From Octopus sinensis (lineage: Eukaryota), in the NCBI RefSeq assembly GCF_006345805.1, contig NC_043001.1, positions 108,500,001 to 108,564,000 of the forward strand: DNA of 64,000 bases. Reading direction: 5' to 3'. The notes under the pieces were generated by a model. It did no database searches. It was not told where the DNA came from and was given only the letters and a program-made list of their open reading frames with translations. The position numbers and the translations under genes were made by a program. Within the stretch, counting starts at the first letter, position 1; the number at the start of each line of letters is the position of its first letter. Shown piece after piece: positions 1 through 64,000 of this stretch.

Positions 1-759
1 CCGTCGCAGGTGAGCTGCAAGATGCAGAAGGAAAGAGTGAGAGAAAGTTGTGGCGAAAGAGTTAGCAGAAGTTCACCATTACCTTCTGCTGGAGCCGCAT
101 GGAGCTTAGGTGTTTCGCTCATAAACACACACACACATCGCCCAGTCTGAGATTCGAACCCGCAATCTCTCGACTGCAAGTCTGCTGCTCTAACCACTAG
201 GCCATGTGCATCCACTATTTATTAAGAATACCTTTACACAAGACTGAGTGAAAAGAATATTGCCTTTCAATTTCCTGTTGCAATTAGAAACCTGAAATGC
301 AACAATGTAAAATTATGCTTCATTCTCTGAGAGAGATGCAAAGATATAAAGTGCTGTGATTTAAAAGAAGAAACAGTTACAAAGTCTCATTTTACAAGAC
401 AAAGACCAAAGGTCAGTTGTTCTGTTTATTATTAATGCAAAGCTTTGTTTCCATAAGCGACCAGATCCACGGAATCGGTCATTGATGTTGGTTTTAATTC
501 ATTCTGTAACAAAATGAGAAAAAGAAAACAATGAATTGAAGTACAGTTTTATTCATTATTTATTTCTTCATGTGCCACCTGACTGGCACCCATGCCAGTA
601 GCACATAAAAAGCACCATCTTGGAGTGGTTGGCATTAGGAAGGGCTCCCAGCTGTGTAGAAACCTTGCCAAATCAGATTGGAGCCTAGTGCAGCCTCCCA
701 GCTCACTGGTCCTCAGTCGAACTGTCCAACCCATGCCAGCATGGAAAGCGGACTTTAAC

Positions 760-1042
760 TGATGACAACGACGACAATGATAATGGTGGCGGCGGCGGCG
801 GTGGCGGTGGTGGTGATGCAGATGATGATGATGATGATGATGGTTGTGATGATGATGATGATGATGATGATAATATGATGATGATGATGATGATGATGAT
901 GATGGTTGTGATGATGATGATGATGATGATGACGACGACGATGATGATGGTTGTGATGATGATGATGATGATGATGGTTGTGATGATGATAATGATGATG
1001 ATGGCGGTGGTGATGATGATGATGATGATGATGTTGATGATG
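760..1042. repeat. (GAT/GGT)n microsatellite expanded from an RTE tail
   Basis: Direct inspection. Confidence 0.95.
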
Positions 1043-1265
1043 GTTCTATAAGGAAGAGAGTTAATTGCATTTATTTCCTAAACGATGTTAACACAAACAA
1101 TTCATTCGGTTGTTTGATTGCTGCTTTCAAACAACATCAGCGATGGCTTCCTATGTATTGCTCTTGTCTGTCTCCTTGTTCATTAGATTGTTCCAGAACA
1201 AAGTCTGCTTCAGCTAACAAAACTAAACGCATCCTACTTCTTCTCTCATTGTCACTTACCTTACC

Positions 1266-1307
<42 letters not shown>

Positions 1308-1520
1308 CACATTCACGAAAAACAAACAAAAACAAAAAAAACCCCCCATTTGCAACACATGCACACACTATCACCACAATGCACATGCACACATGCACAA
1401 TACACATGCATATGTTTGCAAACAGGCGCATAAATACCACCCACCTCCAACGCATACTTTCAAACATATACATTACGCCGACCCACTCATAAACATTACC
1501 TCTACCCGTCACCCACTTTC

Positions 1521-1552
<32 letters not shown>

Positions 1553-1829
1553 TACATACATACACACACATGAACATACACTACATACCCATACACTTGC
1601 ATACACGTCCATGACAGAGTACTTTTCCAGTTTTTTTCCTTCTTTTCACATCCGCCACAACCTGCTCCTCCATATTTTTTTTTTTTTTTTGTTTTTTCAT
1701 CAAAATGAATTAATTAGAATTTCATTTTGGAATGGTGTCAAATAGCGTCTCACGTTAATCTTTTTGTCTTTTAACCCTGGGTCAGACTTGATCATGTAGA
1801 TTTGAGTCACTGCAATGGTGATCATCCCA

Positions 1830-2146
1830 TTCTCCTCCTTCTCCTTCTCCTTCTCCTTCTTCTTCTTTTCCTTCTCCTTCTTCTTCACTTCTTCTTCTCC
1901 TTCTCCTTCTTCTTCTCCTTCTCCTTCTTCTTCTTCTCCTTCTCCTTCTTCTGCTTCTTCTCTTCTTCTTCTCCTCCTCCTCTTCCGCCTCCTCCTTCTT
2001 CTTCTGCTTCTTCTCTTCTTCTTCTTCTCCTCCTCCTCCTCCACCTCCTTCTTCTTCTCCTCCTCCTCCTTCTTCTTCTTCTCCTCCTCCTCCTCCTCCT
2101 CCTCCTCTTCTTCTTCTCTTCTTCTTCTTCTCTTTCTCCTCCTTCT
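1830..2146. repeat. (TTC/CTC)n polypyrimidine microsatellite
   Basis: Direct inspection; similar tracts at 6655-6912 and, purine on +, 58149-58540. Confidence 0.95.
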
Positions 2147-2459
2147 CATTGTCGTCTTTACTATAAAGAAATACCTATTTCTTTACTACCCACAAGGGGC
2201 TAAACACAGAGGGGACAAACAAGGACAGACAAATGGGTTAAGTCGATCATATCGACCGCAGTGCATAACTGGTACTTAATTTATCGACCCCGAAAGGATG
2301 AAGGGCAAAGTCGACCTCAGCGGAATTTGAACTCAGAACGTAGCGGCAGACAAAATACGGCTACGCATCTCGCCCGGCGTGCTAACGATTCTGCCAGCTT
2401 GCCGCCTTTACAAGGCTTTAAAGCTTTCAAAAATGACACGATGCTTTTTATGCAAGGAA

Positions 2460-2832
2460 ATGGTCCCAGAATGTAGCAACACTTGCTGTGAGGACTTGAT
2501 GGGGATGCTGGGGTTGGAAGAATCAGTGGAATGGTTGGCCAGAGCAAATGGAGTGAGGTGGCATGGGCATGTGTTGAGGAGGATGAAGAGCATGGTCTGA
2601 GGAGGGTGCTTGTGTTTGAGGTAAATGGAGTGCAAAAGTGAGATAGACCGAGGAAAAGGTGGTGGGGACAGGTGGAGGAGGAGATTGGGAGGGTCAGTTT
2701 GAAAAGGGAGGACACCCAAAACTGGGTAAGATGGTGTGAGGGTGGTTGCTATGGCATTGAGATAGATCCGGCCACCCCTGTTAACGGAGATAAAACCTGA
2801 ATTTAAAACACTGGATGATGATGATGATGATG
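2460..2832 (+). mobile_element. RTE-clade LINE 3' fragment (second family)
   Basis: ARANGVRWHGHVLRR...RPRKRW remnant followed by a (GAT)n tail. Confidence 0.75.
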
Positions 2833-3769
2833 TGAAATTAAAGCTGCAAGTGTTTGCAAGAACTACATGATATTTAACCCTTTAGCATTCAGATCTTTCT
2901 GTCAAGCGTAACCCTTATTAATTCACATTGTTTTGAATTAATCATGAATTATCTTGTAGCATTGATTGATGAGGAGCTAATGTTAGGATAATAACACACT
3001 GGATGGCTAAAAGACAGAAACTCTGCCCTCACCATTTCAGTTGATGACAAAGAATTTATCTAAAAGGTTGACCCTAATAATCAAAAGTCTTCAAGTCTTT
3101 TCTGATAATGATCTTAAATCATGAAAGTCTATCAGTACATCAACTCTTTAAAATACTTTCATAAAGAAAACACTGGATTGTTCCTGAAGCACTTTTGGCA
3201 AAAGAGTAAGGGTGAGTCTGCCAATATCACATATTGTTGTAAGCCACCCCTTACAACAATAGTTCAAAACAGTGCAATTTATGTTTGACTGAGAAATTTC
3301 ATATTATATTCCCCCACTCATACATACAAACCATGTGCAAACAAACAGAAGTGATATTGACTTGCAATGATGGAATGAAATGTCTTAGATCAGATAAGCT
3401 AATAATTGCCACTAATTCTATTAATAGTATTATTAATTATCATATTAAATTAATTACTCTCATATTTAGCATATTGTCTGTTATTACAAACTCCCCCTCC
3501 CAATGCCATTCTCTGAGGTATACTGGCAACCATGTTTTGCAAGCAAGTTGAGCTAGAAGCAGTAATTGCTTTTATTATTATTCTTAATTATTGTATTTAT
3601 TAATTGCATATTTATTTTTGTCAATTATCGCAATTAATTAGTTTCACATTTAATAACATTATTTGTCCATCTGCTATGGCCAATTTTGTCTCTCCCCTCC
3701 CCTCTTCTCCATGATATGCAAACAAGTTAAGCTGATTATTGCTAATAGTTATTGCTAGTGGTCTGTTGC

Positions 3770-3810
3770 AATTATTATTATTATTATTATTACTATTATT
3801 ATTATTATTA

Positions 3811-3872
<62 letters not shown>

Positions 3873-3903
3873 GTTATTATTACTATTATTATTATTATTA
3901 TTA
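3770..3903. repeat. (TTA)n microsatellite
   Basis: Direct inspection; similar tracts at 30780-30853 and 39988-40190. Confidence 0.95.
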
Positions 3904-3904
3904 C

Positions 3905-4596
3905 CGGGACAATGACTAGTGACCGAGACCTTTGGAGGTATGCTGTGCTTGTGAAGACCTGACAAGCCAAGTGAAACCATAACCCATGGCTGATGCTAGT
4001 GGGGTGTACCCCTCATTCATTGGACCCCTCATTCATTGGACAATAAACTTTGCTTGCGAAAACCTGTTGAGGCAAGTGAAATCAAAATCAAAATCAATGA
4101 CATGGTCGATGACAGTACTACCTTATTGGCACTCATACCAGTGGAATGTCAAAAGCACCATCCGAGTGTGAATGTTGCCAGGGCCACTGATTGGCTCCCG
4201 TGCCAGTGGCACGTAAAATGCACCTTTCAACCGTGATCATTGCCAGCGTCACCTTACTGGCACATGTGCCGGAGGCACGTGAAAAACAACATTCGAGCGT
4301 GGTCATTGCTAGTGCCGCCAGACTGGCTCCCATGAAGGTGGCACATAAAAAACACCTTTTGGGCATGGTCGTTGCCAGAACCGCCTGACTGACGCATGTG
4401 CCAGTGGCATGTAAAAGCACCCACTACACTCACTGAGTGGTTGGCATTAGGAAGGGCATCCAGCTGTAGAAACTTTGCCAGCGAGCCAGGAAGCTGGTGC
4501 AGCCTCCTGGCTCGCTGATCCTCAGTCAAACCATCCAACCCATGCCAGCATGGAAAGCAGACATTAAACGACAATGATGATGATGATGATGATGAT
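3905..4596 (+). mobile_element. RTE 3' UTR copy; further copies near 575-775, 18390-18670, 24680-24940, 25110-25262, 26015-26520, 30225-30550, 31108-31620, 34015-34150(-), 36005-36455, 37580-38012, 38850-39207, 42440-42852
   Basis: Shares GTGCCGGTGGCACGTAAAAAGCACC subrepeats, TTGGCATTAGGAAGGGCATCCAGCTGTAGAAA and AACCCATGCCAGCATGGAAAGCGGACGTTAAA(CGAT)(GAT)n with the RTE at 9030-9940. Confidence 0.85.
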
Positions 4597-4925
4597 TAGA
4601 AGGTGTCAGCTGGCAGAATCGTTAGCATGCCAGGCAAAATGCTTAGTGGCCTTTTGCCCATCTTTACGTTCTGAGTTCAAATTCCCCTGAGGCTGACTTT
4701 GCCTTTCATCCTTTCAAGGTCAATAAATTAAGTACCTGTTACGCACTGGGATTGATGTAATCAAATTACCCCTCCCCACAAATTTCAGGCCTTGTGCCTT
4801 CAGTAGAGAGGTCTGATAAGGGTACACTAGGCACATGCATCACAACCACATGTGCGCAACATGGTGATCTCATATCAAGATAAACAGCACATGATCTTGC
4901 AGTTGGGGCCCAGTTAGAATTTTCT

Positions 4926-5851
4926 TGTGTCCACTACCCTGATTGGTTGGTATTGGAACAACTTGTCTCTTACTTAATTGCTGTGTATAACCAGTCATAG
5001 ACTCCAAATAGGATCACATGGGACAGCCTGTCCCCTATCCTGTTTGAACCTACAGCTCCTTATAAAAACTCAGCTTTTCCTCATTCTGAGGCCTTTGGCT
5101 CCAGACCTTTTAAGGTCTAGACACTGACTACAAAGACACAGCCAGTTCCAGCAACAATGCCAGAACAACACCACCACCACAACCACCACCACCACCACCA
5201 CAGCAGCTCCGTTGAGATTCACCAACTTCATCCAACAGCATTACGAAAACCTCCTTCGTCGCCACCATCATGTCCTTCTTAACGTCATCAGCACCATCTC
5301 TCTTTGTACACAGTTCAGCAAGCTATTCCCCCAGGTTCCAAAAGTTCACTGTTCATGACTTATTCCACCACAGATCAACAGTGAATATACAGCCTGTATG
5401 AACTCCTGTACAAGGGCCTCAAGCAGCAGCATCACAGCCACGACTTCACATACGACATTTACCTGTAACCAGCTCAGAATCATGGCTGCAACTTTTTGAT
5501 ACAGTATTTCAATGACCGTGTAAAACTGACTACAAACTGGTATTATCATCTTTCTTGTGTCTATGAACTTCTCACTTCGATGGCTATAGACTCTTTCACT
5601 GTCTTCTTCATTGCCATCCTTATATGTTCTTAACACACATGCATACATCTATTCTTACACACACACATACACTTTCTTCTCACGACGGCCTGCCTATTAT
5701 TCTGATACATGACACACACACAGACACACATGTAAACTTATCAATAAATATTCTCTTAATCATTCTAACGCGATTGTGTCTCTTTTCCCTCTGGCACTTA
5801 TATGAGTTCCATTCAATTTCTCTTTATGGTAAGGGCTGTGTGATGTGATAC
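4926..5851 (+). mobile_element. Possible solo LTR remnant
   Basis: Starts TG and ends CA, with TATAAAA near 5061 and AATAAA near 5743; truncates the preceding retroposon. No TSD or partner LTR seen. Confidence 0.3.
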
Positions 5852-6016
5852 AAAAGAGTGATCTTCCTCACCTCACATTGCACAGTCCATTTCAAGGTCA
5901 ACTTTGCCTTTCATCCTTTTAGGATCAATAGTATAAGAACCAGTTTAAAACAGGTGTTGATACAATCAACTTGCCCCTCTCCTAAAGTTGCTGGTCTTGT
6001 GCCAAAATTTGAAACC

Positions 6017-6053
<37 letters not shown>

Positions 6054-6332
6054 GAATGAATGAGCAATGCATGCCATCAAAGTGACACTGGGGTACAAAT
6101 ATATGAAACCTGATATACCCATATTATCATTATTATTATTATTATAAATATCATTATTTCTAATTCTCTCTAAAGGATATTAATAGCTATCGCCAAGCTA
6201 ACATAACATTCCAGAAAAATAGGACGAATGCTGTCATAGCTAGCTAGAGGCGATGGCCTCTTGGAGCTAATCAACAGCAGCATTCGTCCTATTTTTCTGG
6301 ATTGTCATGTTAGCTTGGCAATAACTATTAAC

Positions 6333-6650
6333 ATTATTATTATTATTATTACATGAAAACTCTCAGCTTATTTTTCTGGGCATGGTGGAAAGTGTCAGCT
6401 GCCCACAGCCAGCAGACTAAGGTGACACTTGACTAAGGTGACAGATCATGCTTCAAGAACCCTTCAAAGAACTCTTGCAGTTCCAAGCAACGATGATTTT
6501 TGTAGCTGTTCCATCTTTACATTTGTACCAATCTTTTTGAACCACATTTGAAGTTGAATGTTGATACTTCAAAGTTCAATGGTCATTATTGGTATCATAT
6601 GTCCAGTCTCTTGATTTCTCCACAATCTGTGTATTTCAATTCATCACAGT
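6333..6650 (-). mobile_element. R4/Dong-like LINE 3' end in a (TAA)n tract
   Basis: Minus-strand remnant IPIM...EQLQKSSLLGTARVL*RVLEA*, typical of the R4/Dong C-terminus, followed by a short UTR and (TAA)n. Confidence 0.65.
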
Positions 6651-8296
6651 TGTTCACTTCTTCTTCTTCTTCTTCTTCTTCTTCTCCTTTTTCTTCTTCT
6701 TCTTCTTCTTCTTCTTCTTCTTCTTCTTCTTCTTCTCTTCCTTCTTCTTCTTCTCCTCCTCCTCCTCCTCCTCTTCCTTCTTCTTCTCCTCTTCCTTCTT
6801 CTTCTTCTCCTTCTCTTCCTTCTTCTTCTCTTTCTTTTTCTTCTTCTCTTTCCTCTTCTTCTTCTTCTTCTTCTTCTTCTTCTTCTTCTTCTTCTCCTTC
6901 TCTTCTTCTTCTTTCATCTTGCTGTCACCAGTACATGCTAAATCGATTTCCCAGCATATTTTATTTTTCCTTTTCTGTTCACTACAACAATGTCAGATTT
7001 CCAATATCTGATCTATTGGTCACACTGAATGACTGCATCCCACGGGATTTTTCAGACTTCATTCTCAGTAACTCCCACTAAGATTTGGTTATACCATGTC
7101 TTTGATCTTTCTAGGCCATAATTTCCAAGGAGAGAGTGTCCTCCTCCTCCTCCTCCTCATCATCATCATTATCATCATCATCATCATCATCATCATCATT
7201 ATCATCATCATCATCATCATCATCATCGTTGTCGTCGTCGTCATCATCATCATCAACTTATGCCGGCATGGGTTGGATGGTTTGATATGTGCTGGCAAGG
7301 CCAGGAGCCACACCAGATTCCATTGTCTGTTCTAGCAAGGTTTCTATGGCAGGTTGCTCTCCCTAATGCCAACCACTTTACAGAGAGTAGAAGGGATGGG
7401 GTTTTTTTTATGTAGCAACATCACCATTTCTTTTGACATGGGACCAGTATCAGTGCTCTTTGCATGACACCATCACCAGTGCTTTTTTTATAAGGCCCTG
7501 CCAAGAGGTGATGTTGACCCTAGAAACTGTAGTGAAGGTCCCATCTAGAAGAGCACTATCTCTATATAAAACTCATTGTGTAGATGAAGCATTTCAGTCC
7601 TGACAGGTAATCTTCCCAGCGCTGCACTCATGATAATATGCACCCCAGTTTATAATCCTTAAATGGTTGGTGACAGGAAAACCATTCAGCTAATTGGACC
7701 CTACCTAAATCCTGAACAATTATAAATACAATAGAAATATATAAATGGCTTAACACTTAACCAAGCTAATGCTACACTCGGCAATGAGGTTGTTAAGTGG
7801 GACACTTGAGTAAGTGTGGTAATCCTATGACTGTTATCAAACAACACAAATGCTTTCCATTTCAGGTACAGAAAACAGATACCATACAACTATCACCAAT
7901 TACAATTGTCTGATCGCCTGACAAGTACAGGCAGGCCAAAACTTTGAAGTTACTGTCACCCCTCTACTTGTAATACTGTAATAGATATGTACTCGAATAA
8001 AAAGTGTTGATGCATTCTTCATTTTAATGCTAAATTGATTTTATATATTTTGACATAAAAACGAACGTGGAGTAGATGAAACAGGGACAACTGATGAAGG
8101 GGAATATTCTTTATGTTGTATGTCTCGTTTCTCTGTTTGTTTTTTTGGTGTTCGAAAAAGAAAGTTCGTTTCTATGTTTTTGTTTTTTTTGTTTTTGTTT
8201 CTCATTGTGTTCAACGTCTTTTTGATGTCCTGTACCCATATATGCATGTATATATACATATATGTTGGTATGTACATATATGCATATATTTATATA

Positions 8297-8860
8297 TTGG
8301 GTTGTCTGGAAAGTTCGTGCCGATTTTTAAAGGAAAGAAAAACCTCAATAAATACCTGCCATTACATTTTTAATCAACCAAATATGAACCATTTTGTTGC
8401 ACAATGCGTCTCCATCTTTCCTTTAACTTGAAAATACCCTCTTCCCAGAATTGAGGTGGTTTCATGGCAAAGAATTCATCAAGGTATCTTTTTACGTCTT
8501 CCAAGGAATTGAAAGTTTTACCATTAAGACTATTCTGCAGAGACCTGAATAAGTGGAAATTCGAAGGAGCAATATCTGGTGAATATGGAGGGTGGGGTAA
8601 CATCCCAGCCGAGCTACAGCAATTTTTGTCTGGCTCCCAAAGCATCAAGTGCCGAAAATGAACTTTCTTATCTTCTAATTTAAAGGGCTACAGAATTAAC
8701 ACAGGTTAAAGGAACATAAACCTTCTTCCATGAAAAGATAGCTTAAACTGTGCTCTAAATGGAGGTGTAGTCAAATCCTATTTTATGGACTCAACCATAT
8801 TATAAAATAAGTCGAAAGGTAAGCTACTATAAATCAGCACAAATTTTCCGGACAACCCAA
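8297..8860 (-). mobile_element. Internally deleted mariner transposon
   Basis: TIRs TTGGGTTGTCTGGAAAGTTCGTGCCGATTT / AAATCAGCACAAATTTTCCGGACAACCCAA with TA on both sides. The transposase N-terminus EDKKVHFRHLMLWE is fused to the C-terminal HPPYSPDIAPSNFHLFRSLQNSL...GIFKLKERW. Confidence 0.9.
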
Positions 8861-9029
8861 TATTATTTATATCATTATACACACACACACACATGCACAT
8901 TCTTTTATTTCTTTCAGTCATTTGATTGTAACCATGCTGGAGCACTGCCTTTAGTCAAAGAAATCGTAGCCTGGGCAAAGTTCAGAGGGCTCCTACCTCT
9001 GCCAGTAACAAAGGGCCTCTAGCTCAGAG

Positions 9030-9940
9030 TGAAAGGTAGACTGTATGACACATGTAGACTGTATGGCACATGCTACATGGCAGTGAAATATGGGTCGTGA
9101 CTGCTGAGGACATGTGCAAGAAATGAAGCTAGTATGCTCTGCTGGATGTGTAATGTCAATGTGCATACACGACAGAGTGTAAGTGCCCTGAGAGAAAAGA
9201 TGGAGATAAGAAGCATTAGGTGTAGTGTGCACAAGAGACGACTGCGCTGGTATGGTCATGTGTTGCATATGGATGAGAACATCTGTGTGAGAAAGCATCA
9301 CACCCTAAAAGTGGAGGGAACGTGTAGAAGAAGTAGGCCCAGGAAGACCTGGGATGAGGTGGTGAAGCATGACCTTTGGATGTTGGGCCTCATGGAGGTA
9401 ATGACAAGTGATCAAGACCTTTGGAGATATGCTGTGCTTGAGAAGATCTGGCAAGCCAAGTGAGACTGTAACCGTGGCTTATGCCAGTGTTGCAGAACCA
9501 GCCCATTTAAGAATACCCTTCAATCATTGGGCAATATACTGTGCTTGAGAAGACCTGTTGAGTCAAGTGAAATCATTATCGTGGCAGATGCCAATACTGA
9601 CTGACTGGCTCCCATGCCGGTGGCATATAGAAAGCACCATTTGAGCATGGCTGTTGCCTGTGCTACCTGACTGGCTTCTGTGTTGGTGGCATGTAAAAAG
9701 TACCATTCAAGCATGGTCAATGCCAGTACCACCTGACTGGCCCCTGTGCTGGTGGCACGTAAAAAACACCCACTACACTCTCGGAGTGGTTGGCATTAGG
9801 AAGGGCATCTAGCTGCAGAAACCTTGACAGTTCAGATTGGAGCCCGGTGCAGCCTACTGGGTTTCCAGTCCTCAGTCAAACTGTTCAACCCATGCCAGCA
9901 TAGAAAGCAGACATTAAACAATGATGATGATGATGATGAC
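9030..9940 (+). mobile_element. RTE-clade LINE 3' fragment
   Basis: ORF 9134..9463 with RRLRWYGHVLHM...GTCRRSRPRKTW. The 3' UTR has hairpin subrepeats, the GAGTGGTTGGCATTAGGAAGGGCATC motif and a (GAT)n tail. Confidence 0.88.
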
Positions 9941-10319
9941 ATATATGTGTATGTATGTATGTATGTATGTATGTATTATAGAGGTATAACATAAAACTGC
10001 TATATATAAAAAGGACATGACACTGCCAAAATGTTATCTTTAAGATAAAGCGTTAGTAGTATTTGTAGTATGAATGTATATATGTGTTGCATTCTGTGTC
10101 ATTATTCACTTTTATTTCAAGATTTCTTGGCAATAGAAAAAGAGTTGGCTTCTAACTTAGATCCAAGGCTCCTTCATTGGAATTTCAACAAAATCAACTG
10201 GGTATTTTTGCGTGTGTGTGTGCAGTATTTGGAATCAGTGCATATTCAGCTTTGTATGTTTTGTTTTATGTGTGTATTCTTAAGCATATAGCTGCATGTC
10301 TAGATATACACATATATAC

Positions 10320-11380
10320 TTATATGATAGACTTCTGAAAAGTTCCTGTGATGGCTTGGACCTGTAGACTTCGAATCAGCTTTCTCCTTTCCGATTTTGA
10401 GAAGCCTAATTTTTCAAAATTGGTATTTAGGCAGTGTGTTACATATCCCAGTGCCCCACTGTATAAACCTGAACATGCAATCTGGGTAGAGTAAATATAG
10501 ATTTCTCAATAGTCCAGTGTAGGTATTTTCCTTTTCGCTGATCCTTACCCTGATGTTAACATCCGCTGAGCAACCGATTTAGATTACTGTACACAGTTTC
10601 TCTTCTACGTCCCAAACCATTACCGTAAATCCTCGAGTATAGTCCGCCATTGTGTATAATACACAGAGGATTTTTAGGGAGCTGTACCTCTGAAAAACCT
10701 AAACCTCCTGTATAATACGCACCCCTTCTCTAACTTGAGTCGCTCTTAACTGTTATATGGGAATGTAAATATGTTTGCAAATTGTTTTTGTTATATGTTA
10801 TTCTGTGTTCTGAATACTTTTATTTTAATAAATGTTGCTTACTGCAAGTTATGGATGATTCTTTTAAGACTTCATTGCTTTCAGGCTTAGCTTAAGGTAT
10901 TTTCGCGCCCGACATCAGAAAATGGGTCTGAATAAACATTGCCGGACATCAAATAGAGACTTGGACATTGATTAGAAAATAATTTTCATTTTTAACCTCG
11001 TATATAGTACGCACTAGGGATTTTGACCTTTAAATTTTGGGGGGAAAATGCGGATTATACTCAAGGATTTACAGTATATAATTTTATTGAGGTTTTCTCT
11101 GGAATATTCCACCAGTACTACTTCTTATTATGAGTGGCTATGGCATCTACCAAACTTTGGATTCTTATTTCCTTAACCTCACGTTTATCCTTTCAACGGA
11201 TTTCATTATACAGCGTCTTGATAACAACAGTATGTCTCATTGATAGATAATACTGCGATGACATTTTGGGACAATTACTTATGAAGTAAGTGATACCTTC
11301 GGTGCTTCAGTATGGACTCCAAAAAGTCTGCATCAGTTATCACATTTTGCTACTTTTCCTGCATCCCTGTCCCTTTTGTG
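10320..11380 (-). mobile_element. Decayed RLE-type (R4/Dong-like) non-LTR retrotransposon fragment split by a MITE
   Basis: Minus-strand remnants CRLFGVHTE..ITYFISNCPKMSSQYYLSMRH (degenerate CCHC knuckle) and WDVEEKLCTVI*IGCSADVNI..SEKENTY (restriction-like endonuclease region), with stops and frameshifts. Confidence 0.65.
10623..11074. mobile_element. Tc2/pogo-like MITE, copy 1
   Basis: TIRs CCGTAAATCCTCGAGTATAGTCCG / CGGATTATACTCAAGGATTTACAG with TA duplication; inserted into a LINE remnant. Confidence 0.8.
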
Positions 11381-11637
11381 CATCATGTATGTATGTATGT
11401 ATGCATGTATGTATGTATGTATGTCTTTTAGTCATTTACTTGTTTCAGTCACTTGACTGCAGCCATGCTGGAGCACCACCTTTTGTTGAACAACTTGACC
11501 CCAGGATTTATTCTTTGTAAGCCTGGTACTTATCCTATTGCTCTCTTTTGCCGAACTGCTAAGCTACAGTGACGTAAATGCACCAACATCGGTTGTCAAG
11601 CAATGGTGAGGAGACAAACACAGACACACAAACATAT

Positions 11638-11672
<35 letters not shown>

Positions 11673-11899
11673 GATAGATACATATATACGACGGGCTTCG
11701 GTATGTAGACCACAATCACTTAATTACATAAAGAGGATTCAAAGTCAGAGTCGGAGCCAGAGTCAGAGGTGCCAATAGTAGACGAGTCAGAGTAGGAGTC
11801 GAAGTTTTTTGTTTTGACTCCACAGCTCTGCTTATGAGAACATATTTACAACAGTTGAATAAACAACTGTATTCAAGAGCTATCGAATGAAAAAATAAC

Positions 11900-12565
11900 A
11901 AGTTTTCACTTCATTGTCAGCAGTGATTTGCGTTGGACAAAGCATATCTCTAAAATTGTCAAGAAGGCCGAGGGTGTCTTGGCATCACTCAGCAAGACTT
12001 TTGTTAGCCGCTCTCCAGCCATCTATTTAAAACTGTACACAGCTATGGTACGACCACACTTGGAATTCGCATCATCAGTTTGGAACCCCTATCTTGCTCA
12101 GAACATTGACCTCCTGGAATCTGTTCAGAGACGTGCAACCAAACGCATACCCTCCATCAGACACCTACCATATTCTGAGCAACTTGTTTCCTTGGGCATG
12201 GATTCACTGAAGCTCCGGCGTCTGGCGACGGACTTGGTAAACGCCCACAAAGTTGTCAACCACCTCACCAATAACAACACTGAACACCTTTTTGATCTCC
12301 ATGTGTCTAACACACGTGGACATGCCTACAAAGTCAGAAAACAACACAGCTCCCATGATTTTCGGAAACATTTCTTCATGCTCAGAGTTGCTGAAGCATG
12401 GAATAAACTGCCTGCGTCAGTTGTTGACTGCCATGACACTGCATCCTTTAAGGCCCTCATGCTTTCCGAAATCCGTCAAAACTACACCTGATTATATATG
12501 CACTTTAGATGAGTTGTAGTGCACCTGAGCACTGTACACAATATTTATTATTATTATTATTATTA
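11900..12565 (+). mobile_element. CR1-clade LINE 3' fragment
   Basis: ORF 11928..12491 with LYTAMVRPHLEFASSVWNPY...LESVQRRATK...TRGH...FF..RV..AWNKLP (post-RT region of CR1 elements); (TTA)n tail. Confidence 0.88.
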
Positions 12566-13012
12566 AAAACTGTTCATAATTTATTAGTCTGAAAATTTGA
12601 CACAAGGCCAGCAATTCAAAGGAAGTGGCTAAGTTGATTTCATTGACCTTCAGTATTCAACTTGTTCTTATTTTATCGACCCCAAAAGGATGAAAGACAA
12701 AGTCAACCATAGCAGAATTTGAACTCAGAACATAAAATTAGATGAAATGCCACTAAGCACTTTTTGTGGCGTGCTAACAATTCTGCCAACTCGATGCCTT
12801 AAAGACCATTTATAATTATTGGCTTCAAATTTTAGTACAAGGCCAGCAATTTTGGGGAAGGTGTTGAGTTGATGACATCGATCCCAGTGCTCGACTGGTA
12901 CTTGATTTATCGACCCTGAAAGGATGAAAGGCAAAGTCAACCATGGCAGAATTTGAGCTCAGAATGTAAAGACATACAAAATGCACAGTAGTGATTCTGC
13001 CAGCTCGCTTGC

Positions 13013-13418
13013 TTAACCCTTTTGATACCAACCTGGCTGAAACAGCCTCTGATTCTGTAGTACAAATGTCTTGTTTTCATAAGTTCTGAATTAAAATCTT
13101 CCACCAAACCTTAGTCACAATTTATGTTCCTAACACTAGCTGAATGATAACAGTTATTTTACTAAATTCTTTGTTATATTTAAAATTAATTGAAAGAAAC
13201 ACAGAACATCTCAACAGAAATATGGTCACAAATGAGTTAAAATATATAATAGAGAACCAATTTTTAACCCTTTCGTTACCAAGCTGGCTGAAACCGGCTC
13301 TGGCTCTGTAGTACAAATGTCTTGTTTTCGTAAGTTTTGAACTAAAATCTTTTATATTTAGAATTAAATGAATGAAGCACAGAGCATCTCTACAGAAATA
13401 CTGTAACTAAGGGGTTAA
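13013..13418. mobile_element. Tandem dimer of piggyBac-like (TTAA/CCC...GGG) MITEs
   Basis: TTAA-CCCTTT...GAG-TTAA, a 23-nt spacer, then TTAA-CCCTTTCGTTAC...GTAACTAAGGGG-TTAA. Confidence 0.75.
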
Positions 13419-15439
13419 AGACAATTCCTAATTATTGAGAACAAAACTAAGTAGAATGAGAACACCTTATCACAAAGCTGATATAGCTTTAAAAAAGAAT
13501 CTGAGGTCGTTCTATCTGGGAATTCAAAATAATCCTAGCTTCTTATAGTACCCAAAGGAGTTTTTAAAACAGCCATGAGCAACCTGTGGCACACAGGCGT
13601 TTCTGAATGGAATGCCGAACGAAAATTTACTTCCAGTTTTTATAATAGTACGATTTGTATGATGACAAACCATGTTTCATGCGACCCATTTCACGAAAAA
13701 AATTGCGTATGCCTATTCTAGAATGTTCAACCAGGCTATTAGGCAAGAATATTCCAGCTTGCTTAGTTTATATATCAACGAGGCGTTAAAACCTCTTATG
13801 GCGACAAAATTAATATTTCATCACTAGCGTTTTCTTTTATGGTAGTATGGCAGGCCGTGGTCCTGTGCTGGAAAGCCTGAATGTGATGGTTCTAAACTCA
13901 GAAGAAGCTGGCTACGGAGTAAATCAAGAAAATCAACTTGAGATGTTCTCAGAAGGGACCTAACTCTCTTAAGGGACATAACTCATTCGAAATATCCAAC
14001 TTGATAATTGAAAATTTCATAGATTTTTTCATCTTCCTAACCACATGGTTCCGGGTTCAATCTCACTGCATGGCACCTAGGGCAAGTGTCTTCTACTATA
14101 GCTTCGGACCGACCAAAGCCTTGTGAGTAGATTTGGTAGAGGGAAACTGAAAGAAGCCTGTCGTATGTAAATACATACATACATATATATATATATATAT
14201 GTTTGTGTGTCTGTATTAGTCACCCACCATCGCTTGACAACCGATGTTGGTGTGTTTATTTCCCCGTAACTTAGCGGTTCGGTAAAAGAGACCGATAGAA
14301 TAAGTACTAGGCTTACAAAGAATAAGTCTTGGGGTTGATTTGTTCGACTAAAGGCGGTGCTCCAGCATGGACACAGTCAAATGACTGAAACCAATAAAAG
14401 AATGAAAGAATGTGTGTGTATCTATCTGTCTGTCTGTGTGTCTATCGATCTATCTATCTATCTATCAGTCAGTCTCTCGCTCTCTCATATATATATATAT
14501 ATATATATTGTTTGTATTCCACCTGCCTTCGTTTTTTGTTTATTTTCATAAAGCTTCCCGTTATATATATATATATATACAAGATAAGAAAATGGAGAAA
14601 TACATCTAAATCAAATATCAATTACCAGATAATACTCAATCACATACTTTATTAAACCACCACATAAGAGACGGTAGGGTTAAACATAAAAAAGCAATAA
14701 AGTATGTGATTGAGTATTATCTGGTAATTGATATTTGATTTAGATGTATTTCTCCATTTTCTTATCTTGTATTAGTAATTTGTGGTAAATCATTTTACCT
14801 TTGCCCATATAATACAGTAAATGAATTGATTGCATCGCAATCCTTAACATTTATGTATTAACTTTGTTGGGTACTTCACTAGCAGTATATTGGATATATG
14901 TTATCCCATGGAGGGTTGCATGTACAACTCCTATCTCAAATTGTATATATATATATATATATTTAAACTTTCAATGGCAGTACTGTAGCCTAGCGTTGTT
15001 GCACTGAGAAAAAAACCCAACAAAAGAATAGGTGTGACTTTATAAGCGCCTGTGTGGTTTTGTAGTTAAGAAGCTTGCTTCCCAACCATATTGTCTTGGG
15101 TTCAGTCTCACTGTATGGCACCTTAGACGAGTGATTCCTACACTAGCCCTGGGGTGATCAAAGCCTTGCGAGTGGATATGATAGACGGAAACTGAAAGGA
15201 GCCTCTCTTTACGACTGTAGAAGTGCTGATTGTGAAAACTAAAGGGGAAGGGAAATAACTCATGGAACTGTCTAGTACTTTTTTTTCCTCATTTAATTTT
15301 ATTTTAAGATTTTAAACTACCCTTAAAGAGAGCTTCAACAATACACACACACACAAACATATATATATACACATATCCATCCATACATATATATATATAT
15401 ATATATATACACACAGTTGAAACACTCCTGTCACAACCT

Positions 15440-15483
15440 GGGACCTTGAAGACTGCTTAAATGCAAGAAAGTATACTAGTCCC
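15440..15483 (+). ncRNA. Minimal hammerhead-like motif in a (TA)n-flanked pLTR-like remnant
   Basis: GGGAC-CTTGAAGA-CTGCTTAAATGCAA-GAAA-GTATAC-TA-GTCCC: perfect 5-bp stem I, palindromic stem III, one extra pyrimidine in the core and a C-A mismatch at the base of stem II. Confidence 0.6.
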
Positions 15484-15708
15484 TTAATATTTGATATTCG
15501 ATATTTCATCTATTCAATAAGACAATCAATACTTCATTTCATTTTACACTATATATACTATTTATACTATATATTTTATATTCTACATTAATATTATAAA
15601 GAATATAAATAAAACATAAAAAACAGACAGAGTTGGAATTCCTTTGAATAATATATATCCCTCTATACACAATCATACAAACCCCTTTATATATATATAT
15701 ATATATAC

Positions 15709-16030
15709 GTGAGGGCGCGTGGCTTAGTGGTTAGGGCATTCGGCTCATGATCGTAAGGTTGTGAGTTCGATTCCCGGCGACGCGTTGTGTCCTTGAGCAA
15801 GACACTTTATTTCACGTTGCTCCAGTCCACTCAGCTGGCAAAAATGAGTTGTACTTGTATTTCAAAGGGTCAGCCTTGTCACTCTCTGTGTCACGCTGAT
15901 TATCCCCGAGAACTACGTTAAGGGTACACGTGTCTGTGGAATGCTCAGCCATTTGCACGTTAATTTCACGAGCAAGCTGTTCCGTTGATCGTATCAGCTG
16001 GGACCCTCGTCGTCGTAACCGGCGGAGTCT
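15709..16030 (+). mobile_element. tRNA-derived SINE family B with CORE/V-like central domain; copies at 20682-20935(+), 32900-33133(-), 53703-54028(-), 56970-57270(+)
   Basis: GGCTTAGTGGTTAGG A-box and GAGTTCGATTCCC B-box, then GTGTCCTTGAGCAAGACACTTTATTTCAC, shared among copies. Confidence 0.82.
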
Positions 16031-16744
16031 TTAAATATATATACATATATACGATTGGCTTCTTTCAGTTTCCATCTACCAAATCCACTCACAAGGTTTT
16101 GGTCGGCCCGAGGCTATAGTAGAAGACACTTGCCCAAATTGCCACGCAGTGGGACTGAACCCGGAACCATGTGGCTAGGAAGCAAGCTACTTACCACACA
16201 GCCACTCCTGTATTGACTCAAGTATTTGAGCGGTACTTTATTCTATCGACCCTGAAAAGATGAAAGAGAAGACAAAAATAGATTTTGCACTCATATGTTC
16301 CTTCTTTCTTCGGCATGGCCTTGGACAAGATTAAAAAGTTTAAAAACTATTTTCTAATTTTATAACATGTGACAGTTTCTCTGCCCACTTTTTAATCCAT
16401 ACATCACCTTATCCCATGAGAAATACTAGTTCAGCCCTAGCTTAATTCTGACTTGACCGACATGTGATCAAAGATATTTAAGCCATGACTACCTTGTCTT
16501 TGCTTTAGGTATTATGTGTCTATGATTACATTCTTCTAGATACACAATGTCTTCTGTCACTTTTTAAGTTGGCATTATAAATATACCAACTTATACCAAC
16601 ATAGGCGTAGGAGTAGTTGTGTGGTAAGTAGCTTGCTTACCAACCACATGGTTCCAGGTTCAGTCCCAGTGCGTGTCACCTTGGGCAAGTGTCTTCTACT
16701 ATAGCCTTGTGAGTGGATTTGGTAGATGGAACTGAAAGACGCCC

Positions 16745-16794
<50 letters not shown>

Positions 16795-16906
16795 TCTTCA
16801 GTTTTTGTTATATGCTAGACCACTGGTGTGAAATGGATGTTAATTAAATTAATATCTAATTTCTCACCCTCATTTTAAATTTATATATATAGATATGTAT
16901 GTATGA

Positions 16907-16950
<44 letters not shown>

Positions 16951-17739
16951 CTGTGTTTGTCCTCCCCATCATCACTTGACAACCGATGCTGGTATGTTTA
17001 AGTCCACGTAACTTAGCAGTTCGGCAAAAGAGACCGATATAATAAGTACTAGGCTTACAAAGAATAAGTCCTGGGGTTGATTTGCACGACTAAAGGCGGT
17101 GCTCCAGCATGGCCGCAGTCAAATGGCTGAAACAAGTAAAAGAGTATACCAGCTGACACTGTGCCATGTGTGGTGTCTCTCTGTTCGTCGGAAAGCACGG
17201 AAGTTCGTCTGCGATGCTCGACTGGAATGGTTGAAACCGAACACAGGAGACTGCATGGAGAGAGGAGGAGATGCCTCTTTATATATAAATATAGATGGTA
17301 AATCAAATTAATACACTTGTCAATGTTATCAAGTGGTTGTCTTTTGAGATGGGACATCGAACATCATCGTTTGTTACTGAAAGAACACAGGCTCACACAT
17401 ACATCCACATACTTCTCTTGTATACACACACACAGAGTTGAAAAGCTGTTTGATTTTTCTTTCCAGCGTTGAATGTTCACCATCCCACTTCCAATACACA
17501 TACACACACACACAAACACACACATATAAACACACACACACAAACACACACATTCACATACCTCCCTTTCACATACACTCACATTTACTCACACAGTGTC
17601 GAAATGCTCCCACTACCACTTTGCCATCCCCCCTTCCTTCCTTTCTTCCTTATTCATCTATCACCCCTTTCTTTCTCATTGATATGTTGTCACGGAGAAA
17701 AACACAATTGTATTACTATAGTGGAAGACACTCAACTTG

Positions 17740-18140
17740 ATTACAGCGTCAGTCCAAGACATTCATCCCCCTCAGCCTCCAATACATTGTTTCTCATGGG
17801 AACAAACCGTGGCTGACAAGACTGATACAAAATTGGCAGATCCCGTGGCACTGAAGGTGACCCCAAACAACAGCCACGGTGGGTTTTTGACGGCATCTCC
17901 TCCTCTCTCCATGCAGTCTCCTGTGCTCGGTTTCAACCATTCCAGTCCAGCATCACAGACGAACTTCCATGCTTTCCGACGAACAGAGAGACACCACATA
18001 AAATGGGAGACTGCTTGAGATTGTCATGAAAATGAAGTTTTGGATGTCCATGAGGCCTGCTTCCAGTCTCGATCTTGTTGAAAAGGACCATTTTTGGAAG
18101 CCAGTTACCTGGCATCCAAATTACATGGCCAACACAGAGG
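17740..18140 (-). mobile_element. Old RTE-like LINE fragment
   Basis: Minus ORF 17933..18115 LPKMVLFNKIETGSRPHGHPKLHFHDNLK resembles the RTE LPKxxLYGEL..GxR..GRPKLRFKD motif. Confidence 0.55.
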
Positions 18141-20112
18141 AGAAATTATATACTCTTCAACTCTCTACTTATTTCAGTTATTTTGACTGTGGTCATGCTG
18201 GAGCACTGCCTCTAGTCAAACAAATTGACACTGGGATTTATTCTTTGTAAGCCTGGTACTTATTCTATCGGTCTCTTTTGCTGAACCACTAAATTATGGG
18301 GATGTAAACACACCAGCATTGGTTGTCAAGTGATGGTGTGTGAACAAACACAGACACACAAATACACACACAGATATATATATATATATCAAAATCAAAT
18401 GGAAATTGTAGTTGTGATCCCTGAGACGATGGCATGTAAAAAGCACCAACCGATCATGGCCATTGCTAACCTCCCCTGGCCCCTGTGCTGGTGGCATGTA
18501 AAAAGCACCCACTTCACTCTTGGAGTGGTTGGCATTAGGAAGGGCATCTAGCTGTAGAAACACTGCCAGATCAGACTGGAGCCTGGTGCAGCCTCCTGGC
18601 TTCCCAAACCCCAGTCAAACCATCCAACCCATGCCAGAATGGAAAACAGACGTTAAACGATGATGATGACGGCTTCTTTCAGTTTCTATCTACCAGATTC
18701 ACTCACAAGGATTTGGTCAGCTTCATAAACAGGAATTGAAGGTCAAAAATTTAAGATGACAGCAATAGAAATAATACGAAACAAAATGAATTAAAATTCC
18801 TTCTCCGGTAGGCATAAGGCTTAAAGTTTTATGAAGAGCAGCTAAGTCGATTACATCAACTCCACCATCAGAGGGGGATCCTTTGATATTGGTCTACAGA
18901 ATGGATGGGAAGCACTCCGTCGGTTACGACGATGAGGGTTCCGGTTGATCCGAATCAACGGAACAGCCTGCTTGTGAAATTAACGTGTAAGTGGCTGAGC
19001 ACTTCACAGACACGTGCACCCTTAACGTAGTTCTCAGGGATATTCAGTGTGACACAGAGAGTGACAAGGCCGGCCCCTTGAAATACAGGTACAACAGAAA
19101 CAGGAAGTAAGAGTGAGAGAAAGTTGTGGTGAAAGAGTACAGCAGGGATCACCACCATCCCCTGCCGGAGCCTCGTGGAGCTTTTAGGTGTTTTCGCTCA
19201 ATAAACACTCACAACGCCCGGTCTGGGAATCGAAACTGCGATCCTATGACCGCGAGTCCGCTGCCCTAACCTCTGAGCCATTGCGCCTCCTCTACAGAAT
19301 ATTGGTATGAGAAAACAATGTCATTCACCTTATTTTCAGCCTGGCCTCTTTATCTATTTCCCGAGGGAAGATTCTGTGGGTGAATGACATCATGTACCAA
19401 TACCGAAAGATTACACACCCCACCCCTTATTTTATTGACCCCAAGGGGATGAAAAGAAAGTTGACCTTTGTAGCATTTGTGCTCAGAACGTAAAGCTGGA
19501 AGAAATGCTGCTAAGCATTTTCTCCGGTGTGCTAACGAGTCTGCCAGCTCATGCCCTAATTAATGCTAGCATGGAAAGCGGACGCTAAATGATGATGATG
19601 AAGATGATATATATGATGGGCTTCTTTCAGTTTCTGTCTATCAAATCCACTCACAAGGCTTTGGTCAGCCCAAGGCTATAGTAGAAGACACTTACCCAAT
19701 CTAATGTTTATATCATATATATATATATATTTGTGGAGGTATGTATTTGTGTGTCTGTGTTTGTCCCTCTCCATTGCTTGACAACCGATGTTCGTGTGTT
19801 TACATCCCCGTAACTTAGTGGTTTGGCAAAAGAGACTGATAGAATAAGTGCTAGGCTTACAAAGAATGAGTCCATGGGTCGAATTGTTTCACTAAAAGGC
19901 GGTGCTCCAGCATGGCCAGATGTTGAAGGGCCGTATCTGGACCTTGTTTCATTCTCATCTCAAGTGTCAACATGGGAAAGGCTTCTCTCAGGTGGGGTTG
20001 ACAAAACAAAATTCGAAAAGTTTGAATCAATTTGTTGAATTGCTTCTTAGTCACACGGTTCCAGGGTCAGTCCCACTGCATAGCATATAAGACAAGTGTC
20101 TTCTGCCATAGC

Positions 20113-20621
20113 CCCGGGGTGTGAAATTTTTTTCCCACGAGAGTTCCGGGCCCCAGTTATGAACTCATTTGCATACAGCCAATCAGAGCTTAACTATCAA
20201 GCTAATTTATGAGCGCATAACAAGTGATGGGCGATGTTGTTTTTGTTCTCGTTTCAACCATAACTGCCTCTGCGTAGTTATTCGTGCTGTTGTTTACTTT
20301 GTAAAAACAGTAAGAGGAGAGGGATTCTAGTACATCATCCTCTACCCACATTTTCCCCATCCACATCTTTATCATATGAGGCCCTAACAAAATTCGATAA
20401 TAGGTATAGATGCAAACCTATCTAATTACGCGTCCCCTTCTAAAACCAGGCTTAACTTGGCGATCGGTCGACTTGCAACACTGTTCGTCGTCTTGAGTTT
20501 ACTTGGTTGAGTGTGTCTGTTAACCTTACAACAATGTCAAGGTGAGCCCTGATTGGCTGTATGCAAATGAGTTCATTACTGGGGTCCGGAACTCTCATGG
20601 GAAAAAAATTTCGCCCCCAGG
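20113..20621. mobile_element. MITE with ~75-bp TIRs inserted into a SINE
   Basis: GGGGTGTGAAATTTTTTTCCCACGAGAGTTCCGG...ATTTGCATACAGCCAATCAGAGCT is mirrored at ~20545-20620. SINE C sequence stops before the element and resumes after it. Confidence 0.78.
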
Positions 20622-21219
20622 CCTTCCAAAGTCTCACGATTGGATTTGTTAGACGGAAACTGAAAGAAACCAGTAGTACGTGTGAAGGCGCGTGGGTTAG
20701 TGGTTAGGGTATTAGGTTCACGATCAGAAGGTCAGGAGTTCGAATCTTAACGGAGCGGTATGTCCTTGAGTAAGACATTTTATTTCCCGTTGCTCCGGTC
20801 CACGCAATTTGCAAAACTTATTTGTACCTGTGGAATACTCAGCCACTTGCACGATAATTTAAAAAACAGGCTGTTTCGTTGACCGAATCAACTGGAACAC
20901 GCATCATCGTAACCGACGGAGTACCACTATGCAAGCGTTTATGCATGTATGTACGTGTGTGCATCTATCTATGTCTGTCCTCCCCCACACCACCACAACT
21001 TCCGGTGTTGGTTTGTTTAGTCTCCGTTACTAGCAATTCAGCAAAAGTAATCGATAAAATGAGTACCCAGCTTAAAAAAAAAAAAGTGCCGAGGTCCATT
21101 CATTCGACTAAAAAAAAAAATTTTTTTAATCCTTCAAGGCTATGCCCCAGCATGGCCACATTCCAATGACTGAAAGAAGTAAAACATAGAATATTCCAAC
21201 TCCGTGGACAAGCAATTCA

Positions 21220-21593
21220 GGACGAATCTCTCGTCCGTCGGCGAAAATGCAACAGGAATGCGAAGCCTTGGGCTCATGCGAGAAGACATTTTTAAATACC
21301 GAGTCATAACTCGCATTTCACCGGAAGTTTATTTCATGCCGTGAACTTCCGGATCAAAATCTCCCGCGAAAAGATTCCGAGGCTTTCACACTTTCCCTCA
21401 TTATATATATATATATGTATATGTATTTTAAAAAAATCAACAGCAAAAAACGAGATCGTATCTATTTGGAAGAATAAAAAGGAAAATATTTTTTTAAAAT
21501 GCACTTCTTATGTACGGGCAAAGATAGAACTTACGAAAGTGTTATTTTGATGTTGAGTTAAAATATTCAGACAACGAATTCTTTCAAGTAAGT
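21220..21593 (+). promoter_or_regulatory. Candidate USPL1 promoter and non-coding first exon
   Basis: Locally CpG-enriched unique sequence with ETS-type CCGGAAGT (21321-21328), inverted ACTTCCGG (21345-21352), E2F-like TCCCGCGAAA (21362-21371) and a consensus donor CAA|gtaagt at 21588. The first coding exon has an acceptor just before its ATG, so an upstream exon is required. Confidence 0.55.
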
Positions 21594-23456
21594 GTTTCTT
21601 TAAAATTTACTTTTACCAATTATAAATATTTAGGTAGGTATCAGATCTCCCACGTTAGATTTAATTATTCTTGCTTTTTTCGATTTCTAATTATGAATAA
21701 TAAGCAATGTTTTTTCTTATATTACAACAACGATCATATTCGCCTTGTTTATCAGGTGTTTTTTTTTTTGCAGGTAGCTGCATGTCGATTTGCGATGTTA
21801 ATTTAGAAGCAAAGCTTTTAATTAAGACAAACATCGAACATCGTCACCTTTATTGATAGATCGATTATTATGTTTATGCATTTTCTCAAAGATCAAACTT
21901 TAAAATTCCTCCTCCTCCTTGGCCTTTTTCTCCAATCAGATTTTATTCATTTATTTATTTCTTGTACTGAAGCACATGACTAAAGGTTTATTAGGAGGGA
22001 GAAATGAAATTAAATGACGTCCAAGCATTAGTGATGTAAGTACTTGTTTAACCTCAGGTCAACCTCTGAATGAGTCGGCATCTAATCAAAGACGTTCCAG
22101 ACGTGGTTATCCCATCTTTTATTTATTTATTTTAATTTTAAATATAACACAGCTATAATTTCTCTATACATTATTTTCTTTTCTTAAAAACTAAGGTGAT
22201 GAGGGGAAGATTTAGCTGCTATTTCGTGCAGACTGGCTTAGCTTGTCTTGAATATTTTTATGTCTTCTGGCATTTTGTTGTTGCTTTCATTGTGTTCATT
22301 TCCATGTCTATTTTCGTTAGCAACTTTTACGTAACGTTGATTTATTTTCATTCAATTCAAGGTGTTGGATTTTTAGTAGTAGAATAAATACTTGCCTCGT
22401 TCAGTCTGTCCCCAAGGGCATTAGTTGTGTAAGGGAAACGGCTTTAAACACAAAAACCAAAATTTGGTCGAAGACACACACCTCTGCCCTACCCTTCACT
22501 AATTGGTGCAAGGAAGGTTACAATCTAATCACTGACGGGATGCAACTGTCATACAAGTTAGGGACCACTGACCGATTAAACAACATTAATTATTTTAAAA
22601 CCAGACAGAAAGATAGAGATAGGTAGCTGTTCTTATCGCTTGAATCGACATCTGTCAATTTATTTGCAGAAGACAAAAAAAAATGTGAGTAACCTGGCAA
22701 GACACTCGACGCTTGCTAAATTTATAACGGGTCCTTGATTAAACTATTTACTCAGCAAATTATTATGGCAATTAGGGTATATCTTATGGTGCATACATTC
22801 CTATTTTTTATGAACATTTTCCGTAGGATGGATGGATGGATATATATATATCCATTCAGGACGCACGCACTAAATAATTTTATATATATATGTGTGTCAT
22901 GTTTCTTTTTTAGGTTTTTATAGGTAAAACTTTATGGAACGATGAGTGAATCTTGAAGCAGATAAAGCTATACAAAGTGCAAATGTCGGTTTAAAAAAAA
23001 AACGGCGATCTTTCGTTAATGGTACTCATATCGAATGAATGCCAAAAAAAAAAAAAACTTATTTATTTCTCTTTTAGGGTCTAAACAACTAATTTCGATA
23101 GTTTTGTCATTCAGATCTTGTTTAACCCCAGGTCATTTCTGATCAAAGACATGTCAGCTATGATCATTACGTATTTATAAATTTTTTGTAGTGAAACATA
23201 TCCAAGATTACATTACACATTGAATCCTTTGTTGTTGCTTAATTTCAGGTCAGCTCCTATTAAGCAGACCTTCATATACATATATATATAGGGAGGCCAT
23301 TCAGCCTGGATATATGAGAAATATATCGTGCTAAGGGTTTTGCGAGCCTATGTATCCAGACTTTACGGTCACCCCATAATATTGTCTAAGGCGATCAAGC
23401 CGTGATTATGCAATGTTTAAGTATAAAATATCCATCCATTATCTTATCTTGTACAC

Positions 23457-23508
<52 letters not shown>

Positions 23509-26500
23509 TTTTTTTAAAGGCCGTAGGTGATGGTTTGAAGAATATTTGGCTGCTATTTTTACCGGTCGAATAACCACGTAGGGACTTATTCGTTGTTTCG
23601 TTTTTTTAATTAACCTTTTTTTTCTAGCATTTTTGATGTTTTGATCAAAAGAAAAAGAAAAGAATCTTGGCGTATCTTCGTTTCCAGGGCTGAGTATACA
23701 CCTTCTAGGTATATACCATACCGTAAGGGAAAATGGTTTCCTTGAAAAAGAAATTATTGAAGACCGAAAGTAAAATAACGGTTGTTGATTGTTGGCTATC
23801 GATACATCCAGTGTGACGTTGTCGTTATTGAAGTTAGATCCATTAAATATTTTTAATGTAAGACCAAGTGTGTCAAATATTAAATAGAATAAATTTCGAA
23901 CGATTAGCAGCAATTACTCGAGGCCTTAATTGTATTTTATTTCGACCTGTTTCAAGGTACACCTCATTAGGTACCTGCATCATGCTGATGAATGTCTATA
24001 GAGGTGTACCAAAAGAGCTTGTGTCCAGAAAATGTCATTGCAGGTGTACACTTTTCACCGAAGGGAAATTTTTGCAAGTCATCCATTTTGTGTAGTCTTA
24101 GTTCCATGACAAAGCAAATACTAACCCTTTTAGTATTCAGGTTACTCGGTGAAATATAATCTTTATTTATTCACATTGTTTTGAATTAAGCGTGCATTAT
24201 CTTGTAATTTTGTGATTTCCATAATGAGACTGTTTATTTTCAAAATGACATTGTTGGGTAGGTGTGAGAGGTCAGACCTGGCTGGCTTGAACATAAAACA
24301 GGTCGACTATTGTGGCCTAATATTGTCAGTTTAAATGGTAAAAGGTTTAAAATAAATATCCCTTGAAAACTCTTTTTATCCAAACAAAAACACTTTCCCT
24401 TTTTGATCTGAAAAACACCTGCTTCTGACGAGGTAAATAACTGCATTTTTCTATGGGGCCCTAGAAATGAGAAAGTGCAAATAGCCCTTGTTGCTGTTTT
24501 GTGCCAGGTCAACTCCACAGTCTTGATCATCCAAAGACACCCCAGTCTTGACCATCCAAACGTTTTGTATATCTAGGACTACATTAGCTAATGTCCCTCT
24601 TTTAACGATGGTGGTGTATGGTTTGAGTGGGGGTGGCTTAGTGGTCACAGTGTTATACTCATGACTGTGGTTTCGTAAAAGCACCCATTACACTCTCAGA
24701 GTGGTTGACATTTGGAAGGGCATCCAGCCATAGAAAATCATGCCAAATCAGACTGGAGTCTGGTGCAGCCTTCCAGCATGCCAGCCCTGGTCAAACCATC
24801 CAACCCATGCCAGCATGGACAACGGACGTTAACTGATGATGATGGTGATGATTGTGCATTGTATTCTTGAGCAAAACATTTCCTTTCAACCCATGCTAGC
24901 ATGGAGAACGGACGTTAAACGATGATGATGATGATGATGATGTTGCTTCAGTCTACTCAGCCATAAAACAGGTCCCAGCAATAGTTGGAGAGTTAACCCT
25001 GCAATGTACCAGCATCCTGTTCAGGGCAAGTGTTGTTATCTCTGCCATTTGTCTACCTTGAAAGCTGGCTTACACTCTAGCCTTACAATTTGAGAAAATC
25101 TGGCTGCTCTAGGAGTGGTTGGCATTAGGAAGGGCATCCATCTGTAGAAACTTTGCCAGATCGGATTGAGCCTGGTGCAGCCTCCGGCTCACCAGTCCTC
25201 AGTCAAACCGTCCAACCCATGCCAGCATGGAAAGCGGACGTTAAATGATGATGATGATGATGTTTATTAGTAGGTCAAGTAAGCAAGCTGCTTTCCACAC
25301 AGTCAATCCTGCACCTACAAATACAGTAGAAAATATTTCTGCAAAGTGCCATGCAGTGGAACCAAGCCTGAGACCACATGGCTAGGAAGCAAGCCTCTCA
25401 ACAACACAGCTGTTCCAATACATATAATATATTAAAGTAAATAAAAATGGACCTGAAAGTGATATTGCATCTACAAGGCAGAGTGAGGGCATTTGTTGAG
25501 GAGGGCAGGAATTCTGGCTAATAGTTAATACAAAGTGGAGGGTCATCTTTATTGATGATGTAAACAACCTCTACTTCTGCTGGGATGACAAAATGCACCG
25601 AGTCTGTGGCTGTAAAGTGGTTTGCAATAGAAAGGATGTCCAGTTGTGGGAATTAGGCCGAACCCTTTCACCCTGCCCCTCCAAACAAACATGACATGCA
25701 CAGAATAACAAATATTGATGGTTGCCTCTGTTGTGTGTATCAGATGCAACAAATTTTAACAAATGGTGAGGCACTGTACTAGGTCACACCTGTCCTACCC
25801 AAACTTGTGAACATGTGGTTGCCTGTAGTTATCCCCTATCAGTTCCATTTTTTTTAGTTAACATCTGTTTTATGTGAATGTGGTCTGGATAGTTGTGTGT
25901 AATAAGATATCTCTAATTCATCTGAGATTCCTTATAAAGCACCAAGTGTGTGGATGATTTCCTACCATTGCGTATGTAATCAGAGAAAGAACAGGTTTTG
26001 CAAGACACTGCTTCAGTGTTGGGCCTCACGGAAGCAATGACCGGGACCTATGGCATTATGTCGTGCTTGAGAAAAGCAAAATCACAGTCATGGAAGATAC
26101 TGGTGTCACGCAAATTGGCTTCCATGCCGGTAGCATGTAAACACACCCTGATGTCATGCAAAAGGCACCTGTGCCGTTTGCATGTAAAAGTACCCATTAT
26201 ACTCTCAGAGTGGTTGGCGTCTGAGAAGAAGACCCATCAAGCCAAGCAGAAGAATCACAGCCATGGCCAATACTGGTGTCACGCAGATTGGCTCTCATGC
26301 TGGTGGCATGTAAACACACCCCGGGTGTCATGCAAATGGCACTTGTGCCGTTTGCCTGTAAAAGCACCAGTTACACTCTCAGAGTGGTTGGCATTAGGTA
26401 GGACATCCAGCTGTAGAAAACCATGCCAAATCAGACTGGTGCAGCCTTCCAGCATGCCAGCCCAGTCAAACTGTCCAACCTATGCCAGCATGGACAGCGG

Positions 26501-26882
26501 ACATTAAATGATGATGATGCTGGAGAAGCAAAGATGAAATATCCAGAGGTCTCCATTCTGTTGGTCTGCCTGTATCAGTAGACCAAGAAGGACACTTAAT
26601 GATCAACTTGTGGAAGGTACTAGATGCCAAGTGGAGGAATTGAGGATCTGAAGATTGCTATAGAAGGTCAGGATACTTGGTATGGTATGGAAGAAGTGCA
26701 TTGGTCTGGCCAAGTCACCCAACTCGATACACCGTTCATCTGCTTCTGCCCATTATCAGACATCAAATTTAACTTCTTTTTTTTCTTATTTTTCTCTCTG
26801 AAATCTTTCTTTGTACAGGACAAACATCCGTCAATTGTAAATAATGTAAACGTTTTCTTTTTCTCTTGTTTTTTCTTGCAGG

Positions 26883-26984
26883 ATGGTGCCTGTGCAGGAA
26901 CATGTATGTCCTGCATGCAAGATTAAGATGCAACTCTTTGCCATTAACTTTGAAGAAAGTATATATTTATGCCCTACCGAAGGG
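26883..26984 (+). CDS. USPL1: USPL1-like SUMO-specific isopeptidase, first coding exon (N-terminal Cys-rich motif)
   Basis: Acceptor ttttcttgcag ends at 26881, ATG at 26883, donor GGG|gtaaga at 26985 (phase 0). Encodes MVPVQEHVCPACKIKMQLFAINFEESIYLCPTEG, which continues as CFYPL in the next exon and resembles the USPL1 N-terminal CPAC...FxESIxLC...CxYPL motif. Not present in the ORF track. Confidence 0.85.
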
Positions 26985-27186
26985 GTAAGAATTGAATTTT
27001 TTTGTTTTTTAACATAACACTTGACATTAGATATGAATAGGCCCTTGAATATAACACTAACTTTAGCTATTTGTAGGTATGGGATACTTCATCATGCTAG
27101 CATAATATACTGTAAAGTATGTTAAATGTTTTTTACAAGTCAGTACCATGTTCTACTGTGTTAGCAGTGCTTTCCATATTATTTTG

Positions 27187-27894
27187 TTCACCCTTTCATT
27201 ACCAACCCGGCTGAAACCAGCTCTGGCTCTGTAGTACAAATGTTTTATCTTCATAAGTTTTGAATTAAAATCTTCCACCAAAATCTTTGTCACATTCCTA
27301 ACACTAGCATAATGATAATTAAGTTATTTTTACTAAATTCCTTGTTATATTTAAAATTAAACTGAATGAAATACAGAGCATCTCAAAATGAATACAGTAA
27401 TGAAAGGGTTAAAGTCACCCTTTTAATACCAACCTGGCTGAAACCAACTCTGGCTGTGTAGTACAAATGCCTTGTTTTTATAAGTTTTAAATTAAAATCT
27501 TCCACCAAACCTTAGTCACAATTTATGTTGCTAACACTAGCTGAAAGATAACTAAGTTATTTTACTAATTACTTTGTTATATTTAATGTAATTGAAAGAG
27601 ACACAGAGCATCTCAACAGGAATATGGTCACAAAAGGGTTAAAATATATAATAGAGAAACAATTCTTAACCCTTTCGTTACCAACCCGGCTGAAATCAGC
27701 TCTGGCTCTGTAGTACAAATACCTTGTCTTCATAAGTTTTGAATTAAAATCTTCCGGCAAACCTTAGTCACAATTTATGTTCATAACACCAGCTTAATGA
27801 TAACTAAGTTATAGTACTAAATTCTTTGTTATATTTAAAATACTTGAAATAAACACAGAGCATCTCAAAATAAATACAGTAACGAAAGGGTTAA
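27187..27894. mobile_element. Tandem trimer of the same piggyBac-like MITE in a USPL1 intron
   Basis: Three ~220-bp units starting CCCTTT and ending AAAGGG-TTAA (27191-27408, 27418-27638, 27670-27890). Confidence 0.8.
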
Positions 27895-28040
27895 ACAACG
27901 AAACAGCTTTGGAGGACCAAAAATTCCATATGAAATACAACAAAATTTGGAAAAGTAGTGACAATAGTTGAATGTTTAAACCAGATTTATACTATATTCT
28001 ATATGGGCTTGTATGAGAGAAAATATGATGCATCAGTTTA

Positions 28041-28553
28041 CTGTAAATCCTCAAGTATAGTCCGCCCGTGAGTATAATACGCAGGGAATTTTTAGGGGGC
28101 TGTACCTCTGAAAAACCTAAACCTTGTGTATAATACGCACCCCTTCTCTAACTTGAGTCAAGGAGGTCTATATAACGTCCTTGGTTTGTAAAAATGTATA
28201 CGGTAACGTCCTTTATTATTATTGTATATATAACATAATGCAAACGTGTAACTTTTTTGTACATTTTGTTTGCAGAAAATAAAGAAATAACAGTAATAAC
28301 ATTTAATAAATGTTGCTTACTGCAAGTTATGGATGATTCTTTTATGACTTCATTGCTTTCAGGCTTAGCTTAAGGTATTTTCGCGCCTGACATCACAAAA
28401 TGCGTCTGAATAAACATTGCCAGACAGCAAATAGAGACTCGGACATTGCTTAGAAAATATTTTTCATTTTTAACCTCGTATATAGTACACACTAGTGATT
28501 TTGACCTTTAAATTTTGGGAAAAAAAATGTGGATTATACTCGAGGATTTACGG
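28041..28553. mobile_element. Tc2/pogo-like MITE, copy 2
   Basis: Same TIRs and most internal sequence as 10623-11074, with TA flanks; ends 82 nt before the USPL1 exon at 28636. Confidence 0.8.
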
Positions 28554-28635
28554 TAAAAACTTTTTTTTTTATGTTAAATCTTCATAAATTTCTTAATTAA
28601 TCTAAATATTCAAGCAATTCTTTTTTATTCTTCAG

Positions 28636-29702
28636 TGTTTTTATCCTCTGAACCAATCACATAAAATAGTGCTTGTTGCCAGTAATAATATGTGCAGTGA
28701 CAATGAAATGGTCTCAGCATATCCCGAAGAGAAGGCTTTAGATGTAATATCTGCAGACACAGAACAGAACAACAGTGGTTCTTCAGTGACTGAAGATGGT
28801 GTGGCACACGAAGAACCAGCTGTTGCTGATATTTCAGATTCAAATAATGCTTTAATGAATTTACCAAAATCTATGGAATCAATTATCAGGAAAGTTGCTT
28901 TGGCCAACAAGAACTTCACCAGTTTATTGCCTAAAAATTTTCTTGAATCATTGTCTCCACCATCCGTATCATCATCATCATCATTAGTAGCACCAGCAGC
29001 AGCAGCAGTAGCAGCATCATCATCGTCATCATTATCACTGTTGCCATCGTCACCACTTCCGTCATTAAAGAAAACGCTTAAACGGAAGATCGTTGATGTG
29101 AAAAACAACAGTTCAACTGTAACTGCAAGTCTGCCACCCCATTTGCAGCAAAGGAAACTGAACGTAAATGTTGCACCGAACAAACAAGTGCACTATTTGC
29201 AGTGGCCGAATAGCCAGGCTCTGTGCTGGCTTGATGTCATCTTATGTCTATTCGTACACAACAAAATGCTAAAAGCTCGAGTCAGGCAGCTCCCGCCCCA
29301 AGATAGATCTGTTCTTAAGACCCTGTTTAAGGCCTACACTCAGGCCATGAAATTATTTAATGGCACAAACCAACCAGAAAAAGGACAGCCGACTGCTAAG
29401 GGCCCTAACTCTTCAATCCCGGCATCTGATTTACCCATGGCCATTCTCAAGAAAGCCATGTTGGACAACTCTGTAGCTGTGAAAGGACCCAAGAAGAAAG
29501 CTGTTAAACTATTACTCAACGTCCGTGAAGCCGTGTGGAAACAGCTACAAACGAAGCTGCTGTGCAAGAAAGGTACGAACGATGGTCCTGTCTTCGCTCT
29601 CATTTCTCTTGAGAAACAGGAACCAGCTTTACGTGATGTATTTACCATGGATTACATTTTGGAATTTCTCTGTAAGCAGTGTGAGCATCGTGTCACATCC
29701 AG
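28636..29702 (+). CDS. USPL1: USPL1-like coding exon 2 (catalytic Cys box)
   Basis: Acceptor ttcttcag ends at 28635; in frame with ORF 28669..29706. Contains YLQWPNSQALCWLDVILCLFVH (USPL1/peptidase C98 Cys box, Cys codon 29224-29226) and FLCKQCEH. Donor AG|gtaagc at 29703 (phase 2). Confidence 0.93.
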
Positions 29703-30778
29703 GTAAGCGGCATATTTTCTACATAATCATTTTACATTTTGTGTAAATTTCTCTTGATTTTTATAGGCGCTCCTCTCTCTAAAGTGGTTGGCATTAAGAA
29801 GGACATCCAGCTATAAAAATCCTGCCAAAGCAGACCTAACTGGTGCTGGTGCTACATGAAAAACACCCAGTCTCCTCTGTGAAGTGGTTGGCATTAGGAA
29901 GGGCATCCAGCCATAGAAACCATGCCAGAAAGGACAGAGGAGCTTGGTGCAGTCCTCTGACTTGCCAGCTCTCATTGAACTGTCCCTGATCCATGCATTT
30001 CTAAACCCATCATCATATGACTATATCCACTACAACAGCCTTATATAAAGTCATTACAGTCACCTCTCTCTCTCTCTCTCTCTCTGCTTAAGGTTAAATA
30101 AGGTAGCTACCATTTCACTACGAACCACTGACAGCCAGAAACATACCACCAGTTAGAATGTTAGAATCCATGATGTGGTCTTGCACTTAACAGAGGGGCA
30201 GTAATTTATCGGGAACAAGATCAAAAATCAAATCAAGATCGAAAGCAAAATGGAAATTGCAGTTGTGGCCATTGCCAGTGCCACCTTCACTGGCTTCTGT
30301 GCTGGTGGCACGTAAAAAGCACCAACCCGGTCGTGGCCGTTGCCAGCCTCGCCTGGCACCTGTACCGGTGGCACGTAAAAAGCACCCACTACACTCACGG
30401 AGTGGTTGGCGTTAGGAAGGGCATCCAGCTGTAGAAACACTGCCAGATCAGACTGGAGCCTATGCAGTCTCCTGGCTTCCCAGACCCCAGTCGAACCGTC
30501 CAACCCATGCTAGCATGGAAAACGGTCGTTAAACGATGATGATGGTGATGATTGTGAAGGCGGTGAGCTGACAGAATCCTTAGCATGCTGAATGAAATGC
30601 TTAGCGACATTTTGCCCATCGCTACGTTCTGAGTTCAAATTCCACCAAGGTCGACTTTGCCTTTCATCCTTTCAGGGTCGATAAATTAAGGACCAGAGAA
30701 ACACTGGGGGTTGATGTAATCAACTTAATCCCCTCCCCCAAGCTGCCCGTGTAGCAAAAATTTCAAATTAATTTATCA

Positions 30779-30833
<55 letters not shown>

Positions 30834-32401
30834 TACTACTATTACTACTATTATAGCATCAAGTTGGCAGAATTGTTAGCACACTGGACAACATGCTTAG
30901 CAGTATTTCGCCTGTCGCTACGTTCTGAGTTCAAATTCCACCAAGGTTGATTTTTGCCTTTCATATTTTCGGGGTCGATAAAATAAGTACCAGTTACATA
31001 CTGGGGTCGATGTAATCGACTCATCCCCTCCCCCAATATTGCTACCCTTGTAGCAAAATTTGAAACTATTATTATTATTATAATTATTATTATTATTATT
31101 ATTATTATGGAAATTGCAGTTGTGGCCATTGCCAGTGCCACCTTCACTGGCTTCTGTGCTGGTGGCACGTAAAAAGCACCAACCCGGTCGTGGCCGTTGC
31201 CAGCCTCACCTGGCACCTGTACCGGTGGCACCTGTGCGGTAGCACATAAGAAGCACCATCCGAATGTGGCCGATGCCAGCGCTGCCCCGACTGGCTTCTG
31301 TGCCGGTGGCACATAAAAAGCACCATCCAAACGTGGCCGTTGCCAGCGCCGCCATGGCTGCTTCCGTGCCGGTGGCACGTTAAAAGCTCCAACTGATCGT
31401 GGCCGATGCCGGACCCCCCTGGCACCTGTGCAGGTGGCACGTAAAAAGCACCCACTACACTCGCGGAGTGGTTGGCGTTAGGAAGGGCATCCAGCTGTAG
31501 AAACTCTACCAGATCAGACTGGAGCCTGGTGCAGCCCCTGGCTTCCCAGACCCCGGTCGAACCGTCCAACCCGTGCTAGCGCGGAAAACGGACGTTAAAC
31601 GATGATGATAATGATGATGATTATTATTATTATTATTATTATTCGTTATTATTTCGTTCATGTCACCTTTTACTCTCTTCAACCTTTTTAGCCATATACT
31701 AGGACAGATTTCACATTATTATTATTATTATTATTATTATTACAGAGTCCAGTCTTAGCATTAAAACTGTATTACTTCCAGATCAACTCAAGTTTTGCAA
31801 ATGTCCTAGAAGCATTGAAAGGCTTGTTCATCAGAATATTTACCATTTACTTCCAACGCCATGGTTGCTGGATCTACTAGAAATAACAACCAAATCTTTA
31901 AATTACAGCCTCAGCAAACTCTCTTGAAAAGTGAGGGACACATTGGGCAATGTAGTCCTTGATGTGCTATGCTCAATAGAGAGACGGAATGGCCATGATA
32001 GGGCTGTGAATGTGCATGGCAAGATCACTGCTTTGTCTGGTGTAGAGGAAAGCTGCAGAGATAAGATCTTCATAGAACGACCTAAAAGACTGGCATCTCT
32101 TATAATATATCGCTATAGGCACAAGGCCTGAAATTGTCGCAAGAAGACTCACTCACTCATGAAAGTCTGTCTATTGTGTAAGGTAAACTGTTCTGCTTGT
32201 CTCAGTCCTCTTAACTGAAAAACAAGATCACTCTCCATTCTCCTCTCTCTCTCTCTTTTCTTTTTTCTCTTTTCCAGTTGGGGTGGCCATGTATCTCCTC
32301 CACAACAAGTCTCCTGTTTCTCTTCTTTTATTCAAACCCTTACCCCTCATCACTTGGCACAAAGCCACCTCCCTCAGTAATACTTCCCTTCTATGTGATA
32401 G

Positions 32402-32633
32402 AAGGCGGCGAGCTGGCAGAATCGTTAGCACGCTCGGCGAAATGTGTAGCCGTATTTCGTCTACCGTTACGTTCTGGGTTCAAATTCCACCGAGGTCGAC
32501 TTTGCATTTCAACCTTTCGGGGTCGATTAAATAAGTACCAGTTACACACTGGGGTCAATGTAATCGACTTAATCCGTTTAATCTGTCCTTGTTTGTCCCC
32601 TCTGTGTTTAGCCCCTTGTGGGTAGTAAAGAAA
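32402..32633 (+). mobile_element. SINE family D; copies at 2175-2408(-), 4598-4810(+), 12600-13010(-), 30557-30770(+), 30860-31065(+), 46590-46790(-), 48750-49105(-), 56540-56655(-)
   Basis: GGCGGCGAGCTGGCAGAATCGTTAGCAC head, GAGTTCAAATTCC B-box-like motif, central GGTCGACTTTGCCTTTCATCCTTTCGGGGTCGATAAATAAGTACCAG (recalls MetaSINE/Sauria-type central domains; unverified). Confidence 0.8.
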
Positions 32634-35600
32634 TATATATGTTGAAGGGATCTCACTCTTGCAAATCACTTGGTGACCTCACTGGTGCCGGTGCCACATA
32701 AAAAGCACCCAGAACTCACTGTAAAGTGGTTGGCATTAGGAAAGGTGCCCAGCCACAAAAACCATGTCAAAGCAGACTGTACAGTCCTCAGACTCACCAG
32801 CTGTGGAATTGTCCAAATCATGTCAGCATGGAAAATGGATGTTGAATAATGGTGATGATCATCATCATTCACATTAAAATAATAAATGCATCTTTTAAAG
32901 CCTAGCCAGGCTCATGGGCCCGGTTTCCCGGTTTCAATGGCGTATGTGTTCCCCAGGTGGATGGGACGCCAGTCCATCGCAGCGTTACTCCTTTTTGCCA
33001 GCTGAGTGGACTGGAGCAACGTGAAATGAAGTGTTTTGCTCAAGAACACAACGTGTCGCCCGGTCGAGGAATCGAAACCACAATCTTACGATCATGATGC
33101 TGACACCCTAACCACTAAGCCACGTGCCTCCACCCTCATTCACATTATTTAGTTATAATTATTTCCCTTTCTGTTGATTCGAAGGAGACTAATGTCAAAT
33201 TAAGATGGCGCTATTAGAGTTGTGCAATAAATTAGAAAAAAAGTAGTGTCATTCTTTCAATATGACTCGACAAAATCAAAACACTTCAATTTGGCTGTTG
33301 CCATAGAAGCATGTGTCAACTGTGAGTTGACGAAATGGGAGGAAGAGGAGGAGGAGAGAGCTAATGGGTTGTACGTGTGTGCTTGTTCTTGTCTGTGTGT
33401 GTGCCTGTTATGTTTTCATGTATTTGTGTATTGTGGAATATAGGTATAATGAAATTATTTTACATACACACATGAAGCAGGTAAGAACAAATATGCAAGG
33501 CCTTTTTTTCCTTCAAGTTTAAAACAAGACATTGCTGACATAATTTCGTTATATCTATACTCCACAGCACACAAATGCATAAAAACAAAACAGGCACACA
33601 CACAGACAAGAACAAGCACACACAGACACAAGCGAACAAGCACGCACGCACACACACACACACAACCCATTATCTTTCTTCTCTTTCTCTTCCCATTTCG
33701 TCAACTGACAGTTGACAACAACCACAGAAAGAGCCAAATTGAAGTGTTTTGATTTTGTCGAGCCATACCAAAAGAATACCAATGTAGTCTTCTACACAGC
33801 ATAAATGGTGGGAAATTGTAAAGTAAACTTGTAAAGAAGAGAAATATCCCAAGAAATATGTTTATTCAAATATATCATCTTTATGATTATCTAATGTTTC
33901 TGTTTTTGTTTGTTTTTAAAGACAGTAGGGTATGATTTGGTTGTTATTTCTAGCAGTTTGCGTGACTACTTAGAGGCTCATTTATCAGCTTGTTTTTGAT
34001 TTTAACATCATCGTCATCATTTAGCGTCTGTTTTCCATGCTGGCATGGGTTGGAAAGTTTGACTGAAAACTGGTAATCCAGGGAGCTCCACTCGTTTCCA
34101 GTCTGATTTGGCATGGTTTCTACAGCTGGATGCCCTTCCTAACATCAACCCTAAAGTGTATTGGGTTCCCTCCATGTTACACTTGTGGCGGTGACATGTA
34201 TAAAGCACCCAAATCAGATTGGAACCTGGTGTCCAGTTCTTTTATATCGTGTAGGCTGTTGAAGGTAACAAGTACTGGAATGCTGTGATACCTATGTGAT
34301 GCTAGTTGGACTGAACCAATGCTAACATCTTAACCCTCAATGTATTACTGGTGACAGGATATGAATCTTGAAACTCTTGTTTGTCTTTAGTTTACTGTGT
34401 TTAAAATAATGTGCAGCTTGTGCTCTCTTTCTCTCTTTTTGGGTATGTATATATATATATATATATATATAAAATATTAATGATAATAATAATAATAATA
34501 ACATTAGGGAATATGATTCCAAACTTACAGGGAAAAATTCAATTTAGTGATACTAAATCAAATTTCACAATATATAATACATGTATATAAATTAGAGAAG
34601 AACCACCATGTAGCAATTAAACAATGATATACTTCAATCATACCATATAGAAAAAAATTAAAGATACGATAAAACATTTACCTAGAACTAAATAAAGTAC
34701 TAAATAATAAATAAGTAGTATATAATTTTAATTATTTTCTATATGGTATGATTTAAATATATCATTGTTGAATTGCTTCATGGTGGTTCTTCTCTAATTT
34801 ATATATATATATATATATATATATAGGTATAAAAATTATATATAAAAAAAGGAACAAGAACGTGAAATGCACAAAGAGATGATTACAAAAAACGGACGGG
34901 TCATTCGAAGCCTTTAATCTTCAGTCAGAAACCGGATCATCATAGCAAATTTCGGCTGATTAATTCTGATATTGCTCCGACACGGCCAGCCCCAATGAAA
35001 AACTAAGCTGCGAGCATTAGATTTCTTGGAAAAAGGAACGAATGTAAACGAAACAAGGACAGAAAAACGGACGAAGCCACACGAATATAAATACAAAAAC
35101 AAAAATAAAAATAAAAACAAAAACAAGAATGGTAATAACAGGACAACGGCAGGTGTCTTACGACTTTAGACAAATTTAACTTATCTAGCAGGCGTGTTTT
35201 GAAAAAATGCCTTTTCGGCAATACCCTTTCACCCTCTCTTTCTCTCTTCTCTCTTACTCTCTTTCTCTCTTCCTCTCTCTCCTCACATACCCACCTTCCC
35301 CTCCCCCCCTTAAACCCACCCACCCCTACACATCCCTACTCCACATTCCCTATCCTTCCTATCCCCCATCCTATCCCACACCCCTCCCCCAAATACCCCA
35401 CCTGTACCCCACAACTTCTGCCTACCCACAAACCCCAACTCTACCCCAACCCCCAGCCGCACCCACACCCCACCCGTGCTTTCCCCACTCTCGCCTCCCC
35501 CACCTCCCAACAACACACCACACCACACTACACCATACAGCATTACACATCACATCACATCACATCACACCACCCACACACCCATCCCCACATCTTCACA

Positions 35601-37020
35601 CCTACACATACATACACGCACACGTCCAAACCACCAGCCCTTTCTTCACATGCACATACATACTCTCTTATACACACACGCACCTTTGTGTTGGGGGTCA
35701 TCTTTACCTTGTTATCTCCCCTACTTTCCTTCCTGTATTTGACCCTTCTGTCCAGCACTAGTCGCCATGATATATCGTTAGCCACTACACACATTTTTTT
35801 CTCTCCTTGTTTTTTCTGTGCCCCTTTCTGTAGAAGAGCATAGGCTCTAAACGTAAAAGACTTTTTCTATTCCTGAGCGTTATACTAATGCATTTGTTTG
35901 TTTTGTACACCACCTGTCTTTGTATAACGCTCAGGAATAGAAAAAGTCTTTTACGTTTTGAGCCTACGCTCTTCTACAGAAAGGGACACAGAAAAAACAA
36001 GAAGCAATGACTAGTGACTGAGACCTTTTGCGATGTGCTGTGCTTGAGAGGCCCCGACAAGCCAAGTGCACCCGTGCTGGTGGCACATATAGAACACCTT
36101 CATGCATTGGGCCTCATGGAAGCAATGGCTGAGATCTTTAACATTATGTCATGCTTAAGGGGACCCATCAAGCCGAGCAAAGTCACAGTTGTGGCAGATA
36201 TCTGTGTCATGCAAATTGGCACCCATGCCGGTGGCACGTAAAAACACCCAGGTGTAACGCAAATGGCACCGTGCTGGTGGCACATAAAAGCACCAATTAA
36301 ACTCTTGGAGTGGTTGGCATTAGGAAATGCATCTCAGCCGTAGAAAACTATGGTAAATCAGATTGGAGTCTGGCGCAGCCTTCCAGCGTGCCAGCCCGGT
36401 CAAACCGTCCAGCCCATGCCAGCATGGACAACGGACGTTAAATGATGATGATGATAATGTCTCTTATTCTTCCTGAAGTTAAAAAATTTGATTGTAAGGC
36501 AGAATTACGTTTTGTAGTATTTAGTTATCTCCCTTTATGACTAATGCCAATACAGAGACAACACAGACGTTCGATCGTCGCTTCTCGATTTCTTCTCATA
36601 CCAAGGACAAACAGGAACACACACACACTCTCTCTCTCTTTCCCCTCTTAGATACAAATACATACATATATGATGGGTTTTTTTCCGTTTTCATCTACCA
36701 AACCCCATCACAAGGCTTTGTTCAACCCAGAGCGATAGTAGAAGACACCTGCCCAAGGTGCCATGCAGTGGGACTGAACCCTCGAACCTTCAGATTGCGA
36801 AGGAAACTTCTTACCTCGTATCCATTCATTTACTCATTTATTTACTTGTTCTGCTGCCATGCTGGAGCACTGCATTTAGTCGAACAAATCGACCCCAGGT
36901 CTTATTCTTTGTGAGCCTAGTACTTATTCTATCGATCTCTTTTTGCCGAACCGCTAAGTTACAGGAACGTAAACGCACCAACATCGGTTGTCAAGTGATG
37001 GTGAGGTAGGGGACAAACAC

Positions 37021-37061
<41 letters not shown>

Positions 37062-37371
37062 CACACACACAACGGGCTTCTTTCAGTTTCCGTCTGACAA
37101 ATCCACTGACAAGGCTTTGGTCGGCCTGAGGCTATAGTAGAAGACACTTGCCCAAGGTGCCACGCAATGGAACTGAACTTGGAACCATGTGGTGGGGAAG
37201 CAAACTTCTTACCATGCAGCCACGCCTAAGTAAATTTAACCTCCCTTGGTTCAGAAAACTCTGAATCGAAGCTGATCTAGGGGTTTTGAAAGATGGAAGA
37301 TAGGAGGGGAAGAAGGAGTTGTAGTGAAATGTAAACTTTATTATTATTATTGTTTAATTTCTCTCTTTCAG

Positions 37372-37494
37372 TCACACCAAAATGTTGCCTACTTTGGAAG
37401 CTGCTGCAGATTTTTCAATGTATAATATGCAACACATTGTTAAATGTTCCAACTGCAACTGTCGAAACCAGTGTCGCACCCTGAAACCCATCAA
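37372..37494 (+). CDS. USPL1: USPL1-like coding exon 3 (finger subdomain, CxxC)
   Basis: Acceptor ctctctttcag, donor AA|gtaagt, phase 2/2, 123 nt. Encodes (S)HTKMLPTLEAAADFSMYNMQHIVKCSNCNCRNQCRTLKPI(K), aligning with the USPL1 H..CxxC region. Not present in the ORF track. Confidence 0.88.
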
Positions 37495-38235
37495 GTAAGT
37501 TACCTTTACAGTTTAATTAGCTTTCTCTAATTATATCATCATGTTTTCCTTATCATCATTTAACGTCCGCTTTCCGTGCTAGGCAATGACTAGTGACCGA
37601 GACTTTTGGAAATATGCTGTGCTTGAGAAGACTCGGCAAGCCAAGTGAGACCATAACCTCATGGCCTATGCCAAGGGTGTAACCAGCCCACTTATGTGTA
37701 CCTTTCCTTCATTGGACACTCAACTCTGCTTGCGAAGACCTGTTGAGGCAAGTGAAATCGAAATCAAATTTGATGACTGGCATCTGTGCTAGTGGAGCGC
37801 TAAGAGCACCATCCGAGCATGATCGTTGCCAGAGCAGCTAACTGGCTTCAGTGTCAGTGGCACGTAAAAAGCACCATTTGCGCGTGATCGTTACCAGTGT
37901 GGCCTTACTGACACTTGTGCTGGTGGCAGCCATCTGGTTCATCAGACCTCAGTCAAATCATCCAACCCATGCTAGCATGGAAAGCAGATGTTAAACGATG
38001 ATGATGATGATGACAACAAGCATTAAATTATCATATTTTCTGTCATACAAGCCAACATAGTATGTAGTGTAAGCATCCAAGCATTGTCTCTATCTTTTGA
38101 AATTCTGCTGCATTTCACATTGAATTTTGGGACCTGCAAAATCATTTTGGTGTCCTAAGTCAACTTACCTTTTTTGGCAGTAAATTTGGCAGAAAAAATT
38201 TGACTTGTATGCCAGAAAATATAGTATATCTTTTT

Positions 38236-38503
38236 AAGATTCATTTTGAATTTTACAAAGTGGAAGAATGTCTTTTTTTTTTTTTTTTTATATTTCCGGT
38301 ATTGCTAAAATAAATACCAGTTATGTAATGAGAATGTGAGCAGGGCAGTCAGATGGACTATATTCTCTCTCTAGTATAGTATATAGCCTTTCAAGATTCA
38401 GTTTGAATTTTACAAAAGGAAGAAGGTCTTTTTGTTATATTTCCGGTATTGCTAAAAGAAATACCAGTTATGTAATGAGAATGTAGGGAAGGCAGTCAGA
38501 TGG
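38236..38503 (+). repeat. Direct duplication of ~115 bp upstream of the USPL1 His-box exon
   Basis: AAGATTCA.TTTGAATTTTACAAA...TATATTTCCGGTATTGCTAAAA.AAATACCAGTTATGTAATGAGAATGT...GGCAGTCAGATGG at 38236-38356 and 38393-38503. Confidence 0.85.
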
Positions 38504-38612
38504 TCAATACTGTCTCCCTACACCATGCAAGATTAGTAACATTGTCTCCAAGTTTGAAATCACCACCACCACCACCATCATTATTCATATGTTCCCTCCT
38601 TTCTGATTCCAG

Positions 38613-38770
38613 GTTTGGAAACTCTATTTTATTACACTTCTTGAAAGGGATTCCATTTGAAGATTTATCCAAATTGAATTTTACCCATAATTCCATTCAC
38701 TATCATGTCGTTGGGATTGTTCAATATACAAATGATCCTGACCACTTCATTGCTTGGATCAAATATTCAG
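38613..38770 (+). CDS. USPL1: USPL1-like coding exon 4 (catalytic His box)
   Basis: Acceptor ttctgattccag, donor G|gtgagt, phase 2/1. Encodes FGNSILLHFLKGIP...YHVVGIVQYTNDPDHFIAWIKYS; His codon at 38743-38745. Confidence 0.92.
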
Positions 38771-39516
38771 GTGAGTGGCTTTTTTTTTTCTTTGCTTTTG
38801 TTTCTTTTGCCAAAGAACTTCTTTTATTCATTGTTTACAGGTAATAATGCCAAGTGAAATCAAATCAAAATCGCTTATGTCGCTGATGACAGTACTGCCT
38901 GATTGGCCCTCATGCCAGTGGAATGTTAAAAGCACCCTCTGAGCGGATTGGCTCCTGTGCAGGTAGTACGTAAAAAGCACCTTTTGAGCGTGGTCATTGC
39001 CAGAACCGCCTGACTGGCCCTCATGCCAGTGGCACGTTAAAAGCACCCACAACACTCTAGGAGTGGTTGGCATTAGGAAGGGCATCCAGCTGTAGAAACT
39101 TTGCCAGAACAGATTGGAACCTGGTGAAGCCTTCTGGTTTGCTAGTCCTCAATCAAACCATCCAACCCATGCCAGCATATAAAGCAGACGTTATATGACG
39201 ATGATGATATTAAAGATGTCCAGAGTTGTTGGCACTGGGGACAAAATGCTCTGCAGCATTTCATCCTTTCATGGTTGATGAAATAAATACCAGCTGAGTA
39301 CTAGGATTTCATGTAATTGACTGGCCCCTTTCTCCAAAATTTCAGGCCTTGTGCCTATAGTAGAAAGAGTCATAATTATTTGGCATTAGGAAGGGCATCC
39401 AGCTGTAGAAATTCTGCCAGATCAGACTGGAGCCTGGTGCAGCCATCTGGTTCACCAGTCCTCAGTCAAATCGTCCAACCCATGCTAGCATGGAAAGTGG
39501 ACATTAAACAACGATG

Positions 39517-39549
<33 letters not shown>

Positions 39550-39571
39550 ATCATCATTATTATTATTATTT

Positions 39572-39985
39572 TTGAGTGAGAGAGCAGTTCATGCCATCAA
39601 AGTGACACTGGGGTAAAATATATGAAGCCCAATATACCCATCATGACTACCCGTCTGATAAGGGTACACCAGGCAGATGCATCACAACCATATGTGCGCG
39701 ACATGGTGATCTATCAAGGTAAACAGCGCATGACCTTGCAGGTGGAGCCCAGTTAGAATTTTCTTCAGGTCGAGTAGCCCATCCCGCTCAAAAGGTCCCT
39801 GAATAAGGGTTGTTTAAGGATGTTGAAAGAACCACCCATGTTTCCAGAGGTGAATTATTCAAACCCCAAAGAATCCCTCTCAACACATGGCTATGATGCT
39901 CCCCCACTACTTCTGCTCGTGATCAGAGATGCACATATCATCAGCCACTGAGGGACATGCTCAACTGGTTAAGGTCAAACAACTA
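39572..39985 (-). mobile_element. Retroposon 3' end with (TAA)n tail; partial copies at 4812-4925 and 6054-6120
   Basis: ATGCCATCAAAGTGACACTGGGGTA and TCTGATAAGGGTACAC...CCCAGTTAGAATTTTCT recur; two of the copies abut (TTA)n tracts. Confidence 0.6.
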
Positions 39986-40111
39986 ACTATTATTATTATT
40001 ATAATTATAATTATTGTTATTATTATTATATTTATAATTATTATTATTGTTATTATAATCATTATAATTATTATTATTATTATCATTATAATTATTATTA
40101 TTATCATTATA

Positions 40112-40190
<79 letters not shown>

Positions 40191-40302
40191 CTATAGTGAT
40201 GCTACCACCAGCATCACCACTATATTCATAACCATATGTTGTTATTTTATTAATTAAGTAAACTGAGTGCTATATTGTTTTTATGTTTTTATTTTATTTC
40301 AG

Positions 40303-41987
40303 ATCGAAAATGGATTAAATGTGATGATTTAGATGGTCCGATATGTTCGGTGAACCTTGGTCTACCTCTCATACCCAAGCAGGAAATCCATTTAGTAATG
40401 TGGGAAAAACTGAAGTCGGATTCTCTTGAGACCGTAGCAGATCCTAAAACGAATTCAGCGTCAGCATTGACCAATCCACAGATGTTACCGGTTGTTACAT
40501 CGGTCAGTGAAGCTCCTTCAGCTTCTGCTTTACCAGTTGTAACTATATCAGATGATTCTTGTTCATCACCTATACCGTCAACTTCATCTGTCACGTTGTC
40601 AACGACTGCGACGTCAATGACGAATAGTATTATATCATCGACTGTCGGAACGGTTTTCAGCAGAACTACGCCGTCAACTGGAGTTTCAGTTCTTGGTAAT
40701 ATAATGTCATCAATTGAAGCGCCAGTTTTTGGTGATGCCATGTCATCAACTGTTGTCCCAGTACTCAGTGGTACCATACCATCGGCTGTTGTTCCAGTTC
40801 TCAGTGGTACCATCCCTTCAGCTGTAATGCCGGTTCTTAGTGCTACTGTGCCATCAACTGTAGTTTCAGTTATTGGTAATACTGTGACATCAGCAGTCAC
40901 ACCAGCCCTCAATAGTACCGTTTCTCAACTGGTCAGTCCAGCTCTTTGTAGTACTATGTCGCAGCCAGTCATTTCTGCTCTGTGTAGTACAGTCTCACCA
41001 TTGGTCACAGCAGGTCTTTGTAATACTGTATCACCATTGGTCACCCCAGCTCTTTATAGTACTGTTTCACCATCGGTCACTCCTGCTATTTGCAGTACCG
41101 TCTCGTCACAAGTTGCACCGACTGTCAACACTACTGAATCGTCAGCAGCCCTCAGTACCGTTTCCCCAACTGTGGCCCCGGTCCACAATATTATGCTCTC
41201 GTCACTTGGGACTCCCATTTCCTGTGCTACGTTGTTATCAGTTGCAAATCCTGCCATTAATGGACCAATATCAATCTCAGTAACACCGACATCAACAACA
41301 CAACCACAACCGTCATCATCCGCTGATGATTCGTTTATTATTCCCATGTCTGTGTCACCAAGTGGATTAATTTCCTTATCAACCACTACGTCACCTTCTG
41401 AAGTTGTCTTCTCTTTGCCTGTTATGTCATCGACTCCGAACACTTTGCTTACACAATTGGTCAGTTCTGGGAAAGAGGAAAGCTCTTCTTCATTAACAAG
41501 TGCCTCACCAATTCTTAAGTCTGCACTTCTGAATAGTTCTCCATTATTAGCTTCAGAAACATTAGTTTCTGCTGCCGGAGACTCCATACCTCCACATAAT
41601 TCTGCTTCACTACCTACGCAAGTTCTTTCAAATTCCAGTGAAACCCAAAGTTGTCTAACCGGTTCTTTAACACCAGCCACTTCCAGTAACCAAGTAATTT
41701 ATCCAGTTCAGATTGAACCCCCACTTTCCATGAACACAGCATGCGTTGTCCAAAACACACCGGTTGTTGTCAGACCAGGTCAGTCGGGGGATTTAAACCA
41801 AGTTGTTATACCAAATTGTAGTCAAATTCCTTGTTCCCCTATGGAAGTGAAACAAATAAGTTTTCAACCTTTGCCTATTTCTAAAGGGAATACAAAAACT
41901 TTACCGATCAAACTTGAGAGTGATGCCAATCACTTAAATAAATTAAAAGCCAATTTGGCAATGGTCAAGAGATTCAGGAAGTGGTAG
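40303..41987 (+). CDS. USPL1: USPL1-like terminal coding exon (catalytic Asp plus long S/T/P/V-rich tail)
   Basis: Acceptor ttttatttcag, phase 1. DRKWIKCDDLDGPIC...IPKQEIHLVMWE matches the USPL1 WxxCDDLxGP...EIHxVxWE motif. Open to TAG at 41985-41987. Confidence 0.9.
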
Positions 41988-43286
41988 GGATATGGAATAT
42001 CAGTTTCCAATTTCCAGTTTGTTATTGATATTCCTCTGTAAATTTTGTGTATAAATTCTTATTTCCTAAGTTATTGTCAGAATTATCTACAGATTTTTTT
42101 TCTTTCTAAGGAGAGAATAAAAGACTTAAACTGCCATCTGTGATTGCAAAAACTGAAAAAAAGAATTAACCCCACAATATGTAATAAAGTTGTTATCATT
42201 ATTATGTTTTATTTTGTTTGTTATCAGAAAGGTAAGGTTTGAACTGGTTACAGGTAACCCTTTTTCAAGAACTGGGCTACATTAAGTATGACTAGTGATC
42301 AAGTGGGCCAGACTACTAAAAATATTCAAGATAATTTTTCATTTAGGCATGCTATTCAGAAGGTCCTGCAGGCTGCATCTTTTTTCCTTCAGCCCATCCA
42401 AGGTGCCTTGGATCACAAGACGGCTGCTGTGCTTACCTTGGATCATAGGGCGACCTGCTGTGCTTGAGGAGACCTATTGAGTCAAATGCATCAACATCAA
42501 AAAAATCAAATGGAAATTGTAGTTGTGATGCCTCTGCCGGTGGCATGTAAAAAGCACCATCCGAATGTGGCCGATGCTAGCGCCGCCTTGACTGGCTTCT
42601 GTGCCAGTGGCACGTAAAAAACACCAACCCATCGTGGCTGTTGCCAGCCTCCCCTGGTACCTGTGCCGGTGGCATGTAAAAAAACACCCACTACACTCAC
42701 GGATTGGTTGGCATTAGGAAGGGCATCCAGCTGTAGAAACACTGCCAGGTCAGACTGGAGCCTGGTGCAGCCTCCTGGCTTCCCAGATCCCAGTCAAACT
42801 GTCCAACCCATGCTAGCATGGAAAACGGATGTTAAACGATGATGATGATGATTGTTTGTTTGAGAATTCTTAAAGGCACTGATGATGGTGCTGCATAAAA
42901 AGCAACCAGTATACTCTGTAAAGGTTTGGCTTCAAGTCTTGCCAGCTCCTGTCTAACTGTCCAACTCATGCCAGCATGGAAAATGGATGTTAAATGATGA
43001 TGGTGAAGATGTTGAGCAGATCTGTGGTCAACGATCTGATTGGCACTTGTGCCAGTGAAACGTTATAAGCACATCCGTGCGTGGTTGTTGCTAGGGCCAC
43101 AGATTGGCTCCTGTGCCGGTGGCATGTAAAAGGCACCATTCGAGCGTGATCGTTGCCAGTGTTGCATGCCAGCACGTGAAAAACAACATTCGAACGTGGT
43201 CATCGCCAGTTTATAAATGGTGTTTAGAAGCCATTTAAAAACACACAAAAACCGTTAGATTCACTTCAACATCTAAATTTAATTTG

Positions 43287-43333
43287 TGTCAAAATATTTT
43301 CGTCGCTTTGAGATTGTGACCTGATCACTGACA
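43287..43333 (-). ncRNA. Hammerhead-like motif with G3-C8 swapped core
   Basis: Minus strand reads TGTCA-GTGATCA-G-GTCAC..GCGAC-GAAA-ATAT-TT-TGACA. A mirror copy lies on + at 43376-43424, with GAAA changed to AAAA. Confidence 0.55.
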
Positions 43334-43589
43334 AAATTCCATGCTGCAGCAAAATTCTGGATGCAGTGCGGAATTTTGTCAGTGAACAGGTTGCAGTCTC
43401 AAAGCGACAAAAATATTTTGGCAAATAAAATTTAAATGTCGAAGTGAATCTAACAGTTTTTGTGTTTCTTAAATGGCTTATTAACACCTTCCATGCTGCA
43501 ATTGTTTTTGTTTCAGCACACGATCCTTGATCAGGTCACTTGCTATGCAAGTACATCTCCATAATATATCTCTTTCTCTTTTTTCTCTT

Positions 43590-43985
43590 TTTACTTGTTT
43601 CAGTCATTTTGGCTGCGGCCATGCTGGAGCACCGCCTTTAATCGAGCAACTCGACCCCGGGACTTATTCTTTGTAAGCCCAGTACTCATTCTATCGGTCT
43701 CTTTTGCCGAACCGCTAAATGACGGAGACATAAACACACCAGCATCAGTTGTCAAGATGTTGCTGGGACAAACACAGACACACAAACATACACGCACATA
43801 CATATATATACATATATACGATGGGCTTCTTTCAGTTTCCATCTAACAAATCCACTCACAAGGCTTTGGTCCGCCCGAGGCTATACTAGAAGACACTTGC
43901 CCGAGGTGTCACGCAGTGGGACTGAACCTGGAACCATGTGGCTGGTAAACAAGCTACTTACCACACAGCCGCTCCTACGCCTATA
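43590..43985 (-). mobile_element. SINE family C with internal (TA)n/(TG)n microsatellite; copies at 11430-11700(-), 14035-14410(+), 16030-16210(-), 16604-17145(+), 19610-19920, 36670-37228(-), 44765-45165(-), 59352-59790(-), 61505-62193(+)
   Basis: Head GTGGTAAGTAGCTTG...GGTTCAGTCCCACTGCGTGGCACCTTGGGCAAGTGTCTT, a variable central microsatellite, and tail ...GGTGCTCCAGCATGGCCGCAGTCAAATGACTGAAACAAGTAAAAGAG. Confidence 0.85.
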
Positions 43986-45593
43986 TGTATATGATTTTAT
44001 AAAAAGCAGAGAGAATGAAAAAAAAACTTACATTTAATAAGAGAGAAACATTTGTTAGTGCAGCAGATATAAAAACAGTCCGAATAAGTTGCATAATCGA
44101 TATTTATTTATACTATAATTCCTGTACATATTGATTTTATTCTTTAAAATAAAGTTTATAAAACAACAACAACAACAAAAATGTAATTGGAAAAGCAAAT
44201 ATCAAATAACAAAATATGGAGAGAAAAACTGATATAGACCCAAATTGTGGAACCAGAATCAGAAAAATAGAAATAACAAAAAGCCATTTTTGTTTTTTTA
44301 TAATTATATATATACAGTGTTTATTTTGGTTGATGTGCGTACTGTTGAGCTCTTGATCAACTCTGAGCTTCTTTTAGAAGTATTTAGGATTATATTATCA
44401 GGGATTACATTGTCCAGTATCGCCTTCCCTTTTAAGTCAAAAGTGTGTAATTTGAAAGAAATATGGTTGTTATTTCTAGCATTTCAAGTGGCCATGTTAT
44501 AGTTCCCTTCTTTGCTTAGCAAAAGAACCACGGCTGTTATTGTTTAGCCCTACAACAACTTTGGTTGGGATAAAACTTTGATCAAAGGCAACCCAACCGT
44601 GACCATCCTGTCCCATCTTGTTTTAGGCATAATAGATCTTTGCCCACATTACTTTATATTCTCCTATTTAAAAATGTTAGGGTGTGATTTGAGGGAGATT
44701 TGACTGCTATTTCTAGATGATCTCTTGATAGTTCTGTGAGGGAAGGGTTGCTACTTTTTAATCTTTACTTGTTTCAGTCATTGAATTGTGGCCATGCTGG
44801 AGCACTACCTTGAAGGGTTTATTTGAACATATTGACTCCAGGAATCAACTTTTGAAAGTTTGCCTCTTATTCTATTAATCTTTTTTTTTTTTGCTAAACT
44901 GGTTGTGAAGCAATGGTGGGAGCCACACAACCACAAAGACACACACATATACCTATACACACACACTCAGACATGTATGCACACACACATGCACATACAT
45001 ACATACATATGCATATATGATGGGCTTCATCACATTTTCCATCAGCCAAATTCATTCATAAGGGGCTACAGTAGAAGACACTTGGCCCAGATGCCATGCT
45101 GTGGGACTGAACCCAAAACGTCATGGTTACAAAGTGGGCTTCTTAACCACACAGCTATGCCAGTGCCAAGAAAGAAAGAACAGTGTCTATAACAACATGA
45201 AAATATATAATTTCATTTCATCTAGTTTCATCTCACGAGCTGTGGCCATGCTGGGGCACCACCATTAAGGATTTAAATAAATAAATGCAAGGTATGATTG
45301 TCAAACAACCATAGCATAGGGATTTGGATTAGTGGTCCGCATTCTGACAAATGTATAAAAAGTATTTTACTGCGAGTGAGAGGTGCTAACTGACTCAACC
45401 ACAGAGAAAAGTCAGAACAAAGGCACAAGGAATGAAGTTTAAGAGAAACAGATCCACTTTGGAAATCGAAACTGTATTGCTTGCAAACGTTCAGTCTGGA
45501 AGAGAAATAAAGCGATCGCTCGACTTGTTATTCTTTGGTTTCTCAAAAAGGTGGAGCATCTCAGCTAATGAACCGCTTAACAGGTAATATTGT

Positions 45594-46026
45594 TTAACCC
45601 ATTAGTGTTCAAATTACTCAGTTAAATGTAATACTTTTTCACTCAAATTGTTTTGAATTAATCAAGCATTACCTTATAGCTTTGAGGTTTCAATGATGTG
45701 ATTGTTTATTTTTAGAATGATATTGTAGGGTAGGTGTGAGAGGCTAGATATTGCCTGTTTGAATATAAAACATGTAGAATATCTGGGCCAGATATGGCTG
45801 GTTTAAACAGTAGAGGGTTAAACCAGCTGTATCCAACCCAAGGATTCTGTTTTATGCTCAAACCAGTCAGATCTGGCCTCTCACACTTATCCTACAATGT
45901 CATTCTAAAAATAAACAATCACATCATTAATATCTCAAAGCTTTGAGATGATGCATGATTAATTCAAAACAATTTGAATAAATTAACATTTCATTTGATA
46001 GAACAATCTGAATGCTAAATGGTTAA
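45594..46026. mobile_element. Second piggyBac-like MITE family, two copies in inverted orientation; others at 2874-2960, 24122-24350, 47854-48081
   Basis: TTAA-CCC...GGG-TTAA ends and shared TTCACATTGTTTTGAATTAATCATGCATTATC internal sequence. Confidence 0.72.
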
Positions 46027-49000
46027 ACCATAACACTATTCAATAGACACCATTCCACTGAACTGTAACACAACAAAGTGTAGTAGTACTATTAATACAA
46101 TACCATTGCCATGGTACATACTCTTCATCTCAGATTCTGTAAAAGCATTGGGAATCACAGAACAAATGGTCAAGGTTAGAAACCCTCTTCTATGTCATAT
46201 TTTTCACCTTGTCTCTATCCGGTACCACCTGTAATTTGGTACCTTTCCTCCAGGAAAAACACTGATGTCTATTTTTACCTTCATACTGAAGATAGTTGTG
46301 AACACGACCAATCGCCAAGGGTCGAAACAGGATTAACTGTGCAAACCAGTCATTAATAAAATATAAAAATTTTCTTTTTTTTTTTATCTCATGAAAAGAC
46401 AGAAAAATCATATTTAATGAGAGAGAAAAGGGGAGGAAAAAGAGAGAGAGATTGGAAACATTAAATGGAAGAAGAAGAAAAGATAGATGAATATTTTTTA
46501 ACTTATTTAACTTTATTTAAAGAAATTTTGAGATAAAAATGGAAGAAACGGATGGATGTATAAGTTGTGGTGTAATTAATTCTTTCTACTATAGACAAAA
46601 GGCCCAAAAATTTTGGGAGACCAGGCTAGTTGGTTATGTTGAACCCAGTACTTGGTGGGTACCTATTTCATTGATCCTGAAAGGGCAAAAGACAAAGCTG
46701 AGCTCAGTAGGATTTGAACACAGGACATAAAGACCAATGGAATGTCTCAAAGAATTTTTGTCCAATGTGTTAAAGATTCTGCCAGCTCGCTACCCTAATT
46801 TGTGATATAATTAATAAAACTCTAAAAGAGGCTTTCTTCAATTTTTCTAATTATTTTTAATTAAATTTTAGCTACATACTGTTGATGAATTTATTTTAAA
46901 AAATCAATGATAAAATACAAAAAAAAAAAAACCCTACATATTGGGGTGACTCTGCATGGCTGTAGTTCAATGATTGAAACAAGGAAGAAAATAAAAGACA
47001 GCAATTAAAAAAAAAACCCAATTAAAATACGTAAAAAAGAAGAAGCTAAGAATTCCGAAAATAAAGAGGAATGTTAGTTTTTGATGTGGTTTCATTCAGC
47101 CCTGATAAAGTAATCCTATGATGAATGTTGTTCCATTTATGACCATCCCTTCAAGTTTTTAAACATAGAGCAACTAGTACAATGATGTCTAATCTGTCAT
47201 TTCTCTTAGAGACAGTGGGGTGCAATTTAAGGGATATATAATGTGTGTATAGGGTGGAGGGTTTTGACAAAGATCAGATGTGTGTATGGTGTGGGGGTAC
47301 ATATATATATATACACACATATATATTCGTTTGTATATTTAAGAATATATATGTATAGTGTGTGCAAATGTTTGTATATGTATATGCATGTGTGTGTGTG
47401 TATATATATATATATAGATATATATATATTTACATACAATACATATATATGGTAGAGCAAGTATTTACAATAGAGTTTATCTCCTCTGTATAGTGTATCT
47501 AATATACAAAGGAAGCAAAGAGATCTTTGTTAGTTTCAACAGTGAGTCTTTTAGTGGTTCAGTGAACTGTTCATTCAATCTGTTCATTCAACCATGATAT
47601 AAGTAGCTGAGTATTCCACAAACATGAGTATCCTTGCTGTAATTCTCAGCTGGAATCAACGTAACATGCTATATGACAAGACAAGATTGACCCTTTCTTC
47701 TTACAGGTACAATCCATTTGTTAGGCTTCCCACAGTTTCCACCTATGAAACTTCACTTTGTGTCTTACTGAGGCTTCATTAACAGACACATGCTTAATAT
47801 ACTACCACACAGAGGAAGTGAACTCAGCACCTTATGATAACGAAGTGAATTTCTTAACCCTTTCACATTCAAATCAGCCATATCTAGCCAAAATATTCCT
47901 CCTGTTTTACATTCATACCAGCTAGATCCAGCACCTCACACCTAGCTTGCAATGCCATTCTAAAAATATACAGCCACACCAGTGGAATCTCAAGGCTATG
48001 AGATATAGCATGATTAATTCAAAACAATATGAATAGATAAGCATTAGATTTGACAGAATAATTTGAATGCTAAAAGGTTAACCATGGGGTCACGCCTGTG
48101 TCCATTTACGAAATATTTAGTATAGCAAGGATAACGTTGCCCATCATGTCCTTCCTTGTTTGATAAACTCAATGGTGTACTCACACAAAAGGTTCTATGA
48201 TTTATAGAATAGTTGAGCACTTTTTTAATGGTAAAAATATTTTACCATTGGTGGACAACGAAAAACCTGGCAGATGACAGTCAAGGCTGATCTGGAACCC
48301 AATCTAGGACCCCCCCCCCCATGTCTATGGCATTCGCCGCTGGAATAGGGAGTGGTTGGAGATCACATGGTCGTTAACCTTAAATCGCCAGGCCTGGTCA
48401 ACGTTTGTGAGAGATGCAGCATTGAGGATGAATGAACCCAGCTCAACCCACCCCGGGTGAATGCTGTCTGAAGACAAGACAAGAAAAATATTTTGCCCGC
48501 GTACATAGTTGCATGTGCAACTGTTGGAGACCCGCTATAAATGTTGTGCATTTAAAAAACAGCAGCTCCAGATATCTTTAAAATTCACTGGCAATGCTTA
48601 GTTTGCAAGCATCACAACAAGGGAATTTGGCTGTTAGTTCTTGTATGTTGAGCAGTGGAATGGAGGATGATATCTCATCAGTGGAATTTATATGAATTAA
48701 TCTGATAAATAAAAGAAAGAAGTGATAATAATATTATTATAATATTGACTTCAAATCTTGTCAAAAGGTCAGCAATTTTAGCAGGAAGCAGGGCAAGTCA
48801 ATTACATCGACCCCAGTACTAAACTGGTACCTATTTTGTCAACCCTGGAAAGTGACTTTGGCAGCATTTGAACTCAGATTGTAAAAATGGACAAAATACC
48901 GCTAAGCAATTTTGAAAAGCATGATTCAGTGAGCTCGTCACCTTAGTTACACAAAATATAGGTTCAGTAATATTTGGGGGAGGGAGCAAGTTGAAGGATA

Positions 49001-49448
49001 GGCAAAGTCGACCTCCACAGAATTTGAACTCAGAATGTAAAAATGGATGAAATGCCACTAATCAATTAACCTGTTGTGCTAACGATTCTGCAAGCTTGCC
49101 GCTAAAATACTATTATAATAACGAGGAAGAAATATCTTCTTTCTGGTTGACGAAAATGGTTAATACTTGATACTGGTTAAGAATAGTCGTGGATGGTTTA
49201 GCAAAGACATAAGAAATTAACGAAAAAAAACGGCAGGGAGATAACCATGGATTTAAAAGAAATGAAAATAATTGTCCATGAAAAACTGAAAAAATTAAGT
49301 AACTTTAACATGGAAAGGAAAAATGAATAACAAAAAATTATTTGTACCACACACACACACATATACATGTATGTACATTCATGTGCACATGCACAAAGGC
49401 ACTCAGATAAGCAGATATGTGTATGCATACACACACATATACATATAC

Positions 49449-49486
<38 letters not shown>

Positions 49487-51727
49487 GCATACATATATGT
49501 ATATATTTCTTTATATATATTATACCTATTCATTCTATTAACATTTATATATACATACACAGATACACATACACACATGTATATATATTTATATATACAT
49601 ACATATTTATTTATACAGACATATATAACATATATGTAGTTTTCTAGTCAACATTCTGCCATGGGTTAGCTCTCAAAGTAAGTTGGTCAGTTCTGGGACA
49701 GACCCTTACATTTTCTTTATATTTTGGAGTTTTTTTTTTTAGGAATATATAAAAAAAAAATTCTTGTAACTACATCTAAAACAATCTCTCTATGTGCAAA
49801 TAACATTTCGTACATACATACAATAAAATTGGGAAATATGCTAAAGAGGATAAAAAAAAAAAACAAATCATGGTTTTGAAATTTTTCATTAAATATTTTT
49901 TTTTAATATTCTTTTTTTAAGATTTTATTTTATATATTTATTTATTTATTTCAATTTTTTTTTACATTTTTTTTTCCATATTTTGTTTTTTTTACATTCA
50001 CTCTGCTTCTGTTGTTGTTTCTACACTAACAATATAACTGTTTATAGCTTTGCTCAAGACTTCTATGATACAAACTTGCTGTTTTTAAAGAAATCTAAAT
50101 TTGAATCTTTTATCAGAATTTCCTGTCAATTTAAGTTCTAAATGCCAGCTTAATAAAGACAGAGTTATTTTGCTAAATTCTTCATTATTTTGCTAAATTC
50201 TTCGTTTTTTTTCAAAATAATTTAAAACAAGGACAGTGTAGTTCAACAGAAATGATTGTTACAAAAGAACTAAGTTACTGTTTGGTTGGCTCCAAGAGTC
50301 ACAGTATATTTCTTAGACTTGTCACAGCACCTAGCACTGTATTCTTAGCACCACATACTCCTGGTAAGTAAATTCCATTTGATAAGGCCCACAAAAACAC
50401 CCTATCACTACTGAAATTCTTAAATTTAAATAGGAGAAACACGAGAGGAAAATTCTGATTTTTCAGATCAAGTCGCTTGTTTGAGAAAGAAAAATGCTTG
50501 AAAGTTTTTATATAAAAATGTTAAAATTTTCTTCTTATCATGGCAAACAAACTTTTCCAAATTTACCGACTTCAGAGAATAAATTTTGGTGAAGTTAGTT
50601 ACCATTTACCACTAGTTTCTTTGGATTTTACTTTCATGTATTTTTTTTTTTTCATTTTATATAAATACTGACGAATTCTTCAAAGCCACTTTAAGTCAAT
50701 ATACTTCGTAAACAATATGTGAAGCTAATGTTTAAAAAAATAGAAAAAATAACAAAATAGTCTACTCCATAAAATGATTGATCAAATCATTGGATCATCA
50801 TCATCATCATCATCATCATCAACATCACCATCATCGTCATTGTCAATATATATATATATATTTCTTGTTTTTCATGCAAGCATCGTAGGTTGGATAGATA
50901 TGCAATACAACATATTGTCATTTTATTTCTAGCCATTTAAACAGTTTAAATATTTTACTCAATAAATACTAATTATTTATCAGTTACTTTTTAGCTGGAA
51001 AATATTCTGCCTGTTGCTTCACAGGCTTCTCTCTCTGTCCATCTTGGATTTATTATTTTTTAATTTTTTTATATAATTCTTATATCAAATTACAATAATA
51101 CATGAGAATTTATTTAATTCATAATAACTTATATAGTTAACGGTTGCTGGGTGTATAAATTTTATATAACAATTTATATAATTTGCAATATCTTATATAA
51201 CATCAGATTATATAATCTTTAATAAAAAATTATATTATTAACAATAACAATTTATATAATTCATAATGAATTATATAATACATAAAAATAAAGTTATATA
51301 ATTGAAAAATAAAAATAAAACCATAAATTCATAATAATAATTCCTGATTGCAGTTTCCATGTGGAATGGTAAAAGTAGACAAAAAAAAAAAGAAGGAAAA
51401 AAGCCAAAAGATAACAAAAAGACAAATAAAATGAAATTCGGTTTTACAAGAATAGATCCGCTCTCTTTTGTCAGAGAATGTGGAATGAAATGAAAGCATC
51501 ATATATTTTTGATGAGAGATATGCAATGTTACCTTTCTATGGCCAATTTCCTGATTGGTTAAACAATGTCTTCACCTCATTAAAAAAAAAAAAAAAAAAA
51601 TCAAAGTCCATGCTGTGTTAGTCTAAAAGATCAGGTGGCCAGCATCCGCTCTTCACATCTCCACATATAATTGTTGTTAACACTGTCATGCTTATTTTTC
51701 TGTTTTATAATAATCCTTCTTTTTCTC

Positions 51728-51830
51728 TTATTCTCCCATTGAAGTCAAACCTCCACTGACTTCGTTTTCAAATCCTTTCACAGCAACTCTCTGGAATTCT
51801 TCCATCACCAAGTCGTAGTCTTCTTTATCA
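51728..51830 (-). CDS. Arrestin terminal coding exon (C-tail)
   Basis: Acceptor attttcttcag, phase 2. (D)DKEDYDLVMEEFQRVAVKGFENEVSGGLTSMGE then TAA (51730-51728); aligns with the arrestin C-tail DIVFEDFARQRLKG. Not present in the ORF track. Confidence 0.9.
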
Positions 51831-52043
51831 CTGAAGAAAATAAATACATATTAGTATACATAAGAAGAAAGTACACAGAAGAAATAATGATGGGGATAAT
51901 AGACAGTGGGGGTAGGGAGTGGAAGAAAGAAGTGAGGGGAAGAGACAAGAGAGAGAAAGAGAGGGGGAAAAGTAGATGGTGTGTGATGTTCTTATGAAGG
52001 CTGTTGTCATGAGTTGACTATTGGTAGAAACAGATATAAAGAG

Positions 52044-52074
<31 letters not shown>

Positions 52075-52149
52075 CTATCAGAGAACATTTATAAATAAAA
52101 ATAGAAATAAAAGTAAGTAAAATATAATATATACATATGCATATACACA

Positions 52150-52278
52150 TGTATGTATGTATGTATGTATGTATGTATGTATGTATGTATGTATGTATGT
52201 ATGTATGTATGTATGTATGTATGTATGTATATATGTATGTATGTATGTATGTGTGTATGTATGTATGTATGTATGTAT
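52150..52278. repeat. (TATG)n microsatellite in the last arrestin intron
   Basis: Direct inspection. Confidence 0.95.
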
Positions 52279-52449
52279 TTCTCTTTAGACTTTCCTCTTT
52301 CTTCTTTCCAACGAAGAGCAATGCTCGAAATGTTAACAACTATCTCCTTTCACCGATTGTCAAATTAATATATTGCTTGTGCACATCCTCACGCTCGTTT
52401 TTTTTTTCTTTTTTTTAATTGTTTCTTCTTTGAATTGGCTACCCCTCCC

Positions 52450-52509
<60 letters not shown>

Positions 52510-52852
52510 TCATAAAAACAGAAATACATACATATACATATATACACACACATACAATACATATACAAACACTCGTGCTCGTACGTATTTATAAGGGTAG
52601 GTGCGCAGACGCACACGCATACACATACACACACACACACAAACACTCACATATGTGCACCCACACACACACACATGCACACATAATGCATATGTATTCT
52701 GAAGGAAATGCTTTAACATTGCATCGTTCGACATTCAAACAATCTCAAAAGTCATAAACCTTTTCCTATGCTGAATGTTTCAACCATCGCGGTTTAAATT
52801 ATGATGATGAAAACAAACCCAAGAACATAAACGTAAAGATTTTATAACTTAC

Positions 52853-52939
52853 TCTTCACTGGCTCTTTCTTCTGGCTTCAAAGAGTTTCCCTTCAGTCTA
52901 TTTGGGGCTAACTTGAATGGAACTTCCAAAACCATATCG
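52853..52939 (-). CDS. Arrestin exon
   Basis: Acceptor tttttcag, donor gtaagt, phase 2/2. DMVLEVPFKLAPNRLKGNSLKPEERASE aligns with arrestin DVAVELPFTL. Confidence 0.9.
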
Positions 52940-53386
52940 CTGAAAAAGAAAAAAATGGATAAATACTCGAAGCAGATAAAGCTATAAGCAGATATCTCGA
53001 AGCAGATAAAACTATAAATAATTGAATTTAGATATTGGGTGAAAAACTCTTTGGATAGAAAAGGTCGAAGGCCACCTGTGAGACACGAACCCACAGCACC
53101 AGTAAACATGGCAGGCATTCTGCCAACGGGCTAAAGTACTATTTCTGATTTCTCTGTCTACTTTAAAAACTTTAGAAATTTCGAGAACGCGGAGTAATTC
53201 TTTTCTGGAATGGTGAATCTTGAAGCAGATAAAGCTATAAATGATAGCATGTTAATATTGTGTGAAAACTCCTTTGAACAGAAAAAGAAGAAGGCTTCTT
53301 CGAGATTCACCATTCCAAGTGTGTATCTAATTCCCTAAAAATCAAAAATCAAAAACGGTAAAAATAAAAATAAATGCAAAACTTAC

Positions 53387-53473
53387 CCTGAACCGAATCC
53401 AAGCGTCATTTTAATTTTAATTTTATAGTTTACAATTATTCCAAGATTTTCTTTGTTAACTTTGCCAGCCATT
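53387..53473 (-). CDS. Arrestin exon
   Basis: Acceptor attttcgcag, donor gtaagt, phase 2/2. MAGKVNKENLGIIVNYKIKIKMTLGFGS aligns with arrestin E.LGIIVSYKVKVKL. Confidence 0.92.
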
Positions 53474-55290
53474 CTGCGAAAATATGGTCGAAAAAGAAAA
53501 TCATAAAATATATGCTGCAACGAGAGTCCCATTATATATAACTACGAGTGAAAACTAAGCAACAAGATGGCACGGAAGAGACACTCTAGTAGAATTAGGT
53601 TACTGCTTGTTAGAAATTACAGCCGATTCTCCCTCAGATTATACCCCACTATAAATGAACACATTACCTTGATGCATATAATATGTGCAAATTAACAATT
53701 AAAGGAGCACTCCGTCGGTTACGACGACGAGGGTCCCAGCTGATACGATCAACAGAACAGCTTGCTCGTGAAATTAACGTGCAAGTGGCTGAGCACTCCA
53801 CAGACACGTGTACCCTTAACGTAGTTCTCAGGGAGATTCAGCGTGACATACAGTGTGACAAGGCCGGCCCTTTGAAATACAGGTACAACTCATTTTTGCC
53901 AGCTGAGTGGACTGGAGCAACATGAAATAAAGTGTCTTGCTCAAGGGCACAACGCGTCGCTTGGAATCGAACTCACGACCTTACAATCGTGAGCCGAATG
54001 CCCTAACCACTAAGCCACGCGCCTTCACAAATTAACAATTAAAATCTAGAAGATAGTTAAAGCTGATGAGACGTTCACTAAGTTTGTCCTGGCGCTCAGC
54101 CAGAATCTGTGGTTTTTGGCTCACCATTGATAAACAAAAGATTTGACTATAAATTCCCTACCAAGCATTTTCATCTCCCTGTATAGTCTATTGTTTTTAC
54201 AGTGGAGTCAGCTTCTCATAGCTCGCTAATTCTACGCCAGGTGTTGAGTTGGCGAAGTCGTGAGTACGTCAGATGTAATGTCTAGCGATATTCATTCCGA
54301 GTTTCTACACTCTGAGTCCAAATCTTACGACCATCAACTTTCCCTTTCATCCTTTCAGTGTCGATACATAAAGTACCTGCCAAGTACTGGAGTCGATTCT
54401 TCTTCTCTTCGTTTTTCTCCCTCCTCTTTCTCTCTCAAAGAAATTGGTTGCATGCTGATCTAAAGAGGAAAGGCGTTTCACCAGGTTTAAAATGCACAAG
54501 ACGCAATATCTTCACAATGTCCCTATAGGAGTTGAGATTACAAGAAAGGGACGAATTTTATGTCATCAACCCCTAAATCTTAGTGAATGAATTTGCTTCA
54601 GTCTGTTCTTGTTACCCAAGATCTATTTTGCCATGAGACATATTGATACGAACTTCATTCTTTTCTCCTATCAAAAACTGAATGACATATCTTGAAGTTA
54701 GTCTCACCACAAGTGTTTTATAGTTATTGTTTAGCTCCTGGTCAACTAAAATTGCAGCAGTTTATGAATGACAGGGGTTCTAACTGAGACCACATCATCC
54801 TATTTTCCAGTAAACTGCATCTAAGAATAACTTATGTATGTCCTTCTTTATGAAAAAATAGACGTTGAGTGTGATTTGAGATAGATTTAGCTATCTTTAC
54901 AAGCAGGTCGAATAGTATAGACATCACTGAATTAAGTTCGAACTTGTTTCCTTATTTATTTGGGCTGAACACTTAATTCTATGGAATTTAGGAATTGGCA
55001 GGTGCCAAATCATCTGGTAATGTTATTTGAGATATTTGTGGAGGTATGACCGTTAAATCTGCATCACCGACGTGAAAATAGATCTCAGTACCAATCTGTT
55101 AAAAGGTTTGAATTACTATAGCAATCAAAGATAATACTTTGGGCGAATATGAAAGTACGGAAACTACTTGAAGGTGTTATAAATACACTGTTGTTAATAT
55201 TCAGAAATACATTGCAGACCATTGAGAGACCCGTTAAATATATATATAAAAAAGTCAACACTGGTAACCACAAGGAATTTCAATACTTAC

Positions 55291-55437
55291 TCAGTCGAGG
55301 CTGCCAAAGCAGTATCTTCGTATTTCACCCTGCCGTTCAAGGCAAGGCCAGCTCGACGTTTAGCGGCATCAAGAATTGGGCGGATTTTGTAGACTTTACA
55401 GAAACCAGATGTATTAGATTCTATAGGAAATCCTTCT
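55291..55437 (-). CDS. Arrestin exon (lariat/gate loop)
   Basis: Acceptor ttactccatcag, donor gtaagt, phase 2/2. EGFPIESNTSGFCKVYKIRPILDAAKRRAGLALNGRVKYEDTALAAST aligns with arrestin FCKVY...GLALDGKLKHEDTNLASST. Confidence 0.94.
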
Positions 55438-57268
55438 CTGATGGAGTAAAGTAAATATTAACATAGTTCATAAATGATAACGTTAAAGAGTTAGGCAGAA
55501 ATAATTATGCAATGAAATAAAAAGGAAAAAAAAACTACATCAATCAATGATAATTATAACTTCAGATTTTTAGCAAAGGGGGATCACAGTGGCCAGCATA
55601 AATCGATGAGGTAAAACACATGATTGCATAATTTCTCTATTTATCATCAATAATATTAATACGCTAACCTTTTGTTTTTGTACGTACTTGTTGTGTGCGT
55701 CACACTTCAAAAAAGTAGCAAAGCGAGAGAGAGAGAGGAGAACAAAGAGTAAGAGAGAGAGAGAGAGAGAGAGAAAGGGAGAGTGAGAGAGAAAGGGAGA
55801 GAGTAAGAGAGAAAGAAAGAAAGTGAGAGAGAAAGAGAGAGAGAGTGAAAGAGACAGTGACGGCGTTCGTTTTGTGTTTTTAAATGTTTATTACATCGCA
55901 AGAGAAGTAGATACATATACACATTGTTAAATCAAAAACAGAAGAGAAGAGGGTCACAAAGGAAGTGAAAGAGAAAGAGAGAAAGTGAGTGGAGAGACAG
56001 TAGATACATAAATCCAAAGAAAAGTTCATACATAGATACATACACACAGTAAATATTGGCTGTCAGTTTCACTTTTCATTACCACACGAGGATAAAATTA
56101 ACTCACAAATGGTCGAGTACTCCACAGACATGCATAACATTAACGTAGTTCTCAGGGAGATTCAGCCTCACATAGAATATGACAAGGCTTGCTCCTTTGA
56201 ACAACTCGAGACATTAATATATATATAGGAATGTATTTCTGTGTGCGTATAGTTTAGGTTAGTTAAAACGTTTGCAATAATAAATGTCGCGTGATAGAAA
56301 TAAACGCAATTACCAAACTTTCAATCATAAATCCATTTATTATTTCGTTCTTTTGCATTTCAATTTACTGATTAAGGTTCTTTGAATATGTACGATGTAT
56401 TTTAAGATTAAATAGTAATTCTGTTTACGTTTGTGTAACTGAGATATTTTGGTTGGATTATTATATTAGTCATTGGTGTTACATTACTTTATTCTGTAAC
56501 TGTCACAAGATAGTTTTCTAGACCTGATTTTTTTTGTGGGGAGGGGGCCAGTTGGTTAGATCGACCCCAGTACACAACTGATACTTAATTTATCGACCCC
56601 GAAAGAACGAAAGGCAAAGTCGATTTCGGCAGAATTTGAACTCAGAACGTAAAGAGAGATGGTCCTAATATGCAAGCATTTCTCATGGCACCAGTACACT
56701 GTTTACAGGTGCTTACATTTTTTATGCTTTCCGTGAATTTTTCCTTGTGTAGTTTGTCTAGTACTCTGTTTTTTCTTTGTAAAAAAAAGGTTCGTTCCAT
56801 GCTTATTTTTACGTTTTCGTTCTCGTTGAGTTCTGCGTCTATTTTTGGTGTTCTGTACTCACGTATATATATTTATATATGCATGTATATATACATGTAG
56901 ATGTAGGTACGTACATATATGTATGTATGTATGCATATATTTTATTTATTACACTATATATATATATATAGGCGCATGGCTCAGTGGTTAGAGCGCCGAG
57001 ATTACGATCGTGAGGTTGTGAGCTCGAATCCCGGACCGGGCTGCGTGTTGTGTTCTTGAGCAAGGCACTTTATTTCACGTGCTCCAGTTCACTCAGCTGT
57101 AGAAATGAGTTGCGACGTCACTGGTGCCAAGCTGTATCGACCTTTGTCTTTCCCTTGGATAACACTGCTGGTCTTCCATAAACCACCTTGCCCGGACTTG
57201 TGTCTAGGAGGGTAACTTTCTAGGTGCAATCCCATGGTCATTCATGACCGAAGGGGGTCTTTACCCTT

Positions 57269-57301
<33 letters not shown>

Positions 57302-57622
57302 TATATAGATAGATAGATAGATAGATAGATAGCTAGATAGATTTCTTTAGTGGCCACGCAGGGCTGAACATAGAAGTAACAAAATACAAAGCAGAGCTTT
57401 TCTTTTTGGGAAGGAGGAAAAAAAGGGTCGAATTCCGATCAAAAGGGATCGTGAAAAAAAGGGGTGGACAATCAATAGGGATCGTATAGATAGATAGATG
57501 TGTGTATGTGTGTGTACTTATATGCTTACAACACCATTATTTTGGAGAAGTTGAAGGTCCCAGGATCTCGTGAAAGAATATAAGACATAATAATTGTCAC
57601 AACAAATGAAAAAGAAACTTAC

Positions 57623-57695
57623 TCCGTTTCAACTTCGGCAACAATGTTTTTGTACTGGACAGTTTCGTAGAGGCAGATATCCGCATACTGCAGAA
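57623..57695 (-). CDS. Arrestin exon
   Basis: Acceptor ttctatcccacag, donor gtaagt, phase 1/2. (V)LQYADICLYETVQYKNIVAEVET(E) aligns with arrestin VRQYADICLF...QYK. Confidence 0.93.
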
Positions 57696-57742
57696 CTGTG
57701 GGATAGAAACATGCGTATATAAAATATATACATACATACATA

Positions 57743-58032
57743 CAATGGCGGACTGGGTCTAAAAATATTGGTTGCCAGGAGGCTAAGGGGGCCCACTCGC
57801 AGCTACAATGTTATCATTTAATTTTTTTTTTGTTAAAAGTATTCTTTTCAACTGTCTACAAACATAGCCAGGCTGAAATAATTAATGCATTCTTCCAGGA
57901 GTGAATAAAAAATACTCATATCTGAGGGGATGGGTCCCTTAGATACTATCACGGGCCCCCATATATGGATTCTAATGGCGCAGGGGCCCACTTGCCATCG
58001 AACAAGTTGGCAACCTGGCAAGTCTGCCACTG
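57743..58032. mobile_element. hAT-type MITE in an arrestin intron
   Basis: TIRs CAATGGCGGACT / AGTCTGCCACTG with 8-bp CATACATA on both sides (the target is itself a CATA repeat); starts 47 nt from the exon at 57695. Confidence 0.75.
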
Positions 58033-58570
58033 CATACATACATACATACATGGCTAATTCATGCATTACAAGTGCAACCTGTAAGTGGAACAGTATAAAT
58101 ATTCAAGACTTTTCTTAAGTTCCAAATGTGAATTTGTCTGTATTAACTAGAAGAAGAAGTAGAAGAAGGAGAAGGAGAAGAACGTGAAGGAGAAGAAGAA
58201 GGTAAAGGAGAAGAAGAAGAGGAGAAGAAGAAGGTGAAAGAAGGAGAGGAGGAGGAGATGGAGGAGGAGGAGGAGGAGGAGGAGAAGAAGAAGAAGAAGA
58301 GAAGAAGAAGAAGAAGAGGAGGAAGAGGAAGAAGAAGAAGAAGAAGAGGAGGAGGAGGAGAAGAAGAATGAGAAGAAGAAGAATGAGAAGAAGAATGAGA
58401 AGAAGAAGAAGAAAAGAAGAAGAAGAAGAAGAATGAGAAGAAGAAGAAGAATGAGAAGAAGAAGAAGAAGAAGAAGAAGAAGAAGAAGAAGAAGAAGAAG
58501 AAGAAGAAGAAGAAAAAGAAGAAGAATGAGAAGAAGAAGATAACACACATACACATCACAAACTGCTTAC

Positions 58571-58655
58571 CCTGAAGCCTGATTTTCTTTGCTTTTTTCG
58601 ATGTTGGGTTATCAACACACACGTTTATGTTTATAGTTTCACCAGAGTAGTATTT
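58571..58655 (-). CDS. Arrestin exon
   Basis: Acceptor ttacttttgcag, donor gtaagc, phase 0/1. KYYSGETININVCVDNPTSKKAKKIRLQ aligns with arrestin [25 protein letters not shown]. Confidence 0.92.
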
Positions 58656-58889
58656 CTGCAAAAGTAAAAGAAACATATAGGAGAACCCATCAAAGTAGTC
58701 ATAGAGTCGTATCTTTCTCTATTGTCAGCTGTCGTTTTGCGTGAGTGAGTGAGTGATGAAGGGCTGGGAAATGATCGGGAGGGGACGGTTAGCTATCTTT
58801 AAAGATTTAGCCAAGAGGGAAAAGGTTGCAATGGTGATCTTTTCCAAGGATTCCCTGAGACCACAGTATCCCAACCTTTTCTGCCTCCA

Positions 58890-59179
58890 GGTGGAGGTAA
58901 AGGACATGGATCGCGCCCACTTTCGGGTTTGTTTGTTTTTTTTTGTGTGCTTTTTTTTCCACAGAAACCCACCTTTTTGACTGCGTAGATTCCGAATCTG
59001 TAAAATAAAAAAATCGGTATTTCAAAATTTTACCTCCCACCCCAAATTTTAATTTTTTTTTTTTGCCGATTCGGAATCTCTGCAGTGAAAAAGTGGGTTT
59101 TTGTAGAAAAAAAGAGCAAAAAAAAAAAAAAAAAAAAAAAAACCGAAATGGGGTGCGGTCCATGTCCTTTACCTCCGCC
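58890..59179. mobile_element. Foldback/MITE-like element in an arrestin intron
   Basis: GGAGGTAAAGGACATGGATCGCGCCCACTTTCGG / CCGAAATGGGGTGCGGTCCATGTCCTTTACCTCC, with further internal complementarity nearly to the centre. No clear TSD. Confidence 0.7.
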
Positions 59180-59568
59180 GCCAAGCCTTTCAAAAATCCA
59201 CGGCACCCCCTTTTAGAAATATCTAATATGACAGTTGTTTTCTGATTCAACATCAATATAAGAAAATTTTCTCCCTGGATAATAAACATCTGTGTAAGAA
59301 AACTATGTCCTTGGAATTGATGATAAAAACTTTTCTTTATTTCACCAATACTCTTTTACTCTTTTACTTGTTTCAGTCATTTGACTGCGACCATGCTGGA
59401 GCACCGCCTTCAATCGAGCAACTCGACCCCGGGACTTATTCTTTGTAAGCCCAGTACTTATTCTATCGGTCTCGTTTGCCGAACCGCTAAGTGACGGGGA
59501 CATAAACACACCAGCATCAGTTGTCAAGCAATGCTAGGGAGACAAACACAGACACACAAACACACACA

Positions 59569-59626
<58 letters not shown>

Positions 59627-60249
59627 TACAACGGGCTTCTTTCAGTTTCCGCCTACCAAATCCACTCACAAGGCTTTGGTCGGCCCGAAGCTATAGTAGA
59701 AGACACTTGCCCAAGGTGCCACGCAGTGGGAATGAACCCGGAACCATGTGCTTGGTAAACAAGCTACTTACCACACAGCCACTCCTGCGCCAATGTTGAT
59801 ATTATAAATAAAATAGATGAGAATACAAAAATGTAAAAGACAACAATACAAAATATAAGATGACAATAATATTTATTGTTAAAATAGTATCAAATATATT
59901 TTTGGGGCTCTAAATGATCATTCATGACACCACATAGGTGTGTATATTTCGCGTTACCCCACGTTTGATCTCGCGACACACAGGTGGGAATCTGTGCGTT
60001 AGACGGATGGGATATCCCAAGGGAGTTATCCTAAGATCAGAGAATTGGTTTAAATGGCTTCAACAGAATAGATGCCGCTAGAGGCACAAAATATAGCTAT
60101 GTTAATGCAAACACAGCCAGGTGTAGTTGTGTGAAATATAAAACAAAAACCCGGTGGAAGTTAGTTGCACAGTAGATGCATCCATTTCGACCCTTCTTTA
60201 ACCTGCTGTAATCATTTGGTGCAAATAATCATGTGTATTTTGATATATT

Positions 60250-60525
60250 TGTGGAAGCGCATCGCCTAGTGGTTAGAGCAGCGGTCGAGGGATCGCGGGT
60301 TCGAATTTCAGACCGGGCGGTGTGTATATTTATGAGCGAAACACCTAAGCTCCATGCGGCTTCCGGCAGAAGGTGATGACGAACTTCTGCTGACTCTTTC
60401 GCCACAACTTTCTCTCGCACATTCCTCTTGCATCTTGTAGCTCACCGTCCCGTCCAGGTGGGGAACTTATACGCCAAGGAAACCGGGAAACCGGCCCTTA
60501 TGAGCCAGGCATGACTCGAGAAGGA
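60250..60525 (+). mobile_element. tRNA-derived SINE family A; other copies at 1-213(-) and 18915-19290(-)
   Basis: A-box CCTAGTGGTTAGAGC and B-box GGTTCGAATTTC, followed by a shared non-tRNA body (ATGAGCGAAACACCTAAGCTCC...). Confidence 0.8.
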
Positions 60526-60838
60526 ACAACACAACACTTTGATATATTTAGTCATATCGTTTAAGAAATAATTCTGAAAGGCTGGACGTTTTCTCAGGCA
60601 GGAGAACTTTTTTAAATTTAAGAATTTAAAATATAAAACAAAATACTCTTTTGATCTCTTAAATTCCATCAATGAACTTTTGTTTATAAGAAATCAACTC
60701 CAATTTATTATTATTATTTTTTTTGTGTGTGTGTGTTTTGTATTTCTCTTTAGTGTGAAATGTAAAACGAAGTAACGTGCAATATCTAAAACAATTTCAA
60801 GCTTGAAAAACAGAAATAGCTTTAACAAAAACACTCAC

Positions 60839-60974
60839 CGCTTTATCAAGTGAGCATTCGAGCTTCATGGCTCCAGAGGTAAACTTGAATTCCTTGGATA
60901 TTTCTCCATGAGGTTGAGGTTCTTTTCGATCCTCTAGATAAGTCAGTTTCCGAATGGACATCGATACAGAATTT
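60839..60974 (-). CDS. Arrestin (cephalopod visual-type), most 5' exon inside the window
   Basis: Acceptor gtgaacag, donor gtgagt, phase 2/0. NSVSMSIRKLTYLEDRKEPQPHGEISKEFKFTSGAMKLECSLDKA aligns with arrestin NSVRLVIRKVQY...PQP...LEASLDK. Confidence 0.93.
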
Positions 60975-61643
60975 CTGTTCACGAAGATATTTTTAAATTA
61001 TTGAAATTTTAATCAGACAATACAATATAAAAGCATCTTCAATGAAATAATACCATTCATTCAGAGTGTTATCCTACATTTTTTTTCCCGCCTTAGTTTT
61101 AAGAGAAACAGCATCTAAGATGTTGCGGGGCCTCTGAGGCTAGTTAGATCAATACAGTCGATATTCAGGTGGATCATCAATAGGTTGACAACGGCAGGAT
61201 AAAGAAAACAGAAAGAAAAAAACAACACAGACATTGAAGGAACGCAGGGCAGGTGAGATAAAACTAGAATAACACGAGAAAAATATAGGGGATCTAAGAG
61301 GTGGTAACGACCAATCAACTACGTCAGAGAAATATAGGGTTTTCTAGTAGTAATGAAGGAAGCAGATAAAGGAAACTGTGTCAGTTGGCCAGTCGCTGTA
61401 GGGTGTTGGTGAATGAGTTTTGCCAATCAACCGAACTGGCTTCTATGGATGTGGTCCAGGGCCTATGTGTATTTAGAAGTAATGGTTACCCCAGATTTAT
61501 GATTGTAGCTTGCTTACCAACCACATAGTTCTGGGTTCAGTCCCACTGCATGGCACCTTGGGCAAGTGTCTTCTACTATAACCTCGGGCCGACCAAAGCC
61601 TTGTGAGTGGATTTGGTAGGCGGAAACTGAAAGAAGCTCGTCG

Positions 61644-61990
<347 letters not shown>

Positions 61991-62737
61991 TTTGTGTGTC
62001 TGTGTTTGTCCCCTCAACATCGCTTGACAACCGATGCTAGTGTGTTTACGTCCCTGTAACTTAGTGGTTCGGCAAAAGGGAACGATAGAATAAGTATTAG
62101 GCTTACAAAGAATAAGTCCTGAGGTCGATTTGCTCGAGTAAAGGTGCTGCTCCAACACGACCACAGTCAAATGACTGAAACAAGTAAAAGAGTGTAAATC
62201 TTGTACGAGGTATGTTGAGTCAGCAATCGCTGAGAAGAATAAGTATGTTCTAATACTGAAGAGGAAGGATAATCCTTGTGATGCAGATTTGGCTAAAGAA
62301 TAAACCTGAGATTCCAGGAATGATCGTTAGGTATTGTTATGTGAAACATTGTAGCGACTTTGAGGCTTTTAGCTATTTGTTGTTCAATGTTAGAGGAAGG
62401 GAGGCATAAAATCTTTTCCTTCATACGTGCCGGGATTGTGCCATGCAATTGAAAGGGACTAGTCTGTCACGTCTCTCCTTGAGAATACATACAAACTTGT
62501 ATACATACATACATTCATACATGCATATATACATATATACATATATACATAGGTATCACCTCATATATATATATATATAATAAGATAAGTTATATTTTTA
62601 TTTTAAGAAATATTGTTAAATGCTTTTCGATTATTTATAGTTAAAACATGTATTTTTTTTATATATTTACTTGATAATTAGTATAAGTTAAGATAAGTAC
62701 ATTTATTCTATTATTATTTATTATTATTTATTATTTT

Positions 62738-62854
62738 AGACCTGATGAGTGACTATATTTTTAAATAGAATTAATTTTAATTCGATTTAATTTGAAATCG
62801 AATTGATTTTATTATTATCTATTTGAAAATATAGCCACGAAACGCGCGTAGTCT
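62738..62854 (+). ncRNA. Type I hammerhead ribozyme with extended stem II (Penelope pLTR-type)
   Basis: AGAC-CTGATGA-[90-nt hairpin 62749-62838]-GAAA-CGCGCG-TA-GTCT. Stem I is 4 bp, the catalytic core is fully canonical, stem III is short and palindromic, and GUA cleavage is predicted after 62850. Confidence 0.8.
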
Positions 62855-62914
62855 TTTTACTACTAGTTACTAATTATCGTACTTTATTGAATTGTTTAAT
62901 AGAGGTTTTTCTCT

Positions 62915-62949
<35 letters not shown>

Positions 62950-62954
<5 letters not shown>

Positions 62955-63880
62955 AAAATAGTAAAGTGTGAAAAACGACAGAAGGCTTAAATGTTAAAAA
63001 ATATAATATATTTGTGTCAAAATGTATGGAGAATATTGAAAAATTTTTTTCCTTTCCTTAAAATGACATAATTTTAAAATTTTTTAAGAAATTACCGGTT
63101 CGCGTGTAGCTTTTCAAATTTCTTGTGACGTTATGTTTATATTGCATGGAATTATCGTTGTTTTTATTTCCAGGAGATTCTAAATAAGGGGAGGTAGTGA
63201 GTGATTTTTTCCGTCTGTGTAGGGGAGATATCGCTTAAAAAATTTTTTTCCATTTCCTTGTTAATTTCTCTGTGTCAGTATGTTCGGATGGTTGAGTCTG
63301 GGTTTGTACTTTTCAATGAAGAATGTTTCCTTGTTCAGTCTCATTTGTGTTGATGATCCGAAAGCACATTGGTAAAATGGGAAGATTAAAAATTGTGGCA
63401 GTAGTTGCTTTGCGCATTTCTCAATGTGCTCACTAAAAGGTATCATTCTATATTCTGGGAATGCAATCTGTTGTCGATGCAGTGTGCATCTGCGCTGAGT
63501 GATAGTCCCGTGGAACCCACGTAGTCTTGGTGGCAGCCCGAGCATTTAATAACATAAATTATGTTTTCAGAGGCACAAGTAAAGTTAGATTTGATCTTAA
63601 ATTTCTGTCCCTCTTTAAAGAAGAATTCTGATCCTTCCAATAGGTTAGGACATGTTGCCACAGTTCGATCTACCACATTTTTTTACTTTTGCATCCGTAA
63701 TTTTAGAAGACAATTTTGCCTTTGTGAGAATCTTTTTAAGTGATTTAGGCTGTTTGTAGCTTTTAATGATTTGGTGTATGTTTAGAATTTCCTTTAATTT
63801 TGGGTTTTTATGAAGTAACGGAAGTTAATTAGTCCGATAATGATTTCTGAAGTTACACTTAAAAGTTAAATCGTTAACGA
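62950..63880 (-). mobile_element. Penelope-like retroelement 3' fragment (GIY-YIG endonuclease, Neptune-like), frameshifted
   Basis: Overlapping ORFs 63443..63676 and 63261..63545 give FTCASENIIYVIKCSGCHQDYVGST...RCTLHRQQI...SEHIEKC...RLNKETFFIEKYKPRLN, a GIY-YIG pattern preceded by a Cys-rich linker. Ends in (TA)n. Confidence 0.85.
63086..63124 (-). ncRNA. Degenerate minimal hammerhead motif in the 3' region of the Penelope-like element
   Basis: Minus strand reads AAGAAAT-TTGAAAA-GCTACACGC-GAA-CCGG-TA-ATTTCTT. The 7-bp stem I is perfect, but the core differs from CTGANGA and GAAA lacks one A. Confidence 0.55.
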
Positions 63881-64000
63881 AAATGTCAACTTTGTTATTT
63901 AATGATTTACGGATTAAGGGTTTAGTGCCCAGGTTTGCCTAATATATACACACACACGCACGGGGAAAAACACACATTCACATTCGCACACACAAATATA

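Follow-up and report, generated by a model that had tools for sequence, protein, structure and literature searches.

The tertiary base pair between positions 3 and 8 of the hammerhead core was itself proven through engineered swaps. Nature's known versions of this pair are C-G and U-A (PMC3088659; PMC4209133), and U3-A8 is the sole natural 3-8 covariant in the part of the survey by Cervera and de la Pena (2014; PMC4209133) available to us. The same survey describes minimal hammerheads in Penelope-like elements (PLEs), which cleave poorly. In a PLE hammerhead described in the available sections of PMC11167929, cleavage is lost with either C3G or G8C alone and comes back in part when the two are combined; the anole PLE ribozyme cuts only in the presence of protein, its mutants insert normally in vitro, and no RNA ends are reported at the cut site. 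An inverted copy of the element, together with a tail at one end, is a signature of PLE insertion (PMC8557442; PMC11167929).

We have analysed a window of 64,000 nt (the whole stretch of DNA under study) that contains a foldback with two hammerhead motifs on opposite strands. The foldback is a decayed, 5'-truncated PLE insertion made of one direct and one inverted copy of the terminal repeat. The core of its family is GUGAACA, with G3 and C8, not CUGANGA, and by comparison of sequences with its relatives G3-C8 is a natural compensatory change. The natural U3-A8 hammerheads are likewise compensatory at 3-8, but they retain a pyrimidine at 3 and a purine at 8, whereas G3-C8 reverses that order and needs two transversions (PMC3088659; PMC4209133). 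We put the probability that the motif works in this family as a slow ribozyme at roughly 70%.

Structure and Position of the Foldback

Features of the foldback and its surroundings are collected in Table 1. The first-pass annotation of this DNA had described a 270-bp foldback at 43219..43488 with near-perfect inverted arms. The arms are real, lying at 43219-43348 and 43362-43488, and the RNA folds at a computed -153.2 kcal/mol (z = -22.7), a value matched by none of 200 shuffles. The element is longer, however: comparison of genomic copies shows the long arm continuing for about 77 nt beyond 43488, up to a fixed end with (TA)n behind it, and the whole asymmetric element runs from 43219 to about 43565. 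The arms agree in 111 of 130 aligned columns (85%) and are therefore old rather than near-perfect. In window coordinates the usual short end of the family falls at 43504 and its tail end at 43565; the short window arm stops about 16 nt before that short end. Because 43473-43565 corresponds to the ORF start of a young element (L217), whose RT-GIY-YIG ORF opens in the same frame, the tail is coding sequence, like that of the anole PLE (PMC11167929).

Table 1. Coordinates of features in the window (., no strand)
Feature	Position	Strand	Remarks
Last coding exon, USPL1-like gene	40254..41987	+	Context, outside the element; Peptidase_C98
Short inverted arm, 5'-truncated pLTR copy	43219..43348	-	Begins just upstream of the hammerhead, ends 16 nt beyond the start codon (ATG 43234-43232); from comparison of copies
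Hammerhead, minus copy	43287..43333	-	Intact core; predicted to have lost its fold
Minus copy, stem I	43333-43329 with 43291-43287	-	
Minus copy, core G3-A9	43328-43322	-	N7 = U; G3 43328, C8 43323; extra G 43321
Minus copy, stem II	43320-43316 with 43306-43302	-	One A-C mismatch
Minus copy, GAAA	43301-43298	-	Stem III palindromic; U17 43292
Variable centre, junction of two 5'-truncated ends	43349..43361	.	Sequence varies among copies
Long direct arm	43362..43565	+	pLTR 3' part and first 93 nt of ORF (PLE 'tail'), then TA/TC run
Hammerhead, plus copy	43375..43425	+	G12 lost
Plus copy, core G3-A9	43382-43388	+	G3 43382; extra G 43389
Plus copy, stem II	43390-43394 with 43404-43408	+	U17 43418
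ORF-start remnant	43473..43565	+	ATG 43473; window copy has an in-frame stop at codon 4

Other high-copy short repeats flank the element (window 42500-43210, 43590-43990 and 44770-45160) and consist of 50-67 nt tandem-like units and SINE-like pieces with GAT-run ends; an abutting one may have clipped the left arm. The 5' truncations cluster ~10-25 nt upstream of stem I (window 43360-43375, L031-L060), after a long (TACA)n-rich 3' UTR, at a possible RT stall point.

All the hammerhead parts that had been read in the two arms were recovered at the positions first given for them, 43333-43287 for the minus copy and 43377-43423 for the plus copy. The minus copy keeps U4, G5, A6, A9, G12, A13, A14, A15.1-U16.1 and H17, whereas the plus copy fails at position 12 (43409), where G has mutated to A and the general base is lost. 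A strict G3-C8 descriptor run on both strands matched once in the window, at the minus copy, and never in 200 Markov-simulated windows. Predicted stem probabilities are near 0 for both copies, in the foldback as well as in each arm alone, and to judge from such folding, the lost G12 of the plus copy and the stem II mismatch of the minus copy, both motifs are probably dead. As they lie on opposite strands, one without G12 and both buried in a 270-nt duplex, the window copy is very likely inert, and the opposite orientation would leave the pair unable to dimerise and so not a functional duo. The window copy by itself is a fossil only. Rfam gave no match in the window at the gathering threshold, and an E-value scan of locus L004 returned 13 weak hits, all hairpin-type chance matches and none a hammerhead; the expectation that a swapped core, here GUGAACA, would escape CUGANGA-based searches is borne out.

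The upstream ORF matches Peptidase_C98 (USPL1 family) at E 6.7e-6; this exon holds no more than the final 43 residues of the domain, which keeps the score, 26.4 bits, slightly short of the 27-bit cut-off. The stop codon of the ORF is 1,232 nt before 43219. This agrees with the earlier placement of the foldback beyond a USPL1 stop codon, but its suggested location within the 3' UTR is not supported: contigs of the gene end at 42171-42204 in four of four runs (presumed to be RNA, the contigs beginning at the exon edge 40298), about 1 kb short of the element, a weak hint that it lies beyond the 3' UTR. Contigs of two runs cover the sequence from ~44085-44193 on, and a minus-strand AATAAA is present near 44105 (window 44085-44500); a convergent gene may end there, with the element between two 3' ends.

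A Family of Penelope-like Elements

A genome search gave 4,347 first-look candidates, of which 40 were scored. Many family copies are single arms. Where two divergent arms are paired, one is tailed and the other short in 31 of 34 cases, and the distance from core to core ranges across the family from 34 bp to 4.5 kb, the longest centres holding an RT ORF. (TA)n or AT-rich insertion sites were seen by eye at the 3' ends of copies. Autonomous copies were reached through pattern walks upstream, across the microsatellite-rich 3' UTR, and the repeat adjoins the ORF in all 13 ORF-bearing loci of the first family that were fetched (L207-L219; open frames up to 1,042 aa). One of these, L217, is a partial tandem in which a first repeat, with the young motif at 1058-1107, leads into the ATG of an ORF (~1,070 aa, interrupted by one frameshift), and the 3' UTR runs into the second repeat and (TA)n; its two repeats are about 99% alike over some 500 nt, their cores are 4,361 nt apart, and the predicted cut site lies 56 nt upstream of the AUG. 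The first-pass annotation had read the arms as an inverted pLTR pair from a Penelope family and had looked to genome-wide copies for adjoining PLE RT and GIY-YIG ORFs; walking upstream to young intact copies revealed just that arrangement. That the element is a PLE repeat we regard as virtually certain.

Among the best 150 candidates scored, a protein search placed the family at about 130 sites, 66-100% identical, and brought out a second family with 51% identity. GIY-YIG (PF01541) was recognized in C-terminal fragments, above the 22.6-bit cut-off in L165 (25.4 bits) and below it in L163 (22.5) and L162 (18.6). The long ORFs of L207 and L208 had no Pfam match, and RVT_1 appeared only below its cut-off, in two of five homologs; RT motifs were read in L208 and L217. 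In a structure search with the protein model of L208 (pLDDT 91), telomerase RTs rank 1-4 (E 3.8e-8 to 4.4e-6, TM 0.31-0.36). In two of the four runs presumed to be RNA, contigs cover 28 and 27 of the 30 bins of the young ORF; contig ends do not pile up over it, and contigs cannot show cleavage.

Five near-identical local duplications of 2.5-3.2 kb at C2:2.027-2.039 Mb (L098-L102, L121-L122) carry one truncated repeat copy each; this array is a local duplication and was rejected as a PLE tandem. A first GIY-YIG scan, in which 30 of 149 loci were examined, did not find the window repeat and found other PLE families with U3-A8. In these abundant GIY-YIG families of the genome the U3-A8 hammerhead lacks the extra nucleotide after A9 and sits 0.7-1.5 kb downstream of the endonuclease (L065, L068, L077, L080-L083, L086-L090).

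The G3-C8 Core and Its Covariation

Over 141 distinct arms, sampled with a bias towards best matches and with some segmental duplicates left in, G3 is found in 138, C8 in 121 and the G3-C8 pair in 119; young arms have both nucleotides in 18 of 18. U4, G5, A6, A9, A13, A14, A15.1-U16.1 and H17 are each kept in 133-141 of the 141, and G12 in 114, its 27 losses being mostly G-to-A at CpG and in some foldbacks affecting both arms. Stems I and II, G10.1-C11.1, the extra G after A9 and the palindromic stem III are all present in the family motif, and in the young repeat stems I and II form with a predicted probability of 0.94-1.0. Between the young and the old subfamily, loop 2 differs at four positions and by an indel, the core and stems at none, and the remainder at five by majority, so that the contrast outside loop 2 is small. 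The exact G3-C8 18-mer occurs 5,840 times genome-wide, its reversed control not at all. The swapped core, both stems and GAAA are thus the family state, as had been anticipated from the window copies.

Folding also predicts that G3 can pair with U17 and extend stem I, which could trap an inactive form; a related inactive-fold trap is discussed in PMC3884650, in the portion available. The computed two-strand hammerhead fold (-23.8 kcal/mol) lies above the arm-swapped MFE (-32.3 kcal/mol).

The sister family (L220-L226; motif at L224 7759-7810) has C3-G8 in seven of seven loci, with C9 or A9, and groups with the G3-C8 family at 97/100 in a midpoint-rooted tree of 17 rows confined to the loci analysed here; an Octopus vulgaris homolog matches it at 97%. 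Two older repeats (L227, L228), each with a homologous ORF start behind it, depart from the family 18-mer only in having C3 and G8. A motif was accepted downstream of the ORF in 8 of 40 metagenome relatives, five with C3-G8, three with U3-A8 and none with G3-C8; the other 32, many with little downstream DNA, yielded no accepted motif, the relaxed scan having left out 13. Non-paired hits in L170, L171, L173, L174, L179, L186 and L192 were judged to be chance. Of nine hits belonging to related families, six have U3-G8, one A3-G8 and only two C3-G8.

Position 3 pairs with position 8 in Watson-Crick fashion in all 14 aligned motifs (C-G 6, G-C 4, U-A 4), a hand-picked set in which the four G-C rows are one family of one origin. 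The covariation score of 0.88 compares with 0.22 for shuffled and 0.06-0.22 for slid alignments, and none of 500 shuffles reaches it. A representative search (1,416 hits) supplied extra rows for folding. Since C3-G8 occurs in the sister family and in most relatives, G3-C8 is most simply the derived state, and since relatives have C3-G8 or U3-A8 at this position, the earlier view of the swapped core as a natural one stands.

Other older related repeats (L230-L234, L236, L239) mostly carry the wobble U3-G8, not C3-G8. A change of A9 to C is seen both in the young sister family (L220-L226; L224:7768, with C3-G8) and in a metagenome relative (L167:2497, with U3-A8).

Comparison with Described Hammerheads and PLE Clades

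In the available portion of PMC4209133, the minimal type I hammerheads of PLEs resemble the present motif in their short stem I, a nucleotide between 9 and 10.1, G10.1-C11.1, GAAA, palindromic stem III and location in the pLTR, and the PLEs themselves in having many truncated copies, single or on opposite strands. They differ in core, GUGAACA here against their CUGANGA, in the extra nucleotide, G here against their consensus H, and in the 3-8 covariant, which is U3-A8 there and G3-C8 in this family. With the Anolis carolinensis Poseidon element PAc, as far as PMC11167929 describes it in the sections available, the family shares a hammerhead near the ORF start, two RT starts within the ORF that give the tail, extension of both strands and AT-rich end sites. 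PAc is naturally C3-G8 and is cut 26 nt after the start codon rather than 56 nt before it; the tail of ~60 nt is longer than the 30-40 nt described for PLEs, PAc included.

Comparisons with PLE clades draw on the part of PMC8557442 at hand, including its printed alignment. The C-terminal GIY-YIG with CCHH and short CX3CxxC linker resemble those of Nematis, as does, by eye, the stretch before the linker; the Nematis linker pattern CX2-5CxxC and the endonuclease CCHH are present in L208, L217 and the protein alignment. Unlike Nematis, the family has DKS in place of DKG, and GGAIG in motif B in place of GxxMG. Motifs A and B are 131 residues apart in L208 and 127-134 in the 60 of 80 homologs in which both motifs were found, against about 60-65 in the printed Penelope and Nematis rows. 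The ~70 extra residues fall at the position of the telomerase insertion-in-fingers (L208:1962-4478; homologs P0001-P0080), an insertion that the Nematis, Neptune, Penelope-Poseidon and Hydra clades lack between A and B (PMC8557442). The Hydra clade (DKT, no CCHH, CxCX5C) was ruled out by DKS, CCHH and CX3CxxC, and the Naiad/Chlamys clade (N-terminal endonuclease, no canonical hammerhead) by the C-terminal endonuclease. Judged by motifs and printed rows, the PLE appears to fit no named clade, and a literature search for a C-terminal GIY-YIG clade with such an RT insertion found nothing further; it may represent a clade that has yet to be described and is widespread among marine invertebrates.

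In the literature searched, G3-C8 was found in engineered hammerheads and not in natural ones, and priority is not certain; the portions available of a bioRxiv retrozyme preprint, PMC6765202, PMC6155905, PMC3884650 and an octopus repeat paper (PMC13282606) contain no natural example. Taken as a whole, the proposition that this PLE fixed the first natural G3-C8 hammerhead, active but slow and sparing the template, in an undescribed clade combining GIY-YIG with a telomerase-like fingers insertion of ~70 residues, is a tentative one, on the evidence of sequence rather doubtful than probable.

With at least 5,840 copies, the G-C version would add the reversed pair to those in nature, and the same genome also holds sister families that have C3-G8. 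Descriptors built on CUGANGA or UUGANAA, and also Rfam, miss whole families, and PLE lineages reported to be hammerhead-less merit a rescan.

A Slow Ribozyme or Another Structure

A foldback of this form could be taken for a MITE whose terminal inverted repeats resemble hammerheads by chance, and both the number of first-look candidates and the many long-armed foldback copies some 270-350 bp in length are what such an element would show. The arms have two different end points, however, with no symmetric TIRs and no fixed ends or length; the centres range in length between 34 bp and 4.5 kb, the longest enclosing the RT ORF, many copies are single-armed, and the arm corresponds to the repeat of an element with an RT-GIY-YIG ORF, so that a MITE is ruled out for practical purposes. 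Scarcely more credible is a co-opted role for the foldback in the USPL1 3' UTR, whether regulatory hairpin or ribozyme, for which its position 1.2 kb past the stop codon, the long arm on the strand of the gene and the very stable predicted duplex might speak: the sense copy lacks G12, the arms have decayed to 85% identity like those of other old copies, the duplex sequesters both motifs, and the ends of the gene contigs hint weakly in the same direction.

More weight attaches to the possibility that the motif of this same PLE does not cleave, being either a relic or a structure that binds protein or positions the RT, an ancestral hammerhead having drifted by way of G3-G8 to G3-C8 without selection on catalysis while some other function preserved the stems. 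Exact G3-G8 copies number 205 genome-wide against the 5,840 with G3-C8, and G3-G8 appears in 10 of the 141 sampled arms; it is about five times as frequent as C3-C8, the comparable transversion at position 3 (extrapolated from 15 cases among the first 100 of 239 listed). It is spread over several loop-2 backgrounds, and among 11 foldbacks with G3-G8 and both arms read, it occupies both arms in four and one arm in seven; a group on contig C20 shares G3-G8 along with other diagnostic changes. Because G3-G8 is over-represented, occurs on several backgrounds and is found in both arms of 4 of 11 foldbacks, templates with an unpaired 3-8 seem to be copied. The C9 of the sister family, the frequent U3-G8 of older relatives, the dispensability of cleavage for the anole PLE in vitro (PMC11167929) and the fact that genomic copies run across the cut site point the same way. 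Drift, on the other hand, would improbably have made two transversions that exactly restore a tertiary pair; young copies keep U4, G5, A6, A9, G12, A13, A14, A15.1, U16.1, U17 and the palindrome while loop 2 changes; and three types of Watson-Crick pair occupy 3-8 across the clade. We judge loss of cleavage to be an unlikely reading, though one to be taken seriously, and prefer a slow but working ribozyme.

On that preferred reading, the motif is likely to be a minimal type I hammerhead with G3-C8 that is putatively self-cleaving as a dimer in young full-length elements. A transcript of the upstream repeat would read through the ORF and 3' UTR into the second repeat, where two motifs of the same sense could pair through the palindromic stem III and cut slowly after U17, releasing from the tandem transcript a unit RNA of about 4.4 kb. 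By analogy with the anole PLE (PMC11167929, as far as available), the protein would nick both strands of AT-rich DNA, and the RT-endonuclease would copy mostly uncut RNA from starts 32 and 93 nt into the ORF, the two start points giving one short and one tailed arm. Both copies would stop just past the hammerhead and be joined head to head, leaving a small foldback. Genomic copies span the cut site, and the templates must therefore be uncut or rejoined RNA; a slower G3-C8 core would therefore be tolerable. Natural G3-C8, G3-G8 and C3-G8 motifs in matched backgrounds provide a ready test of whether PLEs need ribozyme cutting.

Copies with G3-G8 often carry it in one arm only (L240-L266, L147, L148, L153, L160, L161). 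In L160 further diagnostic sites distinguish the two arms, a hint that each insertion may draw on two RNA templates.
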